A stretch of 64,000 bases of DNA, taken from Lepidodermella squamata. Lineage: Eukaryota; Animalia; Gastrotricha. Positions 1 to 64,000 of this stretch are shown piece by piece. The DNA lies in the NCBI GenBank assembly GCA_047495785.1, contig JBLDXI010000017.1, positions 3,782,001 through 3,846,000 of the forward strand. Direction: 5' to 3'. The notes beneath the pieces were generated by a model, which saw only the letters and a program-made list of their open reading frames with translations, had not been told where the DNA came from and ran no database searches. How positions within the stretch are numbered: position 1 is the stretch's first letter; each line of letters opens with the position of its first letter. The position numbers were made by a program, and so were the translations under genes.

Positions 1-2590
1 GGTGAGCGCCGGCAAACGTCAAAGTCGAGCGCTCGGAAATAGAGGGTGAAAGCGACGATTGAGAGTTTGATTGGTTATTGCGTGCGTTGTTCGGGCGGCA
101 ATCATTCCCGACCTTCTGTCCACATCGCTTGTGGACGTTCATACCACAGTTGCTGCATTTTATACCCTGGAAAAAGCGCAATTCAAACTTGTATAAAGGC
201 AGCAGAAGAATAAATTACTTGTCTGACGAGACCCCAAATGAATTCACCGCAGAAATCTGTCGAAAGAGAAGGATAAAAACAAACTTGAAGCGCGCGACGA
301 CTCTCGAAGAAACCTACCACAAAAGTGCGGTGTTTTGTAAGTGTGCACCTCAAAATTATGACACGTAGCAACAGCGCCCGAAGAAACCAATGAGCCAGAC
401 GAAGTAGACATTTGCGAATCCATACACAGCTTATTTGTAGGCACGTGAATGAAAAAAGAGCGCCTCGAACTTCAATCACTGTGAATGAAGCGCGTCGCCC
501 GCTGAAAAGAAGCTGCTAGGGGTATTCCGCTTTCCAAAGAAGAAGTTCATACAAAAGATGTATAAATATATATGTAATATGTACCTAAGCGGATAAAAAA
601 TCGTCAAATCAGTTATCAGAGTTCATCAGCTACAGCCGCGAGAATAAACCACGCTTATAAAAAGCGCATGTGTGAATTCACTTCGCGTGACTGTTTTTCC
701 GAATTTAAACAGCGTGAAAGGGCGTCAAGCGCGCATGCGAACCGATGAAATGAATCTAAGAATCGACAAGCGGCTCAAAAGGGTGCATATGGTCGAGTGC
801 GTCGCCAGTACGCCGTATTACTTTAGAAAAGAAACAATGCGGCTCCTGTTCTGCGCTTCGAATCAACTAATCTGGAAAAACAGCCGCAGACAACGAGGAA
901 TTAGTTGCAGTAGCACAGTTAGAGAGACTAAATAGAAATAATATAACGCTAATAATCATGGTCGATGATAAGAAACAAAATAAATATCGATTTTTTTGTG
1001 CGCTTTTTAATCTAGCTAGGGCGATTATTGAAACTCAAAACGTAAATACAATGTTCTGCACGCGCAACTGTCTTCCTACGCATCCTTCCACACTTGTCGC
1101 CAGACGTTGTCATCCATTGGGGAGAGAGAAATCCTACCGCTTTTCTTTAGAGCGCCGTAGCTCATCATAGCGCAAATTCACCGCAACAAAGCCACGGACG
1201 ATATGTAGTTCATGAATGAATATCATGGGGCCTGGGCCTGTAACTGCCTATAGCCAAGCGCGAAATACATGCGAAAAAAATCATGCCACATCACTATTTC
1301 TCACGTTAACTAGATGTGCAAGAAATGGACCATGCGAATAGCGTTAAGTATACATATAGCGTAACATTCAAGTAGCCACGATACGACCATGACATGAGCA
1401 GGATATTTATGGGCCATCTATTTAAAGCGTTAGAGCGTCATCACAAAATTTTGACATTTTAGTAAATCAATAACGGCTGCAAACACTTCCGTACAGTTTC
1501 CGTAATATTTCATCACGAGTAATATGACAATGAGCTGAAACAGATCGATTCATAAGCTACTTCTTATCGCCAAATTTGACATACACGCGAGGGTCTACCG
1601 TACGCCACATATATACGCGAAAGCGCGAGTTGTTTCGGACGCGCCTCAGACTGCGGTGTAATGAACCAAACAAAAGCAGCTTTCCGAATTCACGCAAGGC
1701 ATTGTTTTCTTTAGTAATTCAGTTGTCGCATTTTCAGGCCCCGTGAGACAAAACCTTGCAATATAGGAACTGCCTGCCTATCAAATTTAATTCAGATCGC
1801 GTAGTGGTGGTTATTTGTCGATAACAGGGCGATAAAAGATTAGAAAATTTGTCTGCATTCGCTCCTTTGATATGCAATCTAGCGACTGCTAGGAGAGCTA
1901 ACTATCGATCGGCAGCTAGAATGCTACCTGGCGGCACACGCTCGTATATACGCTATATATTGACATCTGCGCAAAAGCAAAATCACATGCGTCTCTACTC
2001 GGAGCGCTTATGCATGTGTATTTTATCGAGAGTGAAAGTACCTGAAGGCAAGCAATGATAAATGGTGTATCATTACACAGCGAACACAGCTAGCACGTCT
2101 AATCTTTCATTATCTTCGCCAGTTTTCGCTGCTAGCTCAATCACTCGAGTAGGGAGCGCCGCATGATCTCGATCGATTCATTAAGCATAGTGATGATGAT
2201 AGATAACACACTTATCTTCTTGTGCCACGGTGCATCAGGTCGATGATGAGAGCGGGGACGGCATCATTTGCTCCCTTTTAGCATCGAAAACCGCAGCGAG
2301 TTTATTCAATGAATCTGTGTTTAATTTGATCTAAAATAGCAGAACAATAGCGTTTAACATTAAACGACACTATAAAAACGCTTCGAAAGCTGTATTTTAA
2401 AGGAGACTTGTAGACTCGGGTTAATTTTCGCGCGAATTAACAAATAGCTTCACATAGCAAACGCTGAGTTTCGGCTACGGACCATCATCGCACTATTCAT
2501 CATTCAACAGGTATTGTAATATTACAATGGTTTGATAAGCTTAGGGCAGGAGGCGAGAGTAGTTCATTAACTAAGGGCTTTGCACATAGC

Positions 2591-3062
2591 CTAGTGCGCA
2601 GACTTTTTCTCTGGGACGCTCATGCGATAAAGCCGTTCGCCCATCATCGGCACGCCCAGGATTATCAGAAACCAAATGAGGTAGTACGAAAACATATCGA
2701 TTTGGCGCTTTTGCCACACCAGCTTTCCGTCTTTCTGCAATGATATACAAAGCGAAATACGTGATCAATGCTAAGCAACAGCAGAACGCCCAGAAATGAG
2801 CGATAAACATGGAGTATCAACAAACCTGCATGAAGAAGTTTTGCAGCTCCATTATTTTGCGGTAATGCGGAGTGTTCGGAACTACACCATAGCGGCCAGC
2901 ATCTTTAGAGATATTAACCTCCAAATTCGACGGCAGAACAGGTTCTTGAAACTCCTTGGTGTACGGTGAAATATCCTTGCTCAGTGTGCGATTAAAAGCA
3001 AGTACAAGCCTCGATTGTGTAGCCAAATCTGTACAGAATTTTCGGGTAGCAGCTGAGAGCAT
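2591..3062 (-). CDS. COX7A: Cytochrome c oxidase subunit 7A family protein (COX7A/COX7A2L-like), 126 aa, 2 exons (3062-2826, 2734-2591)
   Basis: A GT-AG intron at 2825-2735 joins MLSAATRKFC...KIMELQNFFMQ to KDGKLVWQKRQIDMFSYYLIWFLIILGVPMMGERLYRMSVPEKKSAH*. This fits the COX7A pattern (ELQxFF..DG..VxxK..D, then one TM helix). The Arg/Ser/Thr-rich N-terminus resembles a mitochondrial presequence. Confidence 0.8.
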
Positions 3063-5020
3063 TGTCAGCGACGTAATTAACTTAGTATCACTAGCGACAA
3101 ATAAAAACGGTAAGCGCACAACAAGGTATGTAATATTGCAGCCTGTGTTGATCATAAAGTCATCTGCTGATCCGAAGTTTCATCTGAATACGGTATATTC
3201 ACTGAAAGGGTGGTAGCAAGCGTAACGGTGAAATGATAGAAAATATGTTCCTTCATAATTTTAACCAATGCTTATTTTGAGCAAATGTGTGATTATGGTG
3301 CTAAATCTCTCAAGATGAATTGACTTGAATAAGCATCGTGCAATGTTGCAATTTGACTGAAATTTACAATGAATTGTTAGATATGCTCTATACCGATAAA
3401 CTTCTTGAAGGAAAAAGGCGGTAAAATGGGTTGAAATATTCCAAATTGCTTTGAGATCTTTAAATGAGGAATTTGATTGAGCAACATGTGAAGATGCGAA
3501 ATTTTTTGAAAAAGCGATAGAAAATTCAGATACCTAATTCATCAAACAGCAAAAGAATTTTCAAGACTTCCTACTATTTTGAGATATAACAACAAAGTTC
3601 AGAAATACGGCACAAGTCTAAGCAAGGTCTGTGCAAGATGCAGGGCCAACTTGTCACTTTGATGACGATCATTGAAATTCGAAAGTAATATAAAGAACAC
3701 ATTGGATATCAGGTGCAATATCGAGTTTGGTATCGACTATCGATTTTTTTAATTGGTAAAACACAAGTACCGATCAGCCGTAACATCTTAATACAATAAA
3801 ATACAATACCTAAGTATACAACGCAATGTGTTTTATTGCTGTTTACCCAGTTGTATTAATTATTAACTAATTGGGTTATCATGTCAATTTAAGAGTAGCT
3901 ATATTATAACAGCCTGGGACGCAAAGAGACCAGCTACTATGCGCCCAAATGCGAGCAGCACGGAGTCTCAGTTGGATAAGTCAATATCAGTTAACTAGCG
4001 GGAATATTGCAGGGATTCGAGACTGAGATCAAGACCAAGCCAGGACATCTTCGGCCACTCAGTGGTTTTGCGTTTTGCAAATCAATTATGTTGCAAAATC
4101 CGAACTACCATTACTCACTCACGGAGAAATCTGGAGCAAAAGTAAGAGCTGAGCGGCAAGTCTCTCAAATTCTGGAAGCTCGCTTTCACCCCAAAATTAT
4201 TATTACGGTTGAGCCTAAACGAGGAGTCAAAAATTTGAAAATGTTATTCTCAGCAGCCGTTGGGTCTTTTTTTAATCGGTTTGCGCTGGGATGAGTCTTA
4301 GCTGTCTTAGGCTCCCCTTACCCCATAAAAGCTCACGATTGCGCAACACATGACCGATGAGCCATTGTTGATCGGCCGAAGTGAGCCACGATTATGTACT
4401 ATTGCAGTGCCCTTTTGATGCATACCTTCAGTTTTCCCTGTCCCAGTGTGCATAATTAACAATTTTGACCTGAAACGGGCAGTATAGGGAAAAATTACCC
4501 CGAAGAACGTAGAACAAGAATCAAAATGGAATTAGCAAATACTAAATACGTATATGTTTCGAGAAATATAACAATGGCGAGGCAATATTAGTCAGCTATT
4601 CACTATTCAATATCAATAAGTAATGGGTTTTTCTTTTTTGCGTTAGGTGTAAATAGTACTTGAGACTTCCCACTCGAGAGAGGGGAAAAATGAGAGCAGC
4701 GTTGCTACTACCACTCAAACGGCATTTAATTTAGTAGTAGTTGAGAAGGTTGAGCCGTGTCCAAGTAGCCAACTTTTTACCTAACTCTGTCAGAATCCGC
4801 AATTCTATTAGAATACCATATAATTGCTATTCGTCGCGAAAGAATACAACTGAATTGCCGAATGTTTAATCTTTGCAGTTGTTTCGCCCTCGCTGATGAG
4901 ATCTGAGATCCAAGGCATGTCTAAGCTGGAACTAGGAACTAGGTCCGATAAAAATTTGAAGTCGCATTAAACATCGGAAGAGGTACTTCAGCGATTATCG
5001 CAAAGCAATAATAACTTATA

Positions 5021-5730
5021 GATGGCTGGATTTATGAGTCCCTTCCCCAGTTTCCCTATGATAACTTGGCCATCTATTTCATGGTTAGTCTCACCAAGTC
5101 AAGATTCTTCCGCATCGCAACTGGACCGATTATCAATCTAGGTAATCGCTTAGAATCTGTTGTCGCTTGGCTTCAGCGCAGAGAGGAAACGGCATCTTCT
5201 GAAGATAAAACCCGGCTTTGCAATTTCACAGGGTCGCTCAAACCCACCAGAGTCAGACTACGCGGGACTTGCTGTTAATTCAATAATGATGCGGGGATTT
5301 TGCTCATTTGATGGATGGATGGATTTTAGACAATTCTGGACACAGACTCTGGTAACAGGGCTTTTGGGTTGATAAGTTAGGCTCACCCATAACTTAGACC
5401 TGTCACCGATAATTCGATGCTAGGCGCAGAGATGGCACAAAGAGATACAAAAATAAATCATAAAAATAGAGCTATGATCTATTTGGTCCATTCAGACAAT
5501 GGCTCGATGAAGAATTGCTGCAAGGCAAGTTGGCGGCTCTGCGACAGCAGACTTTCGAGCTGGATGGATGGATGGATGGATTTATAAGCCCAATCGCCAG
5601 TTGCCCGACGATATGCTTGGGCATCAGTTTGAGAGTTTAGCTCCCGAGTCACCGAGCGATGTTTTACACGGGCCAAGTGGCACAAAGGAGTAGAAAAATA
5701 AATTAGAAAAATATATTACGGATCTAATAA
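5021..5730 (-). repeat. Three degenerate ~270-290 bp units each bounded by (GGAT)n-TT; probable retroposon 3' ends with (ATCC)n tails on the minus strand
   Basis: GATGG(C/A)TGGATTT at ~5021, ~5310 and ~5562. A block TGGCACAAAG..AAAAATAAAT..AAAAATA..GATCTA is shared at ~5433 and ~5678. Confidence 0.45.
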
Positions 5731-6822
5731 AATAATATCTTCGAGCTGCTCTTTCGCGAATTCGACGACGTAGGCAGCTTGACGTGTGCTTTATTTGACG
5801 AGTTCATTATTTGCCGGATGAAGTCGGTTGCGCTGTTTCACGCTACCGTGCCACGATAGAGAACGGTTCGTTGACTAGTGGTGTTGCTGTGGTCAACAGG
5901 AAGACATCCTTGGGCTTTTTGACGTGTCTCCCTCGCGGCTTCTCTCTCTTTTGTGAGCTGCGGTAGGAGTTCATTTTGGTTGAGTTCATTGCATTTATCC
6001 GCCAAGCTTGAGCGTTGCAAGTGAGTCTAGATTTAGCGGAATAAGTGACGGTCGTGATTTTTTCGACATTGCAAAACCTATTAGTAATTAATTTTACGAC
6101 GCTATCAAAAATTTTAATCTAAAGACCGTCACCTCATCCCGCGTTATGCAGTCCAGTTTTGGTTTTTTTCATTTCTTTCAACATTCAGAAGGCTCGCTCG
6201 CCCTTATGCTGTTTTTCTGAGGTATGTCCAGGTGTTTGTGTCTATCTTGTATCTGTATCTGAGTACCTTCGCTGTTTTGTTTCACGTTTCACGTCTTGTT
6301 TTCTGCTTTCCTTTTTGCTTTTTTAGCAAGGAGCCAGGAGTCATCAAAATGAACATCATGACTTGAAAAGCAACAGTAATTACTATTTCTTTATCTCAGT
6401 CAAATTCCTACCGCGAAAACCTGAATTTATATATCAATAAATATGGGAATATTTTTGGCCGAAAACTCTACAGCCAGGTTTATTGCTAACCTCGTATCTT
6501 GGGTAAAATGTTTCGATAGAAGCATCGAGTATCGACGCTCACAAGTCCTAATTTGAGCTGTTTCGTAGTTCATCTTCGCTGCGTTAAGACATGCACATGC
6601 ACATCGTCGCCAAGAAATGATCGTTATAACAGTGCATTAACAGTTCAACACAATTTCTGAAATAATATTGCCATACGGCGTAGGTCAGGGGTCCAGACAA
6701 CTTATTTGTTGGCATGTTTAGTATACTTATGCCTAGTGTATAGTGTTATAGTACTATTCCAAGTGCTGCATATAATTTATTCAAAATTTGTGTTGTAGAC
6801 TGACATTTATTGTCGATCAGAA

Positions 6823-8825
6823 ATGACTGACGAAAAGTCAGATACCGTTAAAAACGATAATGTTGCCTTGCTGGAGCCTAGAGCTGCAGAACCTATCGAC
6901 AACACCCGAGTTTCTTTCCTGACAAGTGAAGACGAAGAAGCTCGCATTCGCATGGCTCTCGATCGAGGAGTTTTTATCGGCTTCACGAAGGAAGAGCTGC
7001 TGAAATTTGAGAGAGATCCAGGATGGAAAAAAATGCGAACGGGATTGCTCATTTGCTTCTGGTTAGCATGGGCTTTGCTATTATTAGCAGCTGTTGTTGT
7101 AATTATTCTAACCCCCAAGTGTCCTGGTCGTCCGACTCTTCAGTGGCCTGAAAAGTTTCCCATTTACGAGATCAACGTTCCCTCGTTCCGCATGGGCAGT
7201 CGCTGCAGCAGTTCGAGCGCCCCAGTTGGCAATGTCGACGGCATTATAGACGTAATCAATGCCCCGAGCAACAACTACTTTGATCGCATTCAACCGGCTG
7301 ATATTTTCTGGCTCCGTGGAATTACGAAGCCTCAATCCGGAACAGATGCCCCTTCTCTGGATGCGGTAGTAGCTGCCAACTTGGACAAACTCTTCGAAGC
7401 AACTAAGAAGAAGCAGAGGCGCATTCTTCTTGATTTGTTACCTTACAAAGTCAGCAATGTGGGGTCGACGCTTAAAGATTTGAAATGTGGTATTTTCTCT
7501 GGGTCGAGCCTCAAGGGATCAGAAGAGAGAAAGGACTTGGCCTGCATCAATGATGAAGCTGACGTTGACAAGTTGATTGAGTTTATTCATAAAAATCGAA
7601 ACTTTGCCAACGGTTTCGTTTTGGATTACAACCAGTGGCTTTTGAACACCAACAGCTCAGGGCCTCTTGCCAAGTCGCCTCTTGAAAAAATTGTAGATGC
7701 AGTGGTTCGCGGCAGTACCGGTGAAGCAGCAAGTGGCGACAACGCAAAACACTTGTTCATGCGCTTCCCGATTTTGGATGGGCGTTATGTATCGGGAGCC
7801 AATCGCGGCGAGTTAATCCAGACTCGAATTCGGGAGGAAGCTGTTGCCCGTAAAGCTGGAATTCGAGTTATTATTGAAACCATAGCGATGGGTTCGGACC
7901 CGGAAGGCTGCTCTAAAGTTGAGTGTCTGTCTCAGCTCGTTAACGTTGTGCAAACATTCAACAGCGATCCTATGGCAAACCCGTATCGCGCCTTTGCCAT
8001 CGATGACCCGTTGTTCAAAGGCCGGGTTAGTCCAAGTAAGGAAGAAGATAGGTTGAAATCAGCAGAGGCTCTAGCCGCATTCACCATCGCTGCCTTGCCC
8101 GGAACACCAGTCATTTACTATGGCTCGGAAATCGGCATGACGAGCGCATCCAATGCTACTGATGTCATGCAGTGGACTGATTTGAATAACAACACTTGCC
8201 CCGAAAATGGCTACATGTGCTTCTGCAACCTTGTCTGCCAAGGAGCAAACGTGAGTTGAACTCGAACAGTTTAATTTGTTTACCATGGCTATTTTTTTAT
8301 TTTCAGGGGGCTGCAAATCGCACATGCCCACTTGGTCATTTACCCGATCCTCATCTAGAGAGTGTGCGTGAGCAAGTGAGAGCCGAGTCTAGTGGCGTTT
8401 TGAAGTCAGTTGTTCAGCTGCTCATCGCCCGGCAAAACAATGACTCGTTGAGCTGGGGCAAGTCGCATATTATCATTGACAAGGATAGGCCCGCTGCCCA
8501 GAAATTCCTGGTCGCTATTCGCCGAGCGGATCAGTTTGACCGGTTTGGCCTCTTTGTCAGCCTCGGCTCAGAAAAAGATTCTGAGGCTGTTCCTCACGTT
8601 CCTGAAGAACTTGCGAATGGATGCTACCAGACAGTTTATTCATTCAGCAACGGCAAAATATCGGCCAGTGAACAGAAGCAGAAGTTCTCGCAGATGGTAA
8701 TGAAGAAGGACGAAGTGCGTCTGGTCCGCGTCAGAACTTGCGGCGCAGCGTCGATGCGCGCTGTTTCATGGACAATGCTTATCGCTTTGTTCGCTTACTT
8801 CTTCAATATGATGAACTGGCAGTGA
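6823..8825 (+). CDS. SLC3A2: SLC3 family amino-acid transporter heavy chain (4F2hc/CD98hc-like), 648 aa, 2 coding exons (6823-8250, 8307-8825)
   Basis: N-terminal FIGFTKEELLKFERDPGWKKMR motif, one TM helix, then PKC (light-chain disulfide Cys). A degenerate GH13-like ectodomain follows (IYEINVPSF, ALPGTPVIYYGSEIGM, MQW, SVREQ). A 56-nt phase-0 GT-AG intron at 8251-8306 joins the two ORFs. Confidence 0.88.
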
Positions 8826-9270
8826 GCCGATCGCCTCTGGCTAGTGAAAAACACTGTTATTACAGAGCGAAGTGTTATCGGCTATAATTTGATTGATAGG
8901 CTTATGATCTGGTTATGGTTCTCTGTTACCCATTTTAGTTTCTGTTTTCCTGAGTAGTTATCGCAACATACGCAATTAGCTTTGATTGCAAGGCATCTCC
9001 ACCAAGATGTGCTGTCGCATTTCCTTCAAACCTTCTTACTGGCTTACGGGCAAAGGATATGATAATAAAATACCCTGCATCAATTTTAACAAATGTTATT
9101 TCTCAAATATTCCCTGCAAACGTCACTCGTGATTCTGTCATGTAAAACATTATATAGAGTAAGAATCGAGGCGCGCTGGAATAATTGCAAGCGCTCGCCA
9201 AACAGCTGTTTGTTGGCATTTTATGAAATTATTTACTAAACCAATAGGGTAATAATCAATTGGCATCGAA

Positions 9271-10416
9271 ATGCCTCCAAAGAAATCAAAGTTGGCGGAG
9301 TCAGCTCCTGAAATTCCTGAGAAGAAACCTAAGACTACAAAGTCTGCTAAAAAAGTAAGTCAGTAACGTGAGTGATTATCGTTTGCTATTAGTGACGTTT
9401 TCTCAGAATGAGGGTCTTGAGATATGTGAAAAGCTGAACAAACTGTTTGCCGTTAAACGGGGAAAGCAAGCTTCGGAAAATGCAGTTGACGGCAATGGCA
9501 TTGCTGCGCTCTTAGACGAACTGTTCGAGCTTGAGCGATGGAAAGGCAAGAAAGTTGGCGTCGCACTGCTGAACCAAGATTACGCAACAACCTCACAGAT
9601 TGAACCGTCTGATTTGAAGGCTCAAGACCAAGTGGTTTACAAAGCGCTAGCTGACCATGGAAGTCTCGATGTTCGCTTGGAACTAGTGACTATTAGGGCT
9701 CATGGCAAAAGCCCCCTTCGAGGTGCCAACGACAGGCCGGAGCAACATTATCGCGCGGCTATGAAAGAAAACAAAAAAATTGATTTCGCGGTAAATGATA
9801 TCATGACTATAGCACCTTTACCGCAGCGTTTCTTACGCATATTGCTAAGCAATCTTTGCTAACAGCTAAATTTGTGACGTCATTGTTTCCCATTTTGAAA
9901 TAGATTCGACGTTACGAAGCTGACTGCATTCCAGAGAAACGTCCGCAGCATTTATGGTGCAGAACACAGGAAGAAGCTAGCACGTTCATGGCCAAATTTG
10001 ATGCACGACAAGCTGCTTTAGAACAAAAGGCCGAATTATTTTCGCTGTTCGAGGTCGGCAGAGGAGCAGACAAAGAGCAGGGAGGTTCAGTCGTCTTCAT
10101 TAACAATTGGCCGAAGGAAAAGCTGGGCCATGTCGTTCTTCGCGAGAAAGAGAAAGTTCCCATGGGAACAGAGTAAGAAATATTTTGATTAGGTACATTC
10201 TCTACGATTGTTTGGTATAGTGAGTCTTTATGTTCAATGCCTTCAGATAAATAGGTATCGGATGCCTTATCCTAATTAGAATTTTTCGGGTATATCAGAT
10301 TTGAAGTAATGGAAGTATCTAGATTTTTCTCAACAATGTTTATAGATTGATGTATGTATTTTTCCAGCTTCACGTTGTGGTACACGGCGCCAGCTCTTAT
10401 TATCGAACGACTGTAG
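9271..10416 (+). CDS. Uncharacterised protein, 261 aa, 4 exons (9271-9354, 9407-9790, 9904-10172, 10368-10416)
   Basis: GT-AG introns keep one continuous frame: MPPKKSKLAES...KK|NEGLEIC...DFA|IRRYEAD...MGT|DFTLWYTAPALIIERL*. The Lys-rich N-terminus is NLS-like. Confidence 0.75.
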
Positions 10417-10945
10417 ATCGATTTCTCGACACTCGAATTTTCGAAACATTCCAGCTCAATGGCTCAACGGCTAATTTCTGGACTTTGTCGGACTGATGTC
10501 ACAATATTCACGTTTTGTTATTGCCTAAGTGGGCCCTACTTGCCTGAAAGATACTTTGTGCTCATTGAAACACCGGTTTTCGTTCCCAACTAGTATTGTT
10601 TCGCTTTAAAGTCTAAAACTTCTGCTATGTACATGATTTTTCAAGCCTAAAATAAGGAATTCTTGTGCTTTGTTTCCTCTTGCGTTCAACAACAAATAAA
10701 ATTTAAACTGCATATAATGATAGAAATGCGTTAGCCATGGAGCTGGGTAACCGAAAGAAGTCTCCCACTTGTTGCAGTCGCAAACTATTTCAGATAAGAC
10801 GATTTATTAAAAGGAAACTCCAAGATGACAATTTACTGGTCTACTAGCAAGTTTAATATCAATGCAAGATACTATAAGGGCATTTAGCCAATCTTGAATA
10901 AGGAAGCCTCAAGTGAGAATTGATTGGAGTGTTAGAGTGCTGTTA

Positions 10946-11897
10946 TCACTTCGAGACGCTCTCCTTGAGTCGCATCATTCGCGTGAATTCTGCGAAAAGA
11001 CATTGTAAACATTAAAATTAGGTTCAGGCTAAGTAATAACGCTTTTCCACTTGCCGTTGTAATTGAGTTTTCCATCGCCATCCAGATCAGCCTCTTTGAC
11101 CATCTGTGCCACATCATCGTCTGTTATTTGTTCACCAAGACCTTCCAACACGCTTTTCAGTTCTACCGGGGAGATTAATCCATTGCCATCGCGGTCTAGC
11201 ACCCTGAAAGCCTAAACAAATGTGCGGTGTTAAAGAGTTTTAAATCGGTTATCCAATGTGACTAGACCATTCTGGTTTCTTCCTCTTCGTTCGCCTTGGC
11301 GTACAAGGTCATCATGACGAGAAACTCCGAAAATTCAAGCTCTCCATTTTCTGAGGGAGGAATGAATAATTTTATAGCTCGAATAAAAAAGGTGCGAGCT
11401 CACTGTTCATGTCAAAAGCGTTGATCATGTCCTAAGTAAAAAAAGATAAAGACGTGACCTCGACCGCGCGCTCGAAGTAATTGGTACCTTTAGTTGTTCT
11501 GAAATTTTCCATTAATAACATGTTATTACATGCATTTTTTACAAATTAGTCGAATTCATTACCTGAGTTAGGATCCAAGCCGAGAGATTTCATGACATTT
11601 CCTAATTCTTGCACGGTAATGGTCCCGCTGTTATCTGCAAATGCAACCAATCATCTTCGAATGATTTATATTATAAAACATGGCGATCAAACATACCTTT
11701 ATCAAACAAAGCGAAGGCTTGACGCAGCTCTAAATTCAAATTTTACATTGAGTTCAAAGATGAAAAGAAGTGGGGTATAATGACCATACCTTCGATTTTC
11801 TTTATCGAGAGATCATTTCCAGCCTTGATGCATATAACATATAATAATTAAATTAGGACGAGGATTACCTAACACTGAAAAATAGTTCACTTACCAT
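10946..11897 (-). CDS. Divergent calmodulin-like protein (4 EF-hands), 154 aa, 9 exons (11897-11895, 11823-11790, 11729-11697, 11634-11563, 11498-11488, 11431-11404, 11350-11268, 11211-11055, 10989-10946)
   Basis: Spliced product [154 protein letters not shown]. The first exon is ATG only, as in calmodulins. The last intron is GC-AG. Confidence 0.88.
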
Positions 11898-12207
11898 GCA
11901 GTAAATATGTTAAGCAGTTGGTTGCAACTGTCAATTTGTAATCAACTAGATCAAACGAAAAGAACTGCGTATAAGCGTTTGGCTCCGCTCACCGCTCACC
12001 GTAAATTTGGGTTGTTAACTTGCTAAAAACACTACAACGGCGGGAGAAAATTATTATGGAGAAATCAATAGAAATGCAATCGATACGTAAAATTACTAGC
12101 TGCTTATTGCTTTATAGTCAAATAACCCTAAGGCAGCCGGGAAAATATAACGGGCGAAAATCGCGCGAATAGGAAATTTCCAAGGTGACAAGCTCAGTAT
12201 CTAAGAA

Positions 12208-12306
12208 GTTACCTCAGGGATCGTAGAGCCGACTGCGGTTTAAGTGATACCACAGCCTCCCCGTGGCGGTAACGGGCAACGTATTAATAAGGCAAATGTG
12301 GGTCGC
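12208..12306 (+). ncRNA. HDV-like (delta-like) self-cleaving ribozyme, predicted cleavage 5' of G12208
   Basis: Nested double pseudoknot: P1 GTTACC(12208-13)/GGTAAC(12268-73); P2 GTGAT-A-CCACA(12244-54)/TGTGGGTCGC(12297-306); P3 GCC(12255-57)/GGC(12265-67). L3 is TCCCCGT with the U..G pair, and its CC pairs with GG(12274-75) as P1.1. Then a GCA linker, a short P4, and J4/2 G-C-A-A-A with the catalytic C at 12293. Confidence 0.8.
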
Positions 12307-13649
12307 GTAACGACAAGTTCCCATAAAGGTGGGCTCTTTATGGGTGAAATTTCCTTCGGGGAATTTCAGTGCGTTTATCGCATGTAAAATTCATACCTAG
12401 GGAAGCCTCCACGCGTCGGCTGGTTTACAGTCACTTGAGAGAAATTTTCAGGTTCGGTCTCGGTATACAAACGTCCGTCATCTCTTGCCTTGTCGGGGCC
12501 CCTGTGCTTAAGATGTTCACAACATCTATCTGACTATCTGACTCACCTTCGGGTGTTTCTACCTGTTCCTCACCTAAGAAGTGGGATTTTCCCAGTTAGA
12601 AGAATTATACTGGTCATTTGCCACCTTAAAGGTGACTTGAAAAAGTTAATAAAAGTTTTTGGACTGCGCTAACCATGGCATATTATCGCGATCAAGCGAA
12701 ATAATGATTGAAACGAGCAAACATAATGCCTTGGCATACACGATCTGAAATATCTGGTAACGCGCATATAGAGATGCGTGTACAGACACGTCAGCTAAAC
12801 GGTAAAGAAATAAGAGAATGACTGAGTCTGTTTCTTTGACATCCAGAATTTAGCGGTGCTTTCGCGCTCATTGTTTGCTACAAGCGTTTACTCAAGCGCC
12901 ACATTATTACTGCGGGGGCACGTACAGAATACTAAGCATATTTATGATGAATCTCCACCCTGCCCAGAATACCAATATTACTTTGCTTCTGGACGCAGCG
13001 CGGTTCATTGTTATCAATATTTCCATCACTGCAGGCCATTCTGTTTTTTAGCCATTAGCTCGGTGCATTGAAGTGGATGTCTATCAGAACTCAAGATAAC
13101 GTCTAAATAGCTACGAAACAATATTGGGGATCCTGGAACGTCAGACTTCGAAAATACTTTTTAATATTTTCGCACCGGAGGGCAAAGGAGTCAATATGCG
13201 AGTAGCGAACTGCATGAACATAACATCATATTTATTTTTTTCTCAGCCACCACTGCCATTATAGGTATGTGTTGCGGATAGCGCATTGCTGTTAGCTTGT
13301 AACTGTACGTATGTGCTATTTCTCGAATTTTCACTGAAAAAACCCTTCTACGCATCTTTTTGGTGAAAACATCTTTAGTGAGTCACTCCTGCTTGCAGGC
13401 GAACTTTCAGAGAAACATGTCTTTCACGCCAGTATACACGTCAGCAGATATCGCCAACAGCTGCGACTCCGTTGCCTGAATTCTGACTATGGCCGCTGTG
13501 ATTCGCTGTGCATCCGGGTCCGGCGTCTGGAGGAATGTTATTGAGGTTAGCAGTGACCAAGTTGCAAATTTGTTGAGGAACCAATTCATGTTCAATTATC
13601 ACTTACTACCGGCTCTAACTGCTGATGATTAACGCATAATGGCGTAAAT

Positions 13650-14300
13650 GCAAAAGCGAGAAGTAAAGCTCTGCATGATGCAAATTTAGGGGTAGCTGAG
13701 GTTCCGAGACCAGTGACTCGGGTCAACAATTTCTCCACTCAGGACTCAGGACTACCCAACAGCCAGGTTATCCAGTCAGATGAGCGCCTATTCCACTGGC
13801 TGTTCATAGACTGGTTTTACGATCTCGAAAGAGAATAGTGAGCCATGCCGAGTGGGCTTGCTTAAGGCTTCCGCCGAGGCATCTTGAAACGGAGAGGTAG
13901 GTTTCGCGCTATGGATCCGGTAAAAGGCTATTAGCATCTGGTGGCTAAGATTCCCACCCAGGCAGAGGACCGCCCGGGCCTGTGATACACTAAAACTGCG
14001 GCTTCTTTTCAAAGGCTGCAGTTTCTTCTGTATACAGCATATTCTCAAGAATTGAAGCTTCTTGTCGATCAAAACTCCGAGGTATTTGACAGGGTCGTGC
14101 CATTCGAGGTCACATCCATCTATACCTAGTTGAGTTTCAGACGGCGGAGCCTTATTGTTCGGTTTGAGATCCACAGGCCTTGGCTTTTGCGTGACCGACC
14201 GGCTTTCAGTTTTCAACGACTGAAATAATCTGAGACTTTCTCCAGGCATTCATTCAGCTGGCGTTTTGGAGCAAGGGCCACATCGTAGCGACGTTGAATA
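13650..14300 (-). mobile_element. Degenerate non-LTR retrotransposon (Jockey/I-group-like) RT C-terminus and 3' UTR
   Basis: LEWHDPVKYLGVLIDKKLQF motif, with YDVAL just upstream. A stem-loop GGGTAG...CTACCC lies at ~13690-13758. Boundaries are approximate. Confidence 0.65.
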
Positions 14301-14499
14301 ACTCGGATTTAGGCCTGCTTACTTCCATTTCAAGGTGATAGGTGACAAGTAAAAAGTCTTTTTGGTTTTGCCTTTTCATTCACGTTGAAAAAAACCGCTT
14401 TTTACTTGTCACCCGTGACATTGAAACGGATGTAAACAAGCCTAAATCCGAGTTTTTCAACGCCGCTAACGACATCTTCGACGATGAAATATTTGGTAT

Positions 14500-15000
14500 T
14501 GTGTAAACTAGTTCGCGCATGGTTTGCGACCCATGCTGTGGCCATGTCGAGAAAGCCGGAGGGCAGCATGTTGTACATTTTCTTCGCCTTCGTTCAGACC
14601 TGTAGTTGCCAGTCGGGCGATTCGATGGGGGTGATCCTCGACAGAATCGATTTTGTCGATTTTGGAATGCGGGGATTGGCACAGCGGCATGATTTCGCGC
14701 TCAAGCATTTCCGCAACACGTTTTTACCACAATGGCCACAATGGCCACACGGAGCTTGCCACGCGTTTTGGAGGTGATCTGCGAAGATCTTTGCAATGCC
14801 AGGATACGCGTAGGTCTCGAGGCCATTTTCATTCTTAGTGATCGATGGGCACTGGCTTGTATTCGAGGCGGTAGAGTTGCTTGCAAGGTTGTTGAACTCT
14901 TTCCAAAAGAGTCTCGCCTTATCGTGGAGCATTTTCGATAGCTTGGTAGATCTACGTTGAATCTCTCCTTCGTGATAAGAGCCTTGACCTTTTTGCTGGC
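14500..15000 (-). mobile_element. LINE family A fragment (endonuclease-RT linker)
   Basis: KMLHDKARLFWKEFNNLASN...AKIFADHL is homologous to segments at 20260-20620 (+) and 25000-25400 (-). Confidence 0.65.
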
Positions 15001-15439
15001 CGCGTTGTATCGGTTTCGCGAAAGGTCTGTGCCGAGCGCCTGAAATCACAGAGTTTTCGATCATGCGACGGGATATCAGCATGTGTGCCAAAGTCGGACA
15101 CGCTAACCAACCGCTAACCAACCCCCTGGTCCGGCGTTTGTGTCCTACCTAACCCTTCTTGTAAGCATCTTGTCTCATCAATGCTGTTTCAAGCCGGGTG
15201 GCCGTATCGCTGGCAATTGAAGCATTCAGTTGAACCACATCTGGTTGCTTGGCCACAAGCCAACGGAATCTTAACATAAATGGCTTGCAGAACAGGCCGC
15301 TTTTCCCACAGTGTTTAGCAAGCAGCAAGATCGTAGTCGTTCAGTACGGACATAGCTTGTTCGCCACCTAGTCATCTTGTCGCCGAAGGCAGTCTTGGTT
15401 TGAGTTTTCGATACCCATATCAACATTCTTCACTATTCC

Positions 15440-15531
15440 GTAGGATGAAATATGCTAATGAGCTGTTTTCATTGTGATACGTCACGCACTGAACAATGAA
15501 AAGTGCTCATTAGCATATTATTTCGTCCTAC
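15440..15531. other. ~92-nt near-perfect hairpin
   Basis: GTAGGATGAAAT-ATGCTAATGAGC-TG-TTTTCATTGT / loop / ACAATGAAAA-GT-GCTCATTAGCAT-ATT-ATTTCGTCCTAC. Confidence 0.7.
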
Positions 15532-16611
15532 ATCCTACAGAGGTACTGTTGAATCCTAGGGTGGATTATCTGCTTATCAATCGGTAATGGGAGCACATGA
15601 CCCATAGATAAAGGTTAAAGGTTTCACATCTTAACATTTATCTATGACATGACCTATTGGTTGCGTTCTCTGAAGGTCAGTGGTTGGCCTCGTGTGTATC
15701 TGAGCAGAGTCCTATACTTACTCCTATACTGCCCCGGCTGAGTGGCAGCGATCGTCGATCTTTCTAGAAGGACGTATTCCTGGGTAATCCACGATTTTCA
15801 CTCCTGAATTATGAGTTCATGTGCAGTTGAATGCGTTGAATGCGAATCTCAGCCAACTAAAGTCAGATAGCCTATCCCGACTACAGCCAACGACGACTCA
15901 ACCAAATCTCAGCATAATGAAATATCAATCAACCTGTTTGAATAATGTGATTTGATTCGCAATAAGCAAGCGCTAAAAACTTGTAACTACCGTGGTTTTG
16001 AATTGGCTTTTGCAGGCGTTTTCAAGAAACAAGGAAGCGTGACGGAGGGGACCGGACGAGGAACCTTGACCGGATTATAGTGTATCAAGTGTTAATAATT
16101 CAATTTATAGAAAAAATTCAATCTTTATTCATTATTCAGCGATGATTAGGAATTTATAAGCATAAATTGCTGGAAATAGAACATCGACTATTTTCGCAAG
16201 CACCTAACATTTAGCAACAGCTTTTCGTTGCTACGAATCGGTGCATTCTTCCGATTCGAAAAGCTCGTTTGTTGCTATATAAAAGGTCGTTAACGTAAGC
16301 GACGTATTATCGAAGGCAACCTTATGCTAAGACGATAACGTTCTTAGATGATTAATACATTCCGGAGCTAACAATCCGATGGATGAGAGACGGCACAGGA
16401 AACTCAATTACGTATTTTCTAGACTTAGTCCTAGTTTTGGAAAATAATGATATCCTATAGCGTTCTACCAAGGGCATAACTAATATCAGTCTTTTTCTAT
16501 GCCGTCTCTCAAGTGGTAAACAAGCAAAATATTCAGCATTAATAGGACAATTCATTGAATTCATTGTTTGTGAATAGGCAGTTGTTCAGGCACGTTTGTT
16601 TCTGAATTGGG

Positions 16612-18314
16612 TTATTTCGAAGTCATCATCGCGACGAATTCTAACAGGAGCAGCTTAATTTGTGCACTTTATTTGACTCAAATTCAAGAAGTTTACCTTC
16701 GTAGTTGACTTGTCCATCTCCATCAATATCAGCTTCCCTAATCATCTGGAAGACAAAATTACAACAGATATAAGAACAGAGTTTAAGAGCATTGCCTATC
16801 GATTGCAAAAAAGCACACTTAGCACAAACTATTCGTCTCAGGAATGAGGGTTACACGCCAAAGTAAACAGTCAGATAATTTTAGCGCCGATAGCGCATGA
16901 ATAGAGCCACAAATACTTATGATTCCATTGGAAACCCTCAGACGGAGAATTGCTCCTGCACTTGAGGGCCAGTGAGAACCAATGTAATCTATCGCCCTCA
17001 GACTATTACTCACGCCGTAATACACGAAGTTTGGGAGGTACAAATCTTATTATGACAAATTAATCAGAAAGGTAGTCTGACCTCATCAACTTCATCGTCT
17101 GTCAGCTTCTCGCCAAGATTGGTCATCACTGCAAAAGCAGAAAATATGAAATCAGTGACCTGAAATAAATAATAATAAGGGATCTGATTCTTATCTCTTT
17201 GAAAAATTGGTATACGCCATAAAAGCGCGCTATTTATGGTTAATTTAGTGCTTCGATTTCATATATAAATTATAGCCTATATGTAATATTTTTGGGATCC
17301 TTAATTTTTTAATATGTGAAAAGGGTAAATTGCGCGGTAACGTTCAAATGCTGTATAGTGCAAAAACAGGTTAGGAATGCTACATAAGACGGAAAAGACT
17401 CGATACCATGTCTCAGCTCAGAGGACGAAATGAAACCGTTGCCGTCTTTGTCGAAGACTCGGAAAGCCTAAAATAAGGTTATAAATAATTTGGTTCATTT
17501 CTGGCTTATTCGAAAACGCTAGCGACGCCATATAACATTCCATTTGACGGTAAGTATTTTACCGCAAGGCGAATAACAAGAATGCTTCTCGTAACAACGC
17601 TTTAGTATGTAACAACGAATTGTGTGCCAGCTAAGCCGATTACGGTATAATGTTTACCGCACAAGAGAACGGCAGCAGGATGAATTTACCGTCAAATGAA
17701 ACGTTACGCCGCGTCACTGGCGAACCCTTTACCTCCCGTATCTCCTCCTCTGTATCAGTGTCTTTCATCTTTTTTGCCATCATTGTCAGAAATTCAGAAA
17801 AATCGATTGTGCCATTTCCTGTCAAACATAGTCTTAAATACTTGCACTTCAAGCTTTTAGGGATAGGGCAACCATCTGCGTCGACTTCATTGATCATATC
17901 CTAAAAGCAGAAAACAATAAAAATGGCCTCACGCGCATCACCTCAACTCACTTGAAGCTCAGATTCCGTAGGATTTTGCCCTGTGAATGCATTCCTCGAT
18001 GAATCCTCTTTACAGATTATAAAAGTTATAAGTACCTAAGGACCGCATTACTGTCGCTAGCTCTTTCGTTGTTATAGTGCCATCACCATCTTCGAGCAAG
18101 CAATTCATTCAGTAATAATGGCAATGATTGTTTCTACCGACCTTTGTCAAACAGCGAGAAGGCCTCGCGGAATTCTTCGAATTAGAGCAGTTGAAAGAAT
18201 TGTTATTTGGCGAATACATGAGCCTACCTGCTATTTGTTCCTCCGAGAGTTGGTCAGCCTAAGTTTAGCAAACATCCTGCTTTTTTGGGAAATCAACTCT
18301 AGAAGCCTTACCAT
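16612..18314 (-). CDS. CaM: Calmodulin, 149 aa, 11 exons (18314-18312, 18258-18228, 18174-18142, 18089-18036, 17980-17952, 17900-17873, 17818-17733, 17467-17407, 17128-17082, 16745-16697, 16640-16612)
   Basis: Spliced product [149 protein letters not shown]. Exon lengths sum to 450 nt and all introns are GT-AG. Confidence 0.97.
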
Positions 18315-19743
18315 TTGTTGCGTCGACTAAACTTCAGTCTCCAAGCTCAAGAAAATGCGCACTGAAAACACAAAGCTGCTACAAATGCTCTGAAAGAATT
18401 GCAGCGCAATTTAAAAAGGCGAAATCGCTCATCTGATGCTCAGATTTATTATTTAGATAGAGCTCGTAATATTTGTAAGCGACGTCAGCATTGCCGTCTT
18501 CTATCATAGGCCTGCTAAGTTGCGAGCGCAGAGTTTCCGATTTGTCTTCCCACTTTTAAATAAAAGCTTCGGCGCAAAGCTTCCGCGGCGAAAAAAACTA
18601 ATGCACGCGCCCTAATCTGCATCGATTGCACCTGACACTATCAGTAAACGATTAAAACGTGATCCATTGCATCAGGCGTATGTCTTCTCAACAGGATAAT
18701 TAGAACTTGTCGAAGAAGAACAACGCGGTAAACCAAGTAACGGCTAAAATGTAAATCGAAATAACGCAACCCAGTACACAGGAAATCGGCAGGTTTTTGT
18801 TCAAAAATTACCGAAAAATTCCCCACAGTATGCCCGCAGTTATCACAGCTAACCTAGCCGAACAGAAAGGTATGAGTGCGCGAAAATTATTTTACATTAT
18901 CCGGATGCATATCCTAATGATTATCGGCCTTTTAAGGCTTGCTGTGTCTGAAGGGCGAAGTTACCTTAATTTTAAGTTGATAACATTCAAAATTTCACTT
19001 CCCAATCACCAATTTTAAAAGACTACAGTTTGCAAACCATGTGGGATATCGATTATTTCAAATTCTTGATGCTAACATCGCAAAGTGATATTCCTCCAAA
19101 CGGCGATCTAAATTGAAATTTCGGTGCCCTGTCAAATTCGAATTAAGCTTTCCTGCCGTGAATGGGTTAAAACCCGAATGGCTGTACTAAAAGCAAAGAA
19201 TAGCGAATGGGCGCGCCTCTGGCGGCAGAAATTTATCACCACTGCTGGCGAAACCATACCCTTCTCGTGGACACTTGCGACATCCGCCTCTCCACCGCTG
19301 GATCCCAGTAAGTACAAAGTACAACATGCAACGTAAATGGTCAATGCAACGCAACTAAACTAACCTATCGTTCTTCCGACGACTCACATGGACGCAAGGG
19401 CTTTCTTTCCGATGGCGACGAACATCCTCTGTCGATGCGCTCCGATGCACTTCTGACGCATTTTTAGCCGTGTTCAGGGCGGCTTCTGGTTGTCTTACGG
19501 GGTAGATAGCGCCCAAAAGAGACGGACATATGGATTAATTAACGATGCACGTGGTGCCATACAATTTTCGGTGGTGGGCGACACGGGCAAAAAATGAATT
19601 TTCGGAAGAAAATTCTAATCCCTGCGTCCGAGAACAACAAAGATCCTGAAAATATGATGCTTTCGGCTTTTGCTATTGGACCCCGATACGCTCCGAAATC
19701 AAATATTGTAATTTTCGTCCATTTTGTAATTTTCGAGCGAGGT

Positions 19744-20183
19744 ACTTAACTGCCAAAACATCTTTTGTAACAAAACAATCGCTTGCTTGAAAAAAGACTG
19801 CTTCAAATGCTGGGAATCTTCTACCATCAAGTTGAGTTTGTGTTTGTGTTGAGTTTGTTTAGAATCGAAATTAGAGATTCCCAGCGGTTTCCATTAATGG
19901 ATTAGAGCCAAAAATCAGACCCAAGAATTGGACCTAATTATTAGACCCAGATTATGGCGCAACAATCGAAATTTCGACGTTATTTCACAGTCATTTTCAA
20001 AGACCCGCTCAGACCTTGTGGCCCCAAATTTGGTGTCAAGAGAACCGCCGGGTCATGGCCTACATTTTTCCGTCGGGCATTTTGCCCTACGACGCATCGT
20101 TGACCCCCATAAAAGGAATTTTGACAGATCCAGGATTTGGATCCAAATATCGGATCTCGCAGTCTATTTTGGCAGTTAAAGTG
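19744..20183. mobile_element. TTAA-target (piggyBac-like) MITE, copy 1
   Basis: Right end GGCAGTTAAAGTG|TTAA and left-end remnant TTAACTGCCAAAA. Positions 19900-20180 are homologous to 22530-22820. Confidence 0.65.
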
Positions 20184-20259
20184 TTAATAGAGTGGTGGAA
20201 ACCTTGAATCATTAATGATTAATGCAACAAATGCGACCACACCGAGATGTAATGCGAGC

Positions 20260-21120
20260 AAGCTCAAGGTTTGGCGCCTAACAGAGCCTAACAGCGGCGA
20301 TGAAAGGCTGCGGGCAAGGAAAGCGGTCGAGCGATTCGACACAGATGTTTCGCGAAGACTGTAAAAGCCTCAGATATCTTATCGCCAAGGAGAGAGCAAA
20401 GGGGTACCAACGAATATGTACGGAGATTTCAAAAATGCTTCATGATAAACCCCGAACCTTCAGAAAGGAATTCAACCGCCTTGCAAATAAATTGATAGCT
20501 TCGAATCAACGTCAATACCCACCAACACTAAAACATATACGGTCTCGAGACCTACGCGAATCCTGGCAAAGCAAAGATCTTTGCAGATCATCTGGAATAC
20601 GTCTGGCAAACTGGAGGCTTTAGATAGGGTCGAACGGAAGAGTTTTACCAGGTTCAATGTCGATACAGCAATCGTAAGTCGTAAGAACGACGGGGCGGAG
20701 GCTTCTTTTTCATCGAAAACGTCGCTGAATTCGCGGTATTTTTAGGGCAAATGCTATGCAGTTGGTGCGTTTCCAGTCTTCTTCTGAAGTTCTTCTTGAA
20801 TGCTGCCCAGGAGTAACCGACCTGCAGCCGTATTTTCTTGGCCATCACTTTGGAAGTGATGTTTGCATTAATTCGAGATGTAATGAATAGTGTTCTCATT
20901 CCAATTGATGTACGAGCTGTGAAGTTTCAGCCAAGGCATGCCGAGGACCGGGATAACTTTGTAATGGGGACTTTCGATAACATCGAATTTGATCAGCTCT
21001 TTGATACCAGCGAAATGCCTCGTTGGCGTTCGAATTTAGCAGCGATGAATTGCCTTCGGCGCCACAATCGACCATCGCGAGAGCAAATGTACCTTGGTCA
21101 GTTAGCGGTTCAACGATCAT
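20260..21120. mobile_element. LINE family A fragments in both orientations
   Basis: RYLIAKERAKGYQRICTEISKMLHDKPRTFRKEFNRLAN (+) matches 25240-25400 (-). The adjacent minus-strand part has decayed endonuclease-end character. Confidence 0.55.
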
Positions 21121-21374
21121 ACCTTGAATAACAAAAAGCTCAAATGAATAACAATCATCATCTTAAATTTTATTGTAATTTTATTGTAACCTTTTAGCAT
21201 TTTCGTGTTGATATTGTTGAAAATTAGAGCTGGCCTACGACGGCCTGACGCGTTCGGGCATCCAGCGCACAAGTGATCAGCACAGCCACAGTAGAAACTA
21301 AGACCCAGCATTGCTTAGAGGCGCCCTAGCAACTCTGCCGATCTCCATCGGAGCAGGCTCAGCGTCGCTGGTGT

Positions 21375-21745
21375 TCATTGCAGCTGAAACTTGATTCGCC
21401 AAGGGTTCCGTTGTAGAAGCACGGTAAGAAATTGCTGGTTGTCGATTCGGTGCACGTTGCTTTTCGGCACGCCGCTCGGACAGCCTAATACTCTGACCGA
21501 CCAGGCCAATCGAATCGATATTAGGCTAATATCGATTCGATTGGCCTGGTCGGTCAACGCCTTCAGAGTAGTGCATGGTTCGCTGTAAGCCAAAACATCC
21601 TTAATTTCGTCGTTCAAACCAAGTCGAAACTGGTGGCGCAAGGCCACATAATTAAAATCCAGATCCACGTTAATTTGATTGAATTCGGATGCATAGACCG
21701 ACCCTGGTCGATTTCCTTGAACATATGTTTTTCCGATGCAGAGCC
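21375..21745 (-). mobile_element. Ty3/gypsy-type gag remnant
   Basis: QGNRPGSVYASEFNQI...LRHQFRLGLNDEIKDVLA...TTLKALTDQANRID is a retrotransposon capsid signature. Confidence 0.7.
21494..21556. repeat. Perfect 63-bp palindrome (31-bp arms, 1-nt spacer)
   Basis: TGACCGACCAGGCCAATCGAATCGATATTAG-G-CTAATATCGATTCGATTGGCCTGGTCGGTCA. Confidence 0.95.
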
Positions 21746-21763
21746 GTAGCCTTTCGATCGGGA

Positions 21764-22250
21764 TCACCAAAGGCCGCGGCAAAACGAAGTTTGAAAGTTT
21801 TCCAAACATTCATATATCTTCATTTTTCTCGATGAACGGATACAGAGTCGCGAGCCGGTCCAGATAGAATACCGATTGAAGTAGTCAGAGACTTTTCTCA
21901 GTTCGGCGTTCATTCGAGCGATCGCCACGGCTGGCGTTTTGTGTTTGGCAGCTACGTCGTCTGCTAGGGCTACGTCGTCTGCGAACAAGCTGTTCATGAC
22001 GGTGGACGGTGCTGGGAATTTCGCGCGGCAAATCAGCGGTGTACAAAAGGGATAAGGACTACGACGGCTTTTTTTCCATTTTGATGGAACGTTGCTGAAT
22101 TTTATAAAGTATGCGCAAACTTTTTTTTGCCTCGCTTTTTTTGAATAACTCCCTAACCACAATGAATTTTTCAATGCGGTTTTCGCCAGTCGATAGATCT
22201 AGTCTGGGGTGATCTTTCCCTGAAGTTTCGTTAGAAAGGGGTTCGGGAGA
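21764..22250 (-). mobile_element. LINE RT remnant
   Basis: MNSLFADDVAL(ADDVA) motif, followed by ARMNAELRKVSDYF. Confidence 0.55.
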
Positions 22251-22321
22251 CAAAATTGATGACGAAAATGCTGCCCGCGACTTTTATTACAAATTCTCAT
22301 TTTTGAAAAATAACATTTTAA

Positions 22322-22820
22322 CACTTTAACTGCCAAAAATAGACTGCGAGGTCCGATATTTGGGTCTAATTCCTGGGTCTGTCAAAAAGTCATTTTTTTC
22401 GGGTCAACGATGCGTCGAGGGGCAAAATGCATGACGGCAAAGTGTAGGCCATGACCTGGCGGTTCTTTTGACACCAAATTTGGAGCCAAAGACATCAAGG
22501 AACGCACAGAAATCAAACTTGAAAAACAGTGAAATTTCGATTGTTGCGCCATAATCTGGGTCTAATAATTAGGTCCAATTCTTGGGTCTGATTTTTGGCT
22601 CTAATCCAAAATTTCGACGTTATTTCACTGTCATTTTCAATGACCTGCTGAGACCTTGTGGCCCCGAAATCGGTGTCAAAAGAACCGCCAGGTCATGGCC
22701 TACACTTTGCCGTCATGCATTTTGCCCCTCGACGCATCGTTGACCCGAAAAAAATGACTTTTTGACAGACCCAGGAATTAGACCCAAATATCGGACCTCG
22801 CAGTCTATTTTTGGCAGTTA
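22322..22820. mobile_element. TTAA-target (piggyBac-like) MITE, copy 2, with long TIRs; right terminus interrupted by the 910-bp element
   Basis: TTAA|CACTTTAACTGCCAAAAATAGACTGCGAGG...CCTCGCAGTCTATTTTTGGCAGTTA|. The missing terminal AAGTG|TTAA is found reverse-complemented at ~23755-23766. Confidence 0.8.
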
Positions 22821-23730
22821 CGGGGTGGTGATCGTAAGCTCCTTAACCCCACCTTAATTCCTCAAGTGCTAAGGTTGGTGATCGAAAGTTAAGGTCGCCC
22901 TTATCTTTAACTGTTTTTGCGAAATAGGGTCAACTTAAGTCGAAGTGTGATCGAACGCTTAAGTTAAGGAAATAAGTAAACATTTTGTACTTTTTAACAA
23001 TAAGTAAGTGATCGAAAGAAAAAGACGCCTTAAAATGGACTTAAGAAAATAAGTTAAGGGTTGTCACACCCCTAAGTTTAAGGGACCTCGAGAGGTCCCT
23101 CAGCCAACTGGTTGTCGATATTTCACGTGGAAAAACCGGGTTTACCGGGCGTCGAGGACTCTATCGGGCCACTGCGGACCTATGCCAAGGCAGTGGTGTC
23201 GAGTTTTCCTGTAAATTGCGCCAAAATAATTATCGACAATGAAGAAAAGATAAGTTGGGTGATCGTATCACGATTTTTCTTATCTTAGTGAAAGTTTTAG
23301 CGGCTACGGACAGGTGAGCAATCTTGAATTAGTGGAGCATCGCGGAGAAAATATGGGTTCCGCAATACTAGAAATAAAATAGGATCGATTACAAAGCTTC
23401 TAATCTTGACCAATGAAAATATCGGACTGATAATTGGGACACAAATTTGTCTCTAGAAATCAGGCCATCTTTTGGCATTGTTGCGCAATCACTTAAGGTC
23501 ACTTTAACTTTGATCACTCAACTTACGAATCTCAGTAAAAAGTTAAGGTTGGTGATAGAACGGTATCGAGATCCGGATAAGGTACGATAACATTCCTTTA
23601 AGTGGACCTTAACTAAGGGCGCCTTTGATAAGGTGAGTTTCGATCACACACCAATTTAAGGTCAACTTAGCAAAGTGAACTTATCTGAAAAGTTACCACT
23701 TAAGTTAAGGTCCGTACGATCACCACCCCG
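22821..23730. mobile_element. 910-bp non-autonomous DNA transposon (PIF/Harbinger-like, TTA target), copy A
   Basis: TIR CGGGGTGGTGATCGTA...TACGATCACCACCCCG with many internal TTAAG/GATCG motifs. No coding capacity. Confidence 0.85.
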
Positions 23731-23766
23731 TAATGCCATCCAGCCTCAAATCCTTTAACACTTTAA

Positions 23767-24676
23767 CGGGGTGGTGATCGTACGGACCTTAACTTAAGTG
23801 GTAACTTTTCAGATAAGTTCACTTTGCTAAGTTGACCTTAAATTGGTGTGTGATCGAAACTCACCTTATCAAAGGCGCCCTTAGTTAAGGTCCACTTAAA
23901 GGAATGTTATCGTACCTTATCCGGATCTCGATACCGTTCTATCACCAACCTTAACTTTTTACTGAGATTCGTAAGTTGAGTGATCAAAGTTAAAGTGACC
24001 TTAAGTGATTGCGCAACAATGCCAAAAGATGGCCTGATTTCTAGAGACAAATATGTGTCCCAATTATCAGTCCGATATTTTCATTGGTCAAGATTAGAAG
24101 CTTTGTAATCGATCCTATTTTATTTCTAGTATTGCGGAACCCATATTTTCTCCGCGATGCTCCACTAATTCAAGATTGCTCACCTGTCCGTAGCCGCTAA
24201 AACTTTCACTAAGATAAGAAAAGTCGTGATACGATCACCCAACTTATCTTTTCTTCGTTGTCGATAATTATTTTTGCGCAATTTACAGGAAAACTCGACA
24301 CCAATGCCTTGGCATAGGTCCGCAGTGGCACGACAGAGTCGTCGACGCCCGGTAAACCCGGTTTTTCCTCGTGAAATATCGACAACCAGTTGGCTGAGGG
24401 ACCTCTCGAGGTCCCTTACACTTAGGGGTGTGACAACCCTTAACTTATTTTCTCAAGTCCATTTTAAGGCGTCTTTTTCTTTCGATCACTTACTTATTGT
24501 TAAAAAGTACAAAATGTTTACTTATTTCCTTAACTTAAGCGTTCGATCACACTTCGACTTAAGTTGACCCTATTTCGCAAAAACAGTTAAAGATAAGGAT
24601 GACCTTAACTTCCGATCACCAACCTTAGCACCTGAGGAATTAAGGTGGGGTTAAGGAGCTTACGATCACCACCCCG
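23767..24676. mobile_element. 910-bp non-autonomous DNA transposon, copy A' (inverted relative to copy A)
   Basis: Near-identical reverse complement of 22821-23730 with scattered substitutions. The copies are separated by a 36-bp spacer. Confidence 0.85.
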
Positions 24677-24799
24677 ATAATCCAGTGAAAAGGCTTTATC
24701 AGAAATTTTTCTTAGCTGGGAATTAGGTCAATAACGCACCGTCAACAGGGAAATTTGAATTAGCGCCCACTGAGAAGGTCTTATCCACCAACCGCGATC

Positions 24800-26465
24800 G
24801 GAAATGATTTTGCAGAATTTTTCATTGATCCGCGCCAATTTTATGAAACCTCGAGTTTCGGACTATCGTGCAATGTTTTTTTCGGGAATCGGTGACTTGG
24901 ATCCATTACGGACCATCTCTCAAAATAAATTGGAGCCCCTGGCAAGACAGACAATCAACTCAGGCCACATCGGATGCAAAAATTTCATTTTTCAAAAATG
25001 GAAAAATTATGAAAATGGCAAAACGCATTTCTTGCACAACTTTCTTGCGGTACGTCTTTTGGAAACAAGCTCAACGTTTTTTCTACTAACTCTTCTGTAT
25101 CTTTACAAAACTTGGGATCATCAGGCGTTTTCCAGACCGTTTGGAGGTGATCTGCGAAGATTGTCGCCTTCCCAGAGTTTGTGAACTGGTCGAGGCCTGT
25201 GCTGTCTTTGATTGGCGGATATTGTCTCTGATTCGATGCTAAGGTGTTGTTCGATAGAACGTGGAATTCTTTCCAGAATAGTCTGGGATTGTCCTTCAAC
25301 ATTTTTGATAACTCAGTACACCGTCTTTTAAATCGTCCTGCTCTTTCCTTAGCGATAAGGTACTTGACCTTTCTTGTGGCTGCGTTATACCTTGTTCTCA
25401 CTCGGCTTGAGCGTGACCACTCCCAAGCCCTTCTTGCAGCTCTTCATTCGTCTATGGCGGTCTTAATCTCTGCTGTTAGCCGCCAGCCTCTAAGTTTGCC
25501 GGCTTCGCATTTCGGTGTAGTGGTAGTCGTCGCTTGATTTACTATTGATTCGAGATTTTCTATTGCTGCATCAATTTTCTCTATCGAAGTCAGGTCGGTA
25601 GTGTCGAACTTTTCACACATTTTATCGATTTCATCCTTAAATTGTTCTGTATTTTCATTGCATCCAAGTTTAGGCGAAGTGCGAAGTTCATGGAAGCTAC
25701 AAGGTGCATTGGCTGTTACTCTTACGTGTAGTGCTACTGCTAGATGATCAGATCCTATATCTGGTAGAACCTCAACTGATACTGCGCGCTTGGCTGCTTT
25801 TTCACCGGCTATGAATAGATCGAGGCATTCTTTTTTTTCCTTTACGCGTTGTGTATGTGTGTTCACCCTGCGACAGAATTACGTAGTTTTGCCCCGCTGG
25901 CATCGGGCCTACCGGTTGTACCCAAAGCATAGTCATTATTGTGTCTATGTCGGGTTTGATGTGTGCCATGGCGGCATCCGACAGAATGGTTTTCGGTGGG
26001 CGGTATACTGAAACTATTTTGATGGCTGCCACGCCTTCTAGCTTAATTTGTGCCATCTGAATTTCACAGTTGTCTATAATTGAACCTCCTAAGTCCTCGC
26101 ATTCTATTCCTTCTCTAATTAGTATGGCAACACCGCCGCCTTTTATGTTAGGACGGTCGTGGCGGAAGACTTAGTAACAGATAAAAAGCCTTGTGTGGCT
26201 TCAAGAAGGTTTCATTTATGCAGATGATGTCTATGTTGAATGTTCCTGCTATGGTTTTCAGTTCTATGATTCTGGCCTTAGTAAGTTGATTAGTGTTGAT
26301 GTGACATATTATGAAGACTTGGTATTTTCATTTTCCTTTTTGATACCGCTTTTGTTCGGTCGTCATGCCTTGTTCGATCTTAGGAATTATTCGGTCAAGT
26401 ATTTTCAGGATGATGTCGACTTGGTTGTCTACGCTTCTTTCCAGCCTTTCGGCCCACACGTTGAA
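24800..26465 (-). mobile_element. LINE family A: end of ORF1, APE endonuclease and linker (frameshifted)
   Basis: FRHDRPNIKGGGVAILIR, IVSVYRPP, CLDLFIA and IGSDHLAV are APE motifs. A linker segment KMLKDNPRLFWKEF...IFADHL follows. Confidence 0.8.
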
Positions 26466-28870
26466 TCCGGTTGCACTTCTTGTTAATGAATCCTTCTTTT
26501 ACTCTCTTACTTCCTTCTCCTTGAACGGGTATGCTACCTTCCGCTGTGATAGGGCACAGGACCTTGCAGCAGCCTTGCTTGGCGACGCGCATGGCGGGTC
26601 GGCGATCCTGGTTCGCAAAGGGACGGTTGTTGTCTCTGAGCAGAAGCTGGCCTTGACTGGGGCGAAGAGAAGTGAGTGGCTCCGTCTCGACCTGCTGCCT
26701 GACCGTCGTAGCGAAGTCGTGCGTGTGATCACCGGCTACAGTCCCCCCACGTCTAGTCTCGACCTGCGGTGGCTTGAAGAGGAGTTTGCTGATGCTGCCC
26801 GCCTCGGCCTCCCTTGCTTCTTCAGCGTCGCAAGCGGCTTTTCGCTCCGCCATGCTGCAACCCGACTCGGCCTCACGATCTTGCCCTCACCGAAACCCAC
26901 TTGCCTTCACCTCGACACTGGCACCTTGTCAACCCTCGATGTTTGGGTCCTTAACGACGCCGCACTGCACCTGCTGCGCGGTGGTGTGATTGTTGGCGAT
27001 AGGTACACCAGCGATCATTATACGACCTCTATATCTCGTCGTCGGTGCGGCCAAAAGTATTATATCCATAAAAAATCGAAAATGAGATTTTTACAGTTTC
27101 AGGCTCATAATTTAACGCCCGTTATTATTCTGAAAACCGCATCTCAAAATTCGCCAGGGATCAAAAGTATTATATCCACTTTCGTGCCTTTTTTACTAGT
27201 CACTTTGTCGGCAGAATCAACAGTATTATCTCCATGGCATGAGTTCGAAAGGGCACCAAAAGTATTATATCCAGCAAAAAATCACTCAATCGCGAGCAAA
27301 ATGGCGTTGTAAAAATCGCCAAAAAGTAAATGCCTGCATGAGGAATCGAACCACAGCAGTGCTATGTTGATGCCAAGCAAAAAATAATCCTCTTTGCCCT
27401 CGCTTTAAAAAATTCGCCAAAAATGGATGCACGAACGAGGAATCGAACCACTTTATGTAAAAACACCATAACACAAAAACAAAAAAGTACAAAACAGTAT
27501 TATATCCAACGCATGTCTCGATAGCGCAAAAACGGTGCATCGCCGGTAAACATGGTTAGCGTCATTCGATCCGCCGTGATCAACTACCCCCATGTTCGAC
27601 TTGATGACATATTTTACTGAAAGTTTCGAAAATAAAAGCAGTTTTTTCGATTAATCTCAAAATTAATTCTCTTGGATATAATACTTTTGGCCGCACCGAC
27701 GACAATCTGTCAATTTTCCGGTTGGCAGACGCCCGCCTGCATTTGACTATCCCGCTCCTGACCCGTTTCCGCGCTTCGATGTCTCCCGCGCTGACCGTCT
27801 CGGATTTTCGCGTACGCTGATCGAGAAGTTGATTGCGATTCCTATGCCTGTTCCAGGTGACCCGTTCCCGCGTCTTGTCGCGTATCGCCGCTCCGTCACC
27901 CGCGCTGTAGCCGACTCCCGTAACCGTCACGTGCCCGTCTGCGAGCCAGGGCAGCTGCGGAGGCTTGCTATGAGCCAGGAGATGCGTCATATCATCAAGG
28001 AGAAGCGCATTCTGGAGAGAGCCCTGGGCGACCATGTCGACCGCGACCTGTGCGTTCTTCTCAAGGCCCTTGACGCCCGTTTTCGTGATGCGAAGCAGGC
28101 CCATCAACTCCGCCGAGATGTCGCCAACCTTCGAAGGGTAGAAGCTCTGTCAGCTCAACGCCGCTACCGCGAAGCCTGGGAGCGACTCAAACGTCTCGAC
28201 AAGCACCGCCCGCAGCGCTCGACTGGTCCTATGAAGCTTGATGATGGTCGCGTCCTAGAGCCGTCCGTCGAGCTCGCTGATGTCCTTCTCGATCAGTTTG
28301 TGAAGCCCATGACGCCATTCACCGACCCTGCTGCCGACGCCTATCTGAAGCAACAGTGGGCTGACATCGAACAGTTCGTCGCATCTGATCCCGACCTACA
28401 ACGCACTGACCGCCTTCAGCTTCCAGCCCCTGGCGAGTTCTCCGTCAGTCAGCGCATGGTTGCCGATGCTGTGTCCCGCCTCAAGCCGTTCAAGGCTCCT
28501 GGGTTGGATGGTATCAGCCCCGTCTTCTACAAGTGGGGTGGACCGGTGCTGCAGCGCCACCTCCGGCACATGTTCAACCTGAGCCTCGGATCGCGCTTCG
28601 TACTGCCCGACTGGAAGGAAGCTGCTGTGGTACCCGTGCCGAAAGCTGGCAAGCCGTTAGGAGCTGTCTCATCCCAGCTGCCGATCTCGTTGTTACCCGT
28701 CGACGGCACGCTGTTGGAGTCCATCGTGGCGCGTTGGTTGGGCGAGTTTTTGGAGAGCCACCACGCCCTGCCCGACAACCAGTATGCGTTCCGCGCGCAC
28801 CACTCTGCGCCCGATGTCCCTTTACGCGTCGCCCACACCGTTCACCTTGCCCGTTCTCGACACCGAAAAG
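26465..28870 (+). mobile_element. LINE family B (GC-rich) ORF2: APE endonuclease and RT N-terminal half, interrupted by a DNA transposon and 3'-truncated
   Basis: LVNES, HGGSAILVR, GYSPP, TLDVW and SDHY (APE). KAPGLDGI, WKEAAVVPVPK, PISLL and QYAFR (RT domains 0-2). Confidence 0.85.
27037..27704. mobile_element. Non-autonomous DNA transposon with ~31-bp TIRs and 4-bp TSD (ATCT)
   Basis: TIR GTCGTCGGTGCGGCCAAAAGTATTATATCCA with internal repeats of AGTATTATATCCA. Removing the element plus one ATCT restores the LINE frame (TTSISVNFPVGRR...RFDVSRAD). Confidence 0.85.
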
Positions 28871-28969
28871 CGAGCGGAAATTCTTTCCTTCAAAATTCCA
28901 TCCCTAGCTGGATAAAAATCCGACTTCCGACACTGCAAAGGCCACGTACTCACACTTGGTGGGGTTGAT

Positions 28970-30650
28970 TGACAAACGCCAGCGCCAGCGCCAGCACCAG
29001 CGTTCGTGATTCCATAAAGCCATTTGCACGCGAGCAGCAACATTTGCAGCGGGTTTCCCGGTGGCCCAGATGGCATGATCATCGGCGTAGACCGCGGCTG
29101 CCGACGAGCGCGCAGCGTCATCGGGCTGAACTACAGGAGGCAGCGACGACAGTGGTGACCCCTGGGGGACGCCACAGGCGCAGTCGAACGGGTCGCTCAG
29201 CGAATCCCCGACGAGTCGTACGCGTCCTTGGTGTCCAGGAACGCCGCGACGGTGACGAGACGATCGGGGTCCGCGCGGCCCTCGGCGACGTCATGCAACA
29301 GCCGAATGACTGGGTCCAAGATGGACCGAAGCCGCTGGACGGCGGCTTGCCCGGGCGATAGCTTGCCATACTGGACGCAGAAGCAGGAACCGGGAGACCA
29401 GTGACTCCATCAATTTGGAGAGGCAGGATCAAGGCGATGGGCCTGTAGCCGTCAAATGAGCGGTGGGACTGCCCGGGTTTCGGCACGGGGACGACGACGG
29501 CGGACTTCCATGCCGCCGGCAAGTAGCCCGTGTTGAGACTAAAGTTGTAGAGGAGCAGGACCGCCTCGAGCATGGCTGGTGGTGCACGCTTGAGCAGTGC
29601 AGGTTGTCATAGAAGAGTTGCTCCACGTGTCGTAGATTCTGCTCGCAGACGGCCTGCTGGATGATGGCGACCTCGCGGGACACTTGGCGAGTCGCGGCAT
29701 TGAGGGCGGCCTTCGACGCGCCTGAGTTTTCATGACCGTGCCGGCTCTCGCAGAGAGTACGCCATTCGATCGCCTGCTTAGCCGCCGCACTGAGACGGAG
29801 CCGGGGAAGTCGTCCAACCGAGATGCGGGGAATCGCGATGGCCGCGCTATCCAACATGGAGAAGCGGTCCAGTACAACTGCTGGGTCACCAGCGACGGCA
29901 GGCAGGCGGGCGTCACATTCACGCTGGTAGGTCGTCCAATCGGCGCGAGAATAGTCAAAACGCATGGGTGCGGGGCAGGTTGCCCGAGGTAGGCCCGTCC
30001 CAGGGGCTGCGGAGCGGGGCTAACGGCGTGGTCGGAGCCGAGCTGCTCGCCTACAAGTGGAGGGCCGGAGACACACGAGGAGACGTGGCTGGGGCGCCAG
30101 CGGCGAGCGAGGGCAAGGAGGCCAAGGAACGGGCGGCCTTCGGCAACAAGACGCGTGGCACCTTCGCGGGATTTACAGCATACATCGATCAAGGGGCCAT
30201 CACCGTGACGCGACTCAACCACCCAAGCCTCTTCAACGAAGTCGCCCCACTCGGCGAGAACATCGGCCGGGGTTACACCCTCGAACAAGTTGAACAACAA
30301 GGCCTTGCGGGAGTCCGCACCAGCACGCTGGGGGCGAGCCGACGAACGCTGCACCGAGGAGCCTTGCGCCTGGGCTTCCAGGGCCGCTCGAATGAGGGAG
30401 TTAAATTCCTGGAAGTGGGTGCTGGATGGGCGGTGGACGCGCGCGTCGCCACCAAAAGCGTCGCGCAGCCAACGAGCACGGGTGAGCAAGGCGGTCGTGC
30501 TGGCCTCATCGCGACGCTGGATTCCGAAGCCACCGCGGCTACACACCCACGACCGCAGGAACAGGACATCGGGCGCCACACGCTTGAGCAGAGAGTTGAA
30601 CTCGGGACCGACGTTATCGAGAATAACCAACCGCTGGTAGCGGGGAGAGC
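28970..30650 (-). mobile_element. Internally deleted relative of LINE family C
   Basis: ORF1 VILDNVGPEFNSL..LKRVAPDV / NLFEGVTP and ORF2 EQLGSDH, SKAALNAATRQV, FSLNTGYLPAAWK are collinear with 36360-39700, with large and small deletions. Confidence 0.8.
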
Positions 30651-32898
30651 GACCCGCCGCGACTGTGAACTGTTACTGTTTTTATTGTTGCATTTTGTTT
30701 TTCAACATTTAGCAATTGGTAAGGCTAAACCACAGATGAAGTGTATTTTCGCAGATCATCAGCATTTTTCTTCACATAATTAATGAATACGTTGTGCGAA
30801 CTGGTAATAATAGTAGAAGGTAGGTGGTTCCAAGCGCCACGAACGCGTCTCACGAAAGAATATTGAAAGTTCCTGAATATTGAAAGTTCCAGATTTTCCT
30901 GAACTTTTTCATTACAATAGCATGTGCTGGTAGTCGAGCGTTTTTGGATATTTCGAAGAAGTCCGAATACTTGGCATCAATAAAATTGTGGTAAAGTATG
31001 TGACATAGAGACAGATCATGTATCAAGCGCCGCATTTCAAAGGTAAACATTCCCAGTTTCTCCAGCCTCTCCTCATAAGAAGCGCCTTCAATCGGTATGT
31101 AAATATAACGATATAAAAGCCTCTTAGTAAAGCGACAGTGCACAGACTCTAGTTCTTCGATATCTTTTAGGAGATAAGGAGAGTAAACGGAAGGGCAGTA
31201 GTCAAGGCGTGACAGAGTATAGTTTTTGTAGGCCTTGAGGCGCAAGGATTTCGAAGCAAACGGCTTACAAATTACGCCGTTGATGAGGTGCCATTTCACT
31301 GCTAATGCATTACAGTGTTCGGAGAATGCCAAATCTTTGTCTACAATTATACCAAGGTCCTTGACAGAATCGACAACAGTGAGTTCATTATCCTTCATCT
31401 TAAAGGTGAAAGAGAGGCTTTTGCTACCAAGCCAAAGCACAACGCACTTCTTTGAGTTCACAGATAGGCCGTTTTCGTCAAACCATTCGATGATTTTGTC
31501 CAGGTCCCGCTGTAACTCTATGCAATCGGATAGACTGCGAATAACGTGGTAAAGCTCCGTGTCATCCGCGAAGAATTTTGCGAAAGACGTCTTGATCAGC
31601 TCGTTAGGAGCATCGGCAGTGAAAATCAAGAAAAGCAGGGGGGCCCAATACTGAGTCCCGAGGCACGCCAGAGGTAACAGGCAACCAGTCTGAAACGCTG
31701 GAATTAACAACAGTTCTGAAGAAGCGATCGGTCAAGAAGGCTCTAATCCGCATATTTTGATATCACGTAGCTTAGACAGTAATAAAACAATCGGAACAAC
31801 GTCGAAGGCTTTCGACAGATCGAGATATATCACTATTACACCTAGCATCTGGTCAAGAATTTTCAGCCAGTCAGATATGCATGAAAGTAGTTGCGTTTCG
31901 CAACTTCGACGGGATAAGCAGCCGTACTGGTTTTCAGAGATCAGGTTATTTCTGTATAGATAGAGAAGAAGATGTTCCTGAACAATAGTTTCCTGCGTTT
32001 TACAAAGCATACAAGTCAGCCTGATTGGGCGATAATTTCCAGCACACGAAGCATCACCGTTGCGCTTGAAAATTGGCGCAACATTGGCGTGTTTCCACAC
32101 TAACGGTATTTCCCCGCTGTTCAAAGAGAGGCTGAAAATGATAGCAACATGAATCGATATAGAACAAGCAACCCAGTCAAAAGTCTGTAGGCCTAGACTA
32201 GGCTCCTAGGCCTATTGTAGGCCTAATTGAATCTAGCCTAGTTCAGGTCTGGGCCTAGGCTAGGCCTAACAACAGAGCTTTGAAAATGGCCCGAAAATGC
32301 TGGGCCTGGTCTAGGCCTAGCCAATTTTCTCATCAATTTTCTAGGCCCAGACTAGGCCTATAGGAATTGAGTGAAGTAGGCTGCCATCATGCGTATATCA
32401 TTTGTGTGTATGATATGTCCATTTCCCACAATTCCTGGAGCATATCGCAAGAATTTGTGAAATCAGTGCACCTTGTGGCCATATCATTAATGTTGTTTGT
32501 TGGTTGATGCAACTCGAAAAATGAAAGTTGCAAAGTCTGGCATTTACTTGACCCATTGCTATGCCTCTCACATTTGGCTGTATAATAATGGCCATGGGTC
32601 AGATATAAAAACGGATTGCACCAATAGATTCCCCGTGAAAAACTGCACTAGAAATCATTTTTGAAATAAAAACATAAAAAAATAAAAATAAAAATAAGTC
32701 ATCCACAAAAAGGACCGCGATATTGGGATCCAGGCACCCTCTATGGGTACTTTGGGTGACCATGGGTGATCATGGACCTACTCCCAACTGCTAAGTGAGC
32801 CCATCGACCTACTTTATTTGCGCTTACACTTGCTTAAAATCACTGAAAAAACCGACTTGAAACTTATATACCCCTATTAACCCCTACTGTATATGCGT

Positions 32899-33105
32899 GA
32901 CCAGCTGGTCTAGTGGTAGCGCGTCCACCTCTTTGGCAAGGCGACCCGGGTTCGACTCCAACCCCGACACAAGTCAACATCGAGCGATTTGTCTTTCGAT
33001 TCTTTCAAACAATGTTACGAGTCGATCTGCAATGGTTACCGGCACCTGGGAGCTCAGGGACCAGGGGTAGCCAGACTTAATTATTGTTTGGGTATACCTC
33101 TAAAA
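32899..33105 (+). mobile_element. tRNA-derived SINE
   Basis: Pol III A box TGGTCTAGTGG and B box GGTTCGACTCC at tRNA spacing. There is no intact cloverleaf, and a non-tRNA body follows. The 3' boundary is approximate. Confidence 0.65.
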
Positions 33106-33165
33106 CCCTAGACTAGGCCTAGATTATCGCTCAAATTTAGGCCTAGCCCAGGCCCAGAGACCCAG

Positions 33166-34032
33166 GGGGGTATGTTGGAATCTAGCTTAAACTTTCCGTA
33201 TCTTTTCCTAAGTTAGGCTAAAACTTGAGCCGAGATCTTTCTAAAAATCCAATTACTCCGGGACACTTTTCTAGTGTTGTCCTATATAATTTCTAAAACC
33301 AATTGTTAAATTGTCCCTTTTTAATTTTCAATGTGTCATCTGCAAGAAGCAAGTGAGATGTCAATATGAAAAAATAACTAGGTAGAAAGAATTTAATAGG
33401 ATTTCACGGCCAGTAACCAGTTGGCTATTTATTATTATTATTGTTATTAAAATTAGTAAAATTAGTAAGCCTATTAAGCCTACCTGAGCGTTCGCCAATT
33501 ATAAATGAAATTGGCGATATTATAATTTTAAATAATAATTATTTTGCGATGAATTCAACGCAGAAAACGTTTATCATTGACCGATCGCAAACGAAATAGT
33601 CGCGACCGTCGAGAAATGTTGCGAGTAATATAGCAGCGGAAAATGCAGATATTTTACTGATAATATTGGAAATAAATATATTATACGCGCTTTCAACTTC
33701 TCGAAATTTTGAATTCCGCGCCATCGAGCAATGACGCTATAAGACGCGCCATCCGCCGGTTGGGCCGTAACACCCGTTTTTTTGTAAACCTCCTCGTACA
33801 TGGTTTGAAAAATTCTGAGTTTAAACCAGGTTTAGCGGATAAAACCTGCAAATTTTCTCTCATTTGTACATAGGTTTTTTAATCGAACATAGGAATTTTC
33901 TTCTATTGCTCCATTTTATATACGCGAACAATGGCGAGTCCCAATACGCAACAATGGTTGCTTTGGAAATGAGAGGAAAACTTAAACCTTAAACCTTAAT
34001 CCAACATAAGGAAGGTTCCAACATACGCCCCC
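33166..34032. mobile_element. Harbinger-like non-autonomous element (3-bp CAG TSD)
   Basis: CAG|GGGGGTATGTTGGAA...TTCCAACATACGCCCCC|CAG. A second partial copy lies at 43761-44295. Confidence 0.75.
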
Positions 34033-34869
34033 CAGGGTTTTGACTGGGAAGTTTCTTAATTAGAACCGCCGGCAAGTTATCAGGCCCGCCAATGGGCTTT
34101 TCTTTCATTCCACGCAACGCAGCATAGACACATTCAGGTCAATATTCTGTAAACAGTTCGATACAACCTTGAAATTACTAGTAGGCCCAACCTTATCTTT
34201 GTTGTACGAACCAGCAAACTGTTTCCTAAAAACTTCAGCTTTTTCCGAGTCGCTAACAATATTCGACGAGATTAGTGATTGAATCAGTCGGAGAATTAGG
34301 TGAACGTTAAACAGCGACGATACGCAAGGCAACACCGTCAATCACATCCGCAAAAATAACCCACATTACTTTCTTTTTTAAAAATCAATTTCAACACATT
34401 TTTAGGCAATTCGAACATCCGAGTGGACTCTCCTGCCACATAGCCGACATGCGATAACCGATAGAGGGGATTTGATCTCACAGTCACATTCAACACACAT
34501 AGTTTTTTTTTTGGTTGTCGAACCCTGATATTGCTTCGATGTCCTTCACGTTGATCTGTCCAAACGGCAGGTTTAGACGATTGAGTAGCACTGCCGGTAC
34601 CAGCTTGTTGCGGTCTGCACGTGTTGACGCTTCGTTCGCTTTTGAAGTCGGTGGTTTACTAGCGCGTGCCACTCTGGTGCTGTTTTGCTGATTGACACGC
34701 GTTGACATGATGGTGAAAGGGGTTGAAGTCCGAAAACATTTAAAATCAGCGCTGCGGTGCGGCCAGAGGTGCTTGCGAGGCAGAACGGTAGGACCGAAGG
34801 CAGGAAGGGGGGGGCGGCCGGAAGAGGCCATTTTTCGAGCGATAAATCTGCCCAGCTTGTTGCCAAAAA

Positions 34870-35330
34870 TTGGCGAAAATCGATGGTGCCAAAGTCCAAT
34901 CGTATAGGTCTGCAAAGTATCGAATCGTGCTGACAAATTTTGATGCGAACGCCGTTACGACATCCCACATCGCTGCGACATTTGGCGAGAAGCTGACGAA
35001 GACTGTGGAACTGCGAGGGAAACAGCTGATGTTCGAATTATCTGATTACGAACTAGCTGAACGTGCTGTTAAGAATGGCCTGACTGCGAAACCTTTTCTG
35101 CTACGCGTTCGATGGTTCGTTGTGAAACCACCTGATGTGATGCAGTGTTATCGATGCCAGCGATACGGCCACATGGCGCGAACCTGCTCTGTTGAAGAAC
35201 GATGCCTAAGATGTGGTCGATCACACAATGTTACGACATGTTTGCGTGTTGTTTGCTGCTGCAATTGCGGTGGCAAACATGCCTCAGCGCCAGCCATCGG
35301 GTCTGGCTGATGCAAACAGCATCTGGGAAA
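34870..35330 (+). mobile_element. LINE ORF1 (gag-like) fragment with CCHC zinc knuckles
   Basis: MQCYRCQRYGHMARTC..RCLRCGRSH..CCNCGGKH. Confidence 0.8.
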
Positions 35331-35769
35331 GTGTTCAAGACGGGACGAGTGGTACTTGTGGACGGTACTTGTTTATCCGCAAGGAAATAAACACCCGAGT
35401 CGGGATAGATTAATTAAAAAAGAAAGCAACCGTAAGTTGTTTCTAACAACTTTATTAATTGGCGACCGGGGGTTTGGGTGTTAAACACCCCCAAAGAAAT
35501 CCTGAAAGTGGTATCCGGTTACAAATTTTCTGTGAACCCTGCAACTTTTAACGCATTCTAAGGCTATTTTCGGCTTGAAAATGCCCGGAAAAGCGTCAGC
35601 TAAAGCTTAGCTCGCATATATGCTTTTTAGGTGTTTTTTAGACCCCGAAATTTTCGAAGCCACAGGTGAAAAAAGTATAACCCCCCGAAAATATCTGCGT
35701 ATCGATTTTCGAATTGCATCTATCAGCACGGTGCCTTTTGGCTTTAAAAGCTGAGGGCTACCACTGATA

Positions 35770-38700
35770 CCAGTCTACCAAGCACTCTATAGTATAGTGC
35801 TTTTTGCATTTATAAACAATTATTTCATTTTTGTCGAGTTGTTCCGGTTCTACTAGCTTTGCCTCAATAACAGCAGTGCTATTTGCCTCCGTTAGTTTTC
35901 TTCATAATTCGTCAGTTTTCTCCGAGTTTGAGTGCTGCAAAAATTCTGTTTTTAGTGACTTGTTTCATTTTTCAATTCAATTTAATTCACCTTTTCTTTA
36001 GGAAAAAATCAGGAAAAAATTAAGGGGCCCACCACCACCTCAGGTGAAGCTGTTAAACGGAAGTCTAACAGCTCACCTGACAGTAAGGTTCGTAAGGTAG
36101 CCTCAACAGTGAGGCTCTCTGACTCATCCAAGGAGGAGGCCATCGAGGATGCTGACGATGCCGTCGAGGACATGGATGCCGTCGATGAGCAAGGTGCTGT
36201 AACCGGTGCTGCTGATACTGATGTTACCGGTGTTGCTGGGGCTGCTGGGGCTGCTGTACCCGATGTCCCTGTTACTGTAGATGCAGATGCCCAACAAGAC
36301 TCAATGGACGCTGCCGATGGGTTCACGCTGGTGACAGGGCGTTCGAACGCTCAACCGACAGTCATCATCACCAACGTGTCCCCCAAATTCAACTCGATAC
36401 CTCAGGCAATGGAGGAACTTAAACGAGTTTCTCCTGATGTCACCTATATGAAAACCTACCCGTGCCCCCATGGTGCTATAGGCATACTCTGCCGCAACGA
36501 AGCAAGCTGGACAGCTCTCCTAACCAAGGCAGGGTGGCCTAAAGATGCCTTTGGTGGAAACGCCAAAGTGCACTGCCCAGCCGCCGCCAAGGACGCTGCA
36601 ACTGATCCTCGCATTAGGGCTATCTCTGACGCCCAGGCTCCCAAGGGCGAGGCAGCTCAACGGGCCGAAGCCTTCGCTAAGCGCAATGCTGAAGATAAGA
36701 GAAAGGTGTTGGTGCTTAACCTATTTGAAGGCGTCACGCCTGAGTACCTGCTCAAGGTCTGGCGAGATTTTGCGGAGGATGCATGGGTGGTCAATCCCAG
36801 GGATTTCAGGCGTGCAAACAACAACCTCATTGGTGTCCTGTGCCGAACCCAGGAGGGTGCGGATGAAATTGCTGATCGAGGCTATCCTTTCTTGGGCTGC
36901 ACTCGGTGGCTCGACGGTGGCGCCAAGGCGCCCACATCGAAATTTGCGATCGATGTTGTCAGCTGGACCACGACTTCCTTCACTGTCGTCGACCCCTTAT
37001 TTGTGGTACATGTGCGGAACCTGGGCACGAATACCGAAAGTGCCCTAACCCACCTGCCAAGCGGTGTGTGAGGTGTGACGACTCCCATTCAAGCTTCTTC
37101 CGTGGCTGCACTACGTTAAGATTTGCGCAGGAGGGCATTCGTCTCGCCCAAGAAGCCGAAGCTCGTGCCTACAACAATGGCCGAAGCAACCAGGGCGCAG
37201 CTACCCGGCAGGGTTTGTCATTTGCTGCCGCTTCCGGAGCTGGTGCCGGTCCTACACGTGCTGGTACTGCTATTGGTGATGGTACTGCTGCGGCTCCGAT
37301 CGCCATGGAGGTGGTTGGTACTGTTGTTCCGGGCCCTGTTGACGCTCCAGGTGCCATGATTTCTAGTGGCCCTGCTCCAAGTGCCTTGGGTACCCCAGTT
37401 GTCATGGGTGTCACGGATAACACCGGACCCACTCGCGGAGGTGCATCTCGTCAACCGTTCAACGTCTGGATGCAGTCTCGAGGCAATGTTTGAAGAACGG
37501 TTGTTTGCCAGGATCGACCAGTACCTGGATGGCCTTGTTCGCCCAAGCCGTGCAATCCCCGCAACCGCCTCAGCCTCAAACCATGATGTTCGCGCGGCCG
37601 CAATCTTCAGTGCCACCTGCTGCTATGCCGTTCTGGCCGCAAGCAACTGCGCCATCGTCCAACGATCCGGCTTCTTCGATGTTCGCCGCCTCGCAATACC
37701 CGCCACATCGGTCTTCACCCTACCGGGCGTTGCCGATCTCGGTAAGCCCACCGTATCCGATGGGCCGAGCTACCTCGAATTACCAGGTCAATTTGTCAGC
37801 GCCAGGCCAGGCTAACGCTCCGCCGGGTTACGCTGTTGGTCCCAGTCCTCCCGATCATGTCTAGGTCGCTTCCGGTTCGAATCATGCAGTGGAATTGTGA
37901 GGGCGTGTTAAAAAAGCAGTTCGAGTTCGAATATGCTATCAAAAAGTATAAACCTCATATTATTCTTGTTAATGAATCACATTTGCGTGAGGGTGTAATT
38001 TATGTAATTTGTGGCTGGCTTCAGGGTAGACCGCGTTAGCGTCGGTAATGGCGGCCGAGGTGGCGTGGTTATTCTAGTTTCGCATGCGCTATGTGCTACT
38101 CGAATGCGTATTTTCGTTATTCATGCGCCTGGCATAGTTGGCGAATGGTTAGCGCTCGAACTTGTACTAGGGGATGCTGCTGCATCTGCGCGGTTAGTTA
38201 TTGCTACCAGGTATAACCCGTGGGCAAGCGAATTGGATGTTGCGTTTCTGTCGCGTCTTTTCAGCAATGCTGAACCTGATGACTTCGCTGGTGATCTTAA
38301 CGCATGGGCGCCAGAACTATGCACACAGCTGTAGAACACCAGTGGCCACGCATTGAGCAGTTTTTTACAGAGTCCTGGGGTGGTTCTCCTGAGTTCGCCG
38401 CTAGCGCCGACGAGGTGGCGGGCTGGCAGCACGCCTCGAGTTTTAGATGTATGGCTAGGTTCACCGACTGCCTCGGCTTTAGTTCGATCGCCACCGCTTG
38501 TAGCTGAACAGCTCGGGTCAGACCACTGCGTGACCCTTTGCGACATTGATCTACCTCTTGCAGGTCGGAATCCTAGGCTGCCGCCGTCTGTGGCGCAACA
38601 GGAAGCAGACTTGCGTTTTGCTTTCAATCTTGCCAACTGGCCGGCCTATGAAGACGAGTGCCGGGCCAAGCTTCGATCTGTTGTTTTCCCTAGAGAGGGT

Positions 38701-41499
38701 GAAGCCATTACAGTACTCGATAAGTTCGCCGATTGCCTCACCGAGGTAATGCTCCTTAGCGCGGCGGTAACCATTCCGCGCGCTCTGGTGAGCAAACTAC
38801 CTAAGGCACGCCTTAATGCTGCGGCTACTAGGGCTATCGAATTGAGAACAAGTTGCGAAAAGCGAGAAAAAAGAGAGCGATCTGTTGCATCTAAGGCCGC
38901 TCTCAATGCGGCCACGCGGCAGGTGGCCCGGGAAGTAGGCAAGATCATTCAAGCGATCAGCGTTCGGCGTCTTACTAAGGTCGAGGAGCAGTTCAAGGCG
39001 AATTAATCAGCCATGGCCTGGCAAAATATCAAGGGGCTCTTGGGTGCGAGAAGAGCGGTGGTCGACGTGTTCTGCCTGCCCTAAGCCTTGCCGGCGGCCC
39101 GATGGTGACGTCGGAGAAGGAAAAAGCGGACATCTTTGCTGCTAAGTGGTCGCCAACGTCTCACTCTGCGCCTACTTCTAGCCCCTATGCTTGCGATGAA
39201 TTTTTTTGGCGTTCTATAGATATTGCTTGCGCTGGCGATGCAGATCTTCATGCGCTGAGCGTAGTGCCTGCTTATTTTACGCTAGTGTTATCGCGTCCTG
39301 CGTTTAATTCACAATTAACTAGGCTGAAGCTCACGGCGCCTGGCGAGGATGATCTATTAAACCCGCTAATTAAACAAGCCCCAGCGGAATTACTTGAGGC
39401 AATTATTTATCTGTTCAACCTTAGCCTTAATACTGGATACGTGCCAGCCAAATGGAAGGAGAGTGTAACTGTCCCGGTTCCGAAGCCAGGCAAGTCGCCC
39501 TCGTCGTTCGAAGGTTATCGGCCGATCGCTCTTATTAGCTGTTTGTCGAGGCTGTTGGAATCTTTATTGGCCCGTTTTTTACTTGAGTTTTGTGTTTCGC
39601 ATGGCAAGTTACCGCCTGGTCAGGTGGCCTTTCAAGCCCACAAGTCTATTCTAGACGCAGTTATCCGGCTTCTACATGACGTAGCTGAAGGGCGAGCGGA
39701 CCCTGAGCGCCTTGTAACTGTCGCGGCCTTCATGGATCTTCGGGCAGCCTATGACTCGGTTTGGTTGAACGGTCTACGGGTCGTACTTCAAGGCCTAGGC
39801 CTTTCTCCAACCGTTGTCCGTTGGCTGTCCGACTTCCTAAGGGATCGATCTACGAAGGTTCGTGTTGGCCGCACGGTTAGTGCACTCTACCCATGTGAGT
39901 GCGGGGTGCCTCAGGGCTCCCCCCTGTCCCCGATCCTTTTTATCCTTTTCACGGCTGCCTTTCTGACTGTCGCTGTGAATGCTGAAGACGCTCAACGTTC
40001 CTCAGCGGCTGCGGCGTATGCCGATGACCACGCTCTGTGGGCAACCGGGACCCCTGCTGCCAACGTAACAGCTCGGGTGCAGGGCGCAGTGAGAACCTGC
40101 GAACGATGGTCTTTGCGCTGGCGACTCGACTTGAACCCAACGAAGTGCGAGGTCGTCGCTTTTGGGGCAAATGCCAACGTCCATGCGGGTCGACTCGTGG
40201 TTGGTGGTTCGGCCATACTCCGCTCAGAGGAATTTCAATACTTGGGAATATGGTTAGCAAAGCACCTCAATTGGCAACGACAGGTTCATCATGTGCGTGG
40301 GTTGGCAACCCAGCGTCTGGATGCCCTTTATCGTATGCGGGCTACTAGTCACCAAAGACTAGGCCTGTTGGTGTACAAGGCCGTCAGCCGAGTTTGGCTG
40401 CCCGGCATTCGTAAACATGCACGAACGGCACATGCAGCAGTTGTTAGCGATCGAGAAGCGCGCATTAAAGATTGTGCTTGGTCTGCCGCCTTGGATATCC
40501 ACGGTCGACTACAACGCCCGCGTCACGGCGGCCTTCGCTGGTTTCATCGACTTAGCCGAACGTTTCGGCAAGCTGAGTTTTCAATTCTTCAACAAGGCAT
40601 TGGAGTTTGGTGGCCCTATCGCTGAGCTTGTTCGTCTTGCTCGCAGCAACCCCTGTTCTGAAAGCAGTTCACCTATTCGTTTTTTTCTAGACACCCTGTT
40701 GGGTGCTGGCCCACTCCCAGTCACTCATGTCGCGGTTATCCGCCCGGCGGTGATACAAGCAGTGGTAGTAGGGCAACTGGTTAACGACGGTGCCTTAATT
40801 TGATGGGCCTCGCAGTTACCCTGTTTCTCAGTTTTTGCCAATATCTGGCCTTTGTAATTTTGTAGTTTTTTCCAATTTTCCAATTTGCAGCTTTCTAGCT
40901 TTCTAGCTTTCAAACTATTTAGCTTTCCAGTGTCTAGATATCTAGCTTAACAGGTTGTTTCTGGCTGACGGGCCCTTGGTGAAAGAAATTGATGCTTTGG
41001 GCCTAGGCAGTTGGCTTTCACTTTTTGCTGGTAACGAGTGGGCTCCTGGCTGGAGCAGTCTATTGGTATGGTCGGTTACTGCTCGTCGTTGCAGGCAGCA
41101 GTTGGCCCCCGGGTGGCGACGCGCTAAGGCAGTGGCCCGGGGCGAAATTGGAAGTGCTTTGGTGTTGCTGGCTGACAGAACTACTAACTTGTATTATGTG
41201 TAATTATTACTGTTATCGGGATGCTACTATGTCTGTAAATTTAATATGCAATGCAAATTTGATATCAAAGAATGTGGTTACTCAGACTATGTAGGTGTTG
41301 ATGATTTAGGATGCGTAGGATGCAATTTGTCTGAACTAAGGGTATTTTTTCACAACTTAATTAATTCTAGGACCCTTAAGGCCCTATGAGCCCAATACTT
41401 ATGTGCTGTGTATATCTACTCGATTTGAAGCCCTCCACATTTAACCTACGGGTTGGTGGAGCGGGCCATTTGAAAAATGTTCATAATTAATAATAAAAA
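35770..41499 (+). mobile_element. Near full-length LINE family C (I/Jockey-group-like, no RNase H): ORF1 ~36001-37864, ORF2 37857-40803, 3' UTR with A-rich tail; frameshifted
   Basis: ORF1 has three knuckles (CDRCCQLDH, CGTCAEPGH, CVRCDDSH). ORF2 has IMQWNCEG, AGDLNA, GSDH, APGED, YRPIAL, DLRAAYD, GVPQGSPLSP, YADD and YLGI. The ORF1 stop overlaps the ORF2 start (ATGTCTAG). The element ends TAATTAATAATAAAAAA. The 5' boundary is approximate. Confidence 0.9.
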
Positions 41500-41529
41500 A
41501 CCATTTCAATCCTGGCTACGCCTCTGCAT

Positions 41530-42100
41530 CCGTGAAATTCACCATGGAAATTGAACAGAACAACCAGATCGCTTTCTGTGGTGCTCTCGTGAAGACAACT
41601 GGGTCGGTTCTAAAGACTGAGGTACTTATACCACAAGCCTACGGACAATGGGCTGTTGCTGCACTTCCAGAGTCACACCGACACGAAGTATAACGTGCCT
41701 TATCAAGATCATGCTGTATCGCGCTTACCGGCTTAACAGCGAATGGCTCGGATTCAACAGGGTAGTTGATCACCTTCGTAAAACCTTTCTGAATCTTCAA
41801 CATCCTTTAGCCATGTTTGAGAAGCTTTTGGCATCGTTGTCGACAAGGTTTACCCCAATGGTATCGAAACCGATGTAACGAAGATCGAACCTGTACGCTT
41901 CGTGTTACCCTACAAAGACGGGAGAAGTGCTCGACAAGTCAAGACACACTGCCTGATAGCTTTGACATCCACGCACACTTTAAAGTGTTACGCAAGTGTC
42001 GCAACAGGTGGGACTGCTTGGTCCACGAGAATCTACTCATCAAGCAGACGAAGACGCAGTGAGCCTCAACGTGCATGCGTTGTAGTGTATGCGCAACAGG
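41530..42100 (+). mobile_element. Penelope-like element RT C-terminal remnant
   Basis: KFTMEIEQNNQIAF, YHKPTDNGLLLHFQSH, LIKIMLYRAYRLNSEW and LPY motifs. Confidence 0.75.
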
Positions 42101-42229
42101 ACAGAAGGGAAAACTCTCTAGTTTATTGCAAGTGACTCATCAGAAAGTTTCGCATGTACAAACATCTCTCTAAGTCGCGTATTTATAGTCCATAGAAAGA
42201 TCTAGATTAGAATCTTCTGGAATGTTGGC

Positions 42230-43760
42230 CTAGTGCAATTTTGGCCAAAATCGGTACACATTCTCGACACCTTCCCCTCCAAGAAGACATCCAACAACCA
42301 GAATCCATCCTGCAGTTCGACTCCAGGTCTTGTAACGACAAACATTGCCAGTTGCCTTACAAACCTCCATAGCCAACGTGCATCTTGATTCTTCCGAACT
42401 CGCCTCGAACCAATATCGAGCGATTCGCTTGACGAATGACCCGATTCGCAATCGCCGGCTCGTCAAGAATTCACACATACCAGCACCTAGCCATGCCGTG
42501 GTAGCTTCATCATTGCCTTGATCAGACTCCACCAACGTTCCCGGTGAACGAATCGAACTCGCTTCAACTCGCCGTGAGTCTGCGCCAAGCTCCTCCAGAC
42601 CAGAGAACACCAGCGCCCCTGTTGAACGGATCGAAACCGCTTCCACCCGTTGTGAATCTGCATCACGCTCCCTGCTAGAAGCATCCACCACTAACCTAGC
42701 ATCTGCATCGGTCGCTGTAAGCACTAAGCACATTCCTGGATTCCATGGACTTGATCGCCGTGGGTCGGACTGGGTCGGACATAACTTCCGTTCCCGCTCG
42801 CCACTGAGCCGAAAAATCTTACCAGTCTGCAGATCCAATCCCAGTCCAAATCCAGCTTTGGAAGCCAATTCCTTCCAACCAAGTTCTCACCTGGACCAGG
42901 CACCACGACAGCGGTTAACAACGACGAAGACATCGAACCTGGGACCCGCACGTCAAACGTGGACACGCCCATCGCCTTCCCGTTGCCGAAGATCGTCGTC
43001 ACAGCTACCTTGACATTCGCCTTGTCGAATTCCCGGTTACCGAACTCCTTGAAGTACGTTGCCTGCGATAGAACCGTAACCTCAGCTCCTGAGTCGAATA
43101 GAAATTTTACCGGCTTGCCATCCAACAACAATGTCAAGTAGATCGGTGGCGAACCTTCCAGCCAACCCGCTTCGCCTATAGCCAAGGTCGCGTAGATCTT
43201 GAAGTTTTCGCACGACTCGCTCGACTCACTCGATTCACTCGATGAGCTCGACGATCGCCACTTGACTTCCACTGCTTGCGCCGCTTTCACTGATGATCTC
43301 TTGCCCTTCTTCTTGTTCGCCTTGTCGTCTCTATCCCGTGACTCCGCCTCCGAGTCGTTCGGACAGTCCCTGGCCCAATGCCCGACTTCATTGTTGCACT
43401 TCCGGCAGGCCTTGCACTGCTTGGTCGAATGATCTTCACCACCGCAGTTGTCACAGAGACGACTACACTTGCTCGCATTCTTCCTCCATCCGACTCCATG
43501 AACTTCCACGCCATCGCTTGCACCGACCCTGAAGACTTGAGCCGCCTTCTGAGCCAACTCCAACCTAGTTGCGAGTTCGACTGCCTGCTTGAAGGTCAAC
43601 TCCTTCTCGGCCATCATGCGCTCCTGGATATACGCGTCGTCGTAACCTGCGACGAAACAATCCCGCAATCGCGCCTCCTCAGGGTCCTTGGCGTCGTCCT
43701 TGAAGTTGCAGTTCTTCGCGGTCGCTTGCAGAGCCGCACCAAACTCGACTGCCGTCTGGT
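42230..43760 (-). mobile_element. Ty3/gypsy (Mag-like) gag-protease fragment
   Basis: LRDCFVAG..IQERMMAEKELTFKQAVELA, two CCHC knuckles, and an aspartic protease (FLFDSGAEVTVL...NLVGRNWL). No RT follows. Confidence 0.85.
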
Positions 43761-44295
43761 TTAAGGTTTAAGGTAAGGTTTAAGTTTACCTCTCATTTCC
43801 AAAGCAACAATTGTTGCGTATTGGGACTCACCATTGTTCGCGTATATAAAATGGAGCAATAGAAGAAAATTCCTATGTTCGATTAAAAAACCTATGTACC
43901 AATGAGAGAAAATTTGCAGGTTTTAGAGGTTTTATCCGCTAAACCTGGTTTAAACTCAGAATTTTTCAAACCATGTACGAGGAGGTTTACAAAAAAACGG
44001 GTATTACGGCCCAACCGGCGGATGGCGCGTCTTATAGCGCCATTGCTCGATGGCGCGGAATTCAAAATTTCGAATTGAGAGTGCATATAATATTCTTATT
44101 TCCAATATTCAGTAAAATATCTGAATTTTCGGCAGCTAAATTAATCGCAAAACTTCTCGACCGTCCCGACTATTTCGTTTGCGATCGGTCAATGATAAAC
44201 GTTTTCTGCGTTGAATTTATCGCAAAATAATTATTATTCAAAATTATCATATCGCCAATTTCATTTATAATTGGCGAATGCTCAGGTAGGCTTAA
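43761..44295. mobile_element. Partial inverted copy of the 33166-34032 element
   Basis: Highly similar reverse complement of ~33475-34000. Confidence 0.8.
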
Positions 44296-44823
44296 ATATA
44301 ATTTCAGGCATTGAACTATTATATATTATTGCCCCCAATCCGCCCCGTTCGCCAATTTATAAATCGAATTAATTTGCCCAAGAAGTTTATTTTGCTACGC
44401 TCAGGTCATTCGAGCTGAAGTAAGAAATTAGGTCATACTCGTGTTCAGAATTTTAGAGACATGAACACAATTTCGTAATCATAATGGAAGGTATCAGGTG
44501 AGTTTTCATTGGGTTTTCAGCCCAGTTCAAAAATACTCGCGTGAGAACTAGAAATGACGAACTGAATTGGCATGGTGCAGCAACGCGGCCGCGTTGTCTC
44601 ACTGTTTCGTAACTATGGGTTGTCCTTTTTTCCAGGGCATATTTTTTTCAAATGATTTTAAAATTATTTCAAATTCAAGCATGGGGATTCGCCCAAGTTC
44701 TTATAATCTTTCTTATGGTTGGTTGCCTCGTTGACATGGCTCCTCGGCGGTGTTTGTGAGAAGCCATTATAATTCAGTCGGTTCATAGTTGGCGGAAATT
44801 TTTTTCATCAAAATTCAAGGCTA

Positions 44824-45263
44824 CACTGTAAAAAATCTCTGGCTATATAGCAGTTGGTATTTAGCCACTTTGGGTATTTACTGTTTCAAAATTTCGAATA
44901 AAATAGGATAGGATAGATATGAAATAGCCAAAAATATTTAACTTTGAGAGGAATCCAATTAATTCTCCATATTTTGCTTTAATGATAATTACAGGACGAA
45001 ATATACCCATTTATAATGGGACTGCGATAGCGATGTTTTTGGCCTAAGAGTTAGAAAAGAAACTTTGCGCAAAACAGCAGCCTTGCTCATTTTCAAATAC
45101 AAATTTTTCGTTAATTACCCAAAATAATTTCATTTTGGTAAATAGTCCGCGTAAAATAATTTGAAGGGCTAAATAGGAGGTTCTATGGGGGGTTTTTATC
45201 CAAACAACAATAAGGGCTCGAGGGGCTAATTAGCGGATATATAGCCAGAGATTTTTTACAGTG
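44824..45263. mobile_element. MITE with CACTGTAAAAAATC TIRs and TA TSD (CACTA/EnSpm-like)
   Basis: TA|CACTGTAAAAAATCTCTGGCTATAT...ATATAGCCAGAGATTTTTTACAGTG|TA. Confidence 0.85.
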
Positions 45264-45299
45264 TAGCTAATTTACAAAGAGAATAGTCCTCGGTCCTGA

Positions 45300-47030
45300 T
45301 CGTCAAGCTTTGCCTCGGGTAGGCCGTCGAGATTCTAAACGTGTCTAACGTGTGCCCACTTCGTGTAGTGGTCGACCACCGTGAGTATCCACCTGTTGCC
45401 ACGCCGTGTTCGGGGTAGCGGTCTGACGAAATCAATCGAAATCATTTCGAACGGGGATTTCGCATCCAGTGACTTCAGCGGGCCTTTCGTCGCTACCGTA
45501 CTCGCCTTCCTGATTTGGCATGTCGCGCAACCTTGGCAGTGCGTTTTGACGTCAGACAACATTCCTGGCCACCAAAACTGATCCACCAAAATGCTTCCTT
45601 GACGTTATTGAACGCATTCAACCTTTCTTCTGTCCACCTTATCTGTTTACCACCTTCATTCGCTGCGTCTCGCAAAGGGGCAGTCATCTCAGTGATGTTT
45701 GCCGTGAAGCCTCTGAGGAAGCTCGCCAATACTAGAAAAGCGCGCATTTTCTTCGGCGTTGTCGGTAACTCGTAGTTTCGAATGGCTTCGAGATGCTATG
45801 GCAGTGCCCAGATACCATCCTCAGAGATTTCGTGCCCGATGAACTTGATTTTGCGCTGAAACAACTTACACTTCGACGGTTTGATCTGCAGGTCGTGACT
45901 GCCAGATCTGTCAAGCGTCTCCTTCAACCTCGCGAGCATTTCTTCCTCGGTGTCACCCCAGATAACAACATCGTCCATGTAGTAGACCAGGATCTTGTAA
46001 GTCAACCCGTCCAGAACCTTGCTGATCATTCGGCAATAGACTGTGCCGGCGTTTTTCAACCCGAAAGGCATGCGTGTAAACGCATAGTGGCCGTCTCTGG
46101 TCCTTACCCCGAGGTACTTTTGCGATTCTTTGTCAACCGGAATGGCCCAGTAAGCGCTTTGCATATCTAGTACGCAGTAGAACTTGTGTCCAGCGGCTTT
46201 TTCCAACAAGTCGGCCATCAGCGGTATTTCTTGAGACTCATCTTCCGTCAAGTCGTTGATCGGCGTCAAATCGATTGCTACCCTAGGATTCTCCGGATCC
46301 TTCGTCTTTTCGAGTACAACCTCGCTTATCCAGGGTGTGTTTGTTTTGACGACAATTCCTTGTTCTTCCAGTTGCTTGAACTTCTTGGCGATGAATTCTT
46401 GGTCTTTCTCGGACCGCCTTCGAGGCTCGGCCTTGACCGGTTTTGCTGCTGGGTTCGTTATCTTGATCGAAAACGTTGCCGACTTGGTCTCTTTAACCTT
46501 GCCGTCGAACGAGAAACAGTCGCTGTAGTCCCCGATCAGCTTGAACAGCTTTGCCTTGGCCTCGTCCGATATCTCACTACCTACTTCAACTGCGCTGAAG
46601 TCTTCAACCTTCGACCCGTCTGGTGGAAAGAGTGCGCTATCATCTTCACCTTCTTCTTGTGGCTCGTCGTCTTCGCAGTCCTGGAACCATTCTTCCGACC
46701 TTTTGCGCAGATAGGGTAGAGCCGGTTGCTCCCACCCTATTTCTGCATTGAGCACGGTCATGACGTTTCCGTGTTTCTCAACCTTGGGCATCTGAACGCT
46801 CCAGCTGCTGCTATGACGGTTCTGAAAAAGGATCCTGCCTTCATGAAAATCAACCATTGCCCGATTCCTGATGAGAAAATCAAGGCCCAGCAACAACCCG
46901 CAGCTGATATTTTTAACTACCTGAACATTTTGGCTGAACTTCAAATTTCCAAGATGAAAGTCCACCGCTCCGCAACCCATCGTGTTCAAACGGCCACTGT
47001 CTGCCGTGGTCAGAAACGTTTGAACCTTTG
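45300..47030 (-). mobile_element. Ty3/gypsy pol remnant: protease end, RT, partial integrase; RNase H deleted
   Basis: LLLGLDFL, LDMQSAYW, RMPFGLKNA, YMDD and FIGH (RT). The sequence then jumps to WWPGMLSDVKTHCQGCATCQ..PFEMISIDF..VDHYTKW (integrase). Confidence 0.9.
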
Positions 47031-47154
47031 AAAACGTTTCCGAATTGAAATAAATTCTGGAAAATTGTAATGTATTTGCACCGAACAGTCTCTATTCAAT
47101 TTTAACCTTTTAAAGCACATTTTTTTTAAATTTCCCTCTAAGAAAAATCAAAGC

Positions 47155-47857
47155 CAGCGTTTCCCAAACCGTGTCCTATAGGACACTCGTGTACTAAGCC
47201 AACTTTCAAGTGTCCTGTAGGACACTGGTGTCCTATGGGCCTCAAAATGGCAGAAGGACAAAAATAGGTAGATCCACACTAAGAAACAAGGCATTTTTGG
47301 ACCATTTTCAGACTCAAAATCGGGAAAAAGCCGCCAGCTAAAGCTCGATTCGCTCGCGAGTTGCCTATTTATGAAATATTTTATGAAAACATTCGATCGG
47401 ACGGTAACCGGTACTTTCCGCGTGGTTTGGCTGAATCTCTGATATGATAAATGATAGAATCAATTTTTGAAACTGACCCATATCCCTTGTTATTTAAGCA
47501 CGTTACAGATTGCACCTTACGACATGATTAATTGAAATTTCATAATTGATGAGTGAATTTCTGGGAAAACCCCAAGGCATAGCCTCAATTTTAAGATGTT
47601 ATACGTCGTTTTTCAGTGTCGAATTCTAAAAATTTTCTCGCTTCGCTCGCGTTTGGTTTGCATTTTATCCGGGATTTTATCAATTTCGAGCTCGGTTGCC
47701 ATCAAAACCAATTTAAACAAGCAATCAATTTGCAGCTCAAAAAATTGTATCCGTTCCGAACCAAATTTCATTCATTTTAGCATTCATTTAGTGTCCTACG
47801 AGCCATTCTCATAGGACACTACTGTGTCCTACCAGACAAAAAGTTTGGGAACCGCTG
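47155..47857. mobile_element. hAT-type MITE with 8-bp TSD
   Basis: ATCAAAGC|CAGCGTTTCCCAAAC...GTTTGGGAACCGCTG|ATCAAAGC, with GTGTCC/GGACAC subterminal repeats. Confidence 0.9.
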
Positions 47858-48018
47858 ATCAAAGCGAACTATCGAAGTAGAATTATAGTTGTCTTAATTT
47901 TAGCGGAGCTTTCATAATTTAAATATAATTTTTTAGCGGAACCAAATTCTGGAATAATTAATGCAAAACCACTTTTTGAAACTTTCCGGAATGTCATGAT
48001 TGATCGGCATAATTTATA

Positions 48019-51000
48019 CTGTATACGTACAAATTTTCACGGTAATTTTATTTTCGCGAAATTTCGCGACGACCTCGCCTCGCGAATTCAAGATTCGCGA
48101 AAATTTATCCCTCGCGATAATTGATTGCACGCGAAAATTTATCCACCGCGTAAATTAATTGCCCGCGAAAAAAAATCGCCCGCAAAGATTACGTAATTCT
48201 AGTCCGTCTTCATTAAACCTTGTATTTTATTATCGTATTCACTTCTTCCACTATTTGGATTCTATAATACGAAATACCTGCTCGAAAACAACGTTAGTTA
48301 CGGCAATCTATCAACAATTCATCACGGGCTTTAATATGCGATTAGTATTAGTATTAGTATTAGTACGAGAGGTCAGCAGAAAAGCACTGCAAGAAATTAT
48401 TACAAAAAGGCGAGGCTTCACATTCAATTTTGGACAATCAAAATTTTTGGAACTTTGATTTTAAAAATATTTGGAGATTTTGGAGACAAAACTGGTAGGC
48501 TAGGAAATAAACGAAGATTTTGATTTTCAAAGCAAGCTTTGGCAAACTGTCGCATTTTTAAAGCATCAAATTCCACGTGAGATGGATGACGACCATGCGC
48601 GATCTCGGCTAGATTGGCCATTGCGTATAGGCCGCAATCGTTGAAGTTTCGTTGTTGTGAGCAAGGCTGAACTACGATTTCGATGAATCCCTCATCGTCA
48701 ACATAGAGGCGGTAGCATTCCACGAGCTGACGTTGGGCGTGCTTCGAAAGCTGCCTGTTGAACAGCGAGTCGAAAACTTCGATCATGCCGTTAATATTCG
48801 ACGACAAAAACCAGTGCTGTCGATTCTTATCGTGGTGAATTTGTATTCCTAATGAAAATACCATGTAGGAATGGCAGAACTAAATTGAACTCTAATACAA
48901 ACCTCCTGTTCTCGGCATCGCATCGAAACCTTCGCGACTAGAAGACATCAAGGTAGAACATTGTCCTCGAGCTTCAGGATTGACTCGCTTGGAAAGCAAC
49001 TGGGTGGCGTCCATCAACTTGTCATTCAGCCAGGCCGAATTATCGCTCATTATCTCCCGCTCGCGGGTTGTCAAATGCAGTTCTGGAACCCATAAACCAG
49101 AATCGGAGCTTCCATCATCGCCATCATCAATGACAATGATATTGCTCGGGCAAGGCGTCGATGAAGGCAACTGCTTCAAATTAGAAGCGACGAGAGATAA
49201 CGGGGATTCGGTCTGAACTGACGAGGCCGAGGCGGAAATCGACGGCGAATCACCTTTCACCTCGCGAAATGGATTCTCAGTCAAGTCAGACGAGCTGGAA
49301 CGAGAAATAGCTTCGATGGGTTCAGTGATGGCCGATTCGATAGTAGGAGTAATGCGACTTGGTGGCTCTTCGGGCAGCGGCGAGCGTGGAAATAAAAGGC
49401 GCTTTCTCGACCGTGTGACAGGGCCGTCGTAGAGCTCATCTTCATCATCGAGTACGGGAAGATCATCGTCATTCAGCATTTCGGCTGGCAAAACCTCATC
49501 GAACAAAACCCCACAACGCTGCCAGCTTTTCAAGATTTTCGCACGTTCTCCTTGCAACCGCTCCCAAGCGTGAGTCAGCCAAAACGCTGTCAATGGTTTG
49601 ATGATGCTTGCTCGGGTATCTACTGGAGCCACATTTTCCGGGTCTTTCTCATAAGCTTTGAGGAATTGCTCGGTGTGCCAGGTATGGTACGATTGGCGAT
49701 AGTCAGACTTGATCGATTGATTGAGAATGAAGTCAGCAGGCTGGCATTCGCTTGTCAAATTAGGCGGAATGAAGTCAGCAGGCTGGCATTCGCTTGTCAA
49801 ATTAGGCGGAATGAAGACCGGTACCATGTTGTGTGAGCGTAAATACTCCTTGAATGACTCTGAGTGGTGGCAAGAGTTGTGATCAAGGAGGACCAAGGCC
49901 GGCTGCTCGGACGGCAAAGAGAGCGCTTCGCGGGTAGCAACGCAATACGGTGCGAGAATTTTATCGACCAGACGGATCATCGTCCCGTCTTGAGACCAGT
50001 GATTGTTGGTCTGCGTGACATCGAAAGAGGGTGGAAACACGAGGCCACGATGAGTTCGATCGGTCAAACCGGTGTAAATAACCTAAAATATAAATAATTT
50101 TAGAAAATTGAGCGACACGCAGAAACATGAAATTTAACACACCTGAAACGGTAGAAGTTCTCCGGACATGGTGGATGTCAAAATGACGGTTATTTCCCGT
50201 TTATCGTCAGCGCCGGCGATTTTGACCTGCTCGGCCCCTCGTTTCTCCATGGTCCAGTCGCCGATAGGAACTAGCTTGCAGCCCATTTGGTCGAAATTCA
50301 AAATCAGCTCAGGTGGAACGCCACACTCGAGGGCCAACCTTCGCACCAACTCACGAAATTCGCGAATTATTTCGTCTTTATTAGGCACGTCCGCCTTCGC
50401 GCTCTTCGTTCCTTTCCGCTTGACAAAATTCATGCGGCGAAACAGACTTTGCGCCCAGCTTTTTTCAAGGCGGACTCGTGACCCGCCAGGGCCATTTAAA
50501 AGCGTGGGACATTCGACCTGAACGATGGCTTTCGCGACCGAAGTTGCGACTAATGTTGAAACTGCTCCGCCTTGATCCCGTAAAGCGCGTAAAACCTGAA
50601 TGAAAAATTCAAATCTATCAAAATTGATTTTTAATTAAGGTAGATTGAAAAAACTTCTATATGAAAAAAATATGTTGGACTATCGTGAGCGCGCGCACTT
50701 GTACTATTGCCTACTTCACTCCCGCTCCCGCTCGCTATCAGTCCGCATTCCTCGCACACTTGACTGCGCGCGCGCTCACTACTCAGCCGAATTTTTCAAA
50801 ATTCAATTTTTAATTTTAATTGCGTGCTCATATGTTTTAGCCTTTCGCGCTGATTCAGATTATCTAATTTATTTCATTGAATTCCTATCTTTCGAAAAGT
50901 ATCACGAATTGACATTTTAACGCGGAAAATGAAAAATGATGAAAAAATTACGGCAAAAATCTAGTCGGGGAGCATGAAATCAAAAAGTTCTTACCTTGAT

Positions 51001-52012
51001 AATATTCTGATCGGTTCGGTCAGGCAGCATCAGCGAGGCGCCAGATTCCTTCGGAAGACTGGTTATTTGACTCGAGTCGAATTTTACAGCGCCAAGTCGC
51101 TCCAGGTACTGCTTGTAAATGCTTCGACACGTTGACTCGTTTAAAGGCGAACCGACGATCAACGAAAATTTTCGAGCTGTTTTCTGCCCACCGATTTCAC
51201 GAACTGATAGCGCGATTTTCAAACGTTGCTCTTCAGAAAGCTGATGATAACGACCAGGTCGCTTTTTGTCAGAGCTCAGAGGCGCGCCAAAATTATCGAG
51301 AGTTGCACTGATAGCTGTATTTGCGGCGGCCAGCGTCGTGATGGGTAAGTCAGGAACATCACTGTGTTTGATTTGAAAAGCGGCCTTTGGCACCGGCGAG
51401 AAGTAAGAGTTGATAAGTTTCATGCTCATTTCTTAGCTGTGTGAACGCTACTTGAGTGGCTTGACACGAGCTTAAGTGGGTACCGTTGCGAGTCGCCGCT
51501 GATTGGCTCAAACGATTAAGCCAATGAACAGTCACTGCCGTTTAACTGGTGGTTGATTGTCCGTCATGTGGTTATCAAAAGAAATGAGCGGCACGTGCCC
51601 GCGCTTATGCCTCGCCGCTACTTTTTCTTTACATCCGACCGCGACTCCATTAGTGCACCATTATAGATCGAGTAGTCGATTAGGCGCGCCTCGATTGAGC
51701 TCACTTTCCGCTTTTCGACACAGCTACCAATTTCGCACCCAACTGCTAGTATCACCCGCATCACCGGAAAGGCGCGCGCACGCGCGCAACGTAATCGCCG
51801 CGCGCGGACACTAGTTATTACGCGAAACGCGCATAACTTTTACCGAGATCGCGGTATCCTCGCGAATTCAAGATTTTCGCGAAAATTAGTGTTTTATTAC
51901 GCAATTATCCAAGGATCGCCCTCGCGAATTTAAAATTTCGCGAAAATAAAAAATGGTCATTTTTGGGCAATTCGCGAATTCAAGATTACCGCGAAAATTA
52001 GTACGTATACAG
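48019..52012 (-). mobile_element. Complete pogo-type (Tc1/mariner superfamily, DD35D) DNA transposon
   Basis: TA|CTGTATACGTAC.AATTTTC.CGGTAAT...ATTACCGCGAAAATTAGTACGTATACAG|TA. CGCGAA-type subterminal repeats occur at both ends. Confidence 0.9.
48424..51429 (-). CDS. pogo-like transposase fused to a C-terminal Ulp1/SENP (peptidase C48)-like domain, 830 aa, 4 exons (51429-50995, 50595-50143, 50082-48903, 48848-48424)
   Basis: HTH regions (YHQLSEEQRLKIA; WAQSLFRRMNFVKRKGT) and triad LNFDQ / LLDHNSCH / QPAD with 35-residue spacing. After a Ser/Pro/acidic linker come WLNDKLMD, QHWFL, VFDSL and QQRNFNDCGLYAMA. Spliced length is 2493 nt with no stops. Confidence 0.88.
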
Positions 52013-52799
52013 TAATATTTGTCCTTAAAATTCAACGTAAATTTCTGAAAAAGATATGCATCACTATAAAATTCATAGATTGCCTCAATTACTTAGAAAT
52101 ATTCCTTTTGGCTTATCTAGAATTAGGTTCATCAGCATGCAGATTTGGCTCAGCTGCAGTCAAATTTAGTACCGCTAAAAATCCCATTTAAATCGAAAGC
52201 TCCACCTACCACTCTTCCAGACTTATCGAAATTAAGGTAGATTCGAACATTTTTGGGAAGGCTTCAAAACATCAGTCCTCACAGCAGGCGCTCAGGCTTA
52301 GCCCCTGATTTTCAACCAATGGACTAACATGATGGTCTTTTCACACCAAAAATTGAGGAACATAAGTCATGAAAACTCCGTAATGTAACTCAGACCTCAC
52401 TTTGGTCGAAAAAGTCGTTTTTCGAAAATTTTCCTAAATTCATAAGCCGGACTCCTAAAGTTATGATGAGTCCATATTCAGAAAACTACGCAGAATTTTA
52501 TCGAAATAAATTCGTTTTATTGCTGCGTGGCGTTTGCACCGATTTTTGAGTTTATCTTGCTTTGAAGCCTGCTGCTGCTCTGTGGGGGACCCGATTTAAA
52601 TAATATTCTCATTTGGTTACATCGTCCGCTTGCTCTTGATATTGACTTCGTTGATAAGAGTGCTTAGTTAAATTTATGATTTTTATCGATTTTTTTTAGG
52701 CTTTTTTTATCGATTTGACGATAGCTTCCAGGTAGACGTCGATGGAACTTGGCGGGTCTCCTGGCCGCGAGCTCGCGAAGCCAATAAGTCAGCAGTTTT

Positions 52800-53430
52800 C
52801 GGAATTTGGACCTGTTGGCGTGGTTGAACTTGAACTTTGAGACAAATTGCAAAATAAATCAGTATCAGTGGAAGTCCAACATGGACCGCACCCGGAGCCG
52901 CTGCGGGCCAAACCACACCATCGTTCGGCGCCATGGGCTCTTCTTCCGCCGTCGTCTTGTCAGCTATCTCGCTCTCGTCCGCTCGATCGCCTCTTTCGGC
53001 TGCGTCGTCTTTTCGCCCGCCGCAAGGCAACAGTTGCTCATTCTCCGCGTCCTCCAGAACAAGTGCATGCGTGCTATGCTTCGTCATGCGACAGGCGACC
53101 GCTGAAGGTCTCAGGGGCATAGGTTTTGCGGGCAACTTAGTGCTCTTAGCCACATGCGCTAACTGAAAAAACACAGATCGGCTACAAATGGCTGCGAGTC
53201 AAGTCGGACTGGTGATAAATGCGAAGAAGACACAGAATTTTACTTCGAAACGTAACTTCACGATACGACTCGGCCAAGAGGAGCTGGAAAAGGCAGACGA
53301 CTTTACCTACATGGGTAGCGTTATCACCACAGACGGTGTCCGCAAAGACGTGACCGCAAGACTGAAGAAGGCGAAGCGGCTTTCGCGATGTTGGGGAAAG
53401 TCTGGCGTGATACGAGTCGGCACCATAATC
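52800..53430 (+). mobile_element. LINE C-terminal remnants (Jockey-like 52806-53105; RTE-like 53188-53430)
   Basis: LRVLQNKCMRAML; ASQVGLVINAKKTQ...DDFTYMGSVI...DVTARLKKA. Confidence 0.6.
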
Positions 53431-55049
53431 AAGATTTGTTCTGAGGGCCCGCTGTTGGAAAGTCGGATGCCCAACGCTTTCGTGGCGAACCACCATCGAG
53501 CGAGACCTCTCAGAACGCAACATGATCGAGGCCGCACAGCCTGCGGCAAGCAGGAATGGCTGAAGAGCGACCGTTGCAGGATGGGGCAAACCTTGATCTA
53601 CAACTACTTATTCCTGCTCATTTTTTGTCACGCTGCAAGCGCATGCTGTGCACGCCCCTGAAAAAAATGGAGTGCACAAGGTGAATCTGCTGCGGCGAAT
53701 AAAATCACGTTACCAATCAATAAATATGAATTAAATTAACTAAAATATTTTTGTATTCGTTAATGCTGAAAATTTATTGAAAATTTTGTCTTTGACCCTG
53801 CTGAAATTCAAAATAAGAGCGCCAAAAAGCGCCGAGAAGTTGGTCGCATAATCCCGAAACTTATCTTACTTATCTTATTGAGTCTCCCCTCAACCTGTAG
53901 CCGATCTCTCCCGCTACCCGGGCGGCTTAGTCAGCTAACAGCAAGTTGCCTACACTGCGCGCAATGCATGTTGGACTTCCACGAGAGCTTCGCGTCAAAG
54001 TGAATGCCTAAGACGCGCAAAACTTCGACCTGAGCGTCAAATGCGGTGCTGATGGTTGCTGCCCGAAAGCGAGCGCTTCACTTTTAGAGGCGCTGAACTG
54101 CTGGCCGCCTACACATCAAGACCCACAACGACCAACTTGAGCTTCTCGGCACGGCGCTGACACGCCCGATAAGCGATTTCGACGGGAAAGTCGACAGCTG
54201 AGTGGTGCTCGCAGAACGCGTATTGTCAAAAATGACGCCTACATTTTCAACGAATCGCGAAATTTAATTCTCGTTGAATAATTGACCGACCGCGAAAATA
54301 ACCACTTTAACAGTAGACAATACCACTATTGTTGGCCACCGCTTGTTACCTCCATTTGGATTGCAGCTGTATTGCTGCTTTCGAAACCATGTACATTTTT
54401 ACAGTATTTTCGGATTGTCGTGCTGGTGATTTTCTCGCGTTTTCTTGTTTTTCGAGGGGTGAATCTGAAAACAGGTCAATAGTATCGAAAACTACCATAT
54501 TTTACGAATTATAAGTCACCACCCTGTATTTTTTCGGGATTCAAGTCCTGACATGTATTTAGGGTTTGCACTTTAGTTTGTCGAACCTAATCAGTAAGTC
54601 TGAAGAGTTCCTAGATCAACAGTTGAAACCGCCGAATAACCGCTATAGCTACTGTCTTCCACCTGTGACTAAGATGGATTAATGTGGATAAATGGCGAAA
54701 ATTATTTGCTGACGCTTAATGACGACAAATCGCTACTTAGCCAGCTTGCATCACTTGCCCAGCAGGTGCTCATGCCACGTCATACAATACTCTTGCCTTT
54801 TAATACGCTTCTGTCCTTTATTATTTCAGATGACCATTACCCTCTGCCCGTTGTTCCGGTTCTGCCCTATATTTCGGTCCTGCCTAATAATTCGTAAAAT
54901 ACGGTACCTTTGCTACCAGAAAAGCTTTCATTCGCTGTCGAGTAGTTACAATATTACAATGAAATTCTCTGCCTTCGTATCTCAGGGGCATTCATGAGAT
55001 TGACCCTTTCTAAACGTCGCTAGTACTCCGTTTACTAGATAAATTCTTA

Positions 55050-55990
55050 TCCGACCTCTGTAAAAACCATAATGCTAGGCATCACCGAACTCGCTGAACC
55101 ACACAGACCGACCAAACATACTCGACGACGTTCAGCGCCGTGCACGACCGTGCTCCGAGGTTTCGGCACTGCCTGGACCTTCTTCTACTACTCGCAAACC
55201 AGCAACCTATCGAGAACATTTGGGTCGACATCCGAATAAAATCGGGGGTTCGGCGTATCCTCTATTTACAGACCATCTCGTCGTTACTAAAGGGCGTCAA
55301 TTTCCCCGCGCACGCCAAGTTTTTAACAGATCGATTATCAAATTAAGTAGCGCAAGAATTCTATTTCCTGCTGGTAGCATAATGGAAGAAGATAGCCCTC
55401 GTCATCATCAATGGCGATTCGAACATTAATACTGCAAACGCTTCGATCGCTGCTGATCTAGTCAGAACTCTTAAAGCTAATGAATTCGCTCAAATCGACG
55501 ACTCATATAGTCTTTCTATGACCACTATGGAAAGGCCTGTTTCCTGAACACTGGGTCCCCAAATTCAAAGGGTTTTTATCTTCCGGTCAAAGCGGTCAAA
55601 GTCACATTTGTGAGCAGCGCTATCTGAACACCGCGATAAGCGGCGGATGGTGAAAATTATGAGTCTCCTATTGGGGTCATCTTGATTGAGACTTGGAATT
55701 GAAGCTAGAACCCAACTCTTGCGCTCTCTATGTAAGTATTGATATAATTTGTTACCGGTCCACTCCAAGTCTCCAGCGCTCGAAGTGAATCATTGGCTCA
55801 CAAATACATCAAACTGGCGTCGGATAAAACTGCGACTGGTTTGGTGATAGCGTTTGTGCGCCAATTTCGCTGCTGGAAATTTGGGTGCGCATTTTGCAAT
55901 TGCATTTTGAGATACGTACCAAGTCATTTCTCGGCACACATGAAAGAACTTGAAAGACACGTCCCTAAAGCGTCTTTCTGAAATTTATTC
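55050..55990 (+). mobile_element. Highly decayed LINE endonuclease remnant
   Basis: IMLGITE and IENIWVDI-like segments scattered across frames. Confidence 0.35.
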
Positions 55991-56402
55991 CTGTTTGATT
56001 TTCTCAAGTGTCTTTTCTAAATATTTTCTGTTTTTTTTTGTTGTAGGAATATTTGAGTTCAGAGGTTTCCTTGACAGAAAAATGAATGCTGAAGAATATC
56101 TGCGCCTTTGATTGACGCATCAGCCACCCCGGAGCGACCACCCTCGACAAAATATATCGCCATCGTTAGTTCAAACTCGAAATCAGACACTGGTGAACGG
56201 AATCTCTGGCTATCAGTTTATCCACAGTGACTTTGAGAACAAGAAGTCATCAAACAAATAAGCAAGCGATCTCCATGACCACATCGTCCTGCCGATGACA
56301 GGGTGTGCGATTTTCATTGCACCTGAAGCTGAAGCGCGAGCTTGAAACTGGTGTCGGCAGAGAGCAAGTGCCTTGTTTTCAGGTAGTCACCGAATAGTCA
56401 GT

Positions 56403-56446
56403 TATGTATGTATGTATGTATGTATGTATGTATGTATGTATGTATG
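56403..56446. repeat. (TATG)11 microsatellite
   Basis: Read directly from the sequence. Confidence 0.95.
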
Positions 56447-57482
56447 TTATAATTTGAGTACCTAGTCAATTGTCGACAATATAACGACGCCACATGTAAT
56501 GTATAATAGGTCCAGTTAACTCAGAAAATCTGTGCTGTTCTCAGCTCGCTTCTGAGAACCTAACAGTAAACAGTAAATGGTAAATGAAAATCCTCTTCGA
56601 CCATTGGATCATTATTCCGACGTATCATGAAATTCGCATAAATCTTTATTTGTTTTTATTTACGAAGAAATTTCGGCTGTCGTTGTTGTTAAAAGACATA
56701 GCCTAGATCATTCACCAATATTTTGAAAGCGTTAGGGTCAACAGTAGTAGGGAAAACGTCTTTTTGCGGGTCTTTCCATGCGGTCATACGTGTGAAGGGA
56801 ATAATGTCCCTACACCATGCCCAGAGCTTCTTGCTGCGAGCCGGATCTGGGGATTGTGTGTGTGTGTTACTCCACTTCCATGATGGCGTTTGGAAGCTGT
56901 GCTTGGATAGTTTAACAAATCTCGACCGAATTTGAACGGTACCGCGGTCCTCAACCACTAAGGTCATAACACCGACGAATCTACGTTGGCCCAGTGGTTG
57001 CAGCCTCACTCCCGTGGCTTTGACGAACCTTACCTGCACTCGTCCAGAAGTTCAAGTACCATTGGATTCCCTGCAAAAGTATAGGCAACCATTCAGAATT
57101 CGAGTATCGGTAGTTCGTAGGTTTTGAAGGCATTTGCCATCTGACCGAGAGACAGATATGGTCTCAGTCGGAGTAGCTGGGTGATTTTTTTGCGGATGCA
57201 TTTATCCATTGACAGCACTGTCGAGCACTAGCCCCAGTAGTGTTGTTGTAGTATCTTCTTAGTCGTTCAACCTCAACTTGTTCGCGTTGCACAAGCTTTG
57301 CAAAATCGCTCGATTTTCGTTAAAGACAACAAAACTTTCCACTGGCAATAAAAGCTGATTAAATTGAATAAACGTTCAGTTTCTAATACAGTTCTGGTGA
57401 CTTTAAGTATGTAAACGTACTAAGTATTCGATTCTGAACATTTTAAAATTGAAATTATCATTAAAATCGTAAAAAAAATTAT

Positions 57483-57595
57483 CTGCCAAAAGAAGTTTAA
57501 TTTACTGCCGAAAAAGTCTTTGCTGCCAAAAAAGTACTGTCTGCCGAAAAAAGAATTCTGCTGCCAAAAAGAGATTTTTGCTGCCAAAAAAGGTT
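57483..57595. repeat. Six ~18-22 bp tandem repeats with core CTGCC(A/G)AAAAA
   Basis: Read directly from the sequence. It resembles a transposon subterminal array. Confidence 0.75.
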
Positions 57596-58459
57596 TTTTC
57601 CATATTGAAAGTTGTTGCTTGAATCTTAATTCTGTGATTCTATCAGGATTAGATTAATTAGCATTGATTTGGCGGATAACGAATTTTTATTCGTAGCATA
57701 TGACATTGGCATCGTCGACACTTCTGATTAGTCGGACTTCGTTTTTGACTAGTTTTATCTATTGTTCAGTCGTCATTTCACGATCAAAATGATGCGCGGA
57801 ATTCGATCGGGCACCAATCGATAGCTCTTGATTACAGCAATCGATTTATAAATGATGATCCATAGTGACCCTCACAGTTCGGAAATTGTTTTCGGTGACA
57901 TGTAATGCTCATACCCGAAAGGCTTAAATGCCCTATAGGCGTTATATATATATCGTTTTATCAACATTAAAGTATTTTTTCTGCATTTTGCAGGCATCGA
58001 TTGTAGCGACTTATCTAAAGTTCGCAGAAACATCTCGAAGCCATGAATACCATACATCGATAACTACGTTCACTATGATGCTATCTCCGAATGGAAACAT
58101 TTTGGAACTACAAACAGTCAAAAACGTACAGCGTGATCTGAATGGAAATCGAGCGTGCGCATCACAGCGTGAGACCAGCACTAAAGGTGAGCTTTTCATA
58201 ATTTGATTCTTCTTTTAGTTTGATAATCAAAACAGTCATTTGAGGCATTTTAAGCACATTCAATTTGTGAATTTTTCAACGAGGCTACTACCAATTGAAT
58301 GAGGACTCGCTCCGCTTTTTGTTTGAAAGAAATAGTGTTCACGGATAAAACTGTTAACTCAAACTATAATATGTATAATTGTTGAATCATGTTCATTGTT
58401 TATGATTTACAAATTCGGGCAACACCTCTATCGAAACCGCATATTTAGCTGCCTTTTCT

Positions 58460-59550
58460 TCGGCTATGATCAGGTCGAGGCATTCCTTTCTTCTTTTACG
58501 TGTAGTGTATGCTCACCTTGAGACAGAAGTTTGAGTTGCGATGATGGTCAACTAATTTTGCGCCGCTGGCATCGGGCCTACCCGTTGTGCCGAGAGCCTG
58601 ATCGTGCGCGTTGAAGTCACCGCGCATTCCTGTATCGGCGTCAGGTGTGATATGCGCCATGGCCCCATTGGGGAGAATAACTTTCGGCTGGCAGTAGACC
58701 GGTACGATTTATATGGCTGCCATCCTTTCGAGCTTGATTTGCGCCATCTGAATTTCGCAATTCTGAATTGAATAGTTCAATTTTTATGGTGTCCAAGATG
58801 AGGCGAAGTTCAGGGTAACTACTCTGAGCTTTGGCCGTTACTCGTACATGCAGCGCTACTGGCAGATGGTCAGAGCCTATATCGGTAACACTTCTACAGA
58901 TACAGCACGCTTAGCTGCCTTTTCTCCAGCTACGAACAGATCGAGGCACTCCTTCCTTCCCATACGCGTAGTATGCGTGTGCTCACCCATTGACATGAGT
59001 TACAGATTAGAGTTGCGAAGATGAAGACCCAAGTTTGCACCACTGGCATCCGCTCTACTCGTTGTTCCGAGAGCGAAATCGTGAGCGTTGAAGCCACCAC
59101 ACATTATTGCGTCTACGTCGGGTTTGATGTGAACCATGGCTGCATTAGACAGAATGATTCTCGGCGGGCAGTTTACTGATACTATTTTGATAGCTGCTAC
59201 GCCTTCAAGCTTAATTTGCCCATATTGGCTGCCGAGAGCGTAATCGTGTGCGTTGACGTCACCGCACTTATTTTATCTACATCGAACTTGATGCTACGCA
59301 GTTCGGTTTTGACTAATTTCAGCTTTTGTTCGGTCGTCATGCCCTGTTCGATCTTGGTGATAATTCGATCGAGTACCTTCGGGCTTCGGGATGACGTCAA
59401 CTTGGATGTCGACGCTTTTTTCCATCCTTTCGGCCCATTCGGTAAATGCCAGTATCGGAGCCGGTTTCAGCGTACGTCCGCCGTTGCCAGGCGTTCGTCT
59501 CCTTTTACTCGTCTGATGTTCATCCTGCATCTACGTAATATGATTTTTCT
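58460..59550 (-). mobile_element. LINE family A fragments: ORF1 end plus two tandem diverged copies of the APE segment
   Basis: 58470-58760 and 58800-59225 both match 25730-26070. Positions 59380-59445 match 26400-26465. Confidence 0.75.
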
Positions 59551-59560
59551 TGATTTTTCT

Positions 59561-59730
59561 GAGGTAAAAGTTAGCATGGAAAGCAGTGTGCATAGAAAGC
59601 AGCTGCTTTCCATGCAGTAAGCCATAATGAGTGTTTGCGTGGAAAACACTGCTTTCCAGGCAGTTTGCATGCGAGGCACATACACTGCTCTCCAGGCAAT
59701 GCTTTCCATGCAGAGTACTTGGAAGGCAAT
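59561..59730. repeat. Array of direct and inverted GCTTTCCA(T/G)GCA motifs, probable left terminus of the Mutator element
   Basis: About eight degenerate copies of GCATGGAAAGC/GCTTTCCATGC, starting where LINE homology ends. Confidence 0.55.
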
Positions 59731-60170
59731 CAAGTTACTTTCCGGGCACTGCCCTCTGTGCAGAATTTTGTGGATTTCTGCTCTTCAGGTTGATTTAATA
59801 CTGCGGTTGTAACGGGCGACTGTTTTGACTGTGTAATATTTTTTTGAAAGTATTTGGACACTGGGCGCCGCATTATTATTTTTGTGCGGGTGCCATGTGG
59901 CGACCAATCCAGCTCTCTCTCACCAACCTTAGTGCTCTCTCACCGCACAATTCATACAGCGTTCATGGCGACCGCATCTTATTTTATAGTGGCTCTAACA
60001 TCTGTTATGGGAAACATCTCATGTTTCGATAACATCCAGCATAAGATGCACATGAAGCCGCTCGTTAGCCGTTTTCTATTCGCTGTTTCTTGTTGCTGTT
60101 GTTTAGTGTTGAATTTAGCACGCATGGTTCTTGTTATTTTGCTACATTAGGCTTATTATTTTTTACGACG

Positions 60171-63100
60171 ATGAGCTTAATTGATGAAGTTCGTCGTCTT
60201 AATAAACATGTTATTAAGAAGAGTGATACTGTCGTCATTATGGGGAAGGAGTGTTGCGGAGATCTGCAGAAGTTCATCGACAGCTATCGGAAGAAAGTAG
60301 AGGAGGTTAGTGTTAAGTTGGTCCAGTTTCTCGCTTTAACAGCTTTTTGTTGTAGGAGGAGAAGCAGATCTATTCGCATCCCCAAGATCGAGTCAACCGC
60401 GATGACGGCAAGCTTATTGGAATTACTTATCGGTAAAAATGTTAATGCCCCTTTCGTCTTGGTATACATATATTTGAGTCTTATTAGTTGTGCTGCTTCC
60501 TATCGGTATGACAAAGTGATTACGCCTCGAACGCAATTGGGCTGCAAAGCCTTCATGCGGTTCACCTTGGTCGAGGCTGCGCAGGATTCTTTTGTCGCCA
60601 TCCGCAAGGGTCCTCAGCCCCACGACCACGGTGACGATTTCAACAACCAGGAGAGCGTGATGCGCCATCTTCGACACGATGAAGATACTCTCAAGGCTGT
60701 TGAAGATTTCGCCAACACGAAACTCTCTGCCGTTGAGGTTTCGATGAAGTCGTGTCGAACAGCCCTCAAGCGGAAACTCTCCTTGGCGGATCGTCGTAAG
60801 TGCTTGGACCAAGTAGACGTCTACAATTTCCGTCGAAGAGTGATGACGATGAAAGGAGCTCGGTTTGTAGCGGTCATTTTTACTGGATTATTTACTGTTT
60901 TATTACAATTTAATTTAGATTGCATAAAGTCGAGTTCAGTAGCGTCGAATTGTTGGTGGCTGAGGACCAAAAGAAGCCCCAAGAAGAGCAGCAGATCATT
61001 CACTATACCCCCGGCGATTCACCCACGGGCTTCGTCCTGGGTGTAATGACTCCGCTGCAACAGGCGCTCGTGGCTTCTAGCGAAATCCACGAAGTTGGGT
61101 TTCTTGACGCAACCTTCAAAGGTGTTACGAAACACAACTACGCCCTGTATGCGATCGCCGCAGTACAGAAGAAGGTGGAGAAGTCCCTCCCGATAGCCTA
61201 CGCCATTCTGGAGAAAGACGATGAAGTCTCACTGAGGAAGTTCCTCACGACTTTTCGTGATAAGTGCCAGAGCCTCAATCCGGCTTTTAAATTTCGGTAT
61301 GCATTTTGAAAGTAGTGAAAACGTTATCGTATTTCATTTTTGTAATATTTCCTAGAACTATGGTTATCGATAAAGACCAGAAGGAAATCAAGCTTCTCGA
61401 AGAAATTTTTGAGGGCTGCTGCGTTATGCTCTGCTATTTCCACGTACTTCAGGTTGCAATCTAAACTTTCTAGTGTTCAGAATATACTCAATCATACGTT
61501 ATTAGGCTGTAATACGTTGGCTTCACGGCGACACGTCAGGATGCGCCGGCCGGTCGGAGGAAGCAAAGGCGGAGCGGATTAGGGCGGTTCGTTTGGTGGA
61601 AAACATCAAGCGCTCCGATTCCTACGATGACGTATTATCGAAGTTTAACGAGGTTAGCGATGCCTTCTCACCAACTGTCCGCGACTATCTTTGGGAGCAT
61701 TGGGTCCAAGAGCGTTATGCTCGGCTTTGGTCGAACTACTCGTTGCGCAATTATCACCTCGACCAAAATACGAACAACATCATTGAAGTAAGCACTGCTA
61801 AATCCTTATGTTGAAAAATTAATGGCATAAACTTCCATAGAATTTTTGGTTCGTTCTGAAATACACATTCCTCAAGGTATGTTTGAAAATATGAAAATAA
61901 TTGATCTTAATTTTGAATCGTTTGTAGGGTTCTTACAACAGGCGTATCGATGATCTGTTATATCTGCTCACTAAGGACGTAATGTCTTATTATGCTCATA
62001 TCATGAGCCTCGCGGCCGCTGGTCGGAAAATTTTAAAGTTGCAGCACAAGCCTGAACAACTGGCGAAAAATCAGCGCAAAAACGATGCCTATTGCGCTTC
62101 AGTTGTCTGGCGCGACGACGGCGTTGTTGTGATGCCTACGTTCACTCCATGTCACGTTGCCGTTCAATACGAAGTTTATCCGGCGGAGCAGAAGTGCACA
62201 TGCATCAGCAGCCGCTACGGCAACATCTGTAAGCACCTCCATCTAGCCCACATGCTGAATCCTGCCAAGGTTTTATTGGCCTCTTTTGCGTTGAATATGG
62301 TCATATTTTTTCTTAATTAGGTCGCAAGTTATCGTGAGCATGTTGTGAAATGTATCATCGAAAAGGGCCTTTACGACAAGAATGGCGACAAGCTGATAGT
62401 TTTCAGCCCTTCTACTAATGCTATCAGCACTGTTGACCTCATTACGATGAGCTGTAACTGTATGGCATCAAGTTATGATTCGAAAAATGAGTTTTGCTGT
62501 TGCGTGCTGGCCGCTCGTCAAGTCTGTCCTGGTATACATTTATTTATTGCCAGTACTGAACTGTTTTATTTATTGCTATTATTTTCCTTCCAGTTGAAGC
62601 TGAAGCAGCTGATAATCTGCTTTCTTTGGCTCGTCAAAAAGCGCCGAAATTGAGCGAACAAATTGCCGTTTTTTCTAATAACGTGGTTGCTCCCGCATCG
62701 AAAATACCGGCCACAACGCGCAACGCGCACTTTTCTGGCCGGAAGCGCCCGGCCCCCGTTGACCCGGACGAGCCTGGCACGAGTGCTGATCCTCTTGCTG
62801 ATCACCGAGTGAAGAAATTCAGAAGCTCTAAAAGAGGAAGACAAACTCACAACGTGATGGCGAATTTCATACGCCAAAACTGTCCCTCCGATGTGCCTGC
62901 CGATGTCGCCGCGCGCCTTGCGTCAACGTCAAATGTACCGGAACCGGTTAGCACTCCCGCCTCGCGCCTTGTTGGCCTGAGTATTCCACGCCCGCCGCTC
63001 GCCGCTACCGGTCTGCCTGTTCCACGCCCGCCGCTCGCCGCTGCCAGTCAACCAGGTCTGAGTATACCACGTCCTCCGCTCGCAGGTGCTGGAATAGCAG

Positions 63101-63171
63101 TTGTTAGCCGTTCCGGTGTCGTGATTTTGCGCCCCCCAGGTGCTGCCAATCAAGACTCGGCTAGTAGCTAA
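60171..63171 (+). CDS. Mutator/MULE transposase with N-terminal WRKY/FAR1-type and SWIM zinc fingers, 836 aa, 10 exons (60171-60305, 60356-60432, 60488-60862, 60919-61296, 61356-61452, 61506-61787, 61841-61876, 61928-62269, 62321-62531, 62594-63171)
   Basis: YRC...GCKA...HDH; DDE triad LDATF / VIDKD / TNNIIE; LCYFHV (CxxH); SWIM CTC...CKH. Nine GT-AG introns are all phase-consistent, giving 2511 nt with no internal stop. Confidence 0.88.
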
Positions 63172-63786
63172 TAGCTCTTCTCTTAATCCTTTATGTGTTT
63201 ATTTAACATCCGGCTACTTATATCCGTATGTGTGCGCATTTTGCGCGATGAGTGCCACTTACACACTTATTCGCGATGACCGCGCAGAATTATTGCAATT
63301 ATGATATCTGGCTCAAGTAAAATGGCTCTCATGTCTCTTTCAGTTGCGATACTGTTTTTGGGTGTAAAATGTCTTTCCATTTTCCTGTATCATGCGTGGC
63401 GATTGCTTACTTTTGTGAACAAATTGCGGTTCAAGCCCGGTTATAGTGATAAATTGATCAATAATTACATTGTGATAACTTCAGTTAAAGAGTAATAAAT
63501 TTGCGGTTTTCTTGCATCCTTGTGTCATTCATTGTTCGAGGTCCTAGATAACAGCTGGTGTTTCAAAATCGACGTCGCTTTCGTACCACCCACTTGACAT
63601 GTCATGCGCGATACTTTTATCGGCGCTACCCGCTCCAGATAGCAGGTGTGCGTGGCCTACCGACAAAGGACCCTGACAGGTGCAATAACATGTCAATTTC
63701 AACAGGTCAAAATTCAGAGACAAGTTCATTAGTATCGCATTTATTTCACATTTCACATCTCACTCGACGCGCACGCTAGTTACATT

Positions 63787-64000
63787 ATGGCTGAACGTAG
63801 AAAGGACGTAGAATGTCCCGATATCATTGATTCGATCATGATTTTTCTTCCGCCGTTCAACGCCTTATTGCGCGGCTGGTCAACACTCGCCAGATTGACT
63901 TTCAAGTCAAATGCCCACACGAAAGCCGTGATTCGAGCGGCATATTCAGGCGACAATCGTTATTACGTGCTGCTTTACGCAATCCGGCAGGCCGAGAAGA
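63787..64000 (+). CDS. 5'-partial ORF with an F-box-like N-terminus, running off the window
   Basis: MAERRKDVECPDIIDSIMIFLPPFNALLRGWSTLARLTFK... open for 71 codons to the window edge. Confidence 0.4.
   Translation, partial: MAERRKDVECPDIIDSIMIFLPPFNALLRGWSTLARLTFKSNAHTKAVIRAAYSGDNRYYVLLYAIRQAEK

Follow-up and report, generated by a model that had tools for sequence, protein, structure and literature searches.

An HDV-like ribozyme motif at the 5' end of a stray copy of a non-coding 28S rDNA retroelement in the gastrotrich Lepidodermella squamata

Delta-virus-type self-cutting RNAs that define the 5' end of a mobile element are already known from R2 elements and from their SIDE parasites. L1Tc/NARTc and RTE elements are dispersed, and their cleavage takes place at the element's own first base. 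In these elements the 5' HDV-like ribozyme is common to the autonomous LINE and to its non-autonomous derivative (PMC3185411). In many R2 elements, P1 of the ribozyme is formed with upstream 28S sequence and cleavage occurs up to 36 nt upstream of the element; the spacing between P1 and P1' ranges from 23 to >700 nt; P4 can be absent or too short to pair; 5' junctions are uniform when cleavage is upstream, and 28S duplications are found at 5' junctions (Eickbush et al. 2013, PMC3774820). The non-autonomous SIDEs found in Drosophila 28S genes are either R2 SIDEs or R2/R1 hybrids (Eickbush & Eickbush 2012, PMC3414825).

The window refers to the whole stretch that was analysed, 64,000 nucleotides of L. 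squamata (assembly GCA_047495785.1, contig JBLDXI010000017.1, positions 3,782,001 to 3,846,000 of the forward strand). It contains a genuine HDV-like motif (12208-12306). The motif does not stand alone: its 99 nt open a 366-bp retroelement without coding capacity (12208-12573). The initial annotation, made from the sequence of the window, had proposed that the motif either heads a ribozyme-SINE or processes a divergent promoter transcript. The former proposal has held: the motif heads an element that codes for nothing, is bordered by a target-site duplication and belongs to a family of ~40 copies. The preferred reading, with a probability of about 70%, is that the motif is an HDV-type ribozyme heading a SIDE-type, LINE-dependent element of 28S genes, and that the window copy is an off-target insertion with no local function. 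By analogy of design, the window element is closest to the R2 ribozyme and to the R2 and R2/R1 SIDEs. The parts of the element are given below in window coordinates.

12201-12209, plus strand: target-site duplication, 5' copy, CTAAGAAGT; overlaps the element leader by two bases, G12208 and T12209
12208-12573, plus strand: whole non-autonomous retroelement, SIDE-like, stray copy; repeat boundary at 12206-12208
12208-12221, plus strand: 28S-derived leader GTTACCtCAGGGAT (28S: GTTACCACAGGGAT), with the 5' strand of P1 inside; predicted cleavage 5' of G12208
12528-12573, plus strand: 3' tail, hairpin with a TTCG loop, terminal CTGTTCCTCAC; tail type common to copies L023 and L091
12574-12582, plus strand: target-site duplication, 3' copy, CTAAGAAGT; perfect, 9 bp

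Over 355 aligned positions the window element is 88% identical to the rDNA copies, whose tail is a homologous hairpin with a different loop and terminal CTGCTCCTCAC. Its own tail is 95% identical to that of L091, and ~60 nt that are present in relatives after the position equivalent to 12526 are missing. No ORF longer than 60 aa is found downstream of the motif, as the initial annotation had stated. The flanks of the element (11950-12205 and 12585-12840) are single-copy in the genome and have no 28S similarity (upstream p 0.67, downstream p 0.88); an rDNA fragment moved as DNA was therefore rejected as the origin of this copy. Since GTTACCtCAGGGAT precedes CGTAGAG in the window copy, the latter is taken to derive by reverse transcription from an RNA whose 5' end lay in the 28S leader, and to have landed off target.

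All helices of an HDV-like double pseudoknot can be assigned at 12208-12306, in the order P1, P2, P3, P3', P1', P1.1, P4, P2'. Direct reading of the sequence places each helix and each core motif at the coordinates given for it in the initial annotation. All the following features are on the plus strand.

12208-12213 with 12268-12273, plus strand: P1, GTTACC with GGTAAC; perfect complementarity
12214-12243, plus strand: J1/2, 30 nt, contains a hairpin
12218-12226 with 12233-12241, plus strand: J1/2 hairpin, 9 bp; found in the minimum-free-energy fold and in the RNAalifold consensus
12244-12254 with 12297-12306, plus strand: P2, 10 bp, of which three are G.U; A12249 bulged
12255-12257 with 12265-12267, plus strand: P3, GCC with GGC; encloses L3
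12258-12264, plus strand: L3, TCCCCGT; the G at L3 position 6 is present
12259-12260 with 12274-12275, plus strand: P1.1, CC with GG, 2 bp
12274-12280, plus strand: GGGCAAC; GG belongs to P1.1, GCAAC joins P1.1 to P4; agrees with the HDV consensus as aligned by Rfam
12280-12291, plus strand: P4, weak; pairs C12280-G12291, U12282-A12289 and A12283-U12288, mismatch G12281/A12290
12293, plus strand: candidate catalytic C (HDV C75 equivalent), in GGCAAAT (12291-12297), which aligns to the GGC of the HDV models

The core nucleotides are those that an HDV-type ribozyme requires: TCC..G in L3, CC with GG in P1.1, and C12293 followed by AAA before P2'. The minimum-free-energy fold of the window sequence is no better than those of shuffles (z -0.52), as is expected of a pseudoknot. 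The core is similar to that of the genomic HDV ribozyme, the CPEB3 ribozyme and the minimal HDV-like ribozymes (RF00094, RF02682, RF00622), GCCUCCUCGCUGGC-P1'-GGGCAAC...GGC-AA, and the helices follow in the same order. The motif differs from the HDV ribozyme by its first P1 pair (G-C rather than G.U), by a 30-nt J1/2 that contains a hairpin, and by scores below the gathering thresholds; unlike HDV and CPEB3, the window element is mobile rather than a viral or an intronic RNA. Minimal HDV-like ribozymes that lack P4 have been published, and the rDNA variant of the element likewise lacks P4. The long J1/2 and the weak P4 pointed out in the initial annotation are both present, and both are normal for ribozymes of the R2 type (PMC3774820).

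A descriptor search, which the initial annotation had suggested, was made with a script descriptor (G-initiated 6-bp P1; 3-bp P3; L3 = UCCNNGN; GG after P1'; C-N-AA; 5-bp P2). It gave a single match in the window, exactly at the 12208-12306 motif (12208/12255/12293), and none in 300 dinucleotide shuffles (both strands), a significance that is overstated, as the descriptor was composed after the sequence was seen. At gathering scores, Rfam gave no match in the whole window. On a 321-nt slice, the following Rfam scores were obtained: HDV-F-prausnitzii (RF02682), 24.1 bits (gathering, 44; E 0.015); HDV_ribozyme (RF00094), 15.6 bits (gathering, 50); drz-agam-1 (RF01787), 14.0 bits (gathering, 37). 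The 30-nt J1/2 is too long for the Rfam HDV models, which therefore choose a mismatched P1 at 12246.

Sixteen distinct sequences were aligned: the window copy, three rDNA variants, three stray copies, and members of subfamilies C and D. L3 UCC, P1.1 GG and the catalytic-C column are invariant, and so is most of the core, which is the part best kept across subfamilies of 54-88% overall identity. Variation is greatest in P4, which is fully missing from the rDNA copies. The rDNA copies, presumably the active ones, also have GGATAAC where the other copies have GGGCAAC, and families C and D begin P1 with A opposite C. With the proposed fold, 88.9% of cells pair over the 16 sequences, against 31-55% with slid partners. 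Only three pairs change on both sides, and 38-193 of 500 shuffles reach the observed values; the covariation is not significant, the copies being too alike (77-88%). Across the family, two pairs of the J1/2 hairpin are changed on both sides. In P2 of the window copy, one A-U pair has been deleted simultaneously from both strands relative to the rDNA copies. The RNAalifold consensus contains no more of the fold than the J1/2 hairpin and the outer P2, and it offers a competing pairing of CAACG with UGUUG. As judged from the aligned copies, the proposed fold is compatible with all of them but unproven by covariation.

Other copies, whose search across the genome had also been suggested in the initial annotation, were found in the window's own assembly (121 Mb, 151 contigs). 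About 12 copies, 85-87% identical, share a start at window position 12206, whereas ~25 more match the core only; a covariance model built from the 16-sequence alignment matched 41 genome copies. No diverged, LINE-borne version was found genome-wide by the covariance model. The close copies are located inside LSU rRNA genes with a downstream 5S gene: 12 full copies and one 5'-truncated copy follow ...CAGGGAT, with uniform 5' junctions. The home of the family is one exact 28S site, after ...GTTACCACAGGGAT, in the peptidyl-transferase region. The junction sequence in rDNA is ...GTTACCACAGGGAT/AACTGGCTTGTGG (here and below, the slash marks the junction), which we take to differ from the R2 target sequence. 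In copy L003, the junction is 28S ...AAAAGTTACCACAGGGAT/CGTAGAG; the insert (~400 bp, non-coding) starts CGTAGAGCC and ends CTGCTCCTCAC; 28S resumes with CACAGGGATAACTGGC, the target duplication being 11 bp (ACCACAGGGAT). As GTTACC lies within 28S upstream of the junction, the 5' strand of P1 is host rRNA, 14 nt upstream of the junction.

The intact site (...CAGGGAT/AACTGG) is present in 463 28S genes, and 25 sites are occupied directly after ...CAGGGAT genome-wide. Of these 25 sites, those not taken by the 12 full copies and the 5'-truncated copy of the family hold a non-coding element of 1.5 kb, LINE copies truncated at the 5' end (several) or the 5' ends of full-length LINEs. Every 3' junction at the site has ...CAC before CACAGGGATAAC, with four types of tail. 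The junction-plus-core pattern had no matches in metagenome contigs. The description of the motif in the initial annotation as not attached to any coding retrotransposon is correct for the window copy, but it overlooks that the family is a 28S rDNA parasite, which shares its site with coding LINEs and whose P1 5' strand is itself 28S sequence.

Among the elements of this site is a complete 4.5-kb LINE (L094, G000:C118:13980-18580), with a 1119-aa ORF and a 5' UTR of ~1 kb. The ORF matches RVT_1 (E 3.9e-34), with the reverse transcriptase placed as in L1 ORF2p; near its N-terminus there is a weak, sub-threshold match to an APE endonuclease (Exo_endo_phos_2, E 0.0015). Rfam found no HDV-like motif in the 5' UTR of L094. 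The ~400-bp ORF-less element has in common with the other elements of the site, LINE included, the nucleotide of insertion, the 11-bp duplication and the terminal ...CAC. In blastn comparisons of the small element with L094 and the other elements of the site, only the first 19 nt are shared, 14 of which are 28S. The partner LINE with a common 5' end that the initial annotation had envisaged did not emerge, and no LINE sharing either 5' or 3' sequence with the element was found. Since no sequence is shared beyond 19 nt, it is solely the common site and the junction style that point to a LINE of this site as the probable helper. Three C4 matches were rejected as LINEs, being 5'-truncated copies; L097 and L098 were rejected as full LINEs, being short non-coding copies.

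The 1.5-kb non-coding element (L095, L096 and L098; C122:41780-43330, C27:23890-25450 and C88) shares this 28S nucleotide of insertion. It has a related core, GCCTCCATGTGGCGGTAAC, with GU at the position of P1.1 GG and an interrupted P2. Its 3' tail is like those of L065, L080 and L081.

The family resembles the R2 ribozyme (Eickbush et al. 2013, PMC3774820) in the following respects: an rDNA-specific non-LTR element headed by a double-pseudoknot HDV core; a P1 5' strand supplied by 28S and a short 28S leader kept in the RNA; a long J1/2, a variable or absent P4, uniform 5' junctions and occasional tandem 28S duplications. It differs in its site, located in the 28S peptidyl-transferase region after ...CAGGGAT; in its leader, 14 nt long instead of 28; in the coding elements of the site, which have an L1 ORF2p-like reverse transcriptase and a weak APE match, whereas R2 has a C-terminal restriction-like endonuclease; and in the window copy being devoid of an ORF. 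Like the R2 and R2/R1 SIDEs (PMC3414825), the element is short and non-coding, combines a putative 5' ribozyme with a presumably LINE-recognised 3' end, is found in 28S genes and would propagate by target-primed reverse transcription. In the R2/R1 hybrids, too, an HDV-like ribozyme is coupled to the machinery of a LINE of the APE type, and target duplications are made (PMC3414825). In contrast with the Drosophila SIDEs, the similarity between element and LINE is limited to 19 nt, so that derivation by internal deletion is unsupported; neither site nor host is the same; several stray copies occur outside rDNA, and ~20 copies are found within larger repeats. The family is not R2: it has another site and presumably other helpers. 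Unlike the ribozymes of L1Tc/NARTc and RTE, the one considered here takes P1 from host rRNA, and the family is site-specific.

What the present locus adds to these systems is a record of where the RNA begins: judging by their sequences, the stray and irregular insertions place the RNA 5' end at the predicted cleavage site. The stray copies are located in unrelated DNA, with target-site duplications of 9-14 bp and flanks devoid of 28S similarity. In L014, a 13-bp duplication (one mismatch) is followed by GGTACC; in L023, a 9-bp duplication and five extra nt are followed by GTTACC; the leader of L016 starts GTTACC, as does the window copy, in which 2 nt overlap the duplication. Two copies of the 1.5-kb element are irregular: L096 has a tandem 28S sequence, GTTACCACAGGGAT/GTTACCACAGGGAC, and L098 is inserted 23 nt further into 28S and starts CAGCT+GTTACCACAGGGAT (GTTACC...). 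Taken together, the insertions in the window, L014, L016, L023, L096 and L098 amount to a natural mapping of the 5' end to the predicted cleavage G, G1, at which these leaders start. As this G lies three bases upstream of the boundary of the rDNA duplication, the duplication cannot explain the start of the leader. L015 and L025, in which microhomology to the flank is seen, begin inside TTACC. In L092, a faint likeness to 28S further upstream of the G (p about 0.1) may make this copy an exception.

The mechanism suggested by these data is as follows. The rDNA element would be transcribed within the pre-rRNA. The element would provide P1' (GGTAAC), P3/L3, P1.1, the catalytic C and P2, and the upstream rRNA would provide the 5' strand of P1, GTTACC. 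Cleavage 5' of the G of GTTACC would yield an RNA that begins with 14 nt of 28S. The released RNA would then be copied by the reverse transcriptase of a LINE of the same site, by target-primed reverse transcription, with the 28S leader favouring uniform 5' junctions in rDNA. The window copy would be such an RNA inserted off target into single-copy DNA. With cleavage predicted upstream of P1, no part of the ribozyme is missing from the stray copy.

In the R2 strategy, host rRNA serves as half of a ribozyme helix, by which the 5' end of the mobile RNA is defined and given homology to the target. If the ribozyme is active, the present family is a second, independent setting of this strategy, at another 28S site and with different helper LINEs. 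The stray copies record the RNA 5' end and show how complete, portable HDV-like ribozymes can come to be dispersed among gene neighbourhoods. A broader reading can be proposed only tentatively: an undescribed lineage of rDNA parasites at a peptidyl-transferase-centre site, in which an rRNA-borrowing HDV-like ribozyme serves APE-type LINEs instead of R2 and whose stray copies, the one beside the EF-hand gene included, would each seed a self-contained ribozyme available for co-option. If true, it would be a natural route to CPEB3-like ribozymes.

Three other explanations were weighed against the preferred reading. The one that deserves most attention, although it is judged unlikely, is that the conserved 5' module folds without being catalytic, serving for example as a protective structure or as a signal to the LINE protein, and that it resembles HDV by coincidence or as a relic; the constant GTTACC 5' end would then result, for instance, from an rRNA-processing cut, or from the reverse transcriptase stopping or switching template there by preference. 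The sub-threshold Rfam scores agree with this explanation, as do the lack of significant covariation, the present state of the rDNA copies (no P4, GGGCAAC altered) and the GU found in the related 1.5-kb element instead of P1.1 GG. It leaves unaccounted for, however, the presence in the correct order and at the correct spacing of the 13-nt P3/L3 block, P1', GG, GCAAC and GGCAAA, the score of 0/300 shuffles with the descriptor, and the start of the leader, in at least five events, at the exact nucleotide predicted from the P1 pairing. We know of no rRNA-processing site at the position of the GTTACC leader. A group I intron at the rDNA site, equivalent to E. coli 23S U2449, of which the window copy would be a reverse-spliced or retro-copied form, is excluded for practical purposes. 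Its appeal comes from a hairpin, GGGAU/CGUAG...CUGCGGUUC, that puts a U.G pair at the 28S/element junction as in P1 of group I introns, and from the insertion site, which we take to correspond to a known intron position; the junction U.G pair falls within the J1/2 hairpin. It is contradicted by the 11-bp 28S duplication, which leaves no boundary that would end the 5' exon in U and the intron in G at once, by the stray copies with their 9-14-bp duplications in unrelated DNA, by 5'-truncated copies (L040), by the use of the same nucleotide by coding LINEs, and by the absence of any Intron_gpI match in Rfam even at E up to 10.

The third explanation concerns the place of the window copy, which lies close to a calmodulin-like gene whose EF-hand exons are on the minus strand (11032-11742). 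The stray copy could have been co-opted and could process the divergent promoter transcript of that gene or another local RNA, as CPEB3 does in its intron. All its core nucleotides are intact, its P2 is compensated, and it is located a few hundred bases upstream of the EF-hand gene, on the other strand. Such a co-option is nevertheless very improbable for one of ~40 copies of a mobile family that has a fresh-looking duplication and an internal deletion, the other stray copies being in unrelated places. The processing of a divergent promoter transcript, considered in the initial annotation, is thus unsupported, and the position beside the calmodulin-like gene looks incidental. Under the preferred reading, the insertion is most likely irrelevant to the calmodulin-like locus; the window copy, which has no evident promoter, is most likely functionless in place.

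About 20 copies of the core and of a SIDE-like block are found inside repeats of >3 kb with inverted repeats (family C: L017-L022 and L034; family D: L024-L033 and L035). Their leader is ATTACC+CAAATGAGTGTTA instead of GTTACC+ACAGG, and their P1' is GGTAGC. L017 (family C) has the best Rfam HDV score of the genome, 31 bits, below gathering. These families may be carried along by another transposon, or they may be a lineage that targets some other repeated sequence.

In the window, two minus-strand ORFs are found beyond the element, at 13788-14249 (153 aa) and 14594-15121 (175 aa). The first contains KYLGV..D and is LINE-RT-like by eye. Neither has a match in Pfam; the first may be what is left of a LINE, with no relation to the element. 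A tRNA gene (65 bits) is located at L016:479-552, ~1 kb from the stray copy L016. A 5S rRNA gene is found ~230 bp downstream of 28S on the opposite strand (L003:2729-2847, L009:2730-2848); the rDNA unit of this genome thus has 5S linked to it. The same contig carries an rDNA array from G000:C17:3880864, ~35 kb beyond the end of the window and ~87 kb from the stray element.
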